Notes under the pieces: generated by a model
Database searches by the model: none
Told to the model about the DNA's origin: nothing
The model's input: the letters and a program-made list of their open reading frames with translations, nothing else
Made by a program: the position numbers and the translations under genes
Part shown: positions 1 to 64,000 of the stretch, piece after piece
Layout: the number at the start of each line of letters is the position of its first letter
Position numbering within the stretch: position 1 is the first letter of the stretch
DNA from: Mobula hypostoma
Lineage: Eukaryota
Reading direction: 5' to 3'
DNA length: 64,000 nucleotides
Assembly: GCF_963921235.1 (NCBI RefSeq)
Contig: NC_086097.1
Coordinates: forward strand, 154,878,001-154,942,000

Positions 1-1377
1 TCCGGGTAATTATAGACCAGTGAGCCTTACATTTGTGGTGGGAAAGCTGTTGGAAAAGATTCTTAGAGATAGGATCTCCAGGCATTTAGAGAATCATGGT
101 CTGATCAGGGACAGTCAGCATGGCTTTGTGAAGGGCAGATCATATCTAACAAGCCTGATAGAGTTCTTTGAGGAAGTGACCAGGCATATAGATGAGGGTA
201 GTGCAGTGGATGTGATCTATATGGATTTTAGTAAGGCATTTGACAAGGTTCCGCACGGTAGGCTTATTCATAAAGTCAGAAGGCATGGGATCCAGGGAGG
301 TTTGGCCAGGTGGATTCAGAATTGGTTTGCCTGCAGAAGGCAGAGGGTGGTGGTGGAGGGAGTACATTCAGATTGGAGGACTGTGACTAGTGGTGTCCCA
401 CAAGGATCTGTTCTGGGACCTCTACTTTTCGTGATTTTTATTAACGACCTGGATGTGGGGGTAGAAGGGTGGTTGGCAAGTTTGCAGATGACACAAAGGT
501 TGGTGGTGTTGTAGATAGCGTAGAGGATTGTCAAAGATTGCAGAGAGACATTGATAGGATGCAGAAGTGGGCTAAGAAGTGGCAGATGGAGTTCAACCCG
601 GAGAAGTGTGAGGTGTACACTTTGGAAGGACAAACTCCAAGGAAGAGTACAAAGTAAATGGCAGGATACTTGGTAGTGTGGAGGTGCAGAGGGATCTCGG
701 GGCACATGTCCACAGATCCCTGAAAGTTGCCTCACATGTGGATAGGGTAGTTAAGAAAACTTATGGGGTGTTAGATTTCATAAGTCGAGGGACAGAGTTT
801 AAGAGTCGCGACGTAATGATGCAGCTCTATAAATCTCTGGTTAGGCCACACTTGGAGTACTCTGTCCAGTTCTGGTCACCTCACTATAGGAAGGATGTGG
901 AAGCATTGGAAAAGGTACATAGGAGATTTACCAGGATGCTGCCTGCTTTAGAGAGTATGCATTATGATCAGGGATTAAGGGAGCTAGGGCTTTACTCTTT
1001 GGAGAAAAGGAGGATGAGAGGAGACACGATAGAGGTGTACAAGATAATAAGAGGAATAGATAGAATGGATAGACAGCACCTCTTCCCCAGAGCACCACTG
1101 CTCAATACAAGAGGACATAGCTTTAAGGTAAGGGGTGAGAAGTTCAAGGGGGATATTAGAGGAATGTTTTTTACTCAGAGAGTGGTTGGTGCGTGGAATG
1201 CACTGCCTGAGTCAGTGGTGGAGGCAGATACACTAGTGAAGTTTAAGAGACTACTAGACAGGTATATGGAGGAATTTAAGGTGGGGGGTTATATGGGAGG
1301 CAGGGTTTGAGGGTTGGCACAACATTGTGGGCCGAAGGACCTATACTGTGCTGTACTATTCTATGTTCTATGTTCTA
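1..1377 (+). mobile_element. CR1 LINE, 3' part of ORF2 (RT to C-terminus) plus 3' UTR; young subfamily 'A', frameshifted; runs off the window start
   Basis: ORFs 20-514, 469-657 and 678-1310 give [38 protein letters not shown] and end GGYMGGRV; (CTATGTT)n tail near 1360-1377; near-identical to the element at 31766-35995. Confidence 0.95.
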
Positions 1378-3649
1378 AAGAAAGAAAACCAGAGGTCCAC
1401 GTCAGGAAAATTTGAGGGTTGGTCCTCTAAGTGTTGCAGCTTTGGGGGAATCGTGGTGGTAAAACATGGTTGTTCTGTGAATAAACAAGAACTACTTCTT
1501 ATCAGACTAGCAAGGTTCAACATTTCACAAAAAGTGAGCAGTGTGTGTTGCATTACTGTAAATGTTATTTGGAAAAGGATTTACAGCAAAAAGCGAGAAC
1601 AAGTGTCTTACTGAAAAAGAAAGAGATGAATTTCCCACCAAGCAATAAGACACCCAAAAATATGCATAAAATTGCTGTCCTGCAGGTGAACCAGATTTTC
1701 AGCAGGATAATAACATTTTTTTGGGACTTGCGTGCAATCTGGTGAGCTTAATTGATTTGTAGAGAGCAAATGATACTAAGATAATTGTTAACTGTTCTTA
1801 AAATAAAATTACTAAAGACCAAGTTCATGAAATCCAAATCACTCAAATAATATATACTGTACTTCAAATTTTCTTCCATGATGGGCAAAGATTTTGGGAG
1901 CATGGAAGTACTGAAGGACAAGTTTAATGGATCATGTTGACTTTTCTTACATATAAAGAAAAGGGGTCCAGAATCTATGCTGTTCAAGAAGGGAACTCAC
2001 GTGAGGAATTCAGTCCAAGCAGCAGAAAACAAAACCTAGGAACCTAATCAATTGATACCTGTTTAGCCATGTTTAAGAGGCTTGCTGAATAACTTCACAA
2101 ACAGAAATCAACCAGAGATATGACAGAGGAGAAAATAAAGGGTTCTTGTACTAAGAACAATATCCTTGTCCAGAAATCACACTACACTTATTTTAGTGTG
2201 CTAAAGGATGCCTGTGTTTAGTGCTAACATATAATCAGGTTTCTGGCACAAAAAAAGTACATAATTGGCCAAAATCCACATTGAAACAGAATTAGAGTTG
2301 TTTTTCAAATGGAAACAATTGCTAAAAAATAGGAAGTAATATGCTTTCTGACAGGATTTTAGCCAATTTCCTGATGCATTCTGTATGGAGAAGGGCATCA
2401 GCCCTGAAAGATGTACTCCTATGGTGACCAAAGGCTATGTTTGGGCAATGCGGCTGCCACTGAAAGAACAATGGATTCAAGACAGAGCGAGATAGGACCA
2501 TGCATTTGATGAGATGTATGTCAAGAGGAAAGTCCTGTGGGTGGAAAAGTCAGCAGACCACCATAAAAAGTTGGCTATCACAGGAATTGTGCAATGCGAT
2601 CTGTACATCAATTCTTGTATCTGCAAAATGGAGCTCCTTTGAGAAAATGTATATCATGTAAAGCTATAGGTTCTTTATGCAGAGTGTCATACATCAGGAA
2701 ATACAGACATTATTTCCCCTAAAGCCAAGCTATTTCATTAAGGGTTAAGTAACACATGTTACACAAATACTTAGGTTGCTCGCCGTGTGTCTAAGACAAA
2801 GAAAACAGCAAGTGTGCTTAACTGAAGGTCTGGACCGATTTTTGTGTCGAGCATGATTTCACAGAGAGGCAATGACCTGTGTGATCCACTTAAGCTAAAA
2901 CTGAAATTGGATCATGTGATACCCAAAAAAACAAGCCTTATGTCGTCTGATTTCGAGACTTCTGCATTTTATTCTGTTCCACAGGAGAGGCGAGTTTCAA
3001 ACATATTCAGAGAGGCAGGCTTTGCCAACTGTGGATGAAGCTGAGTTGTGCGAATGAGCTTAGGAACGTAGGTGGAAACTGAGACACTAAAGGCATAATA
3101 ATAATTTAGCTCAAGGCTCGTCCACTATAGAAAATTTAAACTGTAGGAGAGAAACCATTTTAGGAGATGCACTGTCTGCTTTGAATTAGATAAGGTTACA
3201 GATATATAAGAACAGAGCTTTTGAGGAGTGGTTTAAGAAGTATAAGAATTACAGACAAAAATTACATACACTAAAAACATGAGATAAGGATTTCACCTGA
3301 TGGCGCAACTAGAAGTACTGAGTGGTGATACTATTATTTGATATGAGAATAAACAACAGAGGGATTACATACTGTATAAAGCAAATGTGAAGAGAAGAGG
3401 GAAAGAGATTTTTTTAAAGAATGGGTTGATTACAAAAGCCATGAAAGCAATTGGCAAAATAGAAGCAGAAGTGATTTGGAATAGTTGACAATAGGGTAAA
3501 CTGGGTGACTGAATGATCTGGAGCTGATTTACAATTTTATTGCCTGATCTTTTCAATGATTAATTTCATAGACATACTTAAGGCTGACATATTGTTAATC
3601 TTTTTGTCTATCTGAATGATTTGGAAGATGGTCAAAAAAGCGGACTTCA

Positions 3650-4608
3650 ATAAATGGTTAATGAATTTGCGAAAAGTATCTAACGATAAAATTAAAGGTG
3701 CATGGGAACTGGAATTTTGAGAGTCACTTTCAGATAATCAATGGGATAAAATTTTTCATTTGGTAAATACTTCATCTATTTGTGCCCGTCATTCCTTGAT
3801 ACAGTTCAAGGTAGTATACCGGGCACATATGTCAAAGGATAAATTAGCCTGTATTTTTCCTAATATTAATCCTACTTGTGACAGATGCAATATTGAGCTG
3901 GCTACTTTAACTCATATGTTTTGGTCTTGTATCAAGATAGATAACTTTTGGAAAGATGTCTTTAAAACTTCATCAAAAGTTTTGAATTTGGACATAAAAC
4001 TGAATGTATTTACAGCAATTTTTGGGATCATTCCACCAGAAGCAGGATATGTTCCTATTTCTGCTCAATGGATTATAGCATTTACAACTTTATTGGCTAG
4101 GAGAGCCATTTTGCTTAAATGGAAGGACTCTAATCCACCTACTGTTTTCTGTTGGCTTTCCTCCATTATGTCCTAAGTTTAGAGAAAATAAGAAGTCAGA
4201 CATTTGATACATCCTTTAAATTTGAAGAAATCTGGTGACCTTTTATTCAATATTTTCATATGGTTTGATCTATTGCTCTCCCAGTTACTCTCTCAAAACT
4301 TTGGATTTGATCAGAAAGTTTTTCTTTCTTCTTACTTTACTCTAAATATGGGCTGCCCAGTCCCTTACTTTTTTTTCCTTTTTTTTCTTTTTCATTATTT
4401 TTTGTTTTTGTTTACAGAGAATAGTATTTTTGTTCCTATATATAAAATTATAAAAGTTTCTTTTTTCTCTTTTATGAAATGATAAGAGGAGTATGCTTAT
4501 TTTACCTTTTATATGTATTGTTATCTATATAGATTTCTGAGATAATCCTCCTCTTGTTCATATATATGCACTTTTTAAAAAATCAATAAAAAGATTGAGA
4601 AAGAAAAG
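3650..4608 (+). mobile_element. 5'-truncated L1/Tx1-clade LINE (ORF2 C-terminal zinc knuckle, 3' UTR, A-rich tail)
   Basis: ORF 3760-4176 has CDRC..LTHMFWSC and ARRAILLKWK; AATAAA at 4585-4590; A-rich tail; TSD AAAAAAGC(G/A)GACTTCA at 3634-3649 and 4609-4624. Confidence 0.88.
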
Positions 4609-4639
4609 AAAAAAGCAGACTTCATAAACAACAATACAC

Positions 4640-4862
4640 ATATACAATACAAGATGAACTCAGTAGATGAGGCATCTAAGGATAAGAATTAATAGTCAAA
4701 ATTTTGGGCCATGATCTTTCATCAGCACTGATAAAGCAGTCCTGATGAAGGTCTCAACCTAAAATATTGACTGTTCATTTTCCTCCATAGATGCTGCTTG
4801 GCTTGCTGAGCGCCTCCAACATTTTCAGCGTGTTGCTCCTGATTTCCAGCATCTATATTCTT
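4640..4862. mobile_element. Degenerate palindromic Penelope-like terminal fragment with decayed hammerhead motif
   Basis: CAGTCCTGATGAAGGTCTCAACCTAAAATATTGACTG at 4737-4773 and GATGCTGC..GCTGAG..TTTCCAGCATCT match the Penelope 3' ends at 20420-20555 and 59389-59525; an inverted partial copy lies upstream. Confidence 0.65.
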
Positions 4863-4877
4863 GTGACCACATAAATA

Positions 4878-6764
4878 CAGTGCCTATAAAAAAGTATTCA
4901 CCCCCCCCCCAGAAGTTTTCATGTTTTATTGTTTTACAACATTGGATCACAATGGATTTAATGACACTTGTTTGACACTGATCAATAGAAGAGTCTCTTT
5001 TGTCTTAAAGTGAATTACAAAATTGGTCAAAATGTATTACAATTATTATACACAAAATAATTGATTGCATAATTACTTACCCCTTCAAGTCATTATTTAG
5101 TAGATGCATTTTTACCAGCAATTACAGCCTTGAGTCTATGTGGATAGGTCTCTATCAACTTTGCACATCTAGACACTGCATTTTTTCCCCCTTGTTCTTT
5201 ACAAAACTGCTCAAGCTCTGTCAGATTGCATGGGGATTGTGAATGAACAGCCGTTTTCAAATCCAGCCACTGAACTCTGTTTTGCCACTCCAGGTCATTA
5301 ATTTTATTATTTTTAAGCCATTCCTGTGAAACTTGGCTTTATGCTTGGGATCATTGTCTTGCTGGAAAACCAATCTTCTCCCAAGTCGCGGTTCTTTTGC
5401 AGACTGCATCAGGTTTTCCTCAAGGATTTCCCTATATTTAACTGAATTAATTTTATCCTCTACCTTCACAAGCCTGATGATCCAGCCACCACCATGCTTC
5501 ATGGTAGAGATAGTGTGTTTTTGATGATGTGCAGTGTTTGGTTTACACCAAAGATAGTATTTAGTCTGATGGCCAAAAAGCTCAATTTTGGTTTCATCAA
5601 ACCATAGAACTTTCTTCTATCTGACTTCAGAGTCTCCTACATGCCTTCTGGCAAACTCTAGATGAGATTTCATGTGAGTTTTCTTTAAAACAGTGACTTT
5701 CTCTTCACCACTCTCCGATAAAGCTGTGACTGATGAAGCATCTGGGCAACATTTGTATATGCAGACCTTCCCATCTCAGCCACTGAAGCTTGTAACTCCT
5801 CCAGAGCTGGCCTCACATGCTAGTCTCCTTCTTGCATGGTCACTCAGCATTTGAGGATGGCCTTCTTTAGGCAGATTTACAGCTGTGCCATATTTGAAAC
5901 ATAGAAATGTAGAAAACCTACAGCACAACACAGGCCCTTCGGCCCACACTGCTGTGCCAAACATGTACTTGCTTTAGAAATTACCTAGGGTTACCCATAG
6001 CCCTCTATTTTTCTACCAACTTCCACCAATGTACTAGGATATCATTGCATAATTTTTACTATGTGGAACAAAATGCTTCTCTGCTCCATTATGTATTACA
6101 CCACCTTCCTGCTGATCACAAGTCTGAACTGTTTAGAAACCTTATCAGATTTTTTGTACATTCTCTCCTCTGTGACATTCCTATTGGGCTCAGTAACATC
6201 AGCAAACTATGTTACTCTTTGTGCATTTTATCAAGGCTTTACTATAGTTTGTAAATAGCTCAGCTCAGATTCTTCTTGCATCTAGCTAATAATGGCTGTG
6301 CCATATTCTTCCCATTTCTTGATGATTGATTTTACTGTACTCCAAGGAATATTCAGTGTCTTGGAAATGTTCTTGTATCCATCTTCTGACTTGTGCTTTT
6401 TTATAACCTCTTTGTGTAGTTGCTTGGAGTGTTGTTTTGTCTCCACAGTATAGTTTTTGCCAGGAAACAGGCTCACCAGCAGTTGCACCTTCCAGATACA
6501 GGTGTGTTTTTACTACAATCAATTGAAACACCAGTGATGATTTGGTGTGTCATATTAAAAGGAGTGGATTTTTATGCAAACAATTATTTTGTGTTTTATA
6601 TTTGTAATTAATTTAGATCACTTTGTAGAGATCCATTTTCACTTTGACAAGAAAGTCGTTTTCTATTGATCAGTGTCAAAAAAGCCAAATTAAATCCACT
6701 TTGATCCGATGTTGTATAACAATAAAACATGAAATCTGCCCGGGGGGGGGGTGAATAGGCGCTG
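4878..6764 (-). mobile_element. Tc1/mariner DNA transposon, defective transposase, interrupted by an insertion at 5895-6294
   Basis: TA-flanked long TIRs (CAGTGCCTATAAAAAAGTATTCACCCC at 4878; GGGGTGAATA..GGCGCTG ending 6764); minus ORFs give GYKNISKTLNIPWSTVKSIIKKW (HTH) and KHGGG..FQQDNDPKH (DDE). Confidence 0.93.
5895..6294 (-). mobile_element. CR1 3' end (about 5897-6018) fused to about 275 bp of heterologous sequence, inserted in the Tc1 with a 13-bp TSD
   Basis: TSD GCTGTGCCATATT at 5882-5894 and 6295-6307 (transposase YGTA codons duplicated); tail matches CR1 ends at 21957 and 28181. Confidence 0.8.
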
Positions 6765-7288
6765 TAAGTTAACCTACGCCTGAATAAGCGCTGTAATAGG
6801 CGCTGCAAGTTAACCCACACCTGAAGTAAAGTAAAGGAGACTGATACAGTTACAAACTGAGCTGGAGAGTGCTGGAAAAGGCAGAGTACTGGAAAATAAG
6901 CAGTTATACAATCATTTTGGTCAAGACAGTCAATTTTTAATTCCTGTTATAACTGTTATGTTCTCTCCTTTATTAATTTATCAAAGTTACCGCAACTAAG
7001 CATTGTGTGAAATACTGTAGCATATACTGTGAATTCTGGTTAATTAGGACACATTGGGAACCGGTACATTTTGGCCCAGTTAAGCAGCTGCCACAATTAG
7101 CCACAGTTTCATGAAACCAGATAAAAAGTGTAAAAAAGGACAAACTACCATTTAACTAAGTAAGGAGATATGTATTTGAATGAAATACAGACAAATTAAA
7201 ACACTATCAATACTACTACAGTACTATAAAACTGTATTAGTTCCTTATAGTTATCAACAAAGGAAATTATCCAGTGTACGCTTTCTTT

Positions 7289-7909
7289 TCACAACATTGC
7301 ATCCAGATATAATCGTATGGTCTGACACCAGTAGAGAAGTGGTTATTGGTGAACTCACAGTCCCCTGGGAAGACAACATCGATGAAGCCCATGAGCGCAA
7401 GTTAACCAAGTATGTAGAATTAAGATCAGAGTGCAGAGACAGAGGGTGGAAGGTCTCATGCTATCCATTCGAAGTAGGCTGCCGTGGGTTTATTGCATTC
7501 ACTTTCCAGAAGCGGCTGCGTGACCTTGACTTCACTAGAAGAGAGATCAAGTCAACCAGTAGGGCTGTAGCTGAGGCAGCAGAGAAAGGATCAGCATGGG
7601 TGTGGACCAAGTATGTCAAGAGGGGCAGATAGTCAGACAGTGTATACATATCTTGCAAACCCTTCAAACCCTGAAGAGCAGACTATCTGGTGGATGGAAG
7701 TGACCAACAACTCTGATAGAGGCAGATGCCAAGTTTTTAAGCTCACCAGTGGGAGGTGGTGCTTTAGCACTGCTGGCCCACCCGCTCCAGGGAGTCTTGA
7801 TCATAAGCGGGCCGAAACTCCTGAAGACAGGTGGCAGATCAACTGATGATCCCACTGGTGACAGCACAGGACAGTTAACATCTTAGTCCACGTGTATTTT
7901 GTAACTCCG
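7289..7909 (+). mobile_element. 5'-truncated HERO-type (R2 superfamily) non-LTR element: restriction-like endonuclease C-terminus plus 3' UTR
   Basis: PDIIVWS..VVIGELTVPWEDNIDEAHERKLTKY..YPFEVGCRGF..AAEKGSAWVW in ORF 7180-7632; 15-bp TSD GTGTACGCTTTCTTT at 7274-7288 and 7910-7924. Confidence 0.88.
7743..7861 (+). ncRNA. Structured RNA in the HERO 3' UTR containing hammerhead core motifs in permuted order (candidate ribozyme)
   Basis: Stems 7743-7754/7850-7861 (12 bp, perfect), 7775-7779/7809-7813, 7791-7794/7818-7821 and 7797-7802/7837-7842; GTC 7794-7796, GAAA 7814-7817, CTGATGA 7843-7849. Confidence 0.5.
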
Positions 7910-8733
7910 GTGTACGCTTTCTTTAGATTGATTTTAAATGAAAAGTCAGCATAGACACTCGTGTAGATAATATAATCCCAGCAGACAATTCTACCGACAA
8001 CTGCATCCTCCAACTCTTTATTTTCATTGTAACATTCAAGAGGATTGTCAATACATTCAGATTTTGCACATTTCCTAACTTGAAGTAGTGAAATCATTTT
8101 ATTTTCACTCCCAGCCACTCCTGGCAACTCCAAGCCTGAATGTTTAAAACTGCTTTGAGCAAAACAGTTCTGAATTGTCTTACTGCTTACAACTGTCTTA
8201 CTGTTTACTTCTCACCTAGTATCAATGACAGAAATCCCTGCCTTTTGAACACAATCACATGCAACAGACTCTGTTTAAAGACTGTTCTCTCTAAGCATGC
8301 TACAGAGCCTAATGACCACACAAATGCATATATTTGGCACCAGTTAGAAACTACTTGCCACAATCTCCTGCTCCAATTACATGGCATAGCGTCCCAAATG
8401 AATGAATGGAATCCCAGCAATTTTCTCAGTTTTTATACTTTAAGAGTTGTCCCAAATAAGCAACTGCCCTGATTAACTGATGGCCCAATTAACCAGAATC
8501 CACTATATGTTATAAAAAAACACATATGCCTGACAATGAGTTAGCTCAGTAACTCAACCTAGCGATTATTGAAGCCAATAAAACTTCCCAACGTAATTAC
8601 TGTTTTTGCACTTTTGGGACACCATTATTATCCTACACCCAACTGTTAAAAACTATTTATACTTAAGAAATAATTACCGGTGTTATTCAGATAGTTAAAG
8701 AGCAATTCAGGAAACTATGATGTTTGTTCTTAC

Positions 8734-8787
8734 CTTTTCACCCTTCTCACCTGGTGGACCTGCCTCTCCTTTAATACCAGGGTCACC
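8734..8787 (-). CDS. COL22A1: Collagen XXII alpha-1 exon, 54 nt, GDPGIKGEAGPPGEKGEK
   Basis: ttctag acceptor, gtaaga donor, six perfect Gly-X-Y triplets, phase 0-0. Confidence 0.92.
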
Positions 8788-11699
8788 CTAGAAGCCAGAA
8801 AGAAGGATCATTAAAGCAATGATGAAAATCAACGAATCTCCTCTCGTACAGCAATCAGAAATTTACAAAGAATGTAGTTTGATTCTTTACACTTACAAGA
8901 TTTACGTATCATTTCCTTCTGAGACACACCATCTGATAGAAATATTTTGATTTGCCATTTAAAAATGTATCAAAGCACTAATCAAAATATTATTTTTGCA
9001 ATGGAACAAATGTTGTTCTGAAGTACTCATTCCACATGATGAATTTGCACTGTGAATACCTTGCTGTATATGCTGAATCATTAGTATTGCGGAGGACACT
9101 GAAAGAGTTTCAGATAGCCTATGCACCATTAATATCCACCTTTGAGTACAGACAGCAGTTCAGATTGAAGGGTCTCTCATAAAAATCACACATCTAGCAT
9201 CAGTACACCTGCTGTAGTGTAGTAGAACTTTAATCTAATTTATGTGCCCAACTTGAGGGAGAGGGAAAAAAATCCTGGTCATTTGCAAACATAATTGGTG
9301 ATTGCAAAATTAGACTGATGAAGAAAGAGGTGCTTGCTTTATTGAGATTAAAGCCAAAATCACAGCATTCTGAAACCATCAAGTTTGAATATCAAAAGAC
9401 GGAGGAATACTAAATCTGGAATCTACAATCTGAAAGAGAAAAAAATTCACAGTACCATGTAGTAAATATGCATTTGCTGTCGTAGAAATAAGTATCAAGT
9501 CTAGGTCAGTTTCGCCTCAATGATTATCCTCAGAAAGTTAATGATAATGGTTTGATGATAGTTATACAGCTGAATGGCAAGAAAAATACTGGTGTTCCTC
9601 TAGTAGGTCATATCATACCACTTGTGAAAATAGGAGTGATTGTAGTCAAAATGCTGCTAAGGTCTTGCTATATGCATACATGGCCTGCCATTCAATCTGA
9701 CCCATGATCACATGGAATAGGATTTTCAGTTGAAATGATGGTGAGTCAAATGTGCTCTGATGGAATATCCAGAGAGTGCATTATTTCATCATCTTAATTT
9801 TATTTCCTGCTGCTCCTTAATCCCCAGAGTTTCTTTTCCCCATTATACCTGTTGTTTTGCTGTGGGCAAGAACTGTGGCCAGATTATGAAGAATGACAAA
9901 GTGGCGGTACTTTCAGACAGCAGAACATTCCAAGGCAGGTCCAGGCTTTGACAGAGAGCATTAATAGTTAACCCAGCAATATTCAAGGTTCTCGGATTCT
10001 AATATCATCAGGACCTTCTCGAATCTGTACATGAATTGAGTGGGTAATATTTGACCTCCAAGTACCAGCCATTGATCCATTGGACAAAATGTGGCAGCCG
10101 CAGAAGATAACCCAAGGATCTGTAAACTTCCCAAACCTATGACATTTAACATCTACATTTTATGATGTGGTTAAAACAAATTTATAAATGTGGGGAGAGA
10201 CAGATCTTACTCTTCCTGATTGGCCCAAGCCTCATGTGGAGACACAATTGTACAGTTTACCACGTCCTGAAACATGATGAAGGTCATTATATCAGTGGAT
10301 TTTATTGCCCACTGTGCTCTACTGAATGAGGAGGTGAGTTCCCCACTTTTTAAATGGAAAACTTCATTAAGTCCTTTGTTAATTCCATTAAGTCTTTGTA
10401 TTTACTGAACTGCATAGGGGATTATCCCAAAGTCACTCTATGACCGGAATTCTTACTGCATCTGATAACAGGTCTCACTAATCCTGAAAGATCTTAATTT
10501 CTGCAAAGTGGACCTGGGTCCATTCCTATGATGTAGACACCTTTCTAGCTTCAGCCATCTCCTTCAGTCACTTCTGGAATAGCAGACTTATCTTCAGGCC
10601 TTTGTGCAAAAGGCAACTTTCAATTAACCATAACATCAAATATCCACAATAAGCTCAGCATGGTTCTGCATCAGATACACAGGCTTCTTGTACATGGTTT
10701 ACAATTTGTCGTAGGTATATATTTGTGCAGCAATTAGGCAAAACAGGTACCAAATCTGTATTGTCCAATGATTAGCACCACCAATTGTTTATACTTGAGC
10801 TCCTCTATGCATATTTCTGCCATACACTCACAACACAATCTCAGAACTTAATTTGAAAGGTACTGGCTAGAATTGTAATTCATGTTGGCATCTATAGTGT
10901 GCATGTTGTGGTAAGGCATGAGTTAAAGACAATGTCCAGGCAAAGATAGCCCAGGGCACTTTTAGTCAAGGGAAACCTTTGGAATGAGACTGACTGAGCC
11001 AACTTTGCCCATTGCAGAGAGAAGCAAAGGTGACAGCGGCAATGTATAGTTAAGCTGAAGAGTGAGGCCTCTGTAGTGAGACTTTTCTAGAAACCTCTTC
11101 CTAAAATATAACATCCCTTTACATAATATGGGATGCCAGAGACAGATGAGATAGGAATAATGGAAGGATGTGAAATACACCCAACAACTAAGGAACAATT
11201 GCTGTATTAACTTCCAAATATCATCGGCTGTCAGCATGACGTTTTGATTGATTTTTAATATCTCTGTTGTGAATGGTGATTGATCTTGCAAGTAAGGAAT
11301 TCAATCATATACAATTTACCAAATGGTCAATGTCTGTAACTGATAAGCCAATTCTGTATAAAAATAGCAGTTTTCTGTTCAGACTTCAGAACAGTGTGTG
11401 TGACAAGAGCCCATGCTGTGCTCCTTGTGCACATGTAAAATAATAAGAATTTTTTAGTTGTAAAAGTATGTGTATTCTGGGCCCAGTTATTTTATTATCA
11501 GTGACGACAATAGGGCCATAGTAAATAATGCAACATGATTCAATTTCTAGGTGATTATGTTTGTTCTGTGATTAATTGGTACAATTATTGGTTTGCCAAG
11601 TCATTTCAAGAGCAATTAAGATCATTTATATGTTGTAGGTTTAAAACAACATACAGGCAAAAAGAGATAAGGATACCAATTTTGTTTCCCAAAAATATT

Positions 11700-13330
11700 T
11701 ATACTTTCTACTTTATTGTCGCCAAACAATTGGTACTAGAACGTACAATCATCACAGCGATATTTGAATCTGGGCTTCACACTCCCTGGATTACAAATAT
11801 TAAAAATTAAAAATAGTTAAAATTAGTAAATATTAAAATTTAAATTATAAATCATAAATAGAAAATAGAAAAATGGGAAGTAAGGTAGTGCAAAAAAACC
11901 GAGAGGCAGGTCCCGATATTTGGAGGGTACGGCCCAGATCCGGGTCAGGATCCGTTCAGCAGTCTTATCACAGTTGGAAAGAAGCTGTTCCCAAATCTAG
12001 CCATACGAGTCTTCAAGCTCCTGAACCTTCTCCTGGAGGGAAGAGGGACAAAAAGTCTGTTGCCTGGGTGAGTTGTGTCCTTGATTATCCTGGCAGCACT
12101 TCTCCGACAGCGTGTGGTGTAAAGTGAGTCCACGGACGGAAGATTGTTTCTGTGATGTGCTGCGCCATGTTCATGATCTTCTGCGGCTTCTTCCGGTCTG
12201 GGACAGGACAACTTCCATACCAGGTTGTGATGCACCCTAGAAGAATGCTTTCTATGGTGCATCTATAAAAATTATTGAGGGTTTTAGGGGACAGGCCAAA
12301 TTTCTTTAGTTTTCTCAGGAAGTAAAGGCACTGGTGGGCCTTCTTGGCAGTGAACTCTGCTTGGTTGGACCAACTCAGGTCATTTGTGATATTGACCCCG
12401 AGGAACTTAAAGCTTTTGACCTGTTCCACTTGTGCACCACCGATGTAAGTTGGGTCATGCGGTCCACTACTCCTTCTTAAGTCAACAACCAATTCCTTCG
12501 TCTTGCTGATGTTGAGGGATAGGTTATTGTCTTCGCACCATGCCACCAGGTTCTTAATTTCCTCTCTGTACTCAAACTCATCATTGCCCGAGATATGGCC
12601 TACAATTGTTGTGTCATCAGCAAACTTATATATTGAGTTTGATGGAAACTTGGCTGCACAATCATGGGTGTACAGTGAGTACAGCAGGGGGCTGAGTACA
12701 CAGCCTAGTGGGGCACCGGTGCTCAGAGTGATCGTAGAGGAGAGCTTGTCCCCTATTTTTACAGCTTGGGCCCTGTCTGTGAGGAAGTTGAAGATCCAGC
12801 TGCAGATCTGAGTGCTAAGGCCCAGGATCCGGAGCTTAGGAATCAGTTTATTTGGAATGATGGTATTAAAGGCAGAGCTGTAGTCAATAAAAAGGAGCCT
12901 TACGTATGCGTCTTTATTCTCCAGGTGTTCTAAGGAGGAATGTAGGTCCAGAGAGATGGCATCTGCCATTGACCTGTTGCTCCGGTAGGCGAATTGCAAA
13001 GCGTCGAGGTTGACCGGTAGGCTGTGGTTGATGTGCGCCAAAACCAATCTCTCGAAGCACTTCATAGCAATTGATGTCAGAGCCACAGGTCAATAGTCAT
13101 TCAGGCATGCCACCTTGCTCTTCTTCGGTACTGGGATTATCGTTGCCTTCTTAAAACACGAGGGGATCTCAGACTGAAGCAAGGAGCAGTTGAAGATGTC
13201 AGAAAACACTCCAGCTAGCTCGCTTGCACAGGCTTGGAGAACCCGTCCCGGGACACCATCTGGACCCGTCGCCTTCTTTGGATTTATGTTCAGGAAGGCC
13301 CTTCTAACATCCTCCTCGGTGACGTTGAAT
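11700..13330 (-). mobile_element. Rex1/Babar LINE, 5'-truncated (RT, C-terminus, 3' UTR)
   Basis: ORFs 13090-13383 and 12085-13086: [47 protein letters not shown]; short-repeat tail near 11700. Confidence 0.92.
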
Positions 13331-14117
13331 CTAGATATTTGTAAAATATTTGTAAACGTGGTTGGAATTGTACTGGTCTGCAATCTTCATAGCTTTCATG
13401 ACAGTTTTTTTAAAATTATTTACTAAATATTTCTGATTTCTTTCAAGATTTTGAAGAATTCCACAGCTACCACGTTGTAGCTTCTGATACCACGTCCAAT
13501 CTCTTAACCCCATGTCATGATATAATGCTTGGGGGTGCAAGGGAAGGATTAAACCTAAAGGTATAGAAGGTTTTAATATTCGTCCCAATGATGATTAGAG
13601 TATGGAGATAAATTTTCCAATAAACTTTGAAGATGATCATGGAAATGATATGTACCTTTTATATCAGGGTACAATAGAGCTTTAGGATTAATTGAACTAC
13701 TCTAAGAGGTGGAATAGACTTGCTGGGCCAAATGGCTTCCTTCCATATAATAAGGAAGATTTTATGAATATGAATAAAATTAACATTCTCTTCATATTCT
13801 AATGAACAGAGAGCCATTAGAAATATTCTACTCAATTACCAAAGTTTAATATAGTATTTTCTTGCTAATACTAATCCAAAGTGAAATCTATGAATTTCAG
13901 CTCTAAGTAGGAAGCATAAAATCATAAAATCCTAAACCCTAAACAAAGTGTGTTTCATTCACAATACTTTGTGGTTCTAAAATTCTAAAGATCCTGATTG
14001 AACTATGACGGAGACAAAATTTGTGCAATTAAGATGCGATTGATTGTTCCTCAAAGAAAATTGTATTTATTCAATTATTCTTTAATTCACTAAACAAGAT
14101 TATCTTCAAATTTATAC

Positions 14118-14171
14118 CTTAGCTCCTTTGCTTCCTTCCTTTCGAGGTAAACCAGAGAAGCCTATTGTTCC
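14118..14171 (-). CDS. COL22A1: Collagen XXII alpha-1 exon, 54 nt, GTIGFSGLPRKEGSKGAK (Arg at a Gly position)
   Basis: ttttag acceptor, gtataa donor, phase 0-0, five of six triplets start with Gly. Confidence 0.88.
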
Positions 14172-16036
14172 CTAAAAATAAAAAAAAGCGAATAGAGTTT
14201 TTTTTTCCTGAAAGTATCCACATTTATTTCCTATCGTTGATCTTCCAATTATTTCCACGGTACCATCTTTAAAATGTCAACTCTTAGTTTCAAATTCCTC
14301 CTAATCCTCACTCTAATTTCGTCCAGTTCTGCAACCCTCCAAGCTCTGGTTTGTTTCTTGCTCAAACACCGAACACCAAAGAAAAAATGAATAGGTGAAC
14401 TTACTTGGGAGGGGCAGTACAAATTACAGATCACTGTCTACCCCAAAAGCAACAGAAAGCAAAGCACAGATATCAAAAAGAGAGTCAAAATGTGAGACAC
14501 CTTTTTCACTGTAGTTGAGAAATCACTGAGGAAGCAGAGAGATCAAGACAATAATGTTTTATACATTGATTTTACTATCTTTAGATTTATTGTACATATT
14601 CATTCAGGTACACACACTATCAACAACTCACTGATTGCTATTTGATCCTTGCCCACTGCATAAAGTAGTGCTGGTTCCCAATTCTTGTCTTTAATTGGAA
14701 TTTGGAGTTGGTCAGATAAGTACTAGATTGTAGAGATTGCACTTAACCAACATAGGACCTATCCACCCATATCATTCAACTTAATCCCCAGCTATGGATT
14801 CTCAGAAATAATTTTCTGTTTTTCCTGAAAAGCATGAGACCATCTTGACGATAAAATAAATTAACATGGATTGCCTGAACTCTCCAAACTGTGTCAATAG
14901 TTAATAACATGATTGATTTCTTTGCAGCTCTCAATGTATTGATAATATGAATTGCTTGAAATTGAACTGAATCTTTTGTAAGATAAAAGAAGATACCTGT
15001 CATCACATATGGAAAGAAGTGGGCAAAATTCCTGAAGTGTACTTCCTTCCTAGTGGGTAATCTCTCAATATAACCTGGCAGCTAGATTTACCAATTAATA
15101 AAATATCAAATTGGGCTACATTGACCAGAAAATTCCTTCCAGTTTATAGCCATTTCCAATTACCAAAGTCAATTTGTTTTCCCTGAATTAATCTGCAATT
15201 CCTTATTTTGAGCAATCTTAATGATTCTTTGGAAATCATAATGTCTGTCAGGAAATGAGAGATTCTACATGTGGTATGTTGACTTGTGTAGTTGGCCATT
15301 AATTATTTTATAATGAATTGCTTACAAGTTAATTGTTTCCCCTAATATAAGTATCATATTTTATTATTTACTGCTATTTTTGTTTATTGAAATAGTGCTT
15401 CGGAAGGAGGCTGGACATGCAGAAGTATATCACTGGCTTTCACACCATGAGCACATAACTCAAAATGAAGCCTGATTCCGAAAGTAAACATACATTAAAA
15501 TTATTGTGATAATGGACAATATCAAAAGGCTCTACAGTTAAGATGACTATCTGTCCTTTTGGGCTTGTTGATGTATCCATGGATAGCAACTGCATATTAT
15601 TCTGGCTTCCTCTGATTGAAATATATATTCTCATTTTAAAATAAAACATACAATGGAAACACTCCACACTGGTTGGGCAGCTGATTGTCAAAAAAAACCA
15701 AAATATTAAAATTCCCTGTTGCACCTGTAAAAATGTAATTTGGGCTGAATATTACAATGCGTTTGTTGTATATTAGATCAGGAAAATTCAGACTGCGACT
15801 TATTCCTGACACCACAGCTGTAATGTTCTATAACTAAAGCAGCATCTGTTTCATTTCTGTTTCATTTAGCTGTGGGTGTTTTAGCATTACATATTGTGTG
15901 GGAGACTTCCCTTCTGTCAGCCTGGAAACATATCATTGACATGTTGGGAAATTCATTAGTGGCCAAATGCCCTTATAGATCCTCTTATTCTTAGACTCTT
16001 TTGGAGCAACTTTAACTTTTAGTGAACCTCACAACG

Positions 16037-16973
16037 AACTGAGTATATAAGTTTGCTGATGACACCACAATTGTAGGCCGTATCTCGGGTAATGATGAGT
16101 TTGAGTACAGAAAGGAAAATAAGAACCTGGTGGCATGGTGTGAAGACAATAACCTATCCCTCAACGTCAGCAAGACGAAGGAATTGGTTGTCGATTTCAG
16201 AAGGAGTAGCGGACTGCACGACCCAATTTACATCAATGGTGCGCAAGTGGAACAGGTCAAAAGCTTTAAGTTCCTCGGGATCAATATCACAAATGACCTG
16301 AGTTGGTCCAACCAAGCAGAGTCCACTGCCAAGAAGGCCCAGTAGCGCCTTTACTTCCTGAGAAAGCTAAAGAAATTTGGCCTGTCCCCTAAAATCCTCA
16401 ATAATTTTTATAGATGCACCGTAGAAAGCATTCTTCTAGGGTGCATCACAATCTGGTATGGAAGTTGTCCTGTCCAAGACCGAAAGAAGCTGCAGAAGAT
16501 CGTGAACATGGCGCAGCACATCACACAAACCAATCTTCCGTCCATGGACTCACTTTACACCGCACGCTGTTGAAGCAGTGCTGCCAGGATAATCAAGGAC
16601 ACAACCCACCCAGTCAACACACTTTGCATCCCTCTTCCCTCTGGGAGAAGGCTCAGGAGCTTCAGGGGCTTGAGGACTCGTACGGCCAGATTTGGGAACA
16701 GCTTCTTTCCAACTGTGATAAGACTGCTGAACGGATCCTGACCCGGATCTGGGCCGTACCCTCCAAATATCCCGACCTGCCACTCAGTTTTTTTGCACTA
16801 CCTTATTTTCCATTTTCTATTTTCTATTTATGATTTATAATTTAAATTTTTAATATTTACTATCAATTTGTACTCCAGGGAACGCGAAGCGCAGAATCAA
16901 ATATTGCTGTGATGATTGTACGTTCTAGTATCAATTGTCTGGCGACAATAAAGTATGAAGTATAAAGTATAAA
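16037..16973 (+). mobile_element. Rex1/Babar LINE 3' fragment, same subfamily as 11700-13330 but opposite orientation
   Basis: [25 protein letters not shown] nearly identical to the minus copy; (TATAAAG)-type tail. Confidence 0.92.
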
Positions 16974-19159
16974 TCAAACAATATCCAACCAGCTACTTGT
17001 ACATGCTTGTTCAATCTGTTTTAAGTTGAAGTTAAAAATAGGTGAGCTTTTGTTGGCTGTAACATTAACCAATTAGTTTCTGTAAACAAACTGGTGCAGT
17101 ATAGATCAACGTATATAGAACATAAAATGTGTTGCAACAATTCTATGTCATTATGCCTAAATTTTAGTAGAATGCATTTAATACAAAAATAGACACGTAC
17201 TGCACAATTATTGGTTGCTTTTAAAATTATTATTTTCTATTTCAGCTCAGATTGGTTCAGAATAGCATCTCATTTCTCAAGATGTTTTTGTGAGAGCTGG
17301 AATGGGAAAGGAGGAGTACAGTTGTGCACTTGTGTGTGTACAGTATGTAAAATTTGCAGGTTAGAACCACATTTGAGCTATGGCTGTAGCACAGAGGGGG
17401 CCCAGTTGGTTCACCGTAGTTCCCAGCAGGGTAATCCATCTGTCCCATTCACCTTCCATCCACTCTAATACTGCAGCCTACCCTCTTTTACATGACATTA
17501 ACTTCATCTGATTCTTTTGCTACTTGCCTATACCATGGAGTAATTTACAGTAGCCAATTATTACTCATTTTTGGGATGCCAGAGGAAACCAGCACACCAG
17601 GCAGAAATTAAACCCCATTCCAACACCTCCAAAGTCAGGATCAAAGCCAGGTACCTCACAACTTCAGGATTCAATTAACCTGGAACGCTGGGTCACCAGC
17701 ACCAACCACTACACCTTTGTGTCACTCCTTATTCCAGAAAACATAAAAGCCAACTTGTATGTGAAAGAGTTCCACAAGCAGCATCTCAAATTATCAATTA
17801 ACTGGAGCAACAAATAATCTGCTGGAGGAATCAGTGGGTTGAGCAGCATTGGTGGGAGGAAAGGAATTGCCAACATTTCTGGTTGAAACCCTGCATCAGG
17901 ACTAATTAATCTAATTTGGTTAGAGGGCAAATATCAGTCAGATCATTGTCCTGTGATACATACATGAATAGATAATGAAGCAAAGATCTAACATCACTTG
18001 AACTTTAAATCCAAGTTAAGTCTCTGATAGTACGCCATTCTCTCCAAACAGCACTAGAGCATATGTTACGCTAAAGCCATAGAACAGTTGAAATCCAAAA
18101 TTCTTCTACTACCCAAGTCACCTAAGTCTAACAAACAGTTTGATCTTAGCCAGCCAAATCCTGCAGAGTAGGATTTTTGTGACTAAATTGAAAAAGCATT
18201 ATTTAAGATACATTTATACTTTTTAAGAAGCCAACATCACAGTGAATTGTAACTGGAATGAGCATCAGATATCAGTTCAGAATTATTCCAGTGTTAAAAA
18301 GAGACTGCAAGTGATGCCACCCACAGTAACCTAGTCAGCGTTGCTATAATAGATTCCAGTGTTGATTACTTTTAAATGGCTCTTTATGAAACTAGCTAAT
18401 TCCAAGGATCTGGAAATGGCTATACAAGTCTTCAAAAATGATCAGAGAATTATATGCAACAGCCTTCTGTGGTCTTTGACCACCATCCAACTTCTCCAGC
18501 TCCCCACTAGATTATTTCAAAAACTATTCCACCATCCACTTTTTATTAAATGGGATATTGCCAGTGCTATGTAACTGACTGAACATGTTACAAAATATTT
18601 ACACAAATGGCAGGATTAAGGAGTAATTTCTCCCCTTTTTAAAGTTACTGCAAGAAACAACTATTTCAAAGAGCAATAGAAAATCATGGTCCTAAGCATG
18701 ATTCTGATCCAAATCAGTAACGTCTGGAAAACAGGCCCAAGTGGACCAATACATCTTATTCCGGTTTTAAAGCACGCAACTCCAGAGCTCTGTATATATC
18801 GAAGCAAAATTAAACTTTATGGAAGTGTGTACACTTATAATATATTGGCAAGTTTCTAGCAATATGTCAAAGCTTCTTCCAGGCATCAACAGCCAGACCT
18901 GCTATCAGACTGCATATAAACCAGGTAATCATAGCTATGACATCAACTTAAGATCAGTACTTACGTTACAATAAAAGCTTCAAATTTTCTAATTGAACTT
19001 TTGGACAAGTTGACTGATTTAAAATCTGGAGCAGACTCGCTATAAAATTTGCAATGGAAGCTACTTCCTGACATGTGTCAAGGTATATTACTCTGCAACC
19101 ATTGCGACTGTCCACACCAAATTTTACCAGGATCAGAGGATGAGTGCAAAAGAAGCAGA

Positions 19160-20556
19160 TGCTCCCACTTCCAAATCTCTTACTAGCTCTTCTTTCAGTT
19201 AGTCCTGACAAAGGGTCTCGGCCCGAAACGTCGACTGTACCTCTTCCTAGAGATGCAAACTCGAGGACTTCTGCAGATGCTGGAAATTCAAGCAACACAC
19301 ATCAAAGTTGCTGGTGAACGCAGCAGGCCAGGCATCTCTAGGAAGAGGTACAGTTGACGTTTTAGGCCGAGACCCTTCATCAGGACTAACTGAAAGAAGA
19401 GCTAGTAAGAGATTTGAAAGTGGGAGGGGGAGGGGGAGATCCAAAATGATAGGAGAAGGAAAGCGGGGGGGAACCAGAGGATGGGCAAGGGGTATAGTCT
19501 GAGGGACAGAGGGAGAAAAAGGAGAGTGTGAGAAAGAATGTGTGTATACAAGTAATGGATGGGGTATGAGGGGGAGGTGGGGCATTAGCGGAAGTTAGAG
19601 AAGTCAATGTTCATGCCATCAGGTTGGAGGCTACCCAGAAGGAATATAAAGTGTTGGTGTTGTTCCTCCAACCTGAGTACCTGAGTGTGGCTTCATCTTT
19701 ACAGTAGAGGAGGCCATGGATAGACATGTCAGAATGGGAATGGGATGCGGAATTAAAATGTGTGGCCACTGGGAGATCCTGCTTTCTCTGGCGGACAGAG
19801 CATAGGTGTTCAGCAAAACGATCTCCCAGTCTGCGTCGGGTCTTGCCAATATATAGAAGGCCACATCGGGAGCACCGGACGCAGTATATCACCCCAGCCG
19901 ACTCACAGGTGAAGTGTCGCCTCACCTGGAAAGACTGTCTGCACATGCACTTACACTTCCTCCCTTACCACCATTCAGCACCCAGACAGTCCCATTCTGA
20001 CATGTCTATCCACGGCCTCCTCTACTGTAAAGATGAAGCCACACTCAGGTTGGAGGAACAACAACTTATATTCTGTCTGGGTAGCCTCCAACCTGATGGC
20101 ATGAACATTGACTTCTCTAACTTCCGCTAATGCCCCACCTCCCCCTTGTACCCCAACCATTATTTATATACACACATACTTTCTCTCACTCTCCTTTTCC
20201 TCCCTCTGTCTCTCTAACTATATCCCTTGCCCATCCTCTGGTTCCCCCCCACCCTTTCCTTCTCCCTGGGCCTCCTGTCCCATGATCCTCTCATATCCCT
20301 TTTGCCAATCACCTGTCCAGCTCTTGGCTCCATCCCTCCCCCTCCTGTCTTCTCCTTTCATTTTGGATCTCCCCCTCCCCCTCCCACTTTCAAATCTCTT
20401 ACTAGTTCTTCCTTCAGTTAGTCCTGACGAAGGGTCTCGGCCTGAAATGTCGACTGTACCTCTTCCTAGAGATGCTGCCTGGCCTGCTGCGTTCACCAGA
20501 AACTTTGATGTGTGTTGCTTGAAATTCCAGCATCTGCAGATTTCCTCGTGTTTGCA
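19160..20556. mobile_element. Penelope-like element (Neptune type): short + end fragment (about 19160-19255), - arm (about 19257-19940) and + arm (about 19941-20556)
   Basis: GIY-YIG endonuclease FTCESAGVIYCVRCSRCGLLYIG.TRRRLGDRFAEH; inverted arms; three hammerhead motifs (19201-19236, 19352-19387, 20420-20455). Confidence 0.9.
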
Positions 20557-21051
20557 AGATCACCAGTTAAATGGGGAAAATGAGAAGTTGTGATCATTGG
20601 TATGAGCCATGTCCAGAGTGTCTCTTCACTTTGACGATCTCAAATGACAATGGCATTTTGCCGGCCAAGGACTGATAGGATCCTTTCCAAAAAATGTTCT
20701 CTTCCAATAACTATTTTACCTCCATATATTCCATAGCCAAAATTCACACAACAATAAAATATAGGTCTACAAACTTAACTTGAGATCCAAAATGGGTTCC
20801 ACCCCAGAATAAAAAGGCTACCAGATCCTAAACACAAACCTTTTGGAAGTAGGAGACACGGAATAAAAGAAATGATATAAAGAATTACATTTTTTCATAA
20901 AAGAAAGGAAGCATATAACAGTTTTCTAAATCACTTGGAGCACTACTGAATTATTGTGTCAAATTCTAAACATCACTTCTTGAAGAAGACGCTGATGATA
21001 TTATCCGATGTGATATGAGAGTTGAGCTTTAAGGAGGAATTGTTGTCTTAC

Positions 21052-21090
21052 CTTTTCACCTTGCTCCACTGAAGTATAGCTTATTCTGCC
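21052..21090 (-). CDS. COL22A1: Collagen XXII alpha-1 exon, 39 nt, GRISYTSVEQGEK (helix interruption)
   Basis: ttacag acceptor, gtaaga donor, phase 0-0; 13 codons ending GEK, in the position of the imperfect GIGPFGQGEKGEK segment of human COL22A1 (recalled). Confidence 0.78.
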
Positions 21091-21956
21091 CTGTAATATA
21101 AAGAATATTTTGCATTTAGCATTATTAGCAATCATTAGGATAAAGATAAATATTCCATATAAAACAATCCAAAACTCTTCCATAATTCTCAGACATATAA
21201 TTTCACATAGTTTCACCCTTGTCTGTTTGTTAAGGTTATTTCAATCTCTACAAGTCTCCTTGGAAAATAAGACATGTCAAAAGAATGCTTTTTGGATCTC
21301 TGCAGGTTTTTCCCCCACTGTAACTTAGCAAACCACCAGACGGACCCTAAGAGATAAAGTTATAATCATACAAATTGGAAACAAGTTGTCAGTCCACCTA
21401 ATAAACGTCAACCATCAACCTCTCCCTCACACTAATTCTACACTGATCCTATTTTAATCTCCCCATAAATTCCTCCAAATTTCTATCATTTGCTGCCTAT
21501 TAGTGGCCACAAACCTAACAAAATGCATATCTTTGGAACGTAGGAGAAAACCTGAGCATATAGAGAGGCCACATGGTCACCAGGAGATGTGCAAACTCCA
21601 CAGAAGCAGCACCAGAGATGAGGATTGAACTCAGCAGAAGGGTCAATGGGATTAGTGTAAGTGTGAGCTTATTGGTAAATATGTCACTGGGTCTGTTTCA
21701 CTTCTATATGAGTCTACGAAAAGATCATCTGGTTGTCCAGTAAGTTACAGTGAAGAATTATGAGAAGATGCATATATCATTTCTTCAGATGCGATAAACC
21801 CTGTGGAAATTCTCTTCCACGCTAAGTTTGTTGCAGTGAGCATTTCAGGAAGCATCTTTGATAAACTTGGAAAAATATAGAAATAAGCTGCAAAGAATTA
21901 AAGGAGGAAGATGTCTGAGCATTAAGGTGTCGCTGTGATGGAAGATGCTGTGATAC

Positions 21957-22320
21957 ATAAAACATAGAAAACCTACAGCACAATACAGGCCCTTCGGCCC
22001 ACAATGCTGTGCTGAATATGTACTTACCTTAGAAATTACCTAGGGTTACCCATAGCCCTCTATTTTTCTAAGCTCCATGTACCTATCCAAGAGTCTCTTA
22101 AAAGACCCTGTTGTATCTGCCTTCACAATTGTCACCGGCAGCCCATTCCACACACTCACCATTCTCGCATAAAAAAGTTACCGCAGGCATCTCCTCTGTA
22201 CCTACTTCCAAGCATCCTAAAACTATGCTCTCTTGTGTTAACCATTTCAGCCCTGGGAAAAAGCCTCTAACTATCAATGCCTCTCATCATCTTATACACC
22301 TCTATCAGGTCACCTCTCGT
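21957..22320 (-). mobile_element. CR1 LINE 3' fragment
   Basis: CR1 3' UTR (ACAGGCCCTTCGGCCCAC) and tail, followed by the reverse complement of the ORF2 C-terminus (RGDLIEVYK region). Confidence 0.85.
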
Positions 22321-22404
22321 AAGTCTCGCAGAAATCCAAAAAGCATTTTTTTGACATGTCTTATTTTCAAAAGAGACTTCTAGATGCTTTAGAAGTGCTA
22401 GGTA

Positions 22405-22650
22405 TTGGGGCAGCATGAGAGCATAATAGCTGGTGTAATGGGATCACAGCACCAGTGACCCAGGTTCAGTTCCACTGCTGTCTGTACTTCCCGTGACCAC
22501 ATGGGTTTCCTCTAGGTGTTCCGTTTTCCTCCAACATTACAAGACTCTACAGGTTAGAAGGTTAATTAGTCACATGGGTGTGGTTGGGTGAAATGGGCTC
22601 ATTGGGCTAGAAGGTCCTGTTACTGTGCTGTATCTCTAAATAAACATCTA
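22405..22650 (+). mobile_element. tRNA-derived V-SINE-like element with CR1-type 3' tail
   Basis: B-box-like GGTTCAGTTCC, central TGGGTTTCCTC..TTTCCTCC motif, tail GGGCTAGAAGG..CTGTGCTGTATCTCTAAATAAA. Confidence 0.65.
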
Positions 22651-23565
22651 AAATAAATATATCAAACATTTTCCCGAGCTCTTTTCACCACATGGTGCCT
22701 TTTTGATAAATTTTGTGGATTAATAACTAAGGTTCTCTCATGAAGAGAACATCATTTTAATGTAGTTGAAGAGTTCAATTTATCTAATATATTAAGTAAC
22801 TAGCAGCTAAAATTAACTATGTTTTTATCATTTTTATTTCATTAGTAATTTGAGTAAAAAATAAGTTCAATGACAGCCAAGAATCAGGCCAACATAGGTA
22901 ACTGGGAATGATACTATATCTAGCATGACCAAGGGATATGCAAAATATTATCAGTTAACACTCAGCAGTTGACCTAAACTTGTAAATGACTCTGTTGCAA
23001 GATATGTCACTGATTCACTTAGTAATAGCAGATGAAGGGGGAAGCTAAGGTGGTTGATTTATGATGCAGTGAGTTGCGATAGGGAAGAATGCTCAACAGA
23101 GAGACTGACATCAGTGCAATGTTTAATGGAAAATTATCTTTTAAGCCAAGGACTGTGGTATCTGATTGTATGGCAAGATCAACTTTTGGATTTTCTAATA
23201 AGTCATGATATGCCAGATGCCTTCTGTTTGCATAGTTCTATTAATCTGCATTTCTTAACCTTAAAGGCAAAGAACCTTGAAATATTTCAACAGATTGCCA
23301 ATTAGTATAGCAAGTTATTATGTCGAAAAAAAACATTAGAGCTCATATGTGTTAGAAGCATCCTACAAAGCTGCAATTAGACAAATATATTTGGTGCTTT
23401 TTGTTGAATAAGAAATGCTGTCTTCTCTAAAGGGCAATGGGATCATGCACATATGTCTGACATTTAAATCAGCAATTAAGCATAAATGCTAACTTAGAGA
23501 CAGAAGTCCAAGTCAAAGTGATACTCTACCAACTTACAAACCACGTTCTATAATCAAATACTTAC

Positions 23566-23619
23566 CGGTTCTCCTTTCTGTCCTTTAGGACCATATGTTC
23601 CCATTTTGCCAGGTTCTCC
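23566..23619 (-). CDS. COL22A1: Collagen XXII alpha-1 exon, 54 nt, GEPGKMGTYGPKGQKGEP
   Basis: tggcag acceptor, gtaagt donor, six Gly-X-Y triplets, phase 0-0. Confidence 0.92.
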
Positions 23620-23827
23620 CTGCCAAGAAGAAATGAAAGCTATAGTTGTGTGATCAGCTTATGTATAAACTTAACATGAACAATTTCTTAGTGAAGCCAA
23701 AAGAGTGCAAAGGGAATGGGAAAATGGTTTTACCAAATAGAGTAGAGTTGAACTACAATTGTAATGAGGTTTGTAACCAAGCAATGAAACCGAAAGTGAG
23801 CACCAGTAAGGTCATTACTGAGATGTC

Positions 23828-25543
23828 TACGAAGGTTCTCAGTCATCCAGGTCATTGTATATCAAGCAGTAGTAAATCAAGGCAACTGGACTTGCTCTGT
23901 TTTCTGGAAGACATTTCGCCACTCATCTGAGAGGCTTCTTCAGTTCTGATCCATGGTGAGGAATTTTTCCAGTTTATAAACTCTGAGTTGTTTAAATCAT
24001 AGCAATCATATGAGGGTTGTTAAGAGTTGTAGAGGTAATGAGAGGGTCATTAGTCTTGTCTTTGCATGAGTGGAGGTGTGAACCATTGTGGAGGTGCTGG
24101 AGTAGAGATGTTAGGACTACATTGTAAATAGCTGATAGGTGGTGTCATACTCCACCCCCTCTGTTCAGGGATGGGTTTTCCAGTTTGACAAAGATGACTT
24201 CTTTAATCTCTCATTCAAACCACCTGTCCTCCCTGTCCAAAATGTACACATTGTTATCATCAAAGGAGTGTCCCTTGTCCTTTAGGTGTAGATACACAGC
24301 TGAGTCTTGACCTGATATGCTGGGCCATCTTTCTGTGATCAGCTCATTTATAAATTTATCACACACAGTTTCTTAGTGAAGCCAAAAGAGTGCGAGGGAA
24401 TGGGAAAATGGTTTTGTCTCACCAATATACAGATCTGTGCAACTCAGTGGATAATAACATCAATTTACACAAGAAGATGTTGAGAACAATAGACTGGCCT
24501 TTCTTGACTGTTCAGTACTTATCAAAGAAAATGGACATCTAGATACTGAAGTTTACAGGAAACCAGTGCACACAGATCAGTAGCTACAGTTTGACTCTCA
24601 TCACCCATTACAGCATAAGTTAAGGGTTATCAGAGTACTACATCACCGTGCCGAGAATGTCCGCACCAACATTACAGCTAAAGACAAGGTGCGCAAGTAT
24701 TTGAGAGCAGCCTTGAAATCTTGCAGCTACCCTGACTGGGCCTTCATGAAGACAGCAACAAAAACCAGCAGGGACATCAGTCCAACAGACAGAGGTAAGG
24801 AACAAAGCAGCTAGAAAAACATAGTCGTCCCATATGTAGCTTGAATTTCAGAGAAACTCAGAAGGATTTTGGACAAACACCAAATCCTTATCTTTTTCAA
24901 ACCTACAAACATATTCAGACAGTAACTCATCCACCTCAAGCCCTAACCCTAACCCTACACTCAAACATAAACAGAGCAATATTGTATAAGCTATCCAATG
25001 CAATGAGAACTGCACAGATCTGTATATCAGAGAGACAAAGCAACCACTTCACAAAAGGATGGCCCAGCATAGGAGGGGTAACACATCAGGTCAAAACTTG
25101 GCTGTGTATCTACACCTAAAGGACAAGGGACACTCCTTTGACGATAACAATGTGCATATTTTGGACAGGGAGGACAGGTGGTTTGAAAGTAGGGTTAAAG
25201 AAGTCATCTTTGTGAAACTGGAAAACCCATCCCTGAACAGAGGGGATGGGGTACAACACCACCTATCAGCTACTTACAATGCAGTACTAACATCTCTACC
25301 CCAGCATCTCCACAACAGTTCACACCTCCATTCATGCAAAGGCAAGACTAATAACCCTCTCATTACCTCTACAACTCTTAACAACCCTCATGTGATTGCT
25401 ATACCTTTAAACAACTCAAGAGTTTATAAGCAGGGAAATTCATCACCATGGATCAGATCTGAAGAAATTCCTTGGATGAGTGGTGAAATGTCTTCTAGAT
25501 AGTACAGCAAGTCCAGTTGCCTTGATCTACTACTGTTTTATAT
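23828..25543. mobile_element. Penelope-like element (Poseidon type): - arm about 23828-24333, + arm about 24425-25543 (RT thumb plus GIY-YIG), decayed
   Basis: + arm encodes EVYRKP.HTDQ..FDSHHP..HK, YPDW, then LYI.ETKQPLHKRMAQHRR..AVYLHL..ILDRE..WFE.RVKE; left arm is its inverted 3' part; hammerhead motifs at 23907-23946 (-) and 25456-25495 (+). Confidence 0.88.
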
Positions 25544-25609
25544 GGTAGTTACTGATCTCTTCCTCAATTTACTGTTGGTGGAGGGGAGACAGAAGGAGCA
25601 ATCCAATGC

Positions 25610-25985
25610 TTTCTTCTTGCTGCTGCCATTGGAAGGAGATATAGGACCCTAAGGTGTCATACCACCAGGTTCAGGAACAGTTGTTACACTCCAACTGTCA
25701 GTTTCCTAAACCATCATGGATAACTTCACTCACCTCACACAACATATGAATTCACTTTCAAGGACTCTGCAACTCAAGTTCTCAGTATTATTTATTTACT
25801 TATTGTTATTATCATATTTTCACAGTTTGTCTTTTGCACATTGGTTGTTTGTCTGTCTTTGTGTAGTTTTTCATTGTTTCTGTTGTATTTCTTTGTTTTA
25901 TTCTGAATGCCTGCAAGAAAATGAATGCCAGGATAGTACATAGTGACATATATGTACTTTGATAATAAATTTACTTTGAACTTAC
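25610..25985 (+). mobile_element. Old Rex1/L2-type LINE 3' end
   Basis: ACCACCAGGTTCAGGAACAG (RFRNS motif), AT-rich 3' UTR ending GATAATAAATTTACTTTGAACT. Confidence 0.6.
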
Positions 25986-26062
25986 AATTGGATGGGTTAG
26001 GTTCATCCTGTTTTTACTGCTAGGATAAAAGCAAAGCAGTCAACCTCATTATTAAGTGGAAG

Positions 26063-27083
26063 TATCAGAAGGAGGTGGCTGGGAATGAACCCAAGTGCAA
26101 GACACAGACACTGAAGTACTAGGAACAGGACTAGGATACAGGGTGAGGGCTAGGACATGGACACAAAAACCGGGAACCCCGAACAGGACTGGACAAGAGA
26201 GCTAGGAGCAAGGGCTTGGACTCCGAGCCAGAGACTGGACAATGACCCAGAACCTGGGTCTTGCCTCTGGCTCAGACCCCAGAACTAGGCAAGGACATGA
26301 CTTGGCTGGCAGGCAGGACAAGGCTGGAGACCAGAGACTTGAGGTGAGGCTTGAGACCAGAGACTTGAGGCTTGGGATCTTGAAGCTTGGCTTGGGACGA
26401 GGCTCAGCTCGGCTAGAGGCTTGAGGCTCGGCTCGGCTAGAGGCTTGGGGTCTTGAAGCTCCTTCTGGGCAGGGCGTGGATCTCCACCCGACAGAGGCAA
26501 GGGACAGAACCAACCATAGGTAACGGCAAGACGGCCTGGCCTACCCGATGGAGGCAAGGGACAGAAAGGGACAGAGCTAACCGCAGGGTAATGGCAAGAC
26601 GGCCTGACTTACCTGGTGGAGGCAAAGGACAGGAAGGGAGCTAGGTACAGGGTGGCTCCAAGATAAGACTTCAGACGAGACCAGGCGAGAGTTACCAGCA
26701 AGACAAGGCAAGGCTGCAGGCAATGCAAGGCGAGACAAAAACTTCAGGCGAGGTGAGGGTTACCGGCAAAACAAGGCAATGCTTCAGGCAATGCAAGGCG
26801 AGACAAGAACTCAGGCGAGGCGAGAGTTACCGGCAAGACAAGGCAAGGCTCCAGGCCAGGAAACAGAAGGCAGGGGAAGGGATACAAGGAGTAAGGACAA
26901 GAACAATCCAGCACGCCATGCCCTGGTCTCTGGAGGTATTTATGCAGCCAGCCCCAATGAGAATCAGCTGCCTCAAGCAGTGCTCAACAGGAACAGAAAC
27001 AGGGTAGACCGGAAAACCTGGAGCAAGGGTCGATGGACCGGACCGTGAACCAGAATGCGGACTTCATGGACCGGACCATGACA
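26063..27083. mobile_element. Solo LTR (probably Gypsy), about 1.02 kb, with internal tandem repeats
   Basis: Termini TATCA...TGACA (TGTCA-like inverted ends); 5-bp TSD GGAAG at 26058-26062 and 27084-27088; strongly strand-biased repeated blocks. Confidence 0.8.
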
Positions 27084-27927
27084 GGAAGTCAGTATGACTC
27101 AAGTATTTCAGATGCCACTGAAAAAATGGGTGGCCGTTTATCATGTATGTTTGGCACTGTTATCAGGATCTTGAGAAAACAAGAATCAGCAGCAGGAGCA
27201 GTTGCATTAGCTCTCAAACCTGCTTCATTACCACAGTTGAACTGAATTTTGTCCACTATTTTCAATTCCTTACATGATTCTCATGACTTTTAAACTTTTC
27301 TATAGTCCAAAATTTACCTCTCAGCCTTGGATATAGTTAATGACATAACATATACGGTTTCCTGCAGTAATGAATTCACACAGTTTGCAAATTCTCTGAG
27401 AGAAGAAATTCCTGTTTTTCCCTTTAACCCATGGTTATCCCTTTATCCTGAGCCTCCGTCTAGCTGAAACATCCCCCTACCCTCAGTGAAAGATTCTCAT
27501 CATTTAAACTTTGGAGAATATAAAGCCATTCTACTCAGTTTTACTTTATTAAATCTGCCCTCTCCCAAATGTTCTGCTCCCAAGACAACCAGTTTCCTTT
27601 ATCAGAGCTTATGCCTTTTGCTCTGTCCCGTGTATTTGACAGCACCTTCATATAATTTGAATTGAAACTTAGCTGGACAGTAATGTTTATGATTCTCAGC
27701 TGATATCACATTAATTCCACTTCATTTGGAGAATTGGATGGAAGTTTTAAAAAATTACTTTGGCCTTAATTTTGATTCTTGTTTGCTTAGCTCTACCATG
27801 ATTAATGACTGTGATGATTTTTAGCTTAATGACTCAAAAATGTAGAGACTTTACATTAGTTAACAGTTCTATCAATTCATCAATCAGCTATTGTCCTATA
27901 ATATTAGAAAATTTAGCACAGAGACAT

Positions 27928-28180
27928 ATGCGGCTCGTGGCCAAGCGATTAAGCCGTTCATCTAGTGAGTTGAAAGTTGCTAGTTCGAGCCTTAGCTGAG
28001 GCAGCGTGTGTGTCCTTGAGCAAGGCACTTAACCACACATTGCTCTACGATAACACCGGTGCCAAGCTGTATGGGTCCTAATGCCCTTCCCTTGGACAAC
28101 ATCGGTGGCATGGAGACAGGAGACTTGCAGCATAGGCAACTGCTGGTCTTCCATACAACCTTGCCCAGGCCTGCGGCCTG
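27928..28180 (+). mobile_element. tRNA-derived CORE-type SINE, abutted at its 3' end by a CR1 tail
   Basis: A-box TGGCCAAGCGATTAAG, B-box GTTCGAGCC, core motif GTGTCCTTGAGCAAGGCACTTAACC. Confidence 0.7.
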
Positions 28181-29262
28181 GAAACATAGAAAACCTACAG
28201 CACAATACAGGCCCTTCGGCCCACAAAGTTGTGCCGAACATGTCCCTACCTGAAAAATTACTAACTTTCTTATAGCCCTCTATTTTTTTTAACCTCCATG
28301 TACCTATCCAAAAGTCACTTAAAAGACCCTATTGTATCCATCTCCACCACTGCTGCTGGCAGCCCATTCCACGCACTCACCACCCTCTGCATAAAAAAAC
28401 TTACCCCTGCAGCTCCTCGGTACCTACTTTCAAGCACATTAAACCTGTGTCCTCTTGTGGCAACCATTTCAGCTCTGGGAAAAAGCCTCTGACTATCCAC
28501 ATGATCAATGCTTCTCATCATCTTATACAACTCTATCAGGTCACCTCTCATCCTCTGTTGCTTCAAGGAGAAAAGGCCAAGTTCACTCAACCTGTGAATG
28601 CTCCCCAATCCAGGCAGCATCCTTGTAAATCTCCTCTGCCCCTTTTCTATAGCTTCCACACCCTTCTTACAGTGAGGAGACCAGAACTGAGCACAGTACT
28701 CCAAGTGTGGTCTGACCAGAGTCCTATATAGCTGCAACATTACCTCTCGGCTCCTAAATTCAATTCCATGATTAATGAAGGTCAATACACCGTATGCCTT
28801 CTTAACCACAGAGTCAACCTGCGCAGCTGCTTTGAGCGTCCTATGGACTCGGACCCCAAGATCCTCCAAGAGTCTTACCATTAATACTATATTCTGCCAT
28901 CATATTTGACCTACCAAAATGAACCACCTCACAATTATCTGGGTTGAACGCAATCTGCCTCTTCTCAGCCCAGTTTTGCATCCTATCAATGTCCCGCTGA
29001 CAGCCCTCCACACTATCCACAACACCTCCAATCTTTGTGTCATCAGCAAACTTACTAACCTATCCCTCCACTTCCTCATCCAGGTCATTTATAAAAATCA
29101 CGAAGAGTAAGGGTCCCAGAACAGATCCCCGAGGCACACAACTGGTCACTGACCTCTATGCAGAACGTGACCCATCTACAACCACTCTTTGCCTCCTGTG
29201 CAAGCCAGTCCTGGATCCACAAAGCAATGTCCCCTTGGATCCCATGCATCCTTACTTTCTCA
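28181..29262 (-). mobile_element. CR1 LINE 3' fragment (RT end to 3' UTR), with deletions
   Basis: ORF 28315-28881 LVRPHLEYCAQFWSP..RGDLIE..QRVVSAWN; KFADDTK region near 29040. Confidence 0.92.
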
Positions 29263-29584
29263 AGAGGTTGACTGCAACCAAAATTCTGAGTGTCAAACAG
29301 ATAGCGAACAACCGGTAGTTGTTGGGGAGAGAAAGTTAGTTTCTGCTGTCATCTCAAAGGAGAATCCATTATCAGAAAGACCTCCAAGTAAAATTAATGA
29401 TGATTATGTTTACACTGCATCCTGTCTATGGGTGCATCTTAATCACAGTTAATAAGCAGGCTGTGTACATCCTTAGCACTCTGTGAAATACTGCTACCAA
29501 ACAGAAATAATTATATTTCATACAACGTATAATGGTGAAGATCTGACCACATTTACCTTGGCATATTAAAGCCTATGCTATGTT

Positions 29585-31765
29585 TGCAAAGTCACAAATA
29601 GAAGGGTTGTGTGTGGTGGTAATAATCTTCTGAAGTGTGTCAATTTCAATGCAAGGAGTATTGCAGGGAAGGCTGACAAGCTGAGGGTGTGGATTGACAC
29701 AGGGAATTACAGCATTATAGCCATTAGTGAAACTTGGCTGCAGGAGGGACAGGACTGGCAGCTTAATGTTCCAGGGTTCTGATGTTTCAGACGTGATAGA
29801 GGCAGAGGAATGAAGGGTGGGGGGGGGTGGCATTGCTAGTCAGGGAAATGTTACAGCAGTGCTCAGACAAGACAAATTAGAGGGTTTGTCTACCGAGGCC
29901 ATATGGGTGGAACTGAGATACAGGAACGGTATGACAACATTAATCGGGTTGGATTATAGACCACCCAATAGTCAGCGAGAATTGGAAGAGAAAATCTGCA
30001 CAGAGGTAGCAGACAGCTGCAGGAAACATAAAGTTGTGATAGTAGGGGATTTTAATTTTCCACATATTGATTGGGACTCCCATACTGTTAAAGGTCTAGA
30101 CGGGTTAGAGTTTGTAAAATGTGTTCAGGAAAGTTTTCTAGATCAATATATAGAGGTAACAACTAGAGAGGATGCAATATTAGATCTCCTATTAGGAAAC
30201 GAGTTAGGGCAGGTGACTGAAGTCTGTGTAGGGGAACACTTTGGTTCCAGTGATCATAACACCATTAGTTTCAACCTGATCATGGATAAAAATAGATCTG
30301 GTCCTCAGGTTGAGGTTCTAAACTGGAAAAAGGCTAAATCTGAAAAAATAAGAAAATATCTAAAAAGCGTGGATTGGGACAGATTGTTCTCTGGCAAGGA
30401 TGTGATTGGTAAGTGGGAGGCCTTCAAAGGAGAAATTTTGAGAGTGCAGAGTTTGTATGTTCCTGTCAGGATTCAAGGCAAAGTGAATAAGAATAAGGAA
30501 CCTTAGTTCTCAAGGGATATTGGAATTCTGATAAAGAAGAAGAGAGAGATGTATGACATGTATAGGAAACAGGGAGAAAATAAGGTGCTTGAGGAGTATA
30601 AAAAGTGCAAAAAAAAACTTAAGAAAAATCAGGAGGGCTAAAAGAAGACATGAGGTTGCTTTGGCAGTCGAGGTAAAGGATAATCTAAAGAGCTTCCACA
30701 GGTATATTAAGAGCAAAAGGATAGCAAGGGATAAAATTGGTCCTCTTGAAGATCAGAGTGGTTGGCTATGTATGGAACCAAACGAAATGGAGGAGATCTT
30801 AAATGTTTTTTTTGCATCTGTATTTACTAAGGAAACTGGCATGGAGTCCATGGAAATAAGGCAAACAAGTAGTGAGGTCATGGAACCTATAAAGATTGAG
30901 GAGGAGGAGGTGCTTGCTATCTTGAGGCAAATCAGAGTAGATAAATCCCCAGGACCTGACAGGATATTCCCTCGGACCTTGAAGGAGACTAGTGTTGAAA
31001 TTGCAGGGGCCCTGGCAGATATATTTAAAATGTCGGTATCCACGGATGAGGTGCCAGAGGATTGGAAGATAGCTCATATTGTTCCATTGTTTAAAAAAGG
31101 CTCTGAAAGTAATCTGGGAAATTATAGGCCGGTAAATTTGACGTTGGTAGTAGGTAAATTATTGGAAGGAGTACTAAGAGATAGGATCCACAAGCATTTG
31201 GATAGACAGGGACTTATTAGGGAGAATCAACATGGCTTTGTGCGTGGTAGGTCATGTTTGACAAATCTGTTGGAGTTTTTTGAGGAGGTTACCAGGAAAG
31301 TGGATGTAGGGAAGGTGGTGGATGTTGTCTACATGGACATCAGTAAGGCTTTTGACAAGGTCCCGCATGGGATGTTAGTTAGGAAGATTCATTCACGAGG
31401 TATACATGGAGAGGTAGTAAATTGGATTAGATTTTGGCTCAATGGAAGAAGCCAGAGAGTGGTAGTGGAGGATTGCTTCTCTGAGTGGAGGCCTGTGACT
31501 AGTGGTGTGCCACAGGGATCAGTGCTGGGTCCATTGTTATTTATCATCTATATCAATGATCTGGATGATAATGTGGTAAATTGGATCAGCAAATTTGCTG
31601 ATGATACAAAGTATGGAGGTGCAGTGGACAATGAGGAAGGTTTTCAAAGCTTGCAGAGGGATTTGGACCAGCTGGAAAAATGGGCTGAAAACAGATGGAG
31701 TTTAATACAGACAAGTGTGAGGTATTGCACTTTGGAAGGTCAAACCAAGGTAGAACATACGTGGT
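29585..31765 (+). mobile_element. CR1 LINE ORF2 (APE endonuclease plus RT), 3' end missing at the junction with the next element
   Basis: ORFs 29817-30506 (YRPP, GDFN, SDH) and 30553-31767 (KSPGPD, QHGF, KAFDKV, KFADDTK). Confidence 0.93.
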
Positions 31766-34700
31766 AACATAGAACATAGAGAACATAGAATAGTACAGCA
31801 CAGTACAGGCCCTTCGGCCCACAATGTTGTGCCGACCCTCAAACCCTGCCTCCCATATAAGCCCCCACCTTAGATTCCTCCATATACCTGTCTAGTAGTC
31901 TCTTAAACTTCACTAGTGTATCTGCCTCCACCACTGACTCAGGCAGTGCATTCCACGCACCAACCACTCTCTGAGTAAAAGACTTTCCTCTAATATCCCC
32001 CTTGAACTTCCCACCCCTTACCTTAAAGCCATGTCCTCTTGTATTGAGCAGTGGTGCCCTGGGGAAGAGGCGCTGGCTATCCACTCGATCTATTCCTCTT
32101 ATTATCTTGTACACCTGTATCATGTCTCCTCTCATCCTCTTTCTCTCCAAAGAGTAAAGCCCTAGCTCCCTTAATCTCTGATCATAATGCATACTTTCTA
32201 AACCAGGCAGCATCCTGGTAAATCTCCTCTGTACCCTTTCCAATGCTTCCACATCCTTCCTATAGTGAGGAGACCAGAAATGGACACAGTACTCCAAGTG
32301 TGGCCTAACCAGAGTTTTATAGAGCTGCATCATTACATCGCGACTCTTAAACTCTATCCCTCGACTTATGAAAGCTAACACCCTATAAGCTTTCTTAACT
32401 ACCCTATCCACCTATGAGGCAACTTTCAGGGATCTGTGGACATGTACCCCGAGATCCCTCTGCTCCTCCACACTACCAAGTATCCTGCCATTTACTTTGT
32501 ACTCTGCCTTGGAGTTTGTCCTTCCAAAGTGTACCACCTCACACTTCTCTGGGTTGAACTCCATCTGCCACTTCTCAGCCCACTTCTGCATCCTATCAAT
32601 GTCTCTCTGCAATCTTTGACAATCCTCTACACTATCTACAACACAACCAACCTTTGTGTTGTCTGCAAACTTGCCAACCCACCCTTCTACTCCCACATCC
32701 AGGTCGTTAACAAAAATCACGAAAAGTAGAGGTCCCAGAACAGATCCTTGTGGGACACCACTAGTCACAATCCTCCAATCTGAATGTACTCCCTCCACCA
32801 CCACCCTCTGCCTTCTGCAGGCAAGCCAATTCTGAATCCACCTGGCCAAACTTCCCTGGATTCCATGCCTTCTAACTTTCTGAATAAGCCTACCGTGTGG
32901 AACCTTGTCAAATGCCTTACTAAAATCCATATAGATCACATCCACTGCACTACCCTCATCTATATGCCTGGTCACCTCCTCAAAGAACTCTATCAGGCTT
33001 GTTAGACACGATCTGCCCTTCACAAAGCCATGCTGACTGTCCCTGACCAGACCATGATTCTCTAAATGCCTATATATCCTATCTCTAAGAATCTTTTCCA
33101 ACAGCTTTCCCACCACAGACGTAAGGCTCACTGGTCTGTAATTACCCGGACTATCGCTACTACCTTTTTTGAACAAGGGAACAACATTCGCCTCCCTCCA
33201 ATCCTCCGGTACCATTCCCGTGGACAACGAGGACATAAAGATCCTACCCAGAGGCTCAGCAATCTCTTCTCTCGCCTCGTGGAGCAGCCTGGGGAATATT
33301 CCGTCAGGCCCCGGGGACTTATCTGTCCTAATGTATTTTAACAACTCCAACACCTCCTCTCCCCTAATATCAACATGCTCCAGAACATCAACCTCACTCA
33401 TATTGTCCTCACCATCATCAAGTTCCCCCTCATTGGTGAATACCGAAGAGAAGTATTCATTGAGGACCTCGCTCACTTCCACAGCCTCCAGGCACATCTT
33501 CCCACCTTTATCTCTAATCGGTCTTACCTTCACTCCTGTCATCCTTTTTCTCTTCACATAATTGAAGAATACCTTGGGGTTTTCCTTTACCTTACTCGCC
33601 AAGGCCCTCATGCCCCCTTCTTGCTCTTCTCAGTCCCTTCTTAAGCTCCTTTCTTGCTTCCCTATATTCCTCAATAGACCCATCTGATCCTTGCTTCCTA
33701 AACCTCATGTATGCTGCCTTCTTCCACCTGACTAGATTTTCCACCTCACTTGTCACCCATGGTTCCTTCACCCTACCATTCTTCATCTTCCTCACTGTGA
33801 CAAATTTATCCCTAACATCCCGCAAGAGATCTCTAAACATTGACCACATGTCCATAGTACATCTCCCTGCAAAAACATCATCCCAATTAACACCCACAAG
33901 TTCTAGCCTTATAGCCTCATAATTTGCCTTTCCCCAACTAAAAATTTTCCTGTCCTCTTTGATTCTATCCTTTTCCATGATAATTATAAAGGCCAGGGAG
34001 CAGTGGTCACTGTCCCCCAGATGCTCACCCACTGAGAGATCTGTGACCTGGCCCAGTTCATAACCTAGTACTAGATCTAGTACAGCATTCCCCCGGTCGG
34101 CCTGTCCACATACTGTGACAGGAATCCATCATGGACACACTTAACAAATTCTGCCCCATCTAAACCCTTGGAACTAATCAGGTGCCAATCAATATTAGGG
34201 AAGTTAAAGTCACCCATGATAACAACCCTGTTATTTTTGCACCTTTCCAAAATCTGCCTCCCAATCTGCTCCTCTGTATCTCTGCTGCTACCAAGGGGCC
34301 TATAGAATACCCCCAATAGAGTAACTGCTCCCTTCCTGTTCCTGACTTCCACCCATATTGACTCAAAAGAAGATCCTGCTACATTGCCCACCCTTTCTGT
34401 AGCTGTAATAATATCCCTGACCAGTAATGCCACCCCTCCTCCCCTTTTTCCGCCCTCTCTATCCCTTTTAAAGCACTGAAATCCAGGAATATTGAGAATC
34501 CATTCCTGCCCTGGTGCCAGCCAAGTCTCTGTAATGGCCACTACATCATAATTCCATGTATGTATTCAAGCTCTCAGTTCATCACCTTTGTTCCTGATGC
34601 TTCTTGCATTGAGGTACACACACTTCAGCCCTTCTACCTTACTGTCTTTACACCTTTTATTCTGCTTCTCTTTCCTCAAAGCCTCTCTGTATGTTAGATT

Positions 34701-35995
34701 TGGCTTTACTTCTTTCACTGCTCTATCCCTCTGGGTCCCATCCCCCGTGCAAATTAGTTTAAACCCTCCCGAACCATGCTAGCAAACCTACCTGCAAGGA
34801 CATTGCTCCCCCTCGAGTTCAGGTGCAACCCATCCAATCTGTACAGGTCCCACCTTCCCCAGAAGAGATCCCAATGAGCTAAAAATCTAAAACCCTGCTC
34901 CCTGCACCAACTCTTCAGCCACGCATTCAACTGCCATCTCCTCCAATTCTTACCATCACTGTCACATAGCACTGGCAGCAATCCTGAGAACGCCACCCTC
35001 GAGGTCCTGTTCTTCAGCCTTCTGCCTAGTTCCCAAAACTCACACTTCAGGACCTCATCCCTCTTCCTGCCTATGTCGTTGGTCCCAACATGTATCACGA
35101 CTTCTGGTTGCTTTCCCTCTCGTACCAGGATGTCATGCACCCGATCAGAGACATCCCTGACCCTGGCACCCGGGAGGCAACAAACCATGCAGGTGTCCTT
35201 CTCATGTCCGCAAAATCTCCTGTCTGCTCCCCTGACTATAGAGTCTCCAATGACAACAGCTCTCCTCTTCTCCGTCCCACCCTTCTGCACCACAGGGTCA
35301 GACTCAGTGCCGGAGGCCCTGCCACCCTGGCTCACACCTAGTCGGTCGTCCCTGCCAACAGTATCCAGGACAGTAAACTTATTATTCAGGGGAATGGCTA
35401 CAGGGGTGCTCTGCACTACCTGTCTGCTCACCTTCGCTTTCCCCCCTCTGACTTTCACCCAACGACCTGCTTCCGACAGCCTAGGTGTGACTACCTCCCT
35501 GTAGCTCTCATCTATGATTGCCTCATTCTCCCTTATGAGTCGAAGGTCATCCAGTTGCTGCTCCAGATTCCTTACACGGTCTTCCAGATCGCCCAGCCGT
35601 ATGCACTTCTGGCAGATGTGACTGTGCAGGAGAGGGGCGTTCCCCCAAGACTGCCACATCTCATATGAGAGGCACATCACCGTCTCAGGAGACATTGTAA
35701 AAACTAACTGCGAGCTAGCTTGTCCTCTGCCTCTTCTCGTCCTCTGCTTCTCGAGTCAAAGCCTCAAAGCTCCACTCCTTCACTGGCCCACTCACTCACT
35801 GGCCGCTTTGCTTGAGCTATCCCTCTATTTATCTGTTTGAGCTTTTCAAAATGTTTGGTCATCTGACCTTGACTGCCCAATCAGCTGCTTTCTGCTGAGT
35901 CTGAGCTATTCAAATCTTGATTGTCTAATCAATGGCTTTCTGCTGATCTATTCAAATCTTGATTGACTTGATTGCACAGACCAACTGCCAAAACT
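31766..35995 (-). mobile_element. Full-length CR1 LINE subfamily 'A' (5' UTR, ORF1, ORF2 with a few lesions, 3' tail)
   Basis: ORF1 34754-35695; ORF2 pieces 34077-34541, 33592-34032, 32412-33611 and 31839-32411; (CTATGTT)n tail at 31766-31790. Confidence 0.95.
34754..35695 (-). CDS. CR1 ORF1 protein: zinc-finger/coiled-coil plus SGNH esterase-like domain, 313 aa, open
   Basis: HICQKC..LEDRVRNLEQQL; VIGDSIVR, CLPGA, HVGTND and DGLH motifs. Confidence 0.88.
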   Translation of the reverse strand: MSPETVMCLSYEMWQSWGNAPLLHSHICQKCIRLGDLEDRVRNLEQQLDDLRLIRENEAIIDESYREVVTPRLSEAGRWVKVRGGKAKVSRQVVQSTPVAIPLNNKFTVLDTVGRDDRLGVSQGGRASGTESDPVVQKGGTEKRRAVVIGDSIVRGADRRFCGHEKDTCMVCCLPGARVRDVSDRVHDILVREGKQPEVVIHVGTNDIGRKRDEVLKCEFWELGRRLKNRTSRVAFSGLLPVLCDSDGKNWRRWQLNAWLKSWCREQGFRFLAHWDLFWGRWDLYRLDGLHLNSRGSNVLAGRFASMVREGLN

Positions 35996-37476
35996 GAAAT
36001 ACTGAGAAATAGAAATACTGTAAATCAAATTTACCTTCCAAGTTCCAACTGAGACTCAAAGCCCAACACCAGCAAATTGTGATATTTTTAAGGTATCACA
36101 AAATTAAGCCCAGAAATTGCTTTCCTTCCATTTTGATTTGTCCAATATATGCTATGTTTTTTTTGGAATAATGTTAAATTGGGAGTTGTCAAATAAGTTG
36201 ATAAATTAGAAATTTTCTTCCTTTAAGAAATAGTGATTGTAGTTTATCCTAGTTAAGAGAGCAAACATGTTCACAGCTGTCAGATGCTGTCGGAGCTCAC
36301 AGCTGTTGGCTCATCCATTATGGTTTGCATCAGCGACATTGATATTATTCCTCAAAGAGAATTGCAAAGGGGTGAGAGAAATATAGAGCTCGGGGGGCAG
36401 AAGACATTGAAGGAAAATAAGGAATGGGGAGAAGTTGAGGGAGTTTGGATGGGCATAAAGTGAAGGAATTAAAGTGCAGTAAGCAATGAAGAGTTTACTA
36501 GGGCCTTTCGTGATACAGTGGCGTATGTCATTGGGCACTATGTGCTGAAAGTTGCTGCCATTTGTCACTGGTGCTCAGCAGCAAAATCAATGAAATCAAT
36601 CAGTTTGGGAAGTGAGTGCAAATAAACGAAAAGTGTAATCCTTTAATTCACCTATTGTTCCTCCTTGTTTTTATATTTCTTTTGAACTTTGCTGTTACTG
36701 TCAAGACCATTCATGGCAGTCATAACTCCCCTTTAGTAGATGGCTGTGAGCCACTGTCCCGAACTGCTGCAACCCTTCCAAGCAGGGCTTCCATTCAGCA
36801 AGGGGTCCACGGTCCCCAGGTTGGAAACCCCCATTCTCGAGTCAATACTCCCTGAGGAGGGAGTTCAGGTCTTACACTGAATGACAATGGGGGACCGGTG
36901 AAATGTTTTCAGATCAGGATAGTTTGCTACTTGGTGGGGAGTGGTGGCAATGGGCACAAGCACTTGAAAACTGCTGAAAAGACATTTTCTTTGCAAGATT
37001 CATGCTGCTCCTTTGCTTTAGTTGTGTAACTGAAAGATCAATTAGCTATGACATTCAAAACCTGCAGGTACTAACATTCATGTCAATCTATTAGTTTGGA
37101 TCATAACTCCATAAATGCTCATAAATTAAAGAATTCAATTAAAGATTGGAATAATTTACATAAAAGATTTCAATACAAACCCTTTAGAACTGATACACAG
37201 TGCATACGTTTCTAAGTCAGAATCCTTGGCAGTCTTTCATTATTGGTTCTTACAGTTTCATTACTGTTAATAAAACGTAGTCGTCAACAGTTGCAACAAT
37301 ATACTTGGTCAAGCTCATTCACATGAAATCCTGATCAACTCAGAATACATTGGAATCTGGCATTTCGAAATTAAATGATAGAGGCTATCCTGAGTAAAAG
37401 AACATTGAAAGAGATACCAGTGAATGAATTCTCTTCATATATTAAAATATGATTATCCAGCAAAAGGCAAACTGAC

Positions 37477-37521
37477 CTTTGGGCCTCTGGGTCCTTGAAA
37501 ACCAGGGAAGCCCTGATCACC
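37477..37521 (-). CDS. COL22A1: Collagen XXII alpha-1 exon, 45 nt, GDQGFPGFQGPRGPK
   Basis: tcacag acceptor, gtcagt donor, five Gly-X-Y triplets, phase 0-0. Confidence 0.92.
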
Positions 37522-37799
37522 CTGTGAATATTATAACAGAAAAAGAGAGTAAACTCAAATTACTGTTGTAATTTGACACCACATCAGCCAATTTGTGCAA
37601 CCAAATATCCATGAACAGCGAATCTGCTTTAGTGATTAATGCGATAGGTGAATATTTGCCAGCAGACTACAGTAAAATCTTGTGTTGTTTTAAAACTTAG
37701 TGACAGGGACTCCTTAACTCTACATCAGAAAATAATAGAGACTTTATTTTACATTTAATTAGAAAGATGTCAACTGTGTCATCAGCCTTCAGCTGTTTC

Positions 37800-39000
37800 T
37801 TACATGGAAACACAAATAGGCCCTTTGAGCCTGCAGTATTTTGCATAGGATCATGACTGTTTCGGTACCATATTTCTACCCACTCCTGATAGCCCTCGAT
37901 GGCCCGAAGTGCCTGCTTCTGTGCTGCAGTGCTCTCTGGCTCTATATTTCGATAGCCATCTCTCCTGAAATATATTCAATGAATTTGCCATATCCTTCTG
38001 TAGTCCTTACTATAATCTGAGCACAGAGACATCCCTTTCCTCAATCTATTTCATTTCCTAAATTTATGAACATCTGTCCCAGATACCCAGTTAGGTTAAT
38101 CATCCTTCCTAAATCAGCCTATACATTTCAATGAGATTCCAAACACTAGTTAACCCAATCCTCAGGTGACTATCACACCATTCCAGAAAATAGTCTAGTA
38201 AACTTTTTTGGCACTCTCTACATGGCAGGTATATATTTTCAGGTAAGGAGATCAAAATTGCACACAATACTTCAGGTGTGGATTCACCAACGCCCCGAGT
38301 AATTGACGAAAGACATCTTTGCTCATGTATGTAAAACGTTTTACAACGAAAGCCGATACACTGTCTTAACTAGTTGCTACACCTGTTTGCTATCACTGCA
38401 CAAGGACTCCCTTTGAATATCAATATTTCTAACAAATTAAACACTACATTTTTGTTTTTCCCATCAAAGGGAATAACATCATATTTACCCTACTAAGATA
38501 TTAAGTAAACCGTTCTCTGTATCATCTTTTTCTCTCCCCATTTTTGAATCATAGAGTTGCATTAGCCACTGTCCAATCTGCAGGAACTGTTCAATAGTCT
38601 ATAGAAATCTCACAACCAATTAACCCATCAATTCTATAGTTACCACTTGCAGCTTTCTGTGATATGTTCTCTGCAGGTAATCAGCTTTCCATCCTATTAC
38701 CTCCTCTCAAAAAGTGTTCTTGTTGTTAATACAAATTTTCTTTGATTCCTCCATTTCAATAGACAACTTTCTCCCCTGCATTTCTGCTGGGATATTTGTG
38801 TCTCCTTCCATGAAGAAGACCAAATTGTTTCTTTATTTTCTCTATTTCTTTGTCCCACGTTATGACTTCTCCAATTTCTGACTGCAGAGGTCCACATGTA
38901 CCTTCATTATTTTATTGCCTCTACATAAGTTTAGATATTTTTCAGTCTTCATTATGTTATTTGCAACATTAATGTGAATTCCCTTTTGTAGCTTTCAGAT
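37800..39000 (-). mobile_element. Old, heavily decayed CR1 fragments
   Basis: CR1 3'-UTR-like start and reverse complement of the LV.PHLEYCVQFWSP region (CACACAATACTTCAGGTGTGG, about 38260); boundaries approximate. Confidence 0.55.
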
Positions 39001-39871
39001 GTGACACATCCTGTATGGCCAAGCTTTTGAAGTAATAATAGTGGTGACTTTCTACAGTTATATTGTAGATGATGGTTGATTATAAATTACAACTTTAAAA
39101 AGATTTAAATATCCGTGTACATTGAATCTTTGCTTCTTAAATATTTAAATGATAAGGACGCTGCTCAGCCAATTGGGTCCATAGAAATGACCAAAACAGA
39201 GCTAACTCATTGCACCCTCTTTATTCTCTTGTAGTCTTGTAACTTGTCCTTTCTCAAATGCCTAATAATTCTTTAGCCGCCTTTACATTAGTGTGTAATG
39301 TAAATCTACCAGTATATCTTTCGGATGTGGGAGGAAAACACAGCATCTGGTAAACATCTATAAACTTCACACTGACCACATCTGAAGATGCTGGATCTGT
39401 GAGGTAGTGCCAACTAATGTTTCATTTGAAATCATCCATCCGTCAGAATTCTAATTTAGTATTTTGCTCAGTTTCGTGCTGCATGCAGACACAACACAGT
39501 TTCATTAAGAGTTATTTGAACTCACTTTTGCACATCTGGCAGATTACTTACGTAGGTAAAGCATCAATTCCATTTGTCAGACCCTGGATTTTAACCTTCA
39601 GTCCAGATGTGGCAGGAAACTTATTTAACCATGGAGTTTCTGTTCCCTGAATAGAAGTGCTTTTCAAATTCTTTGTTGTTTTCCCAAAAGGGACTCAGTA
39701 ACTTACTCCTCACATAGTAATTCTCAATTTAAACACTCGCAAATGACTGTTCAAAAACAAATTAAACAAGGTTCTATGTTTTGTAGACAGAAGCCTAAGT
39801 TCACCAACCATTCTGCTCCTATCCTTTGTAGTTAATAATGGTTCTCTAATTTAGTCAAATGAGTCCAGTAC

Positions 39872-39988
39872 CTTCTCACCCTTAGTACAAGTACAGTTGA
39901 CCGCCTTTGTACTGTCTACCTCGGCAGGTGGGTGTGGAGGTATTGAAATCTCCAATAAAGGTTGTTGAGTGACAAGTGTAATCTGGCA
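39872..39988 (-). CDS. COL22A1: Collagen XXII alpha-1 exon, 117 nt, CQITLVTQQPLLEISIPPHPPAEVDSTKAVNCTCTKGEK (linker and start of helix)
   Basis: ttgcag acceptor, gtactg donor, phase 0-0; resembles human CQVTVVT..INCSCPAGEK. Confidence 0.92.
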
Positions 39989-41273
39989 CTGCAACACATT
40001 GAGAAAAATAAAGTCAGTGTTATGAGTTAAGGTTAGGACATATAGATATCAATATATCTCAGAAATGAATTTGCAACAAACAATACAGGGATAAATAACA
40101 AATAATCTAGAATGGGGTAGAAAATTATCCCTGGTCCATTGTACAAGATGTGCAATATAGCACAGGCTACCCATTGAACACTGTTTGTGAGATTCATTGC
40201 CATTAATTCCAGTTCAGACAAAATTTTAGGCATAAGCTGCAATTCATAATGATTACTTATGTACGCACAGCTTTTTTATTGTTGTTTTATTTTTCATATC
40301 ATTTGATTGCTGGACACGTCCCACAACTTTATCAAGTGTTATCACCTTACACAGTCAAAGAAGTTCAATTTGACCTTAACTTCCACTTCACTATTGCAGT
40401 TAGTGATTTGGTCTCAACTTTTCATAGCTATTTCCTGTATACAGTACATATCTTCCCTTCCCGCCAACTATCTTTGTTCATCTTTTTCCAAATCAGTTAA
40501 GTGTTTTATTAATTATGTTTCTCATTCCTGGCCTAATGAATGCTTCCAATATTTTCTCTTGCATATGTAGTTTTTGTTTTGAACTTCATCTACTACTATA
40601 TATTTATTTAGTGACACATCGAAATCAGTTATTTACTCATCCAATATCCCATCACATTTCAGTCCGTGATTTAGAAATAAATATTCAGGGAAAATAAAGG
40701 CCTCTCTAATTGTACTCTGCAGCCACCATGCCACCCCACCAGCCTTGTTACTTGAACCCACCAAAAACTGAGTTGCCTGTCTTCACTGCCCTCTTATTTG
40801 TCTTTGTCTCAAGTTTATGACAAATTTTGCCACTATGGCATCTTATTTGAGTAAAACATCAATTTATTCTCTATGAAGTAAATATTAGTTATGTCTGCCT
40901 CATATTTCCCTTAGCTTTAGCTCCCCTGCTCTTTATCTGTACCTCTGTCAGCCCCGGACTGTGACAGCTCAATGTTCTGCTGACTGCCCAGAATCTGCCA
41001 TAAACAGGCTCATCCAGAGTACTGCTGCACTTATCAAACCAAAGTCCCACTCATCTGATAATCTTCCTGCCTTCTGAGCTACAGGATGAAAGCAGTTTTG
41101 GTGAAGAAACAGTTCCACGACACTTTGACACAAGGCCAAAAAGATTAAAAGTTTATAGGAATGCCAAATCTGGGACACTGTAAAACAAATTTCATTTGAA
41201 CAAGTTTTGCTCAAAATTAGCTCTACCATGTTTCAAATCATTTGTCTCCTTGTATACTTTCCTCCTTACTCAC

Positions 41274-41354
41274 TGGGTTGCTGGGTAGATCACAGCAGTT
41301 CTCCAGCTCCGCATCCTTCGCATCGCAATAAATTACAATCCGCTGCAGGTCAAA
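41274..41354 (-). CDS. COL22A1: Collagen XXII alpha-1 exon, 81 nt, FDLQRIVIYCDAKDAELENCCDLPSNP (end of TSPN domain)
   Basis: ttctag acceptor, gtgagt donor; matches COL22A1 FDLQRIVIYCD..AELE.CCD.PS. Confidence 0.96.
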
Positions 41355-41692
41355 CTAGAATAAAGAAAGGAAGCACTCTAGGTTATTTTGGAAGATTGTG
41401 GATGATACTGTGATTTATTCTGAATCTGTTTTCGGTTCCATCCTCTCCTACAGATTGTGCATTGCCTCTCTGAAACCTGGTATGGCTCTGCAGGAGAATT
41501 TGGGCCTTTCATCACACAGCAATCCAAAATGAGAATGAACAATAATATGACGTCATGTAGAAGATGAAAAATAAGATCCAACATTGGTCGATTGAACCAA
41601 AGTAGTTATGCAGTATGGTTTCTATGATTTTATGAATTTTTCTTTAACTATGAAGATGATGACTCATTGCCTCTTCATCACAGTTATGTAGC

Positions 41693-43441
41693 TATTGGAA
41701 TTTCAATTTTCAGTAATATCTAAGTAATATTGTAAATATGTTTTCTAATTAAGCATCCTTTGTTGTTTATATAATTTATTACCAGTTATATGTAAAAGTA
41801 CATGAATGGCATATGTCATCACATCACATGTGAGTTTCTCACAAAGTAAAAACGAAGGTTGCACACATCTCTCAGGCTTCCTTGTCCTTCTTTCAATTTG
41901 TTTTATGTTTTGGAGTTACAAAACATAACAGTGGTGATGAGGAAGTTTTAAATGTATACCTGAGACACCTACCTACCCGGTGAAGTGTAGTGAGACGTTC
42001 GAGTTTTAAAAAAACGCAGACCCTGCTTTTTTGGGAAGGGACAGAAATAGTCGTGTTTTAAAAATAGGTTGTAAACAGACACGATTCACAGGTTCATAAG
42101 CAATAAATACTGGATGATAATAATGAAATTTTTATAAAGCAGGCAGAAATGGTTGGCTACATCAGAAAGATAGGTGCATTCGATTGCCAAAGTACATGTC
42201 ACAGTTGTGCTCCTTTTTAGGATTTGTCAATTACAATAGCAGGTTTCTGCCAAACCGGGCTACTGTGCTCCACCTCCTGAACTCATAACTACAGATTGTG
42301 GAGAAATGGCAATGATCAAAGCAGAGTGAGGTGGCTTTCCAAAAGGTAAAGGAAATGGTGATGTCAGGCACTGTACTCACACATTATGATCCACATCATC
42401 CAGTGAGCCTTGCCTGTGATGCCTCGCCTTATAGGTGCAGTCATGTTACATGTTGTGAGTGGTGGAATTGAATGCCCCATAGCCTTTTCATCATGTTCCC
42501 TTGATGAAATGGTAGAGCAGACTCAATAGGCCAAGCAGTCATGGTGAGGGACTGCGGAAGTGATCAAAAGTGGGTTCTTCGACAGGTTAAGGATAGAACT
42601 GGACTACTCTCCTACACAGTGAATGTCAGGTCTGATGTTATCTGGAGATGACACTTCAATCAGCTGAGGAGAGCAGAGTCAATTGTTAGAGAGGAAAGGT
42701 GTCCAGAGCTGCTGTCAGAACCACTTCCTGCAGAACCTGAGTCTCCTACAACCACCACGGTGGAGGTCCCAGAATCTGAGATTGTTTCACATCTACAAGT
42801 CTGTCCTGCTAAGCAGAGTGACACCCGCGCCCCCCCCCACCCAACCCCCAACACCATCAGGAAAGAAATCTCACAAATGCAAGGAATGCTCCACAGCGAT
42901 TAAATCTTTAGACCTGAATGGGACATTTTAAAAGTTATTATGCTGTGGATTCACAGCATTCTACATTGAGTTGGAGTTTATAGCTAAGCAGGAAGAAGCG
43001 TTGTGTAATATCAGTAATATTTGTGCAATATTGTAAATATTGCAAGGACTCCTTAATTTCATCAGGCAGAATTCACCTAGACTGTTAAGGGTTAAGTTCT
43101 CCATATGTTACATGTTACGTTGTGTGTTATTACATTTTGGGGTTGGGCTCTTTTCTAATATACGATGTCGCCATTTGTTGAGTGGTTCAATAAAGTGTAG
43201 GTTAGAAGTAATTACACTCATGTCGATTTTTGTCTTCACTCCTACAATATATTATTTGATTAAACATTCTTTGTTGTTTATATAATTCATTAGGGGTTAT
43301 ATGTAAAAGTACGTGAATGGTATACTGTATGTCATTACATCACCATGTCATACCTGTGTGCCACAAAGTCTACATGCCTCTCTCAGGTTCCCCTGTTTTT
43401 CTTTCAATTTGTTTTATGTTTTGGATTTACAAAACATAACA
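41693..43441 (+). mobile_element. Internally deleted Gypsy LTR retrotransposon with two diverged LTRs (about 41693-41930 and 42999-43441)
   Basis: Both LTRs end TTACAAAACATAACA; PBS-like GTGGTGATGAGG at 41931; RNase H relic HYDP..LACDASPY..PIAF.S near 42380-42500; purine tract before the 3' LTR. Confidence 0.85.
43041..43246 (+). mobile_element. Short solo LTR (206 bp) nested in the Gypsy 3' LTR
   Basis: TG..CA ends (TGCAAGGA / TCCTACA), internal AATAAA, 4-bp TSD ATAT at 43037-43040 and 43247-43250; absent from the 5' LTR. Confidence 0.7.
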
Positions 43442-43671
43442 ATTAATTGCCCCTGAAATGAGTACTTTCCCATTATTTTAACTTAATTATGACAATTCTT
43501 CATTTGTTAATACCTGTACACTTTCAGCGGGTGGGTGGAATGGAAAAAGAAGAGGAGCAAACTCCAGCCAAAATGACCTTCATTGTCTTTTTGAAATCAG
43601 TAAATCAAGGATCAAACCTGGAGTCTTACTCTGCTTAGCATGTTTAAACCAGTATTTATATGGTATTTATG

Positions 43672-44520
43672 CTGTGGGCAAATTCATGGCAGATGCAATT
43701 TAATGTGGATAAATGTGAAGTTATCCACTTTGGTGGCAAAAATAGGAAAACAGATTATTATCTGAATGGTGGCCGATTAGGAAAAGGGGAGGTGCAACGA
43801 GACCTGGGTGTCATTATACACCAGTCATTGAAAGTGGGCATGCAGGTACAGCAGGCGGTGAAAAAGGCAAATGGTATGCTGGCATTTATAGCGAGAGGAT
43901 TCGAGTACAGGAGCAGGGAGGTACTACTGCAGTTGTACAAGGCCTTGGTGAGACCACACCTGGAGTATTGTGTGCAGTTTTGGTCCCCTAATCTGAGGAA
44001 AGACATCCTTGCCATGGAGGGAATACAAAGAAGGTTCACCAGATTGATTCCTGGGATGGCAGGACTTTCATATGAAGAAAGACTGGATGAACTGGGCTTG
44101 TACTCATTGGAATTTAGAAGATTGAGGGGGGATCTGATTGAAACGTATAAAATCCTAAAGGGATTGGACAGGCTAGATGCAGGAAGATTGTTCCCGATGT
44201 TGGGGAAGTCCAGAACGAGGGGTCACAGTTTGAGGATAAAGGGGAAGCCTTTTAGGACCGAGATTAGGAAAAACTTCTTCACACAGAGAGTGGTGAATCT
44301 GTGGAATTCTTTGCCACAGGAAACAGTTGAGGCCAGTTCATTGGCTATATTTAAGAGGGAGTTAGATATGGCCCTTGTGGCTACGGGGATCAGGGGGTAC
44401 GGAGGGAAGGCTGGGGTGGGGTTCTGAGTTGGATGATCGGCCATGATCATAATAAATGGCGGTGCAGGCTCGAAGGGCCGAATGGCCTACTCCTGCACCT
44501 ATTTTCTATGTTTCTATGTC
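43672..44520 (+). mobile_element. CR1 LINE subfamily 'C', 3' fragment, young
   Basis: ORF 43660-44427 is open to GYGGKAGVGF and nearly identical to the C-terminus of ORF 47941-50493. Confidence 0.95.
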
Positions 44521-45219
44521 AGTTCCAGATATGAGAGTAATCTTGCCAGATCTTTGAAAGCTGCGCAGGAATTGTTTTATCTGATCTGAGAAAGGTATAT
44601 GAGCAAAAACACCAGATCTGCAGTTATCCTTACACTTTCACCTTTTTGACTTGCTGTTTCTTCCAAAATGGTCCTGTTGATTTTTGTTTTTTTTTTCCAT
44701 ATTTGTTTGAGTTTGAAGATCAGGTTAATAAGGGTTCACTCTCACGACAGAAATTAATGACAACATAAACTCACTCATTTGTCTAAAGCTGCATGTTTAG
44801 AGGTTACTGTGTGCATTTATCTAGTACAGCAAATCAGACCACAATATAACTGGCCCACATTTGTACATTATTAGGGAACTGTGGATACAAGTCATAGTCT
44901 CAGAGATTCTTCATCCTTCACAGCAAGAAATGAGACAGTTAGCCTGATGTTCTGAAGGGCTGCTCATATGGTGGGAGGAAATCAGAAATAATGACTGACA
45001 GAGCTCTCAGTTCCAGTGCTGTTCTAATCCTTCTTTTCCTTCTTTTCTTCCCACAGATGTCTCCATGGTGGTAGATTCAGGTTATCCATTCAAGGATCAA
45101 AAGGCCCTTTGGTGTGGCCTTGATTGCTATAAAATGTCCTTATCTGCTGCAGTGTGCAATATATCTTTGGTATGAGCAAGCTGAATGAGTTTGAGGACAT
45201 CTAGTATGTAACCAAAAAC

Positions 45220-45700
45220 TCCAGCAAATTCCTGTCAGTGGAGATCACTGTGGAGAGCAGTTTGGTTTCATCACCTCCTGGTATAGAGGTTACAAGGTAC
45301 AGGATTGAGGGAGGCTGCAGAGGGTTGTGTACTCAGCCGGCTCTATCACAGATACAAGCCTTCCCACCATCAAGGATATCTTCAAAAAACAGTTCCTCAA
45401 GAAGGTGGCATCCATCAATAAAGACCCTCACCATCCAGGCTATGCCCTCTTCTCATTACTACCATCTGGGAGAGGGTACAGGGGCCTTAAAATGCACACT
45501 CGACATTTTCGGGCAGCTTCTCCTCCTGCACCATCAGATGCCTGAATGATCCATGAACCAATTATCACTGCCTCATTATTCCTCTTTTGCACTATTTATT
45601 TTTTACTGTTACTTCTAGTGATATTATGTAGTGTACTGTACTACTGCCACAAAACAACACATTTCACAAATATGTCAGTGATAATCAACCTGATTCTATT
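45220..45700 (+). mobile_element. Old Rex1/L2-type LINE 3' fragment
   Basis: KDPHHPGYALFSLLPSGR.YR motif; tail GATAATCAACCTGATTCT. Confidence 0.7.
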
Positions 45701-45835
45701 TCTGAATACTATGCAATGTGAAAAATGAATGCTTTCCAATCAAACAGGTCAGTGTCTAGAATAACTGATGTACAATCACTTTTAATAAACAATTTTAATT
45801 ACTCTTTTCCAGATGGCAAATAGGATACTACTCAC

Positions 45836-46111
45836 ATCAATTGGAACACTGTCGTACAGGCGTTTGCCAATGACTGTTTTTCCTTGGATATTAATGTTCT
45901 CCCGTTCTTCCATTGGCAGGGTATCAATGAGCTTACAGTCGATGTAGAGGGAAACACTATCCGACTGAATACTCAGTGCCATCTTGTGCCAGTTGCGATC
46001 AAACAAGCTGCTGACTTCTCTGTTTCTGAATACAGTCCTCACAGCATCTTTCCTCAGTCCCACTGCATTATATTCCACAGCTTTGTTTTCACCATCCAAA
46101 CGAATGGATAC
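45836..46111 (-). CDS. COL22A1: Collagen XXII alpha-1 exon, 276 nt, TSPN/laminin-G domain (VSIRLDGENKAVEYNAVG...GKTVIGKRLYDSVPID)
   Basis: attcag acceptor, gtgagt donor, 92 codons, phase 0-0; strongly matches the recalled COL22A1 TSPN sequence. Confidence 0.97.
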
Positions 46112-47349
46112 CTGAATAAATAGAAATTTATCATTAAAAAGATATCATATTTCAGACATGGACCACTGATATCCTGATTCACTCATCACCAATGGCCTGT
46201 GACTACATGTGCATCATTCCATTTCCGGACCTCTATATCCTTAAGTTAAATACCAGCTAACGCTGTGACAACGTCATTGTCTTGCTGTCTCTCAAAATAG
46301 CTGATGGTCACAAAACTCTGAAGAAGTTAAGGATAGGCTGTGCAACAATTCTCTTAACTTTGATTTCATCCTTTATTCTGCCCTTTTCTGAAGTTTTTCA
46401 GTCACGCTTGAGCATAATTTTAAGGACATTCACCTCCTTCCTTTCTTGTACTTAAACTTGAGTTCCAACTAATGATTTAAACATGGAGATCATTGGCAAA
46501 GCCTGAATAGAGTCATAGAGCGTTATAGCACAGAAACAAGCCATTCAGTCCATCTCGTCCGTGCTGAACTGTTATTTTGCCTCGTCCTATCGACCTGCAC
46601 CTGGACCACAACCTTCCATACCCCTCTCATCCATGTTCTTATCCAAATTTATCTTAAATGTTGCAATCAAACCCACATCCACCACTTCTGCTGGCAGATC
46701 ATTGACTTATTTATTATATTATTTATCTATTCATTGAGATAGAGTGTAGAATTGGCCCTTCTGTTCCTTCAAGTCACATTATCCCTGATTTAATCCTAGC
46801 CCAATATTGGTACAATTTACATTCTACTCTCACACAACTCTACGAGTGTCATCTTTGCTGTTCATGGAATATAAAACCATGTAGGGTAGAAGATGGGCCA
46901 CTGATGTGATTCCATCAGTTTTTCTTGGTGTCAATCAAGTTAAATGACTTCAAATAAGTTAGCAGCCAACATTCAGGCTACAAAGAACAGTTGTATGGGG
47001 GAAGAGGAAGATTCATAGATACCATCAAACCCATGGTGAGATGGATGATATAGCAAGTCTATTGTCCCCAAAGCATGGGTGCAAGAATTCTACTCCACCC
47101 ATAACTGCACAGCTCGATGGATACGATTAAAATATTCCTGTTTCAGCTTGGTACAGCGAGAATCACAACTGCTTCCAGGGTCTGTGCAGGTAATAAAGAT
47201 GTCTTAATGTGATTGAATAAACTACTTCTGCTTAAAGTCGACTGAAACAATGCTAATTCTAGTCATATTTCTTGCCAGATTCCACATAGGAAGCGTAGCT
47301 GTAAATCAGGATACAGGTGCATTTAAGGAAATGGCAATTATGACTCCCA

Positions 47350-50300
47350 GACTCCCGGGAGTCTCAGATGGTATGTTGCCTCCCTGGTGCCGGGGTCCGG
47401 GACATCTCAGATCGGGTGCAGGTTATTCTCGAGAGGGAGGGCAAGAATCCAGATATTGTAGCCCATGTAGGGACCAACGACATGGGTAGGAAGAGTGAGG
47501 GGGTCCTGTGTAGTGAGTTCAAGGAGTTAGGTGCGAAGCTGAAGGGCAGGACATCCAGGGTAACAATCTCAGGATTGCTACCTCTGCCACGTGCGAGTGA
47601 GAGGTAGAACAGAAGGATTATACAGACCAATACGTGGCTGAGAGGATGGTCCAGGAGGGAGGGCTTCAGGGTTTTAGATAATTGGGCTTTGTTCCAGGGA
47701 AGGAGGGATCTGTTCCGACGGGACCATTTACACCTGAACTGGAGGGGTACTAACATTCTTGCAGGAAAGTTTGCTAGTGCTGCTTGGGGGGGGGGGTTTA
47801 ATCTAAATTTGCAGGGGGCAGGGATCCAGAATGTGAGAGAGGATAGCGAGATAGAAACATACAAAATAGGTGCAGGAGTAGGCCATTCGGCCCTTCGAGC
47901 CTGCACCACCATTTATTATGATCATGGCTGATCATCCAACTCAGAATCCCGCCCCAGCCTTCCCTCCATACCCCCTGATCCACGTAGCCACAAGGGCCAT
48001 ATCTAACTCCCTCTTAAATATAGCCAATGAACTGGCCTCAATTGTTTCCTGTGGCAGAGAATTCCACAGATTCACCACTCTCTGTGTGAAGAAGTTTTTC
48101 CTAATCTCGGTCCTAAAAGGCTTCCCCTTTATCCTCAAACTGTGACCCCTTGTTCTGGACTTCCCCAACATCGGGAACAATCTTCCTGCATCTAGCCTGT
48201 CCAATCCCTTTAGGATTTTATACGTTTCAATCAGATCCCCCCTCAATCTTCTAAATTCCAATGAGTACAAGCCCAGTTCATCCAGCCTTTCTTCATATGA
48301 AAGTCCTGCCATCCCAGGAATCAATCTGGTGAACCTTCTTTGTACTCCCTCTATGGCAAGGATGTCTTTCCTCAGATTAGGGGACCAGAACTGCACACAA
48401 TACTCCAGGTGTGGTCTCACCAAGCCCTTGTACAACTGCAGTAGTACCTCCCTGCTCCTGTACTCGAATCCTCTCGCTATAAATGCCAGCATACCATTTG
48501 CCTTTTTCACCGCCTGCTGTACCTGCATGCCCACTTTCAATGACTGGTGTATAATGACACCCAGGTCTCGTTGCACCTCCCCTTTTCCTAATCGGCCACC
48601 ATTCAGATAATAATCTGTTTTCCTATTTTTGCCACCAAAGTGGATAACTTCACATTTATCCACATTAAATTGCATCTGCCATGAATTTGCCCACTCACCC
48701 AACCTATCCAAGTCACTCTGCATCCTCTTAGCATCCTCTTCACAGCTAACACTGCCACCCAGCTTTGTGTCATCCGCAAACTTGCAGATGCTGCATTTAA
48801 TTTCCTCATCCAAGTCATTAATATATATTGTAAACAACTGGGGTCCCAGCACTGAGCCTTGCAGTACCCCACTAGTCACCGCCTGCCATTCTGAAAAGGT
48901 CCCGTTTATTCCCACTCTTTGCTTCCTGTCTGCTAACCAATTCTCCATCCATATCAATACCTTACCCCCAATACCGTGTGCTTTAAGTTTGCACACTAAT
49001 CTCCTGTGTGGGGCCTTGTCAAAAGCCTTTTGAAAATCCAAATATACCACATCCACTGGTTCTCCCCTATCCACTCTACTAGTTACATCCTCAAAAAATT
49101 CTATGAGATTCATCAGACATGATTTTCCTTTCACAAATCCATGCTGACTTTGTCCGATGATTTCACCGCTTTCCAAATGTGCTGTTATCACATCTTTGAT
49201 AACTGACTCCAGCAGTTTCCCCACCACCGACATTAGGCTAACCGGTCTATAATTCCCCGGTTCCTCTCTCCCTCCTTTTTTAAAAAGTGGAGTTACATTA
49301 GCCACCCTCCAATCCTCAGGAACTAGTCCAGAATCTAACGAGTTTTGAAAAATTATCACTAATGCATCCACTATTTCTTGGGCTACTTCCTTAAGCACTC
49401 TAGGATGCAGACCATCTGGCCCTGGGGATTTATCTGCCTTCAATCCCTTCAATTTACCTAACACCACTTCCCTACTAACATGTATTTCCCTCAGTTCCTC
49501 CATCTCACTGGACCCTCTGTCCCTTACTATTTCTGGAAGATTATTTATGTCCTCCTTAGTGAAGACAGAACCAAAGTAATTATTCAATTGGTCTGCCATG
49601 TCCTTGCTCCCCATAATCAATTCACCTGTTTCTGTCTGTAGGGGACCTACATTTGTCTTTACCAGTCTTTTCCTTTTTACATATCTATAAAAGCTTTTAC
49701 AGTCAGTTTTTATGTTCCCTGCCAGTTTTCTCTCATAATCTTTTTTCACCTTCCTAATTAAGCCCTTTGTCCTCCTCTGCTGAACTCTGAATTTCTCCCA
49801 GTCCTCAGGTGAACCACTTTCTCTGGCTAATTTGTATGCTTCTTCTTTGGAATTGATACTATTCCTAATTTCTCTTGTCAGCCACGGGTGCACTACCTTC
49901 CTTGATTTATTCTTTTGCCAAACTGGGATGAACAATTGTTGTAGTTCATCCATGCAACCTTTAAATGCTTGCCATTGCATATCCACTGTCAATCCTTTAA
50001 GTGTCATTTGCCCATCTATCTTAGCTAATTCACGTCTCATACCTTCAAAGTTACCCCTCTTTAAGTTCAGAACCTTTGTTTCTGAATTAACTATGTCACT
50101 CTCCATCTTAATGAAGAATTCCACCATATTATGGTCACTCTTACCCAAGGGGCCTCTCACGACAAGATTGCTAATTAACCCTTCCTCATTGCTCAAAACC
50201 CAGCCCAGAATAGCCTGCTCTCTAGTTGGTTCCTCGACATGTTGGTTCAAAAAACCATCCCGCATACATTCCAAGAAATTCTCTTCCTCAGCACCTTTAC

Positions 50301-53300
50301 CAATGTGGTTCACCCAATCTACATGTAGATGAAGTATAAAGGACAGGTGGGGACTACACGGTTCCAGGATATTAAGTGTGAAGTAGAGAAAGATGAGGCA
50401 GAACGAGTGATAAGGATATGTGCAGAGGGATGGTCTGATGGAACATGGAGTTAAATGTGCAGAAAGAGTAAGTAAATTTAAGAAGGACAACAAAATTCAA
50501 GGGGCGTATAGCCCGGTGAGAGTTCGAGGAGCTGGGTTATGCACAATAGGTCGCGATTTAAGCAGAGAGAGGAGAAATGGGTTAAAAATTCTATATCTGA
50601 ATGCGCGAAGCGTCAGAAATAAGGCGGATGAGCTTGAAGCTCAGGTGCGAATGGGTAACTATGACGTTGTTGGGATAACGGAGACATGGCTGCAGGGGGA
50701 TCAGACCTGGGAATTGAATGTACAAGGGTATACGTGCTATCGAAGGGACAGAAAGGTGGGCAGAGGGGGTGGGGTGGCCCTGTTGGTGAGGAATGAGATT
50801 CAGTCCCTTGCAAGGGGGAACATAGAATCAGGAGAAGTAGAATCAGTGTGGATAGAACTGAGGAACAGTAAGGGTAAAAAGACCCTAATAGGTGTTATCT
50901 ACAGGCCCCAAAACAGTAGCATCGATATTGGGTGCAAGTTGAATAGGGAGTTAACAATGGCATGTGGCAAAGGAAATGTCACAGTAGTTATGGGGGATTT
51001 CAACATGCAGGTGAACTGGGAAAATCAGGTTGGTACTGGACCCCAGGGTAGGGAGTTTGTAGAGTGACTACGGGATGCATTTTTGGAGCAGCTTGTATGA
51101 GAGCCGACCAGGGATGAGGCTATTCTGGATTTAGTGTTGTGCAATGAACAGGATTTGATAAGTGATCTTGAAGTAAAGGAGCCATGAGGAGATAGTGACC
51201 ATAATATGATAAGTTTTTATACGCAAGTTGAGAGGGATAAGGGCAGATCAAAAGTGTCAGTATTGCAGTTGAACAAAGGAGACTATGGAGCCATGAGGGA
51301 GGAGCTGGCCAAAGTTGACTGGTCGGATATCCTAGCAGAAAAGACAGTGGAACAGCAATGGCAGGTATTCTTGGGAATAGTGCACAAGGTGCAAAATCAG
51401 TTCATCCCCTGGAGAAGGAAGGATTCAAAGGGGGGAAAGTGGCCACAGTGGTTGACAAAGGAAGTCAGAGATAGCATAGCATTAAAAAAAGTATAACAGA
51501 GCTAAGGTGAGTGGGAAGACGGATGATTGGGAAATTTTTAAGGAGCAACAGAACTTAACTAAAAAGGCAATACGGGGAGAAAAAATGAGGTATGAATGCA
51601 AGCTAGCTAGGAATATAAAGGAGGATAGGAAAAGTTTTTTTAGGTATGTGAAGAGAAGGAAGATAGCTAAGAACAATGTTGGGCCCTTGAAGAATGAATT
51701 GGGAGAAATTGTTATGGGAAACAGAGAAATGGCAGACGAATTTAATAAGTACTTTGGATCTGTCTTCACTAGGGAAGACACAAGCAATCTCCCAGATGTA
51801 TGGATGGGCCAAGGACATAGGGTAACAGAGGAACTGAAACAGATTAACATTAGGAAGGAAACAGTGATGAGTAGACTAATGGGACTGAAGGCTAACAAAT
51901 CCCCGGGTCCAGATGGTCTGCATCCTAGGGTACTAAAGGAGATGGCTCTGGAAATTGCGGATGCATTAGTGAACATTTTCCAATGTTCCTTAGATTCAGG
52001 ATCAGTTCCTGAGGATTGGTGAATGGCTAATGTTATCCCACTTTTTAAGAAAGGAGGGAGGGAGAAAACGGAGAACTATCGCCCTGTTAGCCTAACATCA
52101 GTAGTGGGGAAGATGCTAGAGTCCATTATTAAAGATGAAATAGCAGCATATCTTGATAGCAGTGATAGGATTGGGCCGAGCCAGCATGGATTTACCAAAG
52201 GCAAATCATGCTTGACTAATCTATTGGAGTTTTTCAAGGATGTAACCAGGGAGATAGACGCGGGAGATCCTGTGGATGTGGTGTACCTTGACTTTCAGAA
52301 GGCATTTGATAAGGTACCACATAGGAGATTGGTGGGTAAAATCAGAGCTCATGGCATTGGGGGGAGGATATTGACATGGATAGAAAACTGGTTGGCAGAT
52401 AGAAAGCAAAGGGTAGTAGTGAATGGGTGTTTCTCGGAATGGCAGGTGGTGATTAGTGGGGTGCCACAGGGCTCGGTATTGGGACCTCAGCTGTTTACGA
52501 TTTACATCAATGATTTAGAGGAAGGCATTGTGAATAACATCAGCAAGTTTGCTGATGATACTAAGTTGGGTGGCAGTGTGACATGTGATGAGGATGTTAG
52601 GAGAATTCAAGGTGACTTGGAAAGGCTGAGTGAGTGGGCAGAAACTTGGCAGATGGCGTTTAATGTGAATAAGTGTGAGGTTATTCACTTTGGGAGCAAG
52701 AACAGGAAGGCAGATTATTATCTGAACGGTGTGGAGTTAGGTAAGGGAGAAATACAAAGAGATCTCGGAGTACTTGTTCATCAGTCTCTGAAGGTGAATG
52801 AGCAAGTGCAGCAGGCAGTGAAGAAGGCTAATGGAAAGTTGGCCTTTATTACAAAGGGAATTGAGTACAAGAGCAAGGAAATCCTTTTGCATTTGTACAG
52901 GGCCCTGGTGAGACCACACCTGGAGTATTGTGTGCAGTTTTGGTCTCCAGGGTTAAGGAAGGACATCCTGGCTGTGGAGGAGGTGCAGCGTAGGTTCACT
53001 AGGTTAATTCCTGGGATGTCCAGACTGTCTTATGCAGAGAGGTTAGAGAGACTGGGCTTGTACACGCTGGAATTAAGGAGATTGAGGGGGGATCTGATTG
53101 AGACATATAAGATTATTAAGGGATTGGGCAAGATAGAGGCAGGAAATATGTTCCAGATGCTGGGAGAGTCCAGTACCAGAGGGCATGGTTTAAGAATAAG
53201 GGGTAGGTCATTTAGGACAGAGTTGAGGAGGAACTTCTTCTCCCAGAGAGTTGTGGAGGTGTGGAACGCGCTGCCTCAGAAGGCAGTGGAGGCCAATTCT

Positions 53301-53472
53301 CTGAATGCTTTCAAGAAGGAGCTAGATAGGTATCTTATGGATAGGGGAATCAAGGGTTATGGGGACAAGGCAGGAACCGAGTATTGATAGTAAATGATCA
53401 GCCATGATCTTAGAATGGCGGTGCAGGCTCGAAGGGCTGAATGGTCTACTTCTACACCTATTGTCTATTGTC
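47350..53472 (+). mobile_element. CR1 LINE subfamily 'D' (ORF1 esterase 3' part at 47350-47850, ORF2 at 50335-53387, 3' tail), split by the nested subfamily 'C' element
   Basis: CLPGA..HVGTND..DHLHLN before the nest; YLNARS, ITETWL, GDFN and a complete RT after it, with several in-frame stops; (TCTATTG)n tail. Confidence 0.93.
47851..50333 (-). mobile_element. CR1 LINE subfamily 'C', 5'-truncated within APE, with uninterrupted ORF2 remainder, nested in subfamily 'D'
   Basis: ORF 47941-50493 is open from the HVDWVN region through RT to the stop; its first ~55 residues are read-through from the host element. Confidence 0.95.
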
Positions 53473-53479
53473 AATATCA

Positions 53480-55995
53480 ACCATCTTACTGAAAAATGTA
53501 CAGTCTGTAGTAAATAAAATCAAACATCTCAGAGCTAGGTGCTGTATCAGAGGGATATTAGGACCACGTGCGTCCTTTGTTTCACGGAAACCTGGTTAAC
53601 CCCTTCCGTACCTGACGCAGTGATTCAGATTCACTGTACACTGTCAAGATAGGACTGTTGAGTCTTTCAAAAGCAGAGGAGGAGGTGTGTGCCCTCATGA
53701 TCAACTCCTCTTGGTGTACAAATGTATCAGTGCTGTCTCAGTTTTGCTCACTAGACCTGGAATATCCCTAAAATCACTAAATAAATCCCATCAACAGATC
53801 ACTTGTAATACCAGAGGAAACAATACACTGGACCACTGTTACACCACCATGAAGAATGCCTACCATGCTATTTCATACCCTCACTTCAGAAAGTCTGATT
53901 ATCTGCCTGTACTTCTACTCCCTGAGTACAGGCAGAGACTGAAGACTGCAGCACCAGCAGTGAGGACCAAGAAGGTATGGACAAGAGAAGTGCAGGAACA
54001 CTTACAGGACTGCTTTGAATTGGTGGACTGGACTGTATTCAGGGTTTCATACTTCAAACCTAGATGAGAATGCCGCAGTTGTTATCGACTTCATTAAAAC
54101 CTATGTGGATCAGAGTGTGCCTATGAAAACTTGTTGTACATTCCCAAACCAAAAGCCATGGATGAACCAGGAGGTTTGTCATCTGCTGAGGGCTAGATCT
54201 GTGGCATTTAGGTCGGGTGATCCAGGTCTGTACCAGACAACCAGGTACGTACGACTTGCAGGGGACTATTTCAATAGTGAAGAGACAATTATGAGCAAGA
54301 TTGGAGGCGACATCCTGATGTATGTCAACTCTGGCAGGGTTTGCAAGACATTACTTGCTACAAAGCAAAACCCTTTTATGCCCACTTTGAAAGGGAGAGT
54401 ATAACTACTGCCGTGAAGACCCCTATAGCACCTGGTGACCCTATGTCTCGGAGGTCCATGTTAGGGTGTCTTTAAGGAGGACAAACCCTTGCAAGGCGGC
54501 AGGCCCTGATGGAGTACCTGGTAAGGCTCTGAAAACTTGTGCTATCCAATTAGCAGGAGTATTCAAGGACATTTCAACCGCTCACTGCTACGGTTGGAAG
54601 TTCCCACCTGCTTCAAAAAGGCAATGATTATACCAGTGCCTAAGAAGAGTAGTGTGAGCTGCCTTAATGACTATCATCCAATAGCACTCACAACTACGGA
54701 GACAAAATGCTTTGAGAGGTTGGTTATGATTAGAAGGAACTCCTGCCTCAGCAAGGACCTGGACCCACTGCAATTTGCCTATTGCCACAATAGGTCAACA
54801 GCAGCCGCAATCTCAATGGATTTTCACACGGCCTTATATCATCTGGATAATACAAATACCTATGTCAGGATGTTGTTCAATGTTTAATATCATCATTCTC
54901 ACAGTCCTGATCAATAAGCTACAGAGCCTGGACTTCTGGACCTCCCTCAACTTCCTAACTGGAAGACCACAATCTGTGAAGATTGGTGATGATATCTGCT
55001 CCTTGCTGACGATCAGCACTGGTGCAGCTCAGGAGTGTGTGGTTAGCCCACTGCTCTACTCTCTCTATACCCATGACTATGTGGCTAGGTATAACTCTAA
55101 TACCATCTATAAATTTGCTGATGATACAATCATTGTTGGTAGAATCTCAGATGGAGATGAGAGAGCATACAGGAGCAAGATATGCCAGCTAGTTGAAGGG
55201 TGTCACAGCAACAAACTTGTACTCAATGTCAGTAAGACAAAAAAGCTGATTGTTGACTTCAAAAAGGGTAAGATGAGGGAACATGAACCAATCCTTGTAG
55301 AGAGATCAGAAGTGGAGAGAGTGAGCAATTTCAAGTTCCTGGGTATCAAGAACCCTGAGGATCTAACTTGGTCTCAACATATCAATGCAGCTCTAAAGAA
55401 GGCAAAACAGTGGCTATCTTTCATTAGGAATTTGAAGAAATTTGGTTTGTCAACTAAAACACTTGAAAGCTTCTATAGATATACAGTGGAAAGCATTCTG
55501 ACAGGCTGCATCACTGTCTGGTATGGGGGCTACTACACAGGACCAAAAGAATCTACAGAAAGTTGTAAAATTAGCCAGCTCCACCTTGGGTACCAGCTTC
55601 CGTAGTATCCAAGACATCTTCAAAGAGTAGTGCCTCAGAAAGGCGAGGTACAATATTAAGGACCCCCATCACCCAGGGCATGCTCTCTTCTCATTGTTGC
55701 CATCAGGAAGGAGGTACAGAATCCTGAAGGCACACACTTAATGATTCAGGAACAGCTTCTTCCCCTCTGCCATATGATTTCTAAATGGACACTGAACCCA
55801 TGAACAATGCCTGACTTTTTAAAATATACATTATTTCTGTTTTGCACTACTTTAATCTATTCAACATATATGCTTACTGTAATTGATATATTTTCTTTCT
55901 CTTTCTATATTGTCATGTATTGCATGGTACTGTTGCTGCTAAGTTAACAAGTTTCACATCACATGCCAGTGATAATAAACCTGATTCTGATTCTT
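53480..55995 (+). mobile_element. Older Rex1/Babar LINE (APE plus RT, many frameshifts and deletions)
   Basis: [45 protein letters not shown]; tail GATAATAAACCTGATTCTGATTCT. Confidence 0.88.
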
Positions 55996-57509
55996 ATACC
56001 GGAAGAATTGGATCAGCCCATCATGGAAAGGCAGTGTAGACTTGATGGGCCAAATGGTTTACTTCTGCTCCTATATCTTATGGTCTTTACTTTCTACATG
56101 GTTATAAAAGCTCTTGTTAGCCAGAAAGAACTGTAATCTACAAATCAGTGAACTGGAATGAGGCAAGGGCCATGGAATCCCACAAAGTAAAAGTCCGTGT
56201 CTTGCCATTGGTTACAGGAATGGAGATGGCCATTTTGAGACACCGTCCTTGCAGCTGCTATTTTGTGAGCTGCTTGGTGAACTGAATCTTACTCCAGAAT
56301 AATCGGAGCAACTGAACATGGACACAATGAGTTTTCTGCTGAGACCATTTTCAGGTAAGCTCTTTATTATGTAAAATGGAGCTTGAAGAAGGAACAACCT
56401 GTGATCTGGTTGCCTAATCTGTTTAGACTGGTTTGAATCAGTTTGGATTGGATAGAACGAAAGAAATTACCTAAGGCACAAAGGTGAATGAAACGGCCAT
56501 AAAGCAGTATTGCTTGTAGCCCTGGGCCTCATCCAATGAGAACAGACACAGGTCATTAAAATGACCTGGAGCCAACAAAATTGAAACATCATAGATTGAT
56601 CTGATAAGGAAAAGAATAAGAATTGAGAACTTTATGAGTACAGGCACTGACAACTCTGCAGAGACCAACAACTCCTGACGTAGGAAATGTGGAGATTACA
56701 TCGGGATCAAGGAGAAAGCCTGGCCAGCATAGACTCCTTATCCTAGGTATTGCCTTTTCTTTGACTGATCATGGAGGGTCAGGGAAACCTAGTGGCTATG
56801 CACACAGCTATTCAGTTTGCAATTTCATGTTCTTCTTAGATGAGACAATACAGGTCAATACATAAAGATACCCTCTGTGCCTGACTGATCAATATTTTTG
56901 AGTTAATCTTTGTAACACTCTTAATAATCGTCTTAACAATGCCTGTAAGCAATTTAAAAAATCAATTTTCCTCGTGGCGTTTGCAAATTCCCTTCCTATT
57001 GTTTTGAAGGTACAAGTCACTTAATCCTACACATCTTTTATCATAATTTTATCAGTCCCCACCTGGAAATTTCAAATTAAGTTTAATCTCTTTAAGTCAA
57101 TCGTGCCTCTGGCACAGCTCCTTATTTTCCCCATGAGACTGTACATTTTGGCTTTTTTAAAAATCTCATCTAGAATTTTTTCCTACTGCTTAATTAATTA
57201 TTTTCAACCTTTCTCCCTATTACCCCTGGGCCTATCTATTCCCCATTGCAATCCATACATTTTCTGTCTCTTTTCTTTTACTGAAACTCTGTGGTAAACA
57301 CCGCATTGTATTCAATTTCCCATTGTTCACTGGTTCCTTTATCAATAGTTCCATTCGTTTTCATGAACTACAGCAATAGCTAGGAAAGATCTAGAAAGCA
57401 GAATGGGGAGCATTCTAAACTATACTCTCTGCTGAATACTTCACTAGTAACACACATAAAAGTTGCTGGTGAACGCAGCAGGCCAGGCAGCATCTCTAGG
57501 AAGAGGTGC

Positions 57510-57545
57510 AGTCGACGTTTCGGGCCGAGACCCTTCATCAGGACT
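57510..57545 (-). ncRNA. Minimal type I hammerhead ribozyme of the Penelope-like element, core intact
   Basis: Minus strand reads AGTC CTGATGA A GGG TCTCGG CCC GAAA CG TC GACT: stem I AGTC/GACT, stem II GGG/CCC, palindromic ACGT stem III, GUC site. Confidence 0.85.
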
Positions 57546-59388
57546 AACTGAAGGAAGAGCTAGTAAGGGATTTGACAGTTGGAGGGGGAGGGGGAGATGC
57601 AAAATGATAGGAGAAGACAGGAGGGGGAGGGATGGAGCCAGGAGCTGGACAGGTGATAGGCAAAAGGGATATGAGAGGATCATGGGACAGGAGGTCCGGG
57701 AAGAAAGACAAGGCGGGGGGGGGGACCCAGAGGATGGGCAAGGGGTATAGTCAGAGGGACAGAGGGAGAAAAAGGACAGTGAGAGAAAGAATGTGTGTAT
57801 AAAAATAAATAACAGATGGGGTACCAGGGGGAGGTGGGGCATTAGCGGAAGTTAGAGAAGTCGATGTTCATGCCATCAGGTTGGAGGCTACCCAGACGGA
57901 ATATAAGGTGTTGTTCCTCCAACCTGAGTGTGGCTTCATCTTTACAGTAGAGGAGGCCGTGGATAGACATTTCAGAATGGGAATGGGATGTGGAATTAAA
58001 ATGTGTGGCCACTGGGAGATTCTGCTTTCTCTGGCGGACAGAGCGTAGATGTTCAGCAAAGCGGTCTCCCAGTCTGCGTCGGGTCTCGCCAATATATAAA
58101 AGGCCACATCGGGAGCACCGGACGCAGTATATCACCCCAGCCAACTCACAGGTGAAGTGTTGCCTCACCTGGAAGGACTGTTTGGGGCCCTGAATGGTGG
58201 TAAGGGAGGAAGTGTAAGGGCATGTGTAGCACTTGTTCCGCTTACACGGATAAGTGCCAGGAGGGAGATCAGTGGGGAGGGATGGGGGGGACGAATGGAC
58301 AAGGGAGTTGCATAGGGAGCAATCCCTGCGGAATGCAGAGGGGGGGGGAAGGGAAAGATGTGCTTAGTGGTGGGATCCCATTGGAGGTGGCGGAAGTTAC
58401 AGAGAATAATATGTTGGACCCGGAGGCTGGTGGGGTGGTAGGTGAGGACCAGGGGAACCCTATTCCTGGTGGGGTGGCGGGAGGATGGAGCAGATGTACG
58501 TGAAATGGGGGAGATGCGTTTAAGACCAGAGTTGATAGTGGAGGAAGGGAAGCCCCTTTCTTTAAAAAAGGAAGACATCTCCGTCGTCCTAGAATGAAAA
58601 GCCTCACCCTGAGAGCAGATGCGGCGGAGACGGAGGAATTACGAGAAGGGGATGGTGTTTTTGCAAGAGACAGGGTGAGAAGAGGAATCCGTGTAAGCGG
58701 AACAAGGGCTACACATGCCCTTACACTTCCTCCCTTACCACCATTCAGGGCCCCAGACAGTCCTTCCAGGTGAGGCAACACTTCACCTGTGAGTCGGCTG
58801 GGGTGATATACTGCATCCGGTGCTCCCGATGTGGCCTTTTATATATTGGCGAGACCCGACGCAGACTGGGAGACCGCTTTGCTGAACATTTATGCTCTGT
58901 CCGCCAGAGAAAGCAGGATCTCCCAGTGGCCACACATTTTAATTCCACATCCCATTCCCATTCTGACATGTCTATCCACGGCCTCCTCTACTGTAAAGAT
59001 GAAGCCACACTCAGGTTGGAGGAACAACACCTTATATTCCGTCTGGGTAGCCTCCAACCTGATGGCATGAACATCGACTTCTCTAACTTCCGCTAATGCC
59101 CCACCTCCCCCTCGTACCCCATCTGTTACTTATTTTTATACACACATTCTTTCTCTCACTCTCCTTTTTCTCCCTCTGTCCCTCTGAATATACCCCTTGC
59201 CCTTCCTCTGGGTCCCCCCCCCTTGTCTTTCTTCCCGGACCTCCTGTCCCATGATCCTCTCATATCCCTTTTGCCAATCACCTGTCCAGCTCTCGGCTCC
59301 ATCCCTCCCCCTCCTGTCTTCTCCTATCATTTTGGATCTCCCCCTCCCCCTCCAACTTTCAAATCCCTTACTCACTCTTCCTTCAGTT

Positions 59389-59424
59389 AGTCCTGACGAA
59401 GGGTCTCGGCCTGAAACGTCGACT
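59389..59424 (+). ncRNA. Minimal type I hammerhead ribozyme of the Penelope-like element, core intact, G-U at the stem II base
   Basis: AGTC CTGACGA A GGGTCTCGGCCT GAAA CG TC GACT. Confidence 0.8.
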
Positions 59425-60082
59425 GCACCTCTTCCTACAGATGCTGCCTGGCCTGCTGCATTCACCAGCAACTTTTATGTGTGTTGCTTGAATTTCCAGC
59501 ATCTGCAGAATTCCTGTTGTTTGCGTTTTTACTTCACTAGTGATGCTGATTCTACCACTATTTCTGCCTTTCAATCTCTCCTGAAAATACTTCAGTCAGG
59601 AAACTTTTGTTCCCAAACCAATCCAAATATGAACCAAGTCTTGCTTATGATTTTTATTCTGCATTCTATAAGTTATTAAATTCCTCCACAACTGCACATC
59701 AAGCTACTCTTGAAGGAAATACATAGAATGCTGGCATTGATGATGTTATCAGAACAATAACAGATGGAATTTAATTCAGGTGTGTGAGTTTATGCATTTT
59801 GTGATCACTAATAAGGGAAAGAGATACATAGAGATCGATCATACCCTGAGGAGTATTGAGGAATAGAGGGAACAGTGTACAAGTTCAAGTTTCATTTAAA
59901 TGTGCAGCATGTGTAGAAAAGGCGATAAAGGCATATGAGGTACTTGTCTTCATTAACTCCTGTGATAGTTTATAAGCACTGGGAGGTTATGGAACAACTT
60001 GATAAAACATTAGTTATGCCATTGCTGGAGTAGTGTGTACATATCTGGTCAGCACACAATTGAAAGGACATAACTGTACTGA

Positions 60083-60660
60083 TCGGTTTGGTCACCGGCC
60101 GCTCGACTGTAGTTTTCAGTTGGGCGCTGGACGCTCGGGGAGATTTGGCGGGGGCGGCGGGCGCCCGGCGCTCAGCTGGGGGCCGTCATCGAGTGGTTGG
60201 CGACTTGGGCTGCCTCCCCCACTGACTTAGTCTGGTGAGGAGGGTGTGAGGACACCCAGCAGGACTAAAAAAAACAAGACCTGACAAAGGGCGGATGAGC
60301 TCCTTGTGAGCCAACGGCCATCTTCCATGGAAGAGATTAAAGCCTCACCACGTATCTATGAATTGTATGCTATGCACCTAGTTAGAAGAGATATGATGAA
60401 CTTCGGCACTGCACTGTGTGCCTGGACCTGCCCAAGGCCACTGCCTAAGGAAGGGCCAAGCTCGAAGAAGCGGCCGCGGCTGGAGGCCAACACGGCCTTG
60501 GGCTCGAGTTCGGCGGGGGTGGCGGCGGGCGGTGTCAAGATGGCCAGCAAGAACAAACTGGAGGAGAGGCTGTACTCGGTGCTGTTGCAAGATCGAAGAA
60601 GATGGAGGTGCATAGCCACCAACCCTGGATTTGGGACAGCACCCACTGACTCACTGACTG
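60083..60660 (+). mobile_element. Young non-autonomous RTE-type retroinsertion carrying a captured host exon fragment
   Basis: 11-bp TSD AACTGTACTGA at 60072-60082 and 60661-60671; (ACTG/ACTC)n tail; 3' end encodes RTE-like QDRRRWR; CpG-rich. Confidence 0.72.
60410..60589 (+). pseudogene. ZFTRAF1: Circularly permuted fragment of a ZFTRAF1/CYHR1-like first coding exon
   Basis: 60410-60439 encodes [10 protein letters not shown] and 60441-60584 encodes ..[19 protein letters not shown]; in ZFTRAF1/CYHR1 (recalled) the order is [21 protein letters not shown]. Confidence 0.8.
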
Positions 60661-61054
60661 AACTGTACTGAAGGGGATGGAGAGGAGTTTCATCAGTTGT
60701 TGCCTGGGATGGCATACTTCAGTTATGACAGACTGGATAGAATGAGTTTTTTTTTTGGTTGAGAGGATCCCTGATAATGTAAACCTCTCCCCATATCAGA
60801 AGGATTTAAAATGAGAGGGGATGGATTTAAGGATGTCTGGAGAGGATCTGAGGAAACTCCATTTTTACACACAGATTCATTGGAATCTGAATGAGAGAGT
60901 GATGGAAACACAAACTCTCCCAACATTGAAATAATATCTAATTGACCACATAAACCATTGGATACAGAAACCTAAACACCAATGCTAGTATATAGGATTA
61001 GTATGGGTGGTTGCTTGATAGTCCGTATATAGATATGACAGGAGAAAGGACTGA

Positions 61055-61215
61055 GGTAAATAAAGAAATTGCTGGAAAAACTCAACAGGTCAGACAACAT
61101 CTGGAGAGAGGAAAAATATTTCAGCTAGATAAACTTCAACCATTTACTGATCTAAAATGCTAACTTCCTTTCTTTCCATAGATACTGCCTGGCCTGCTGA
61201 GTACCTCTGGCATTA
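61055..61215. mobile_element. Degenerate palindromic Penelope-like terminal fragment
   Basis: GCTGGAAAAACTCAACAGGTCAGACAACATCT is the inverted counterpart of AGATACTGCCTGGCCTGCTGAGTACCTCTGGC. Confidence 0.55.
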
Positions 61216-61245
61216 ATTTTTGTTTTTAATTATGAGTCTATATAC

Positions 61246-61369
61246 CTGTGGAATTCCATATTTGTCGATAATTTGCCAAATGTACCAGTCTTCTCTTCGT
61301 GAGGATTTTCGGAACTTAAATGTAGCAACAAAGGCATATTCATCAGGCAGACCTTGAGGAAACACATCT
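61246..61369 (-). CDS. COL22A1: Collagen XXII alpha-1 exon, 124 nt, DVFPQGLPDEYAFVATFKFRKSSRREDWYIWQIIDKYGIPQ (TSPN domain)
   Basis: tctcag acceptor, gtatat donor; 1 nt plus 41 codons; splices in frame to VSIRLDGENK; matches COL22A1 DVFPQGLPDEYAFV..DWYIWQ. Confidence 0.96.
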
Positions 61370-63164
61370 CTGAGATAAAAGAAAGAATAGAAGTTTTTGA
61401 ATGTTCAGCAGGTTTAAGCAGACCCATATGGATCTGGAAGATCACACATTCCATCCAGAGCCTCACAAACTCTTCTATTGTACAGAAATGCTGAAGTCCC
61501 TTATGCTGCCCGTATGAATGCATATGCTTGTAGGTTTTTGTTTCACACAGTTAAACATCTTTCCATATTTGAAACTCAAAGATGAGCAACAGAACATTTC
61601 AAGTTTTACGAGGCACCCTGGTTATAGAGACGGCGGTAACATTTTCACAATGGAGCAATAAATCGACCGTGTTTTTTTTCTGCTTCTGACTACTATATAT
61701 TTTCCCATATTATTGGAATGAGTAAAGACATGATTAGGACCAGGTGTGACAATCCCTTTGATGAAATATGCACCAAAATAAGTGTCAACCCTGAGCTATA
61801 AGGGTCACCTTTACGGAATGTGAAGGAAGCCAAGCAACATAAAATACTATTGCATCAGGGAGACAATCGGTTCAGAAGATAAAGGGGGAGAGAGAGTGAA
61901 ATGAACAAAGGGAAATGAATAACATCTAAAATAATAAGCAGGAGTTTTTCATGGTCAACTTATAGTTTGCTATTTATCTGAATCTGAATTTTCTGTTTTA
62001 TTTAAAATTAGCCTTTGTTGTTGAAGACAGAAGATTTTACTTCTGAAGTAGATAACATTTTTCAGATGTAACCATTGTAAGGCTGAGATCTTCCTGGTTG
62101 ATTCTTGGACTACAATGTTTTCTATGACTAGTTTCCTAACGTTGCCTCCCAACCCCCACTTTTTATACAGCTGGGTCACCTAGGATCACATCTTTAACCC
62201 ATTTTAGTTAGACCACAGCAAGTTACTCTGTATACCAATACGAGTGGTATTGCAGCAAGGCAATAAAAATAAGCTAGCCCAGTGACCCAACCTGAGAATT
62301 AATACAAAAAAAAATTATACAGAGGTAAATCTGGTTAATTCATGAATGGCATGAGAAGTTCTGGCAGATACATCTGTGAATTAGGAACAGATGTCCACCA
62401 CAGAACATTTGATGGTCACTCTGCCCTGAAAATGTTGTTAGTTAGAACAGGGTCATGCATAAATCTGTCAACATAAGATAAGAAATCCTGACAAGCCTGG
62501 CAGCTGGGTGAGTGGAACACTTCTTACAATACCCTACTGTGCTTCAGATGTGTTCTTGTTTATGCTTTCACACATATATTGTAGAGCCACAATTAAACAT
62601 CTGAGCACCTGATAGACTAAGCAGCAGAGTTCATATGGACAGTTATAGTTCAATTAACTGCTATTTTTATCTGTGAGGTAGTGGTTGAGCCAGATGGAGC
62701 TGAATGAGTCACATTTATTTCAGGATGACACTGCCTGACCCATAGACCACAGGGAGCCACCGGAGCCAATAACAGCCCTGGTGTGAGTAGTGGCAAGACT
62801 GAAAACTGACAGTTAACTGCTTAAAAATCTACAAAAATAATGACATGGGCTAAAGTGCGTTAGTTGTCAGGCTGACAGGGGCAACAGTCAAAGGCAATGC
62901 TTATTAGGTTTCAAAATGTATTGTTAAAATGAAGCATGGCACAGATATTTCCACAAGTTTTCCTCAGAACTCATGCCTATTTGGTTTTAAATTGTCATCT
63001 CCCTTGATCTGCCCAAGAGCATAAATAGGAGCAGGAATAGGCCACATCACCTTTCAAGCCTGCTGCTAACTTTCAAAACATTTGGCTGACCTGATCTCAT
63101 TTTCAGCTCCACTTTTCTGTTTATTTAGCAACATACTTGGTTCCCTAATAGTCCATGAAACTTC

Positions 63165-63845
63165 ACTGTGGAAGACAATAGCAGTATGCCAGAAATTCCA
63201 GACTGTCAGGAAACAGAAGTGAGCCTAATTGCTATTGCTAATGTAAAGGTGCTTTTTAAACAGAAAGGTCTGAGGATAGACATATCATCAGGATCATATA
63301 GACTACAGCCCATAGTTCTGAAAGAGATAGCTGAAGAAATTGTGGAGACATTAGTAGTGATCTTTCAAGAATCACTAGATTCTGGAATGATTCAAGAAGA
63401 CTGGAAAATCACAAATGTCACCTAACTCTCACAGAAGGCAGGGAGGCAAAAGACAGGAAATTATAGGCCAGTCAGCCTGATTCAGTAGTTGGGAAGTTGC
63501 CAAGGCACTTGGAGGCACATGACAAAATCGGCAGAAGTCAGCATGGTTTCCTCAAGGGGAATTCTTGTCTGACAAATTTGTTTGAATTCTTTGAGGAAAT
63601 AATTGGCAGGAGTTACAAAGGAGAGTCAGTGGATATTGTTTACTTAGATTTTCAGAAGACCTTTGACAATGTGCCACACATGATGCTGTTTAACAAGTTA
63701 AGAGCCCATGGTATAACAAAAAAGATATCAGCATGGACAGGAGATTAGCTGACTGGCAGAAGGCAAGAGTGGGAATAAAGGGTTTTTTTTTTCCAGTTGG
63801 CTTCCAGTGACCAGTGTTGTTCCACAGGATTCAGCATTTAGTCAG
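63165..63845 (+). mobile_element. Older CR1 RT fragment
   Basis: VLKEIAEEI..EDWKITNVT, SQHGF, YLDFQKTFD. Confidence 0.85.
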
Positions 63846-64000
63846 TGTAGAGTATATAATATTTCAGTAATTTTGGAGTAATAATATAAATATACAGTAT
63901 TGTTTGATTAAGTATTCTTTGTTGTTTACATAATTCATAATGGGTTTTATGTTAAAATATGTGAATAGTATATGTCATATGTGAGCACCTTACTAATGAT
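63846..64000 (+). mobile_element. LTR of the same family as 41693-43441, truncated by the window end
   Basis: TTTCAGTAAT..GATTAAG.ATTCTTTGTTGTTTA.ATAATTCAT..GTGAAT.GTATATGTCAT aligns with both LTRs at 41.7 and 43.3 kb. Confidence 0.72.

Follow-up and report, generated by a model that had tools for sequence, protein, structure and literature searches.

The described systems closest to the repeat family reported here are (i) bipartite non-autonomous RTE LINEs, or SIDEs, (ii) circRNA-derived pseudogenes, (iii) non-autonomous retroposons that carry a host first exon, (iv) circle-mediated duplications, and (v) LINE chimeras formed by template jumping or RNA ligation. SIDEs include Bov-A, RTESINE1/2, WALLSI3, and MAR4_MD (PMC5786205) as well as the R2 SIDEs (PMC3414825). 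The circRNA-derived pseudogenes, of which 33 copies of circRFWD2 are described in the mouse, have a non-colinear order of host exons, exact exon–exon back-splice junctions over several exons, and LTR flanks (PMC4897178). SVA_F1, with MAST2 exon 1, and the chimpanzee STK40 SVA_D subfamily were amplified while carrying a host first exon, which was acquired by splicing and sits colinearly at the 5′ end (PMC6139936). Circle-mediated duplications with an AB-to-BA order (PMC7450558) and germline eccDNA insertions (10.64898/2026.09.03.749254) are single-locus events, reported as large in the former source and as mostly intrachromosomal in the latter. Finally, U6/L1, mRNA/L1, and tripartite chimeras consist of a LINE piece to whose 5′ end host RNA has been added (PMC6789731, PMC13174262, PMC2104539).

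The window, a 64,000-nucleotide stretch of the Mobula hypostoma genome, contains a retroposon that shares traits with each of these systems and departs from each. Like the SIDEs of the cited accounts, it keeps only the 5′ and 3′ ends of a LINE, has a microsatellite tail, shows no tRNA-type head, and was mobilised in trans; unlike them, it has a rotated piece of a host coding exon at the deletion point and a 93-codon frame running from the apparent LINE start to the LINE stop. The passages on SIDEs describe no such cargo, the nearest case being rDNA spacer sequence in one R2/R1 SIDE (PMC5786205, PMC3414825). As in the circRNA pseudogenes, host exon sequence in non-colinear order was amplified in association with a retroelement, but the joint lies inside a single first exon and does not match a splice joint exactly, and the sequence was carried by a LINE derivative of ~900 copies. 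As in SVA_F1, a family spread while carrying a host first exon, although here the exon piece is internal and rotated, and its splice donor was not used. The exact cyclic permutation of the donor recalls circle-mediated duplications, whereas the cargo is only 178 nt long, replaces acceptor sequence, and was subsequently amplified by retrotransposition. The acceptor is not contiguous across the insertion, as it is for an integrated circle: in the LINE itself the two flanks are ~2.9 kb from each other, and an empty form was sought but not found. With the LINE chimeras the element has in common the fusion of host RNA to LINE sequence without long homology, but in this case a rotated insert lies between the two LINE ends, and a family arose from the product. 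The family thereby joins two topics that are usually kept apart, namely circle-like duplication intermediates and exon capture by retroposons. No published description of it was found in searches of mainly open-access literature, as distinct from repeat databases such as Repbase and Dfam. The coordinates of the individual parts are collected in Table 1.

Table 1. Parts of the retroposon copy and neighbouring exons, in positions of the window.
Feature	Positions	Strand	Basis or remark
Full-length, non-autonomous, RTE-type retroposon copy, ~580 nt	60084..60661	+	Extent common to copies
Left target site duplication, 11 bp	60072..60082	+	Identical to 60661-60671
Right target site duplication	60661..60671	+	First base shared with the tail
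5′ fold-back (extreme 5′ end of the LINE plus an inverted copy)	60084..60205	+	Hairpin; inverted matches to the LINE 5′ UTR
LINE 5′ UTR and first codons	60188..60407	+	7-nt and 10-nt deletions relative to most LINE copies
Cargo segment B	60408..60447	+	40 nt close to the 3′ end of ZFTRAF1 exon 1, stopping 4 nt short of the splice donor
Cargo segment A	60448..60585	+	138 nt directly preceding B in the gene
LINE 3′ end (last ORF codons and stop) and (ACTG)n tail	60586..60661	+	Tail-selected loci; alignment
Open frame from the apparent LINE start ATG through the cargo to the LINE C-terminus and stop	60372..60671	+	93 codons typical, 99 here
Collagen Gly-X-Y exons	8734-8787, 23566-23619, 37477-37521	-	Retroposon copy is antisense to them

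The cargo is an exact rotation of one contiguous stretch of ZFTRAF1 (CYHR1) exon 1. Its native-order pattern has a single match in the 3.48-Gb genome (no control hits), and this match is a GC-rich first exon with an ATG and a GT donor. The identity of the gene rests on the product of this source exon, whose top protein matches are from batoids, first Pristis (E 1e-39) and Leucoraja, and not on the 49-residue peptide of the window, for which neither a protein search nor a search of the Atlas returned a match. Exons 2–4 of ZFTRAF1 lie on the same strand 91–158 kb downstream of exon 1. They match this one locus only, and a processed pseudogene or paralog as the source was ruled out. Segment A maps to G000:C5:228091183-228091046, and segment B follows directly after it in the gene. 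Neither segment has a second copy within the 110 kb around the source exon, so a tandem duplication from which the swapped order could have been copied linearly is excluded, an arrangement that would have spoken against the original prediction. Its derivation of the insert from the first coding exon of this gene, with the halves exchanged, is likewise borne out: the locus yields two adjacent hits in swapped order that together cover one contiguous stretch of 178 nt. The limits of 60410-60589 proposed for the insert had to be corrected to 60408-60585. As a separate observation, intron 1 of the gene spans ~91 kb (G000:C5:227999891-228091002) and could prolong the life of an unspliced first exon.

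Relative to the gene, A and B are separated by a 0-nt gap and a 0-nt overlap at the opening point. The break had been placed at a pair of Cys codons, and it does fall at Cys, more precisely inside the first Cys codon of the pair. The Cys-rich piece precedes the basic piece in the window. The cargo is purely exonic and is in the sense orientation with respect to both the ZFTRAF1 mRNA and the LINE. The arrangement was followed in 71 distinct copies from 83 loci, which were picked by similarity or pattern and are therefore biased to well-preserved copies. B precedes A in 70 of these, the remaining one being 5′-truncated and retaining A alone, while neither the native order nor intron sequence occurs in any of the 71. 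The majority letter differs from the gene at only 3 of 178 positions (60444, 60492, and 60557); because of the change at 60444, the last four bases of B could be filler.

The element is built in the order RTE-type LINE 5′ end, cargo, LINE 3′ end, and (ACTG)n tail. The family is a bipartite non-autonomous LINE (SIDE): a LINE 5′ part is combined with the 3′ part and tail of the same LINE, copies are bordered by target site duplications (TSDs), and 5′ truncation is variable, with 5′ ends spread over 60076-60435. Endonuclease and reverse transcriptase (RT) coding capacity is absent from the element, since the ~2.9 kb bearing those domains is gone, and only the chimeric frame remains. The fold-back that makes up the first ~120 nt forms a predicted hairpin with a z of −2.24 (3 of 200 shuffles are as good), and it has no Rfam match above the gathering score that would denote a ribozyme or RNA-gene head.

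Several searches of the genome bear on the size of the family. A DNA search with 60410-60589 gave 927 candidates, of which the 40 that were scored all cover 176–180 of the 180 bases at 91–100%, and a peptide search gave 1071 candidates, of which 150 were scored. A pattern of 24 nt, in which the first base distinguishes the rearranged joint, occurs at 431 places (control hits, 0), a figure that is a minimum copy number. As the same pattern is found in only 14 of 30 copies picked without it, the family is put at ~900 copies. TSDs of at least 8 bp border 30 of 69 copies (2 of the 71 were skipped), compared with 0.6% of shuffled pairs. The expectation that the composite had retrotransposed after its formation thus holds, and a private insertion at the window site is ruled out because the cargo is part of a repeat family with individual TSDs. 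The family probably goes back to one founding event, in which the cargo was captured once. The copies appear to be decaying neutrally at present.

Three observations on individual loci are set apart from these counts. One copy (L130) has a 5′ region in which a short stretch resembling the end of A is joined to the LINE 5′ UTR, which suggests a further template switch. Two copies 100 kb apart and in opposite orientation (L086/L087) have identical alignment scores and the same variant and are probably products of a segmental duplication. Another pair (L090/L091) also shares one variant.

The partner of the family is a LINE with an APE endonuclease (Pfam Exo_endo_phos, E 6e-11), a YADD motif, a single ORF, short UTRs, and a microsatellite tail. 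Its protein homologs have a single ORF of up to ~980 residues with APE and RVT_1 domains, and several are named craniofacial development protein 2, a name that is associated with RTE elements. The LINE is provisionally assigned to the RTE type, as had been predicted for the host element, on the basis of this architecture and of characteristic motifs. Among 30 loci picked by the 75-nt tail that follows the cargo, 28 run upstream into LINE coding sequence and 2 are copies of the family itself. At the other end, 60188-60395 aligns in whole or in part, at 82–92%, to 16 of 17 LINE 5′ loci (BLAST). Two copies (L096 and L097) retain both LINE ends, about 2.9–3.2 kb apart. The majority letters of the family and LINE tails are identical at 66 of 66 columns, and the tails are equally diverged (6.9% for the family and 6.8% for the LINE, over 40 columns); the family therefore spread while its partner LINE was active.

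Two LINE copies (L102 and L110) share the 7-nt 5′ deletion of the family, and L110 also shares its base at 60402; they probably mark the parent subfamily of the retroposon. The partner LINE makes rearranged insertions, as 5′ inversions of the twin-priming type are seen in several of its copies (L095, L099, L101, L103, L108, L115, and L116). The LINE protein encoded at L096:3611-5293 has one match at 91%, the next homologs being only ~45% identical and the named ones among them coming from invertebrates such as a sea spider.

Read against the gene and the LINE, all three joints of the cargo are blunt. This result runs counter to the original prediction, in which a circle was opened at TGCA and inserted by microhomology into an intact RTE derivative. 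The right-hand TGCA, which was taken as one half of a direct repeat, is a product of CpG decay in the window copy: position 60586 belongs to the LINE tail and is C in 55 of 71 copies, which thus lack TGCA, and T in the other 16. Nor are the flanks neighbours in an intact element, since the cargo sits where ~2.9 kb of LINE interior is missing. An empty element was sought with two exact patterns, which may miss diverged copies, and gave 0 matches, while the cargo is present in 11 of 11 sampled loci and, with the same joints, in 18 of 18 copies picked only by the 5′ hairpin. On this evidence, insertion of a circle by microhomology into an intact derivative fails. The near-repeat noted at the internal junction does exist, but it is not the joint itself; in one copy (L139) a later, short deletion has its endpoints in the two near-repeats.

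The joint of the 178-nt cargo has no direct repeat, and a repeat of 2–3 nt appears only if a later loss of 2 nt is assumed. As A starts with AG and B ends just short of the donor, the family joint equals a back-splice product minus 2 nt. A pattern with the complete donor end matched only the gene itself (1 match), and no older subfamily with a different junction was found. Complementarity between the two outer ends of the fragment is not unusual, 23% of windows being equal or better.

The opening point coincides with the exact centre of a 6-nt loop that closes a predicted hairpin of 8 of 9 pairs in exon 1. A centred hairpin as stable as this one is found at 2 of 311 exon-1 coding positions with RNA energies and at 1 of 311 with DNA energies, the site itself included; when a shift of 1 nt is allowed, 6 and 3 of the 311 positions, respectively, are as good. 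This test is post hoc, having been devised after the fold was seen. An opening centred on a hairpin indicates a single-stranded or extruded substrate, and the predicted hairpin would fit single-stranded or extruded DNA equally well as RNA.

The reading that we prefer, in which confidence and doubt are evenly balanced, is that the founder arose when the RT of the LINE copied a single-stranded RNA fragment of exon 1 through exactly one complete turn. The RT would begin at the LINE 3′ end, copy ~75 nt, and then jump without homology into the loop of the exon-1 RNA hairpin. It would then copy A as far as the 5′ end of the fragment, continue at the opposite (3′) end, whether through an end-to-end jump or across the ligated joint of an RNA circle, and copy B until it reached its own starting point. 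Exactly one turn, with neither gap nor overlap, would be made because the enzyme stops on meeting its own cDNA, as we propose. A final jump, onto the LINE RNA not far from its 5′ end, would drop the ~2.9 kb of interior. Alternatively, the RNA could have been cleaved in the hairpin loop and ligated to the ends of the LINE RNA, with an identical product. The founder, which retained the LINE 5′ end and the 3′ recognition tail, was subsequently amplified in trans by the LINE, as is shown by the TSDs, the 5′ truncation, and the equal divergence. A circle-like intermediate is plausible; whether it was DNA or RNA, and covalently closed or copied end to end, can only be inferred.

Capture of RNA, or of a single strand, is favoured because the cargo consists only of exon sequence in the sense orientation, its end lies close to the donor, its joints are blunt, and the point of entry was a loop. 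The blunt joints are as expected for jumping between separate templates, an activity reported for the R2 RT (PMC8857657). In vivo template jumps together with internally deleted elements (PMC3414825) and double jumps (PMC2104539) are also on record, RtcB can join RNA to LINE RNA in ligation chimeras (PMC6789731), and Dong et al. consider that RT may cross open-ended structured RNAs (PMC4897178). Against this, Eickbush and Eickbush judged DNA recombination likelier than template jumps for their deleted R2 elements (PMC3414825). The RNA route calls for a single founder in which three jumps or ligations took place without homology, and the sense orientation taken alone is only a twofold argument for it. 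Patterns and sampled copies within this genome gave no intermediate of such a capture, neither an empty precursor nor an older subfamily with another junction.

The best surviving rival, which we consider possible but unlikely, replaces the RNA fragment with an extrachromosomal DNA circle (microDNA) of ~178 bp from the first exon. It would have been opened once, perhaps at an extruded hairpin (with DNA energies the rank of the hairpin is no worse), and inserted by end joining at a break where a LINE copy also lost ~2.9 kb, with the locus then acting as master. A single cut in a circle gives the exact AB-to-BA order directly (PMC7450558), germline re-integration of circles has been reported (10.64898/2026.09.03.749254), and the 178-nt cargo is within the 100–400 bp of microDNA, which is enriched in exons and promoters (PMC5587290). 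The direct repeats of 2–15 bp that are typical of microDNA ends (PMC5587290), however, are absent here unless the later 2-nt loss is assumed. The outer junctions also lack microhomology, no empty target was found, and both the sense orientation and the end 4 nt from the donor become coincidences.

A further reading links capture to translation. The chimeric frame reads A as the gene does and B in another frame, and it is kept across the element; the 10-nt deletion offsets the 178-nt cargo. Of the 14 LINE copies that have the apparent start ATG, 9 show no stop between it and the endonuclease motif. The frame is open for at least 90 codons in 31 of the 58 family copies with a locatable ATG (none was located in 13 of 71) and in 5 of 12 copies of the hairpin-selected set (6 of 18 were unanchored); CpG stops and frameshifts are common in the inserted copies, in which selection on the frame is not favoured. 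Continuity of the frame, which was recognised post hoc, is suggestive only, because the two phase coincidences that it involves would occur by chance in ~1 in 9 cases. How well the two LINE arms pair at the breakpoints is suggestive as well: over three lengths this pairing ranks in the top 1–3% for the L110 variant, which the family shares, but at 16–36% for the commoner variant. A predicted long stem is formed by the outer arms in 36 of 52 copies and by the inner arms in 17 of 52. It is conceivable, though we regard it as doubtful, that a small circle of exon-1 RNA was opened at its own hairpin tip, fused to paired LINE RNA ends, and spread because an unbroken translated frame aided the uptake of LINE proteins. 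If this were true, the family would be fossil evidence of RNA-circle capture and would also test, in nature, whether trans-mobilisation is coupled to translation.

Back-splicing is a further rival, which we hold to be improbable. It posits a 180-nt circRNA, formed between the exon-1 donor and an AG inside exon 1, that was copied into the LINE by a single round of reverse transcription, two bases being lost later at the joint. The positions of the ends of B and A point this way, circRNA-derived pseudogenes exist (PMC4897178), and we infer that, until the 10-nt deletion occurred, a 180-nt circle would have been read in one frame with the two LINE ends. On the other hand, the acceptor is poor (G at −3 and a pyrimidine fraction of 0.43), the complete-donor pattern matches the gene only, and the extra deletion must have occurred exactly at the joint. 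Least economical of the explanations, and in our estimate very improbable, is capture in swapped order, during repair or reverse transcription, of two linear fragments, neighbours produced by a single cut (either DNA shards or pieces of decaying RNA), with no circle at all, for although the other rearrangements of the founder (the 5′ fold-back and deletions) speak of messy events and blunt joints fit end joining, both pieces of a single cut would have to be captured together, untrimmed, and in the same orientation.

Whichever route was taken, the family demonstrates that part of a conserved coding exon of the host, in rotated order, can be built permanently into a LINE-derived parasite and dispersed with it to ~900 sites. 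Its blunt and unusually well-preserved junctions constrain how non-LTR RTs or repair pathways handle small germline circles. Family copies can confound ZFTRAF1 annotation, read mapping, and circRNA calling in this cartilaginous-fish lineage, and transcribed copies could in principle give sense or antisense RNA against ZFTRAF1. Nothing indicates that the family serves the host or has formed a new gene.

In the window, the retroposon copy is antisense to the three Gly-X-Y exons. Together with a weak laminin-G-like stretch on the minus strand (45785-46144; E 0.002, below the cut-off), these are consistent with a collagen gene with very long introns. No collagen exon was found in the 60 kb to the right of the element (150 of 155 frames in one scan). 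The copy had been described as antisense within a collagen pre-mRNA; the antisense orientation is upheld, and its location within the transcript is putative. The minus strand also holds an open, LINE-like RT frame of 851 codons (47944-50496) and a match to GIY-YIG (57845-58363), a domain associated with Penelope-like elements. To the right of the window, the stretch G000:C1:154942001-154972000 (L118-L120) contains decayed frames of the LTR-retrotransposon type, with protease, RT, RNase H, and integrase.
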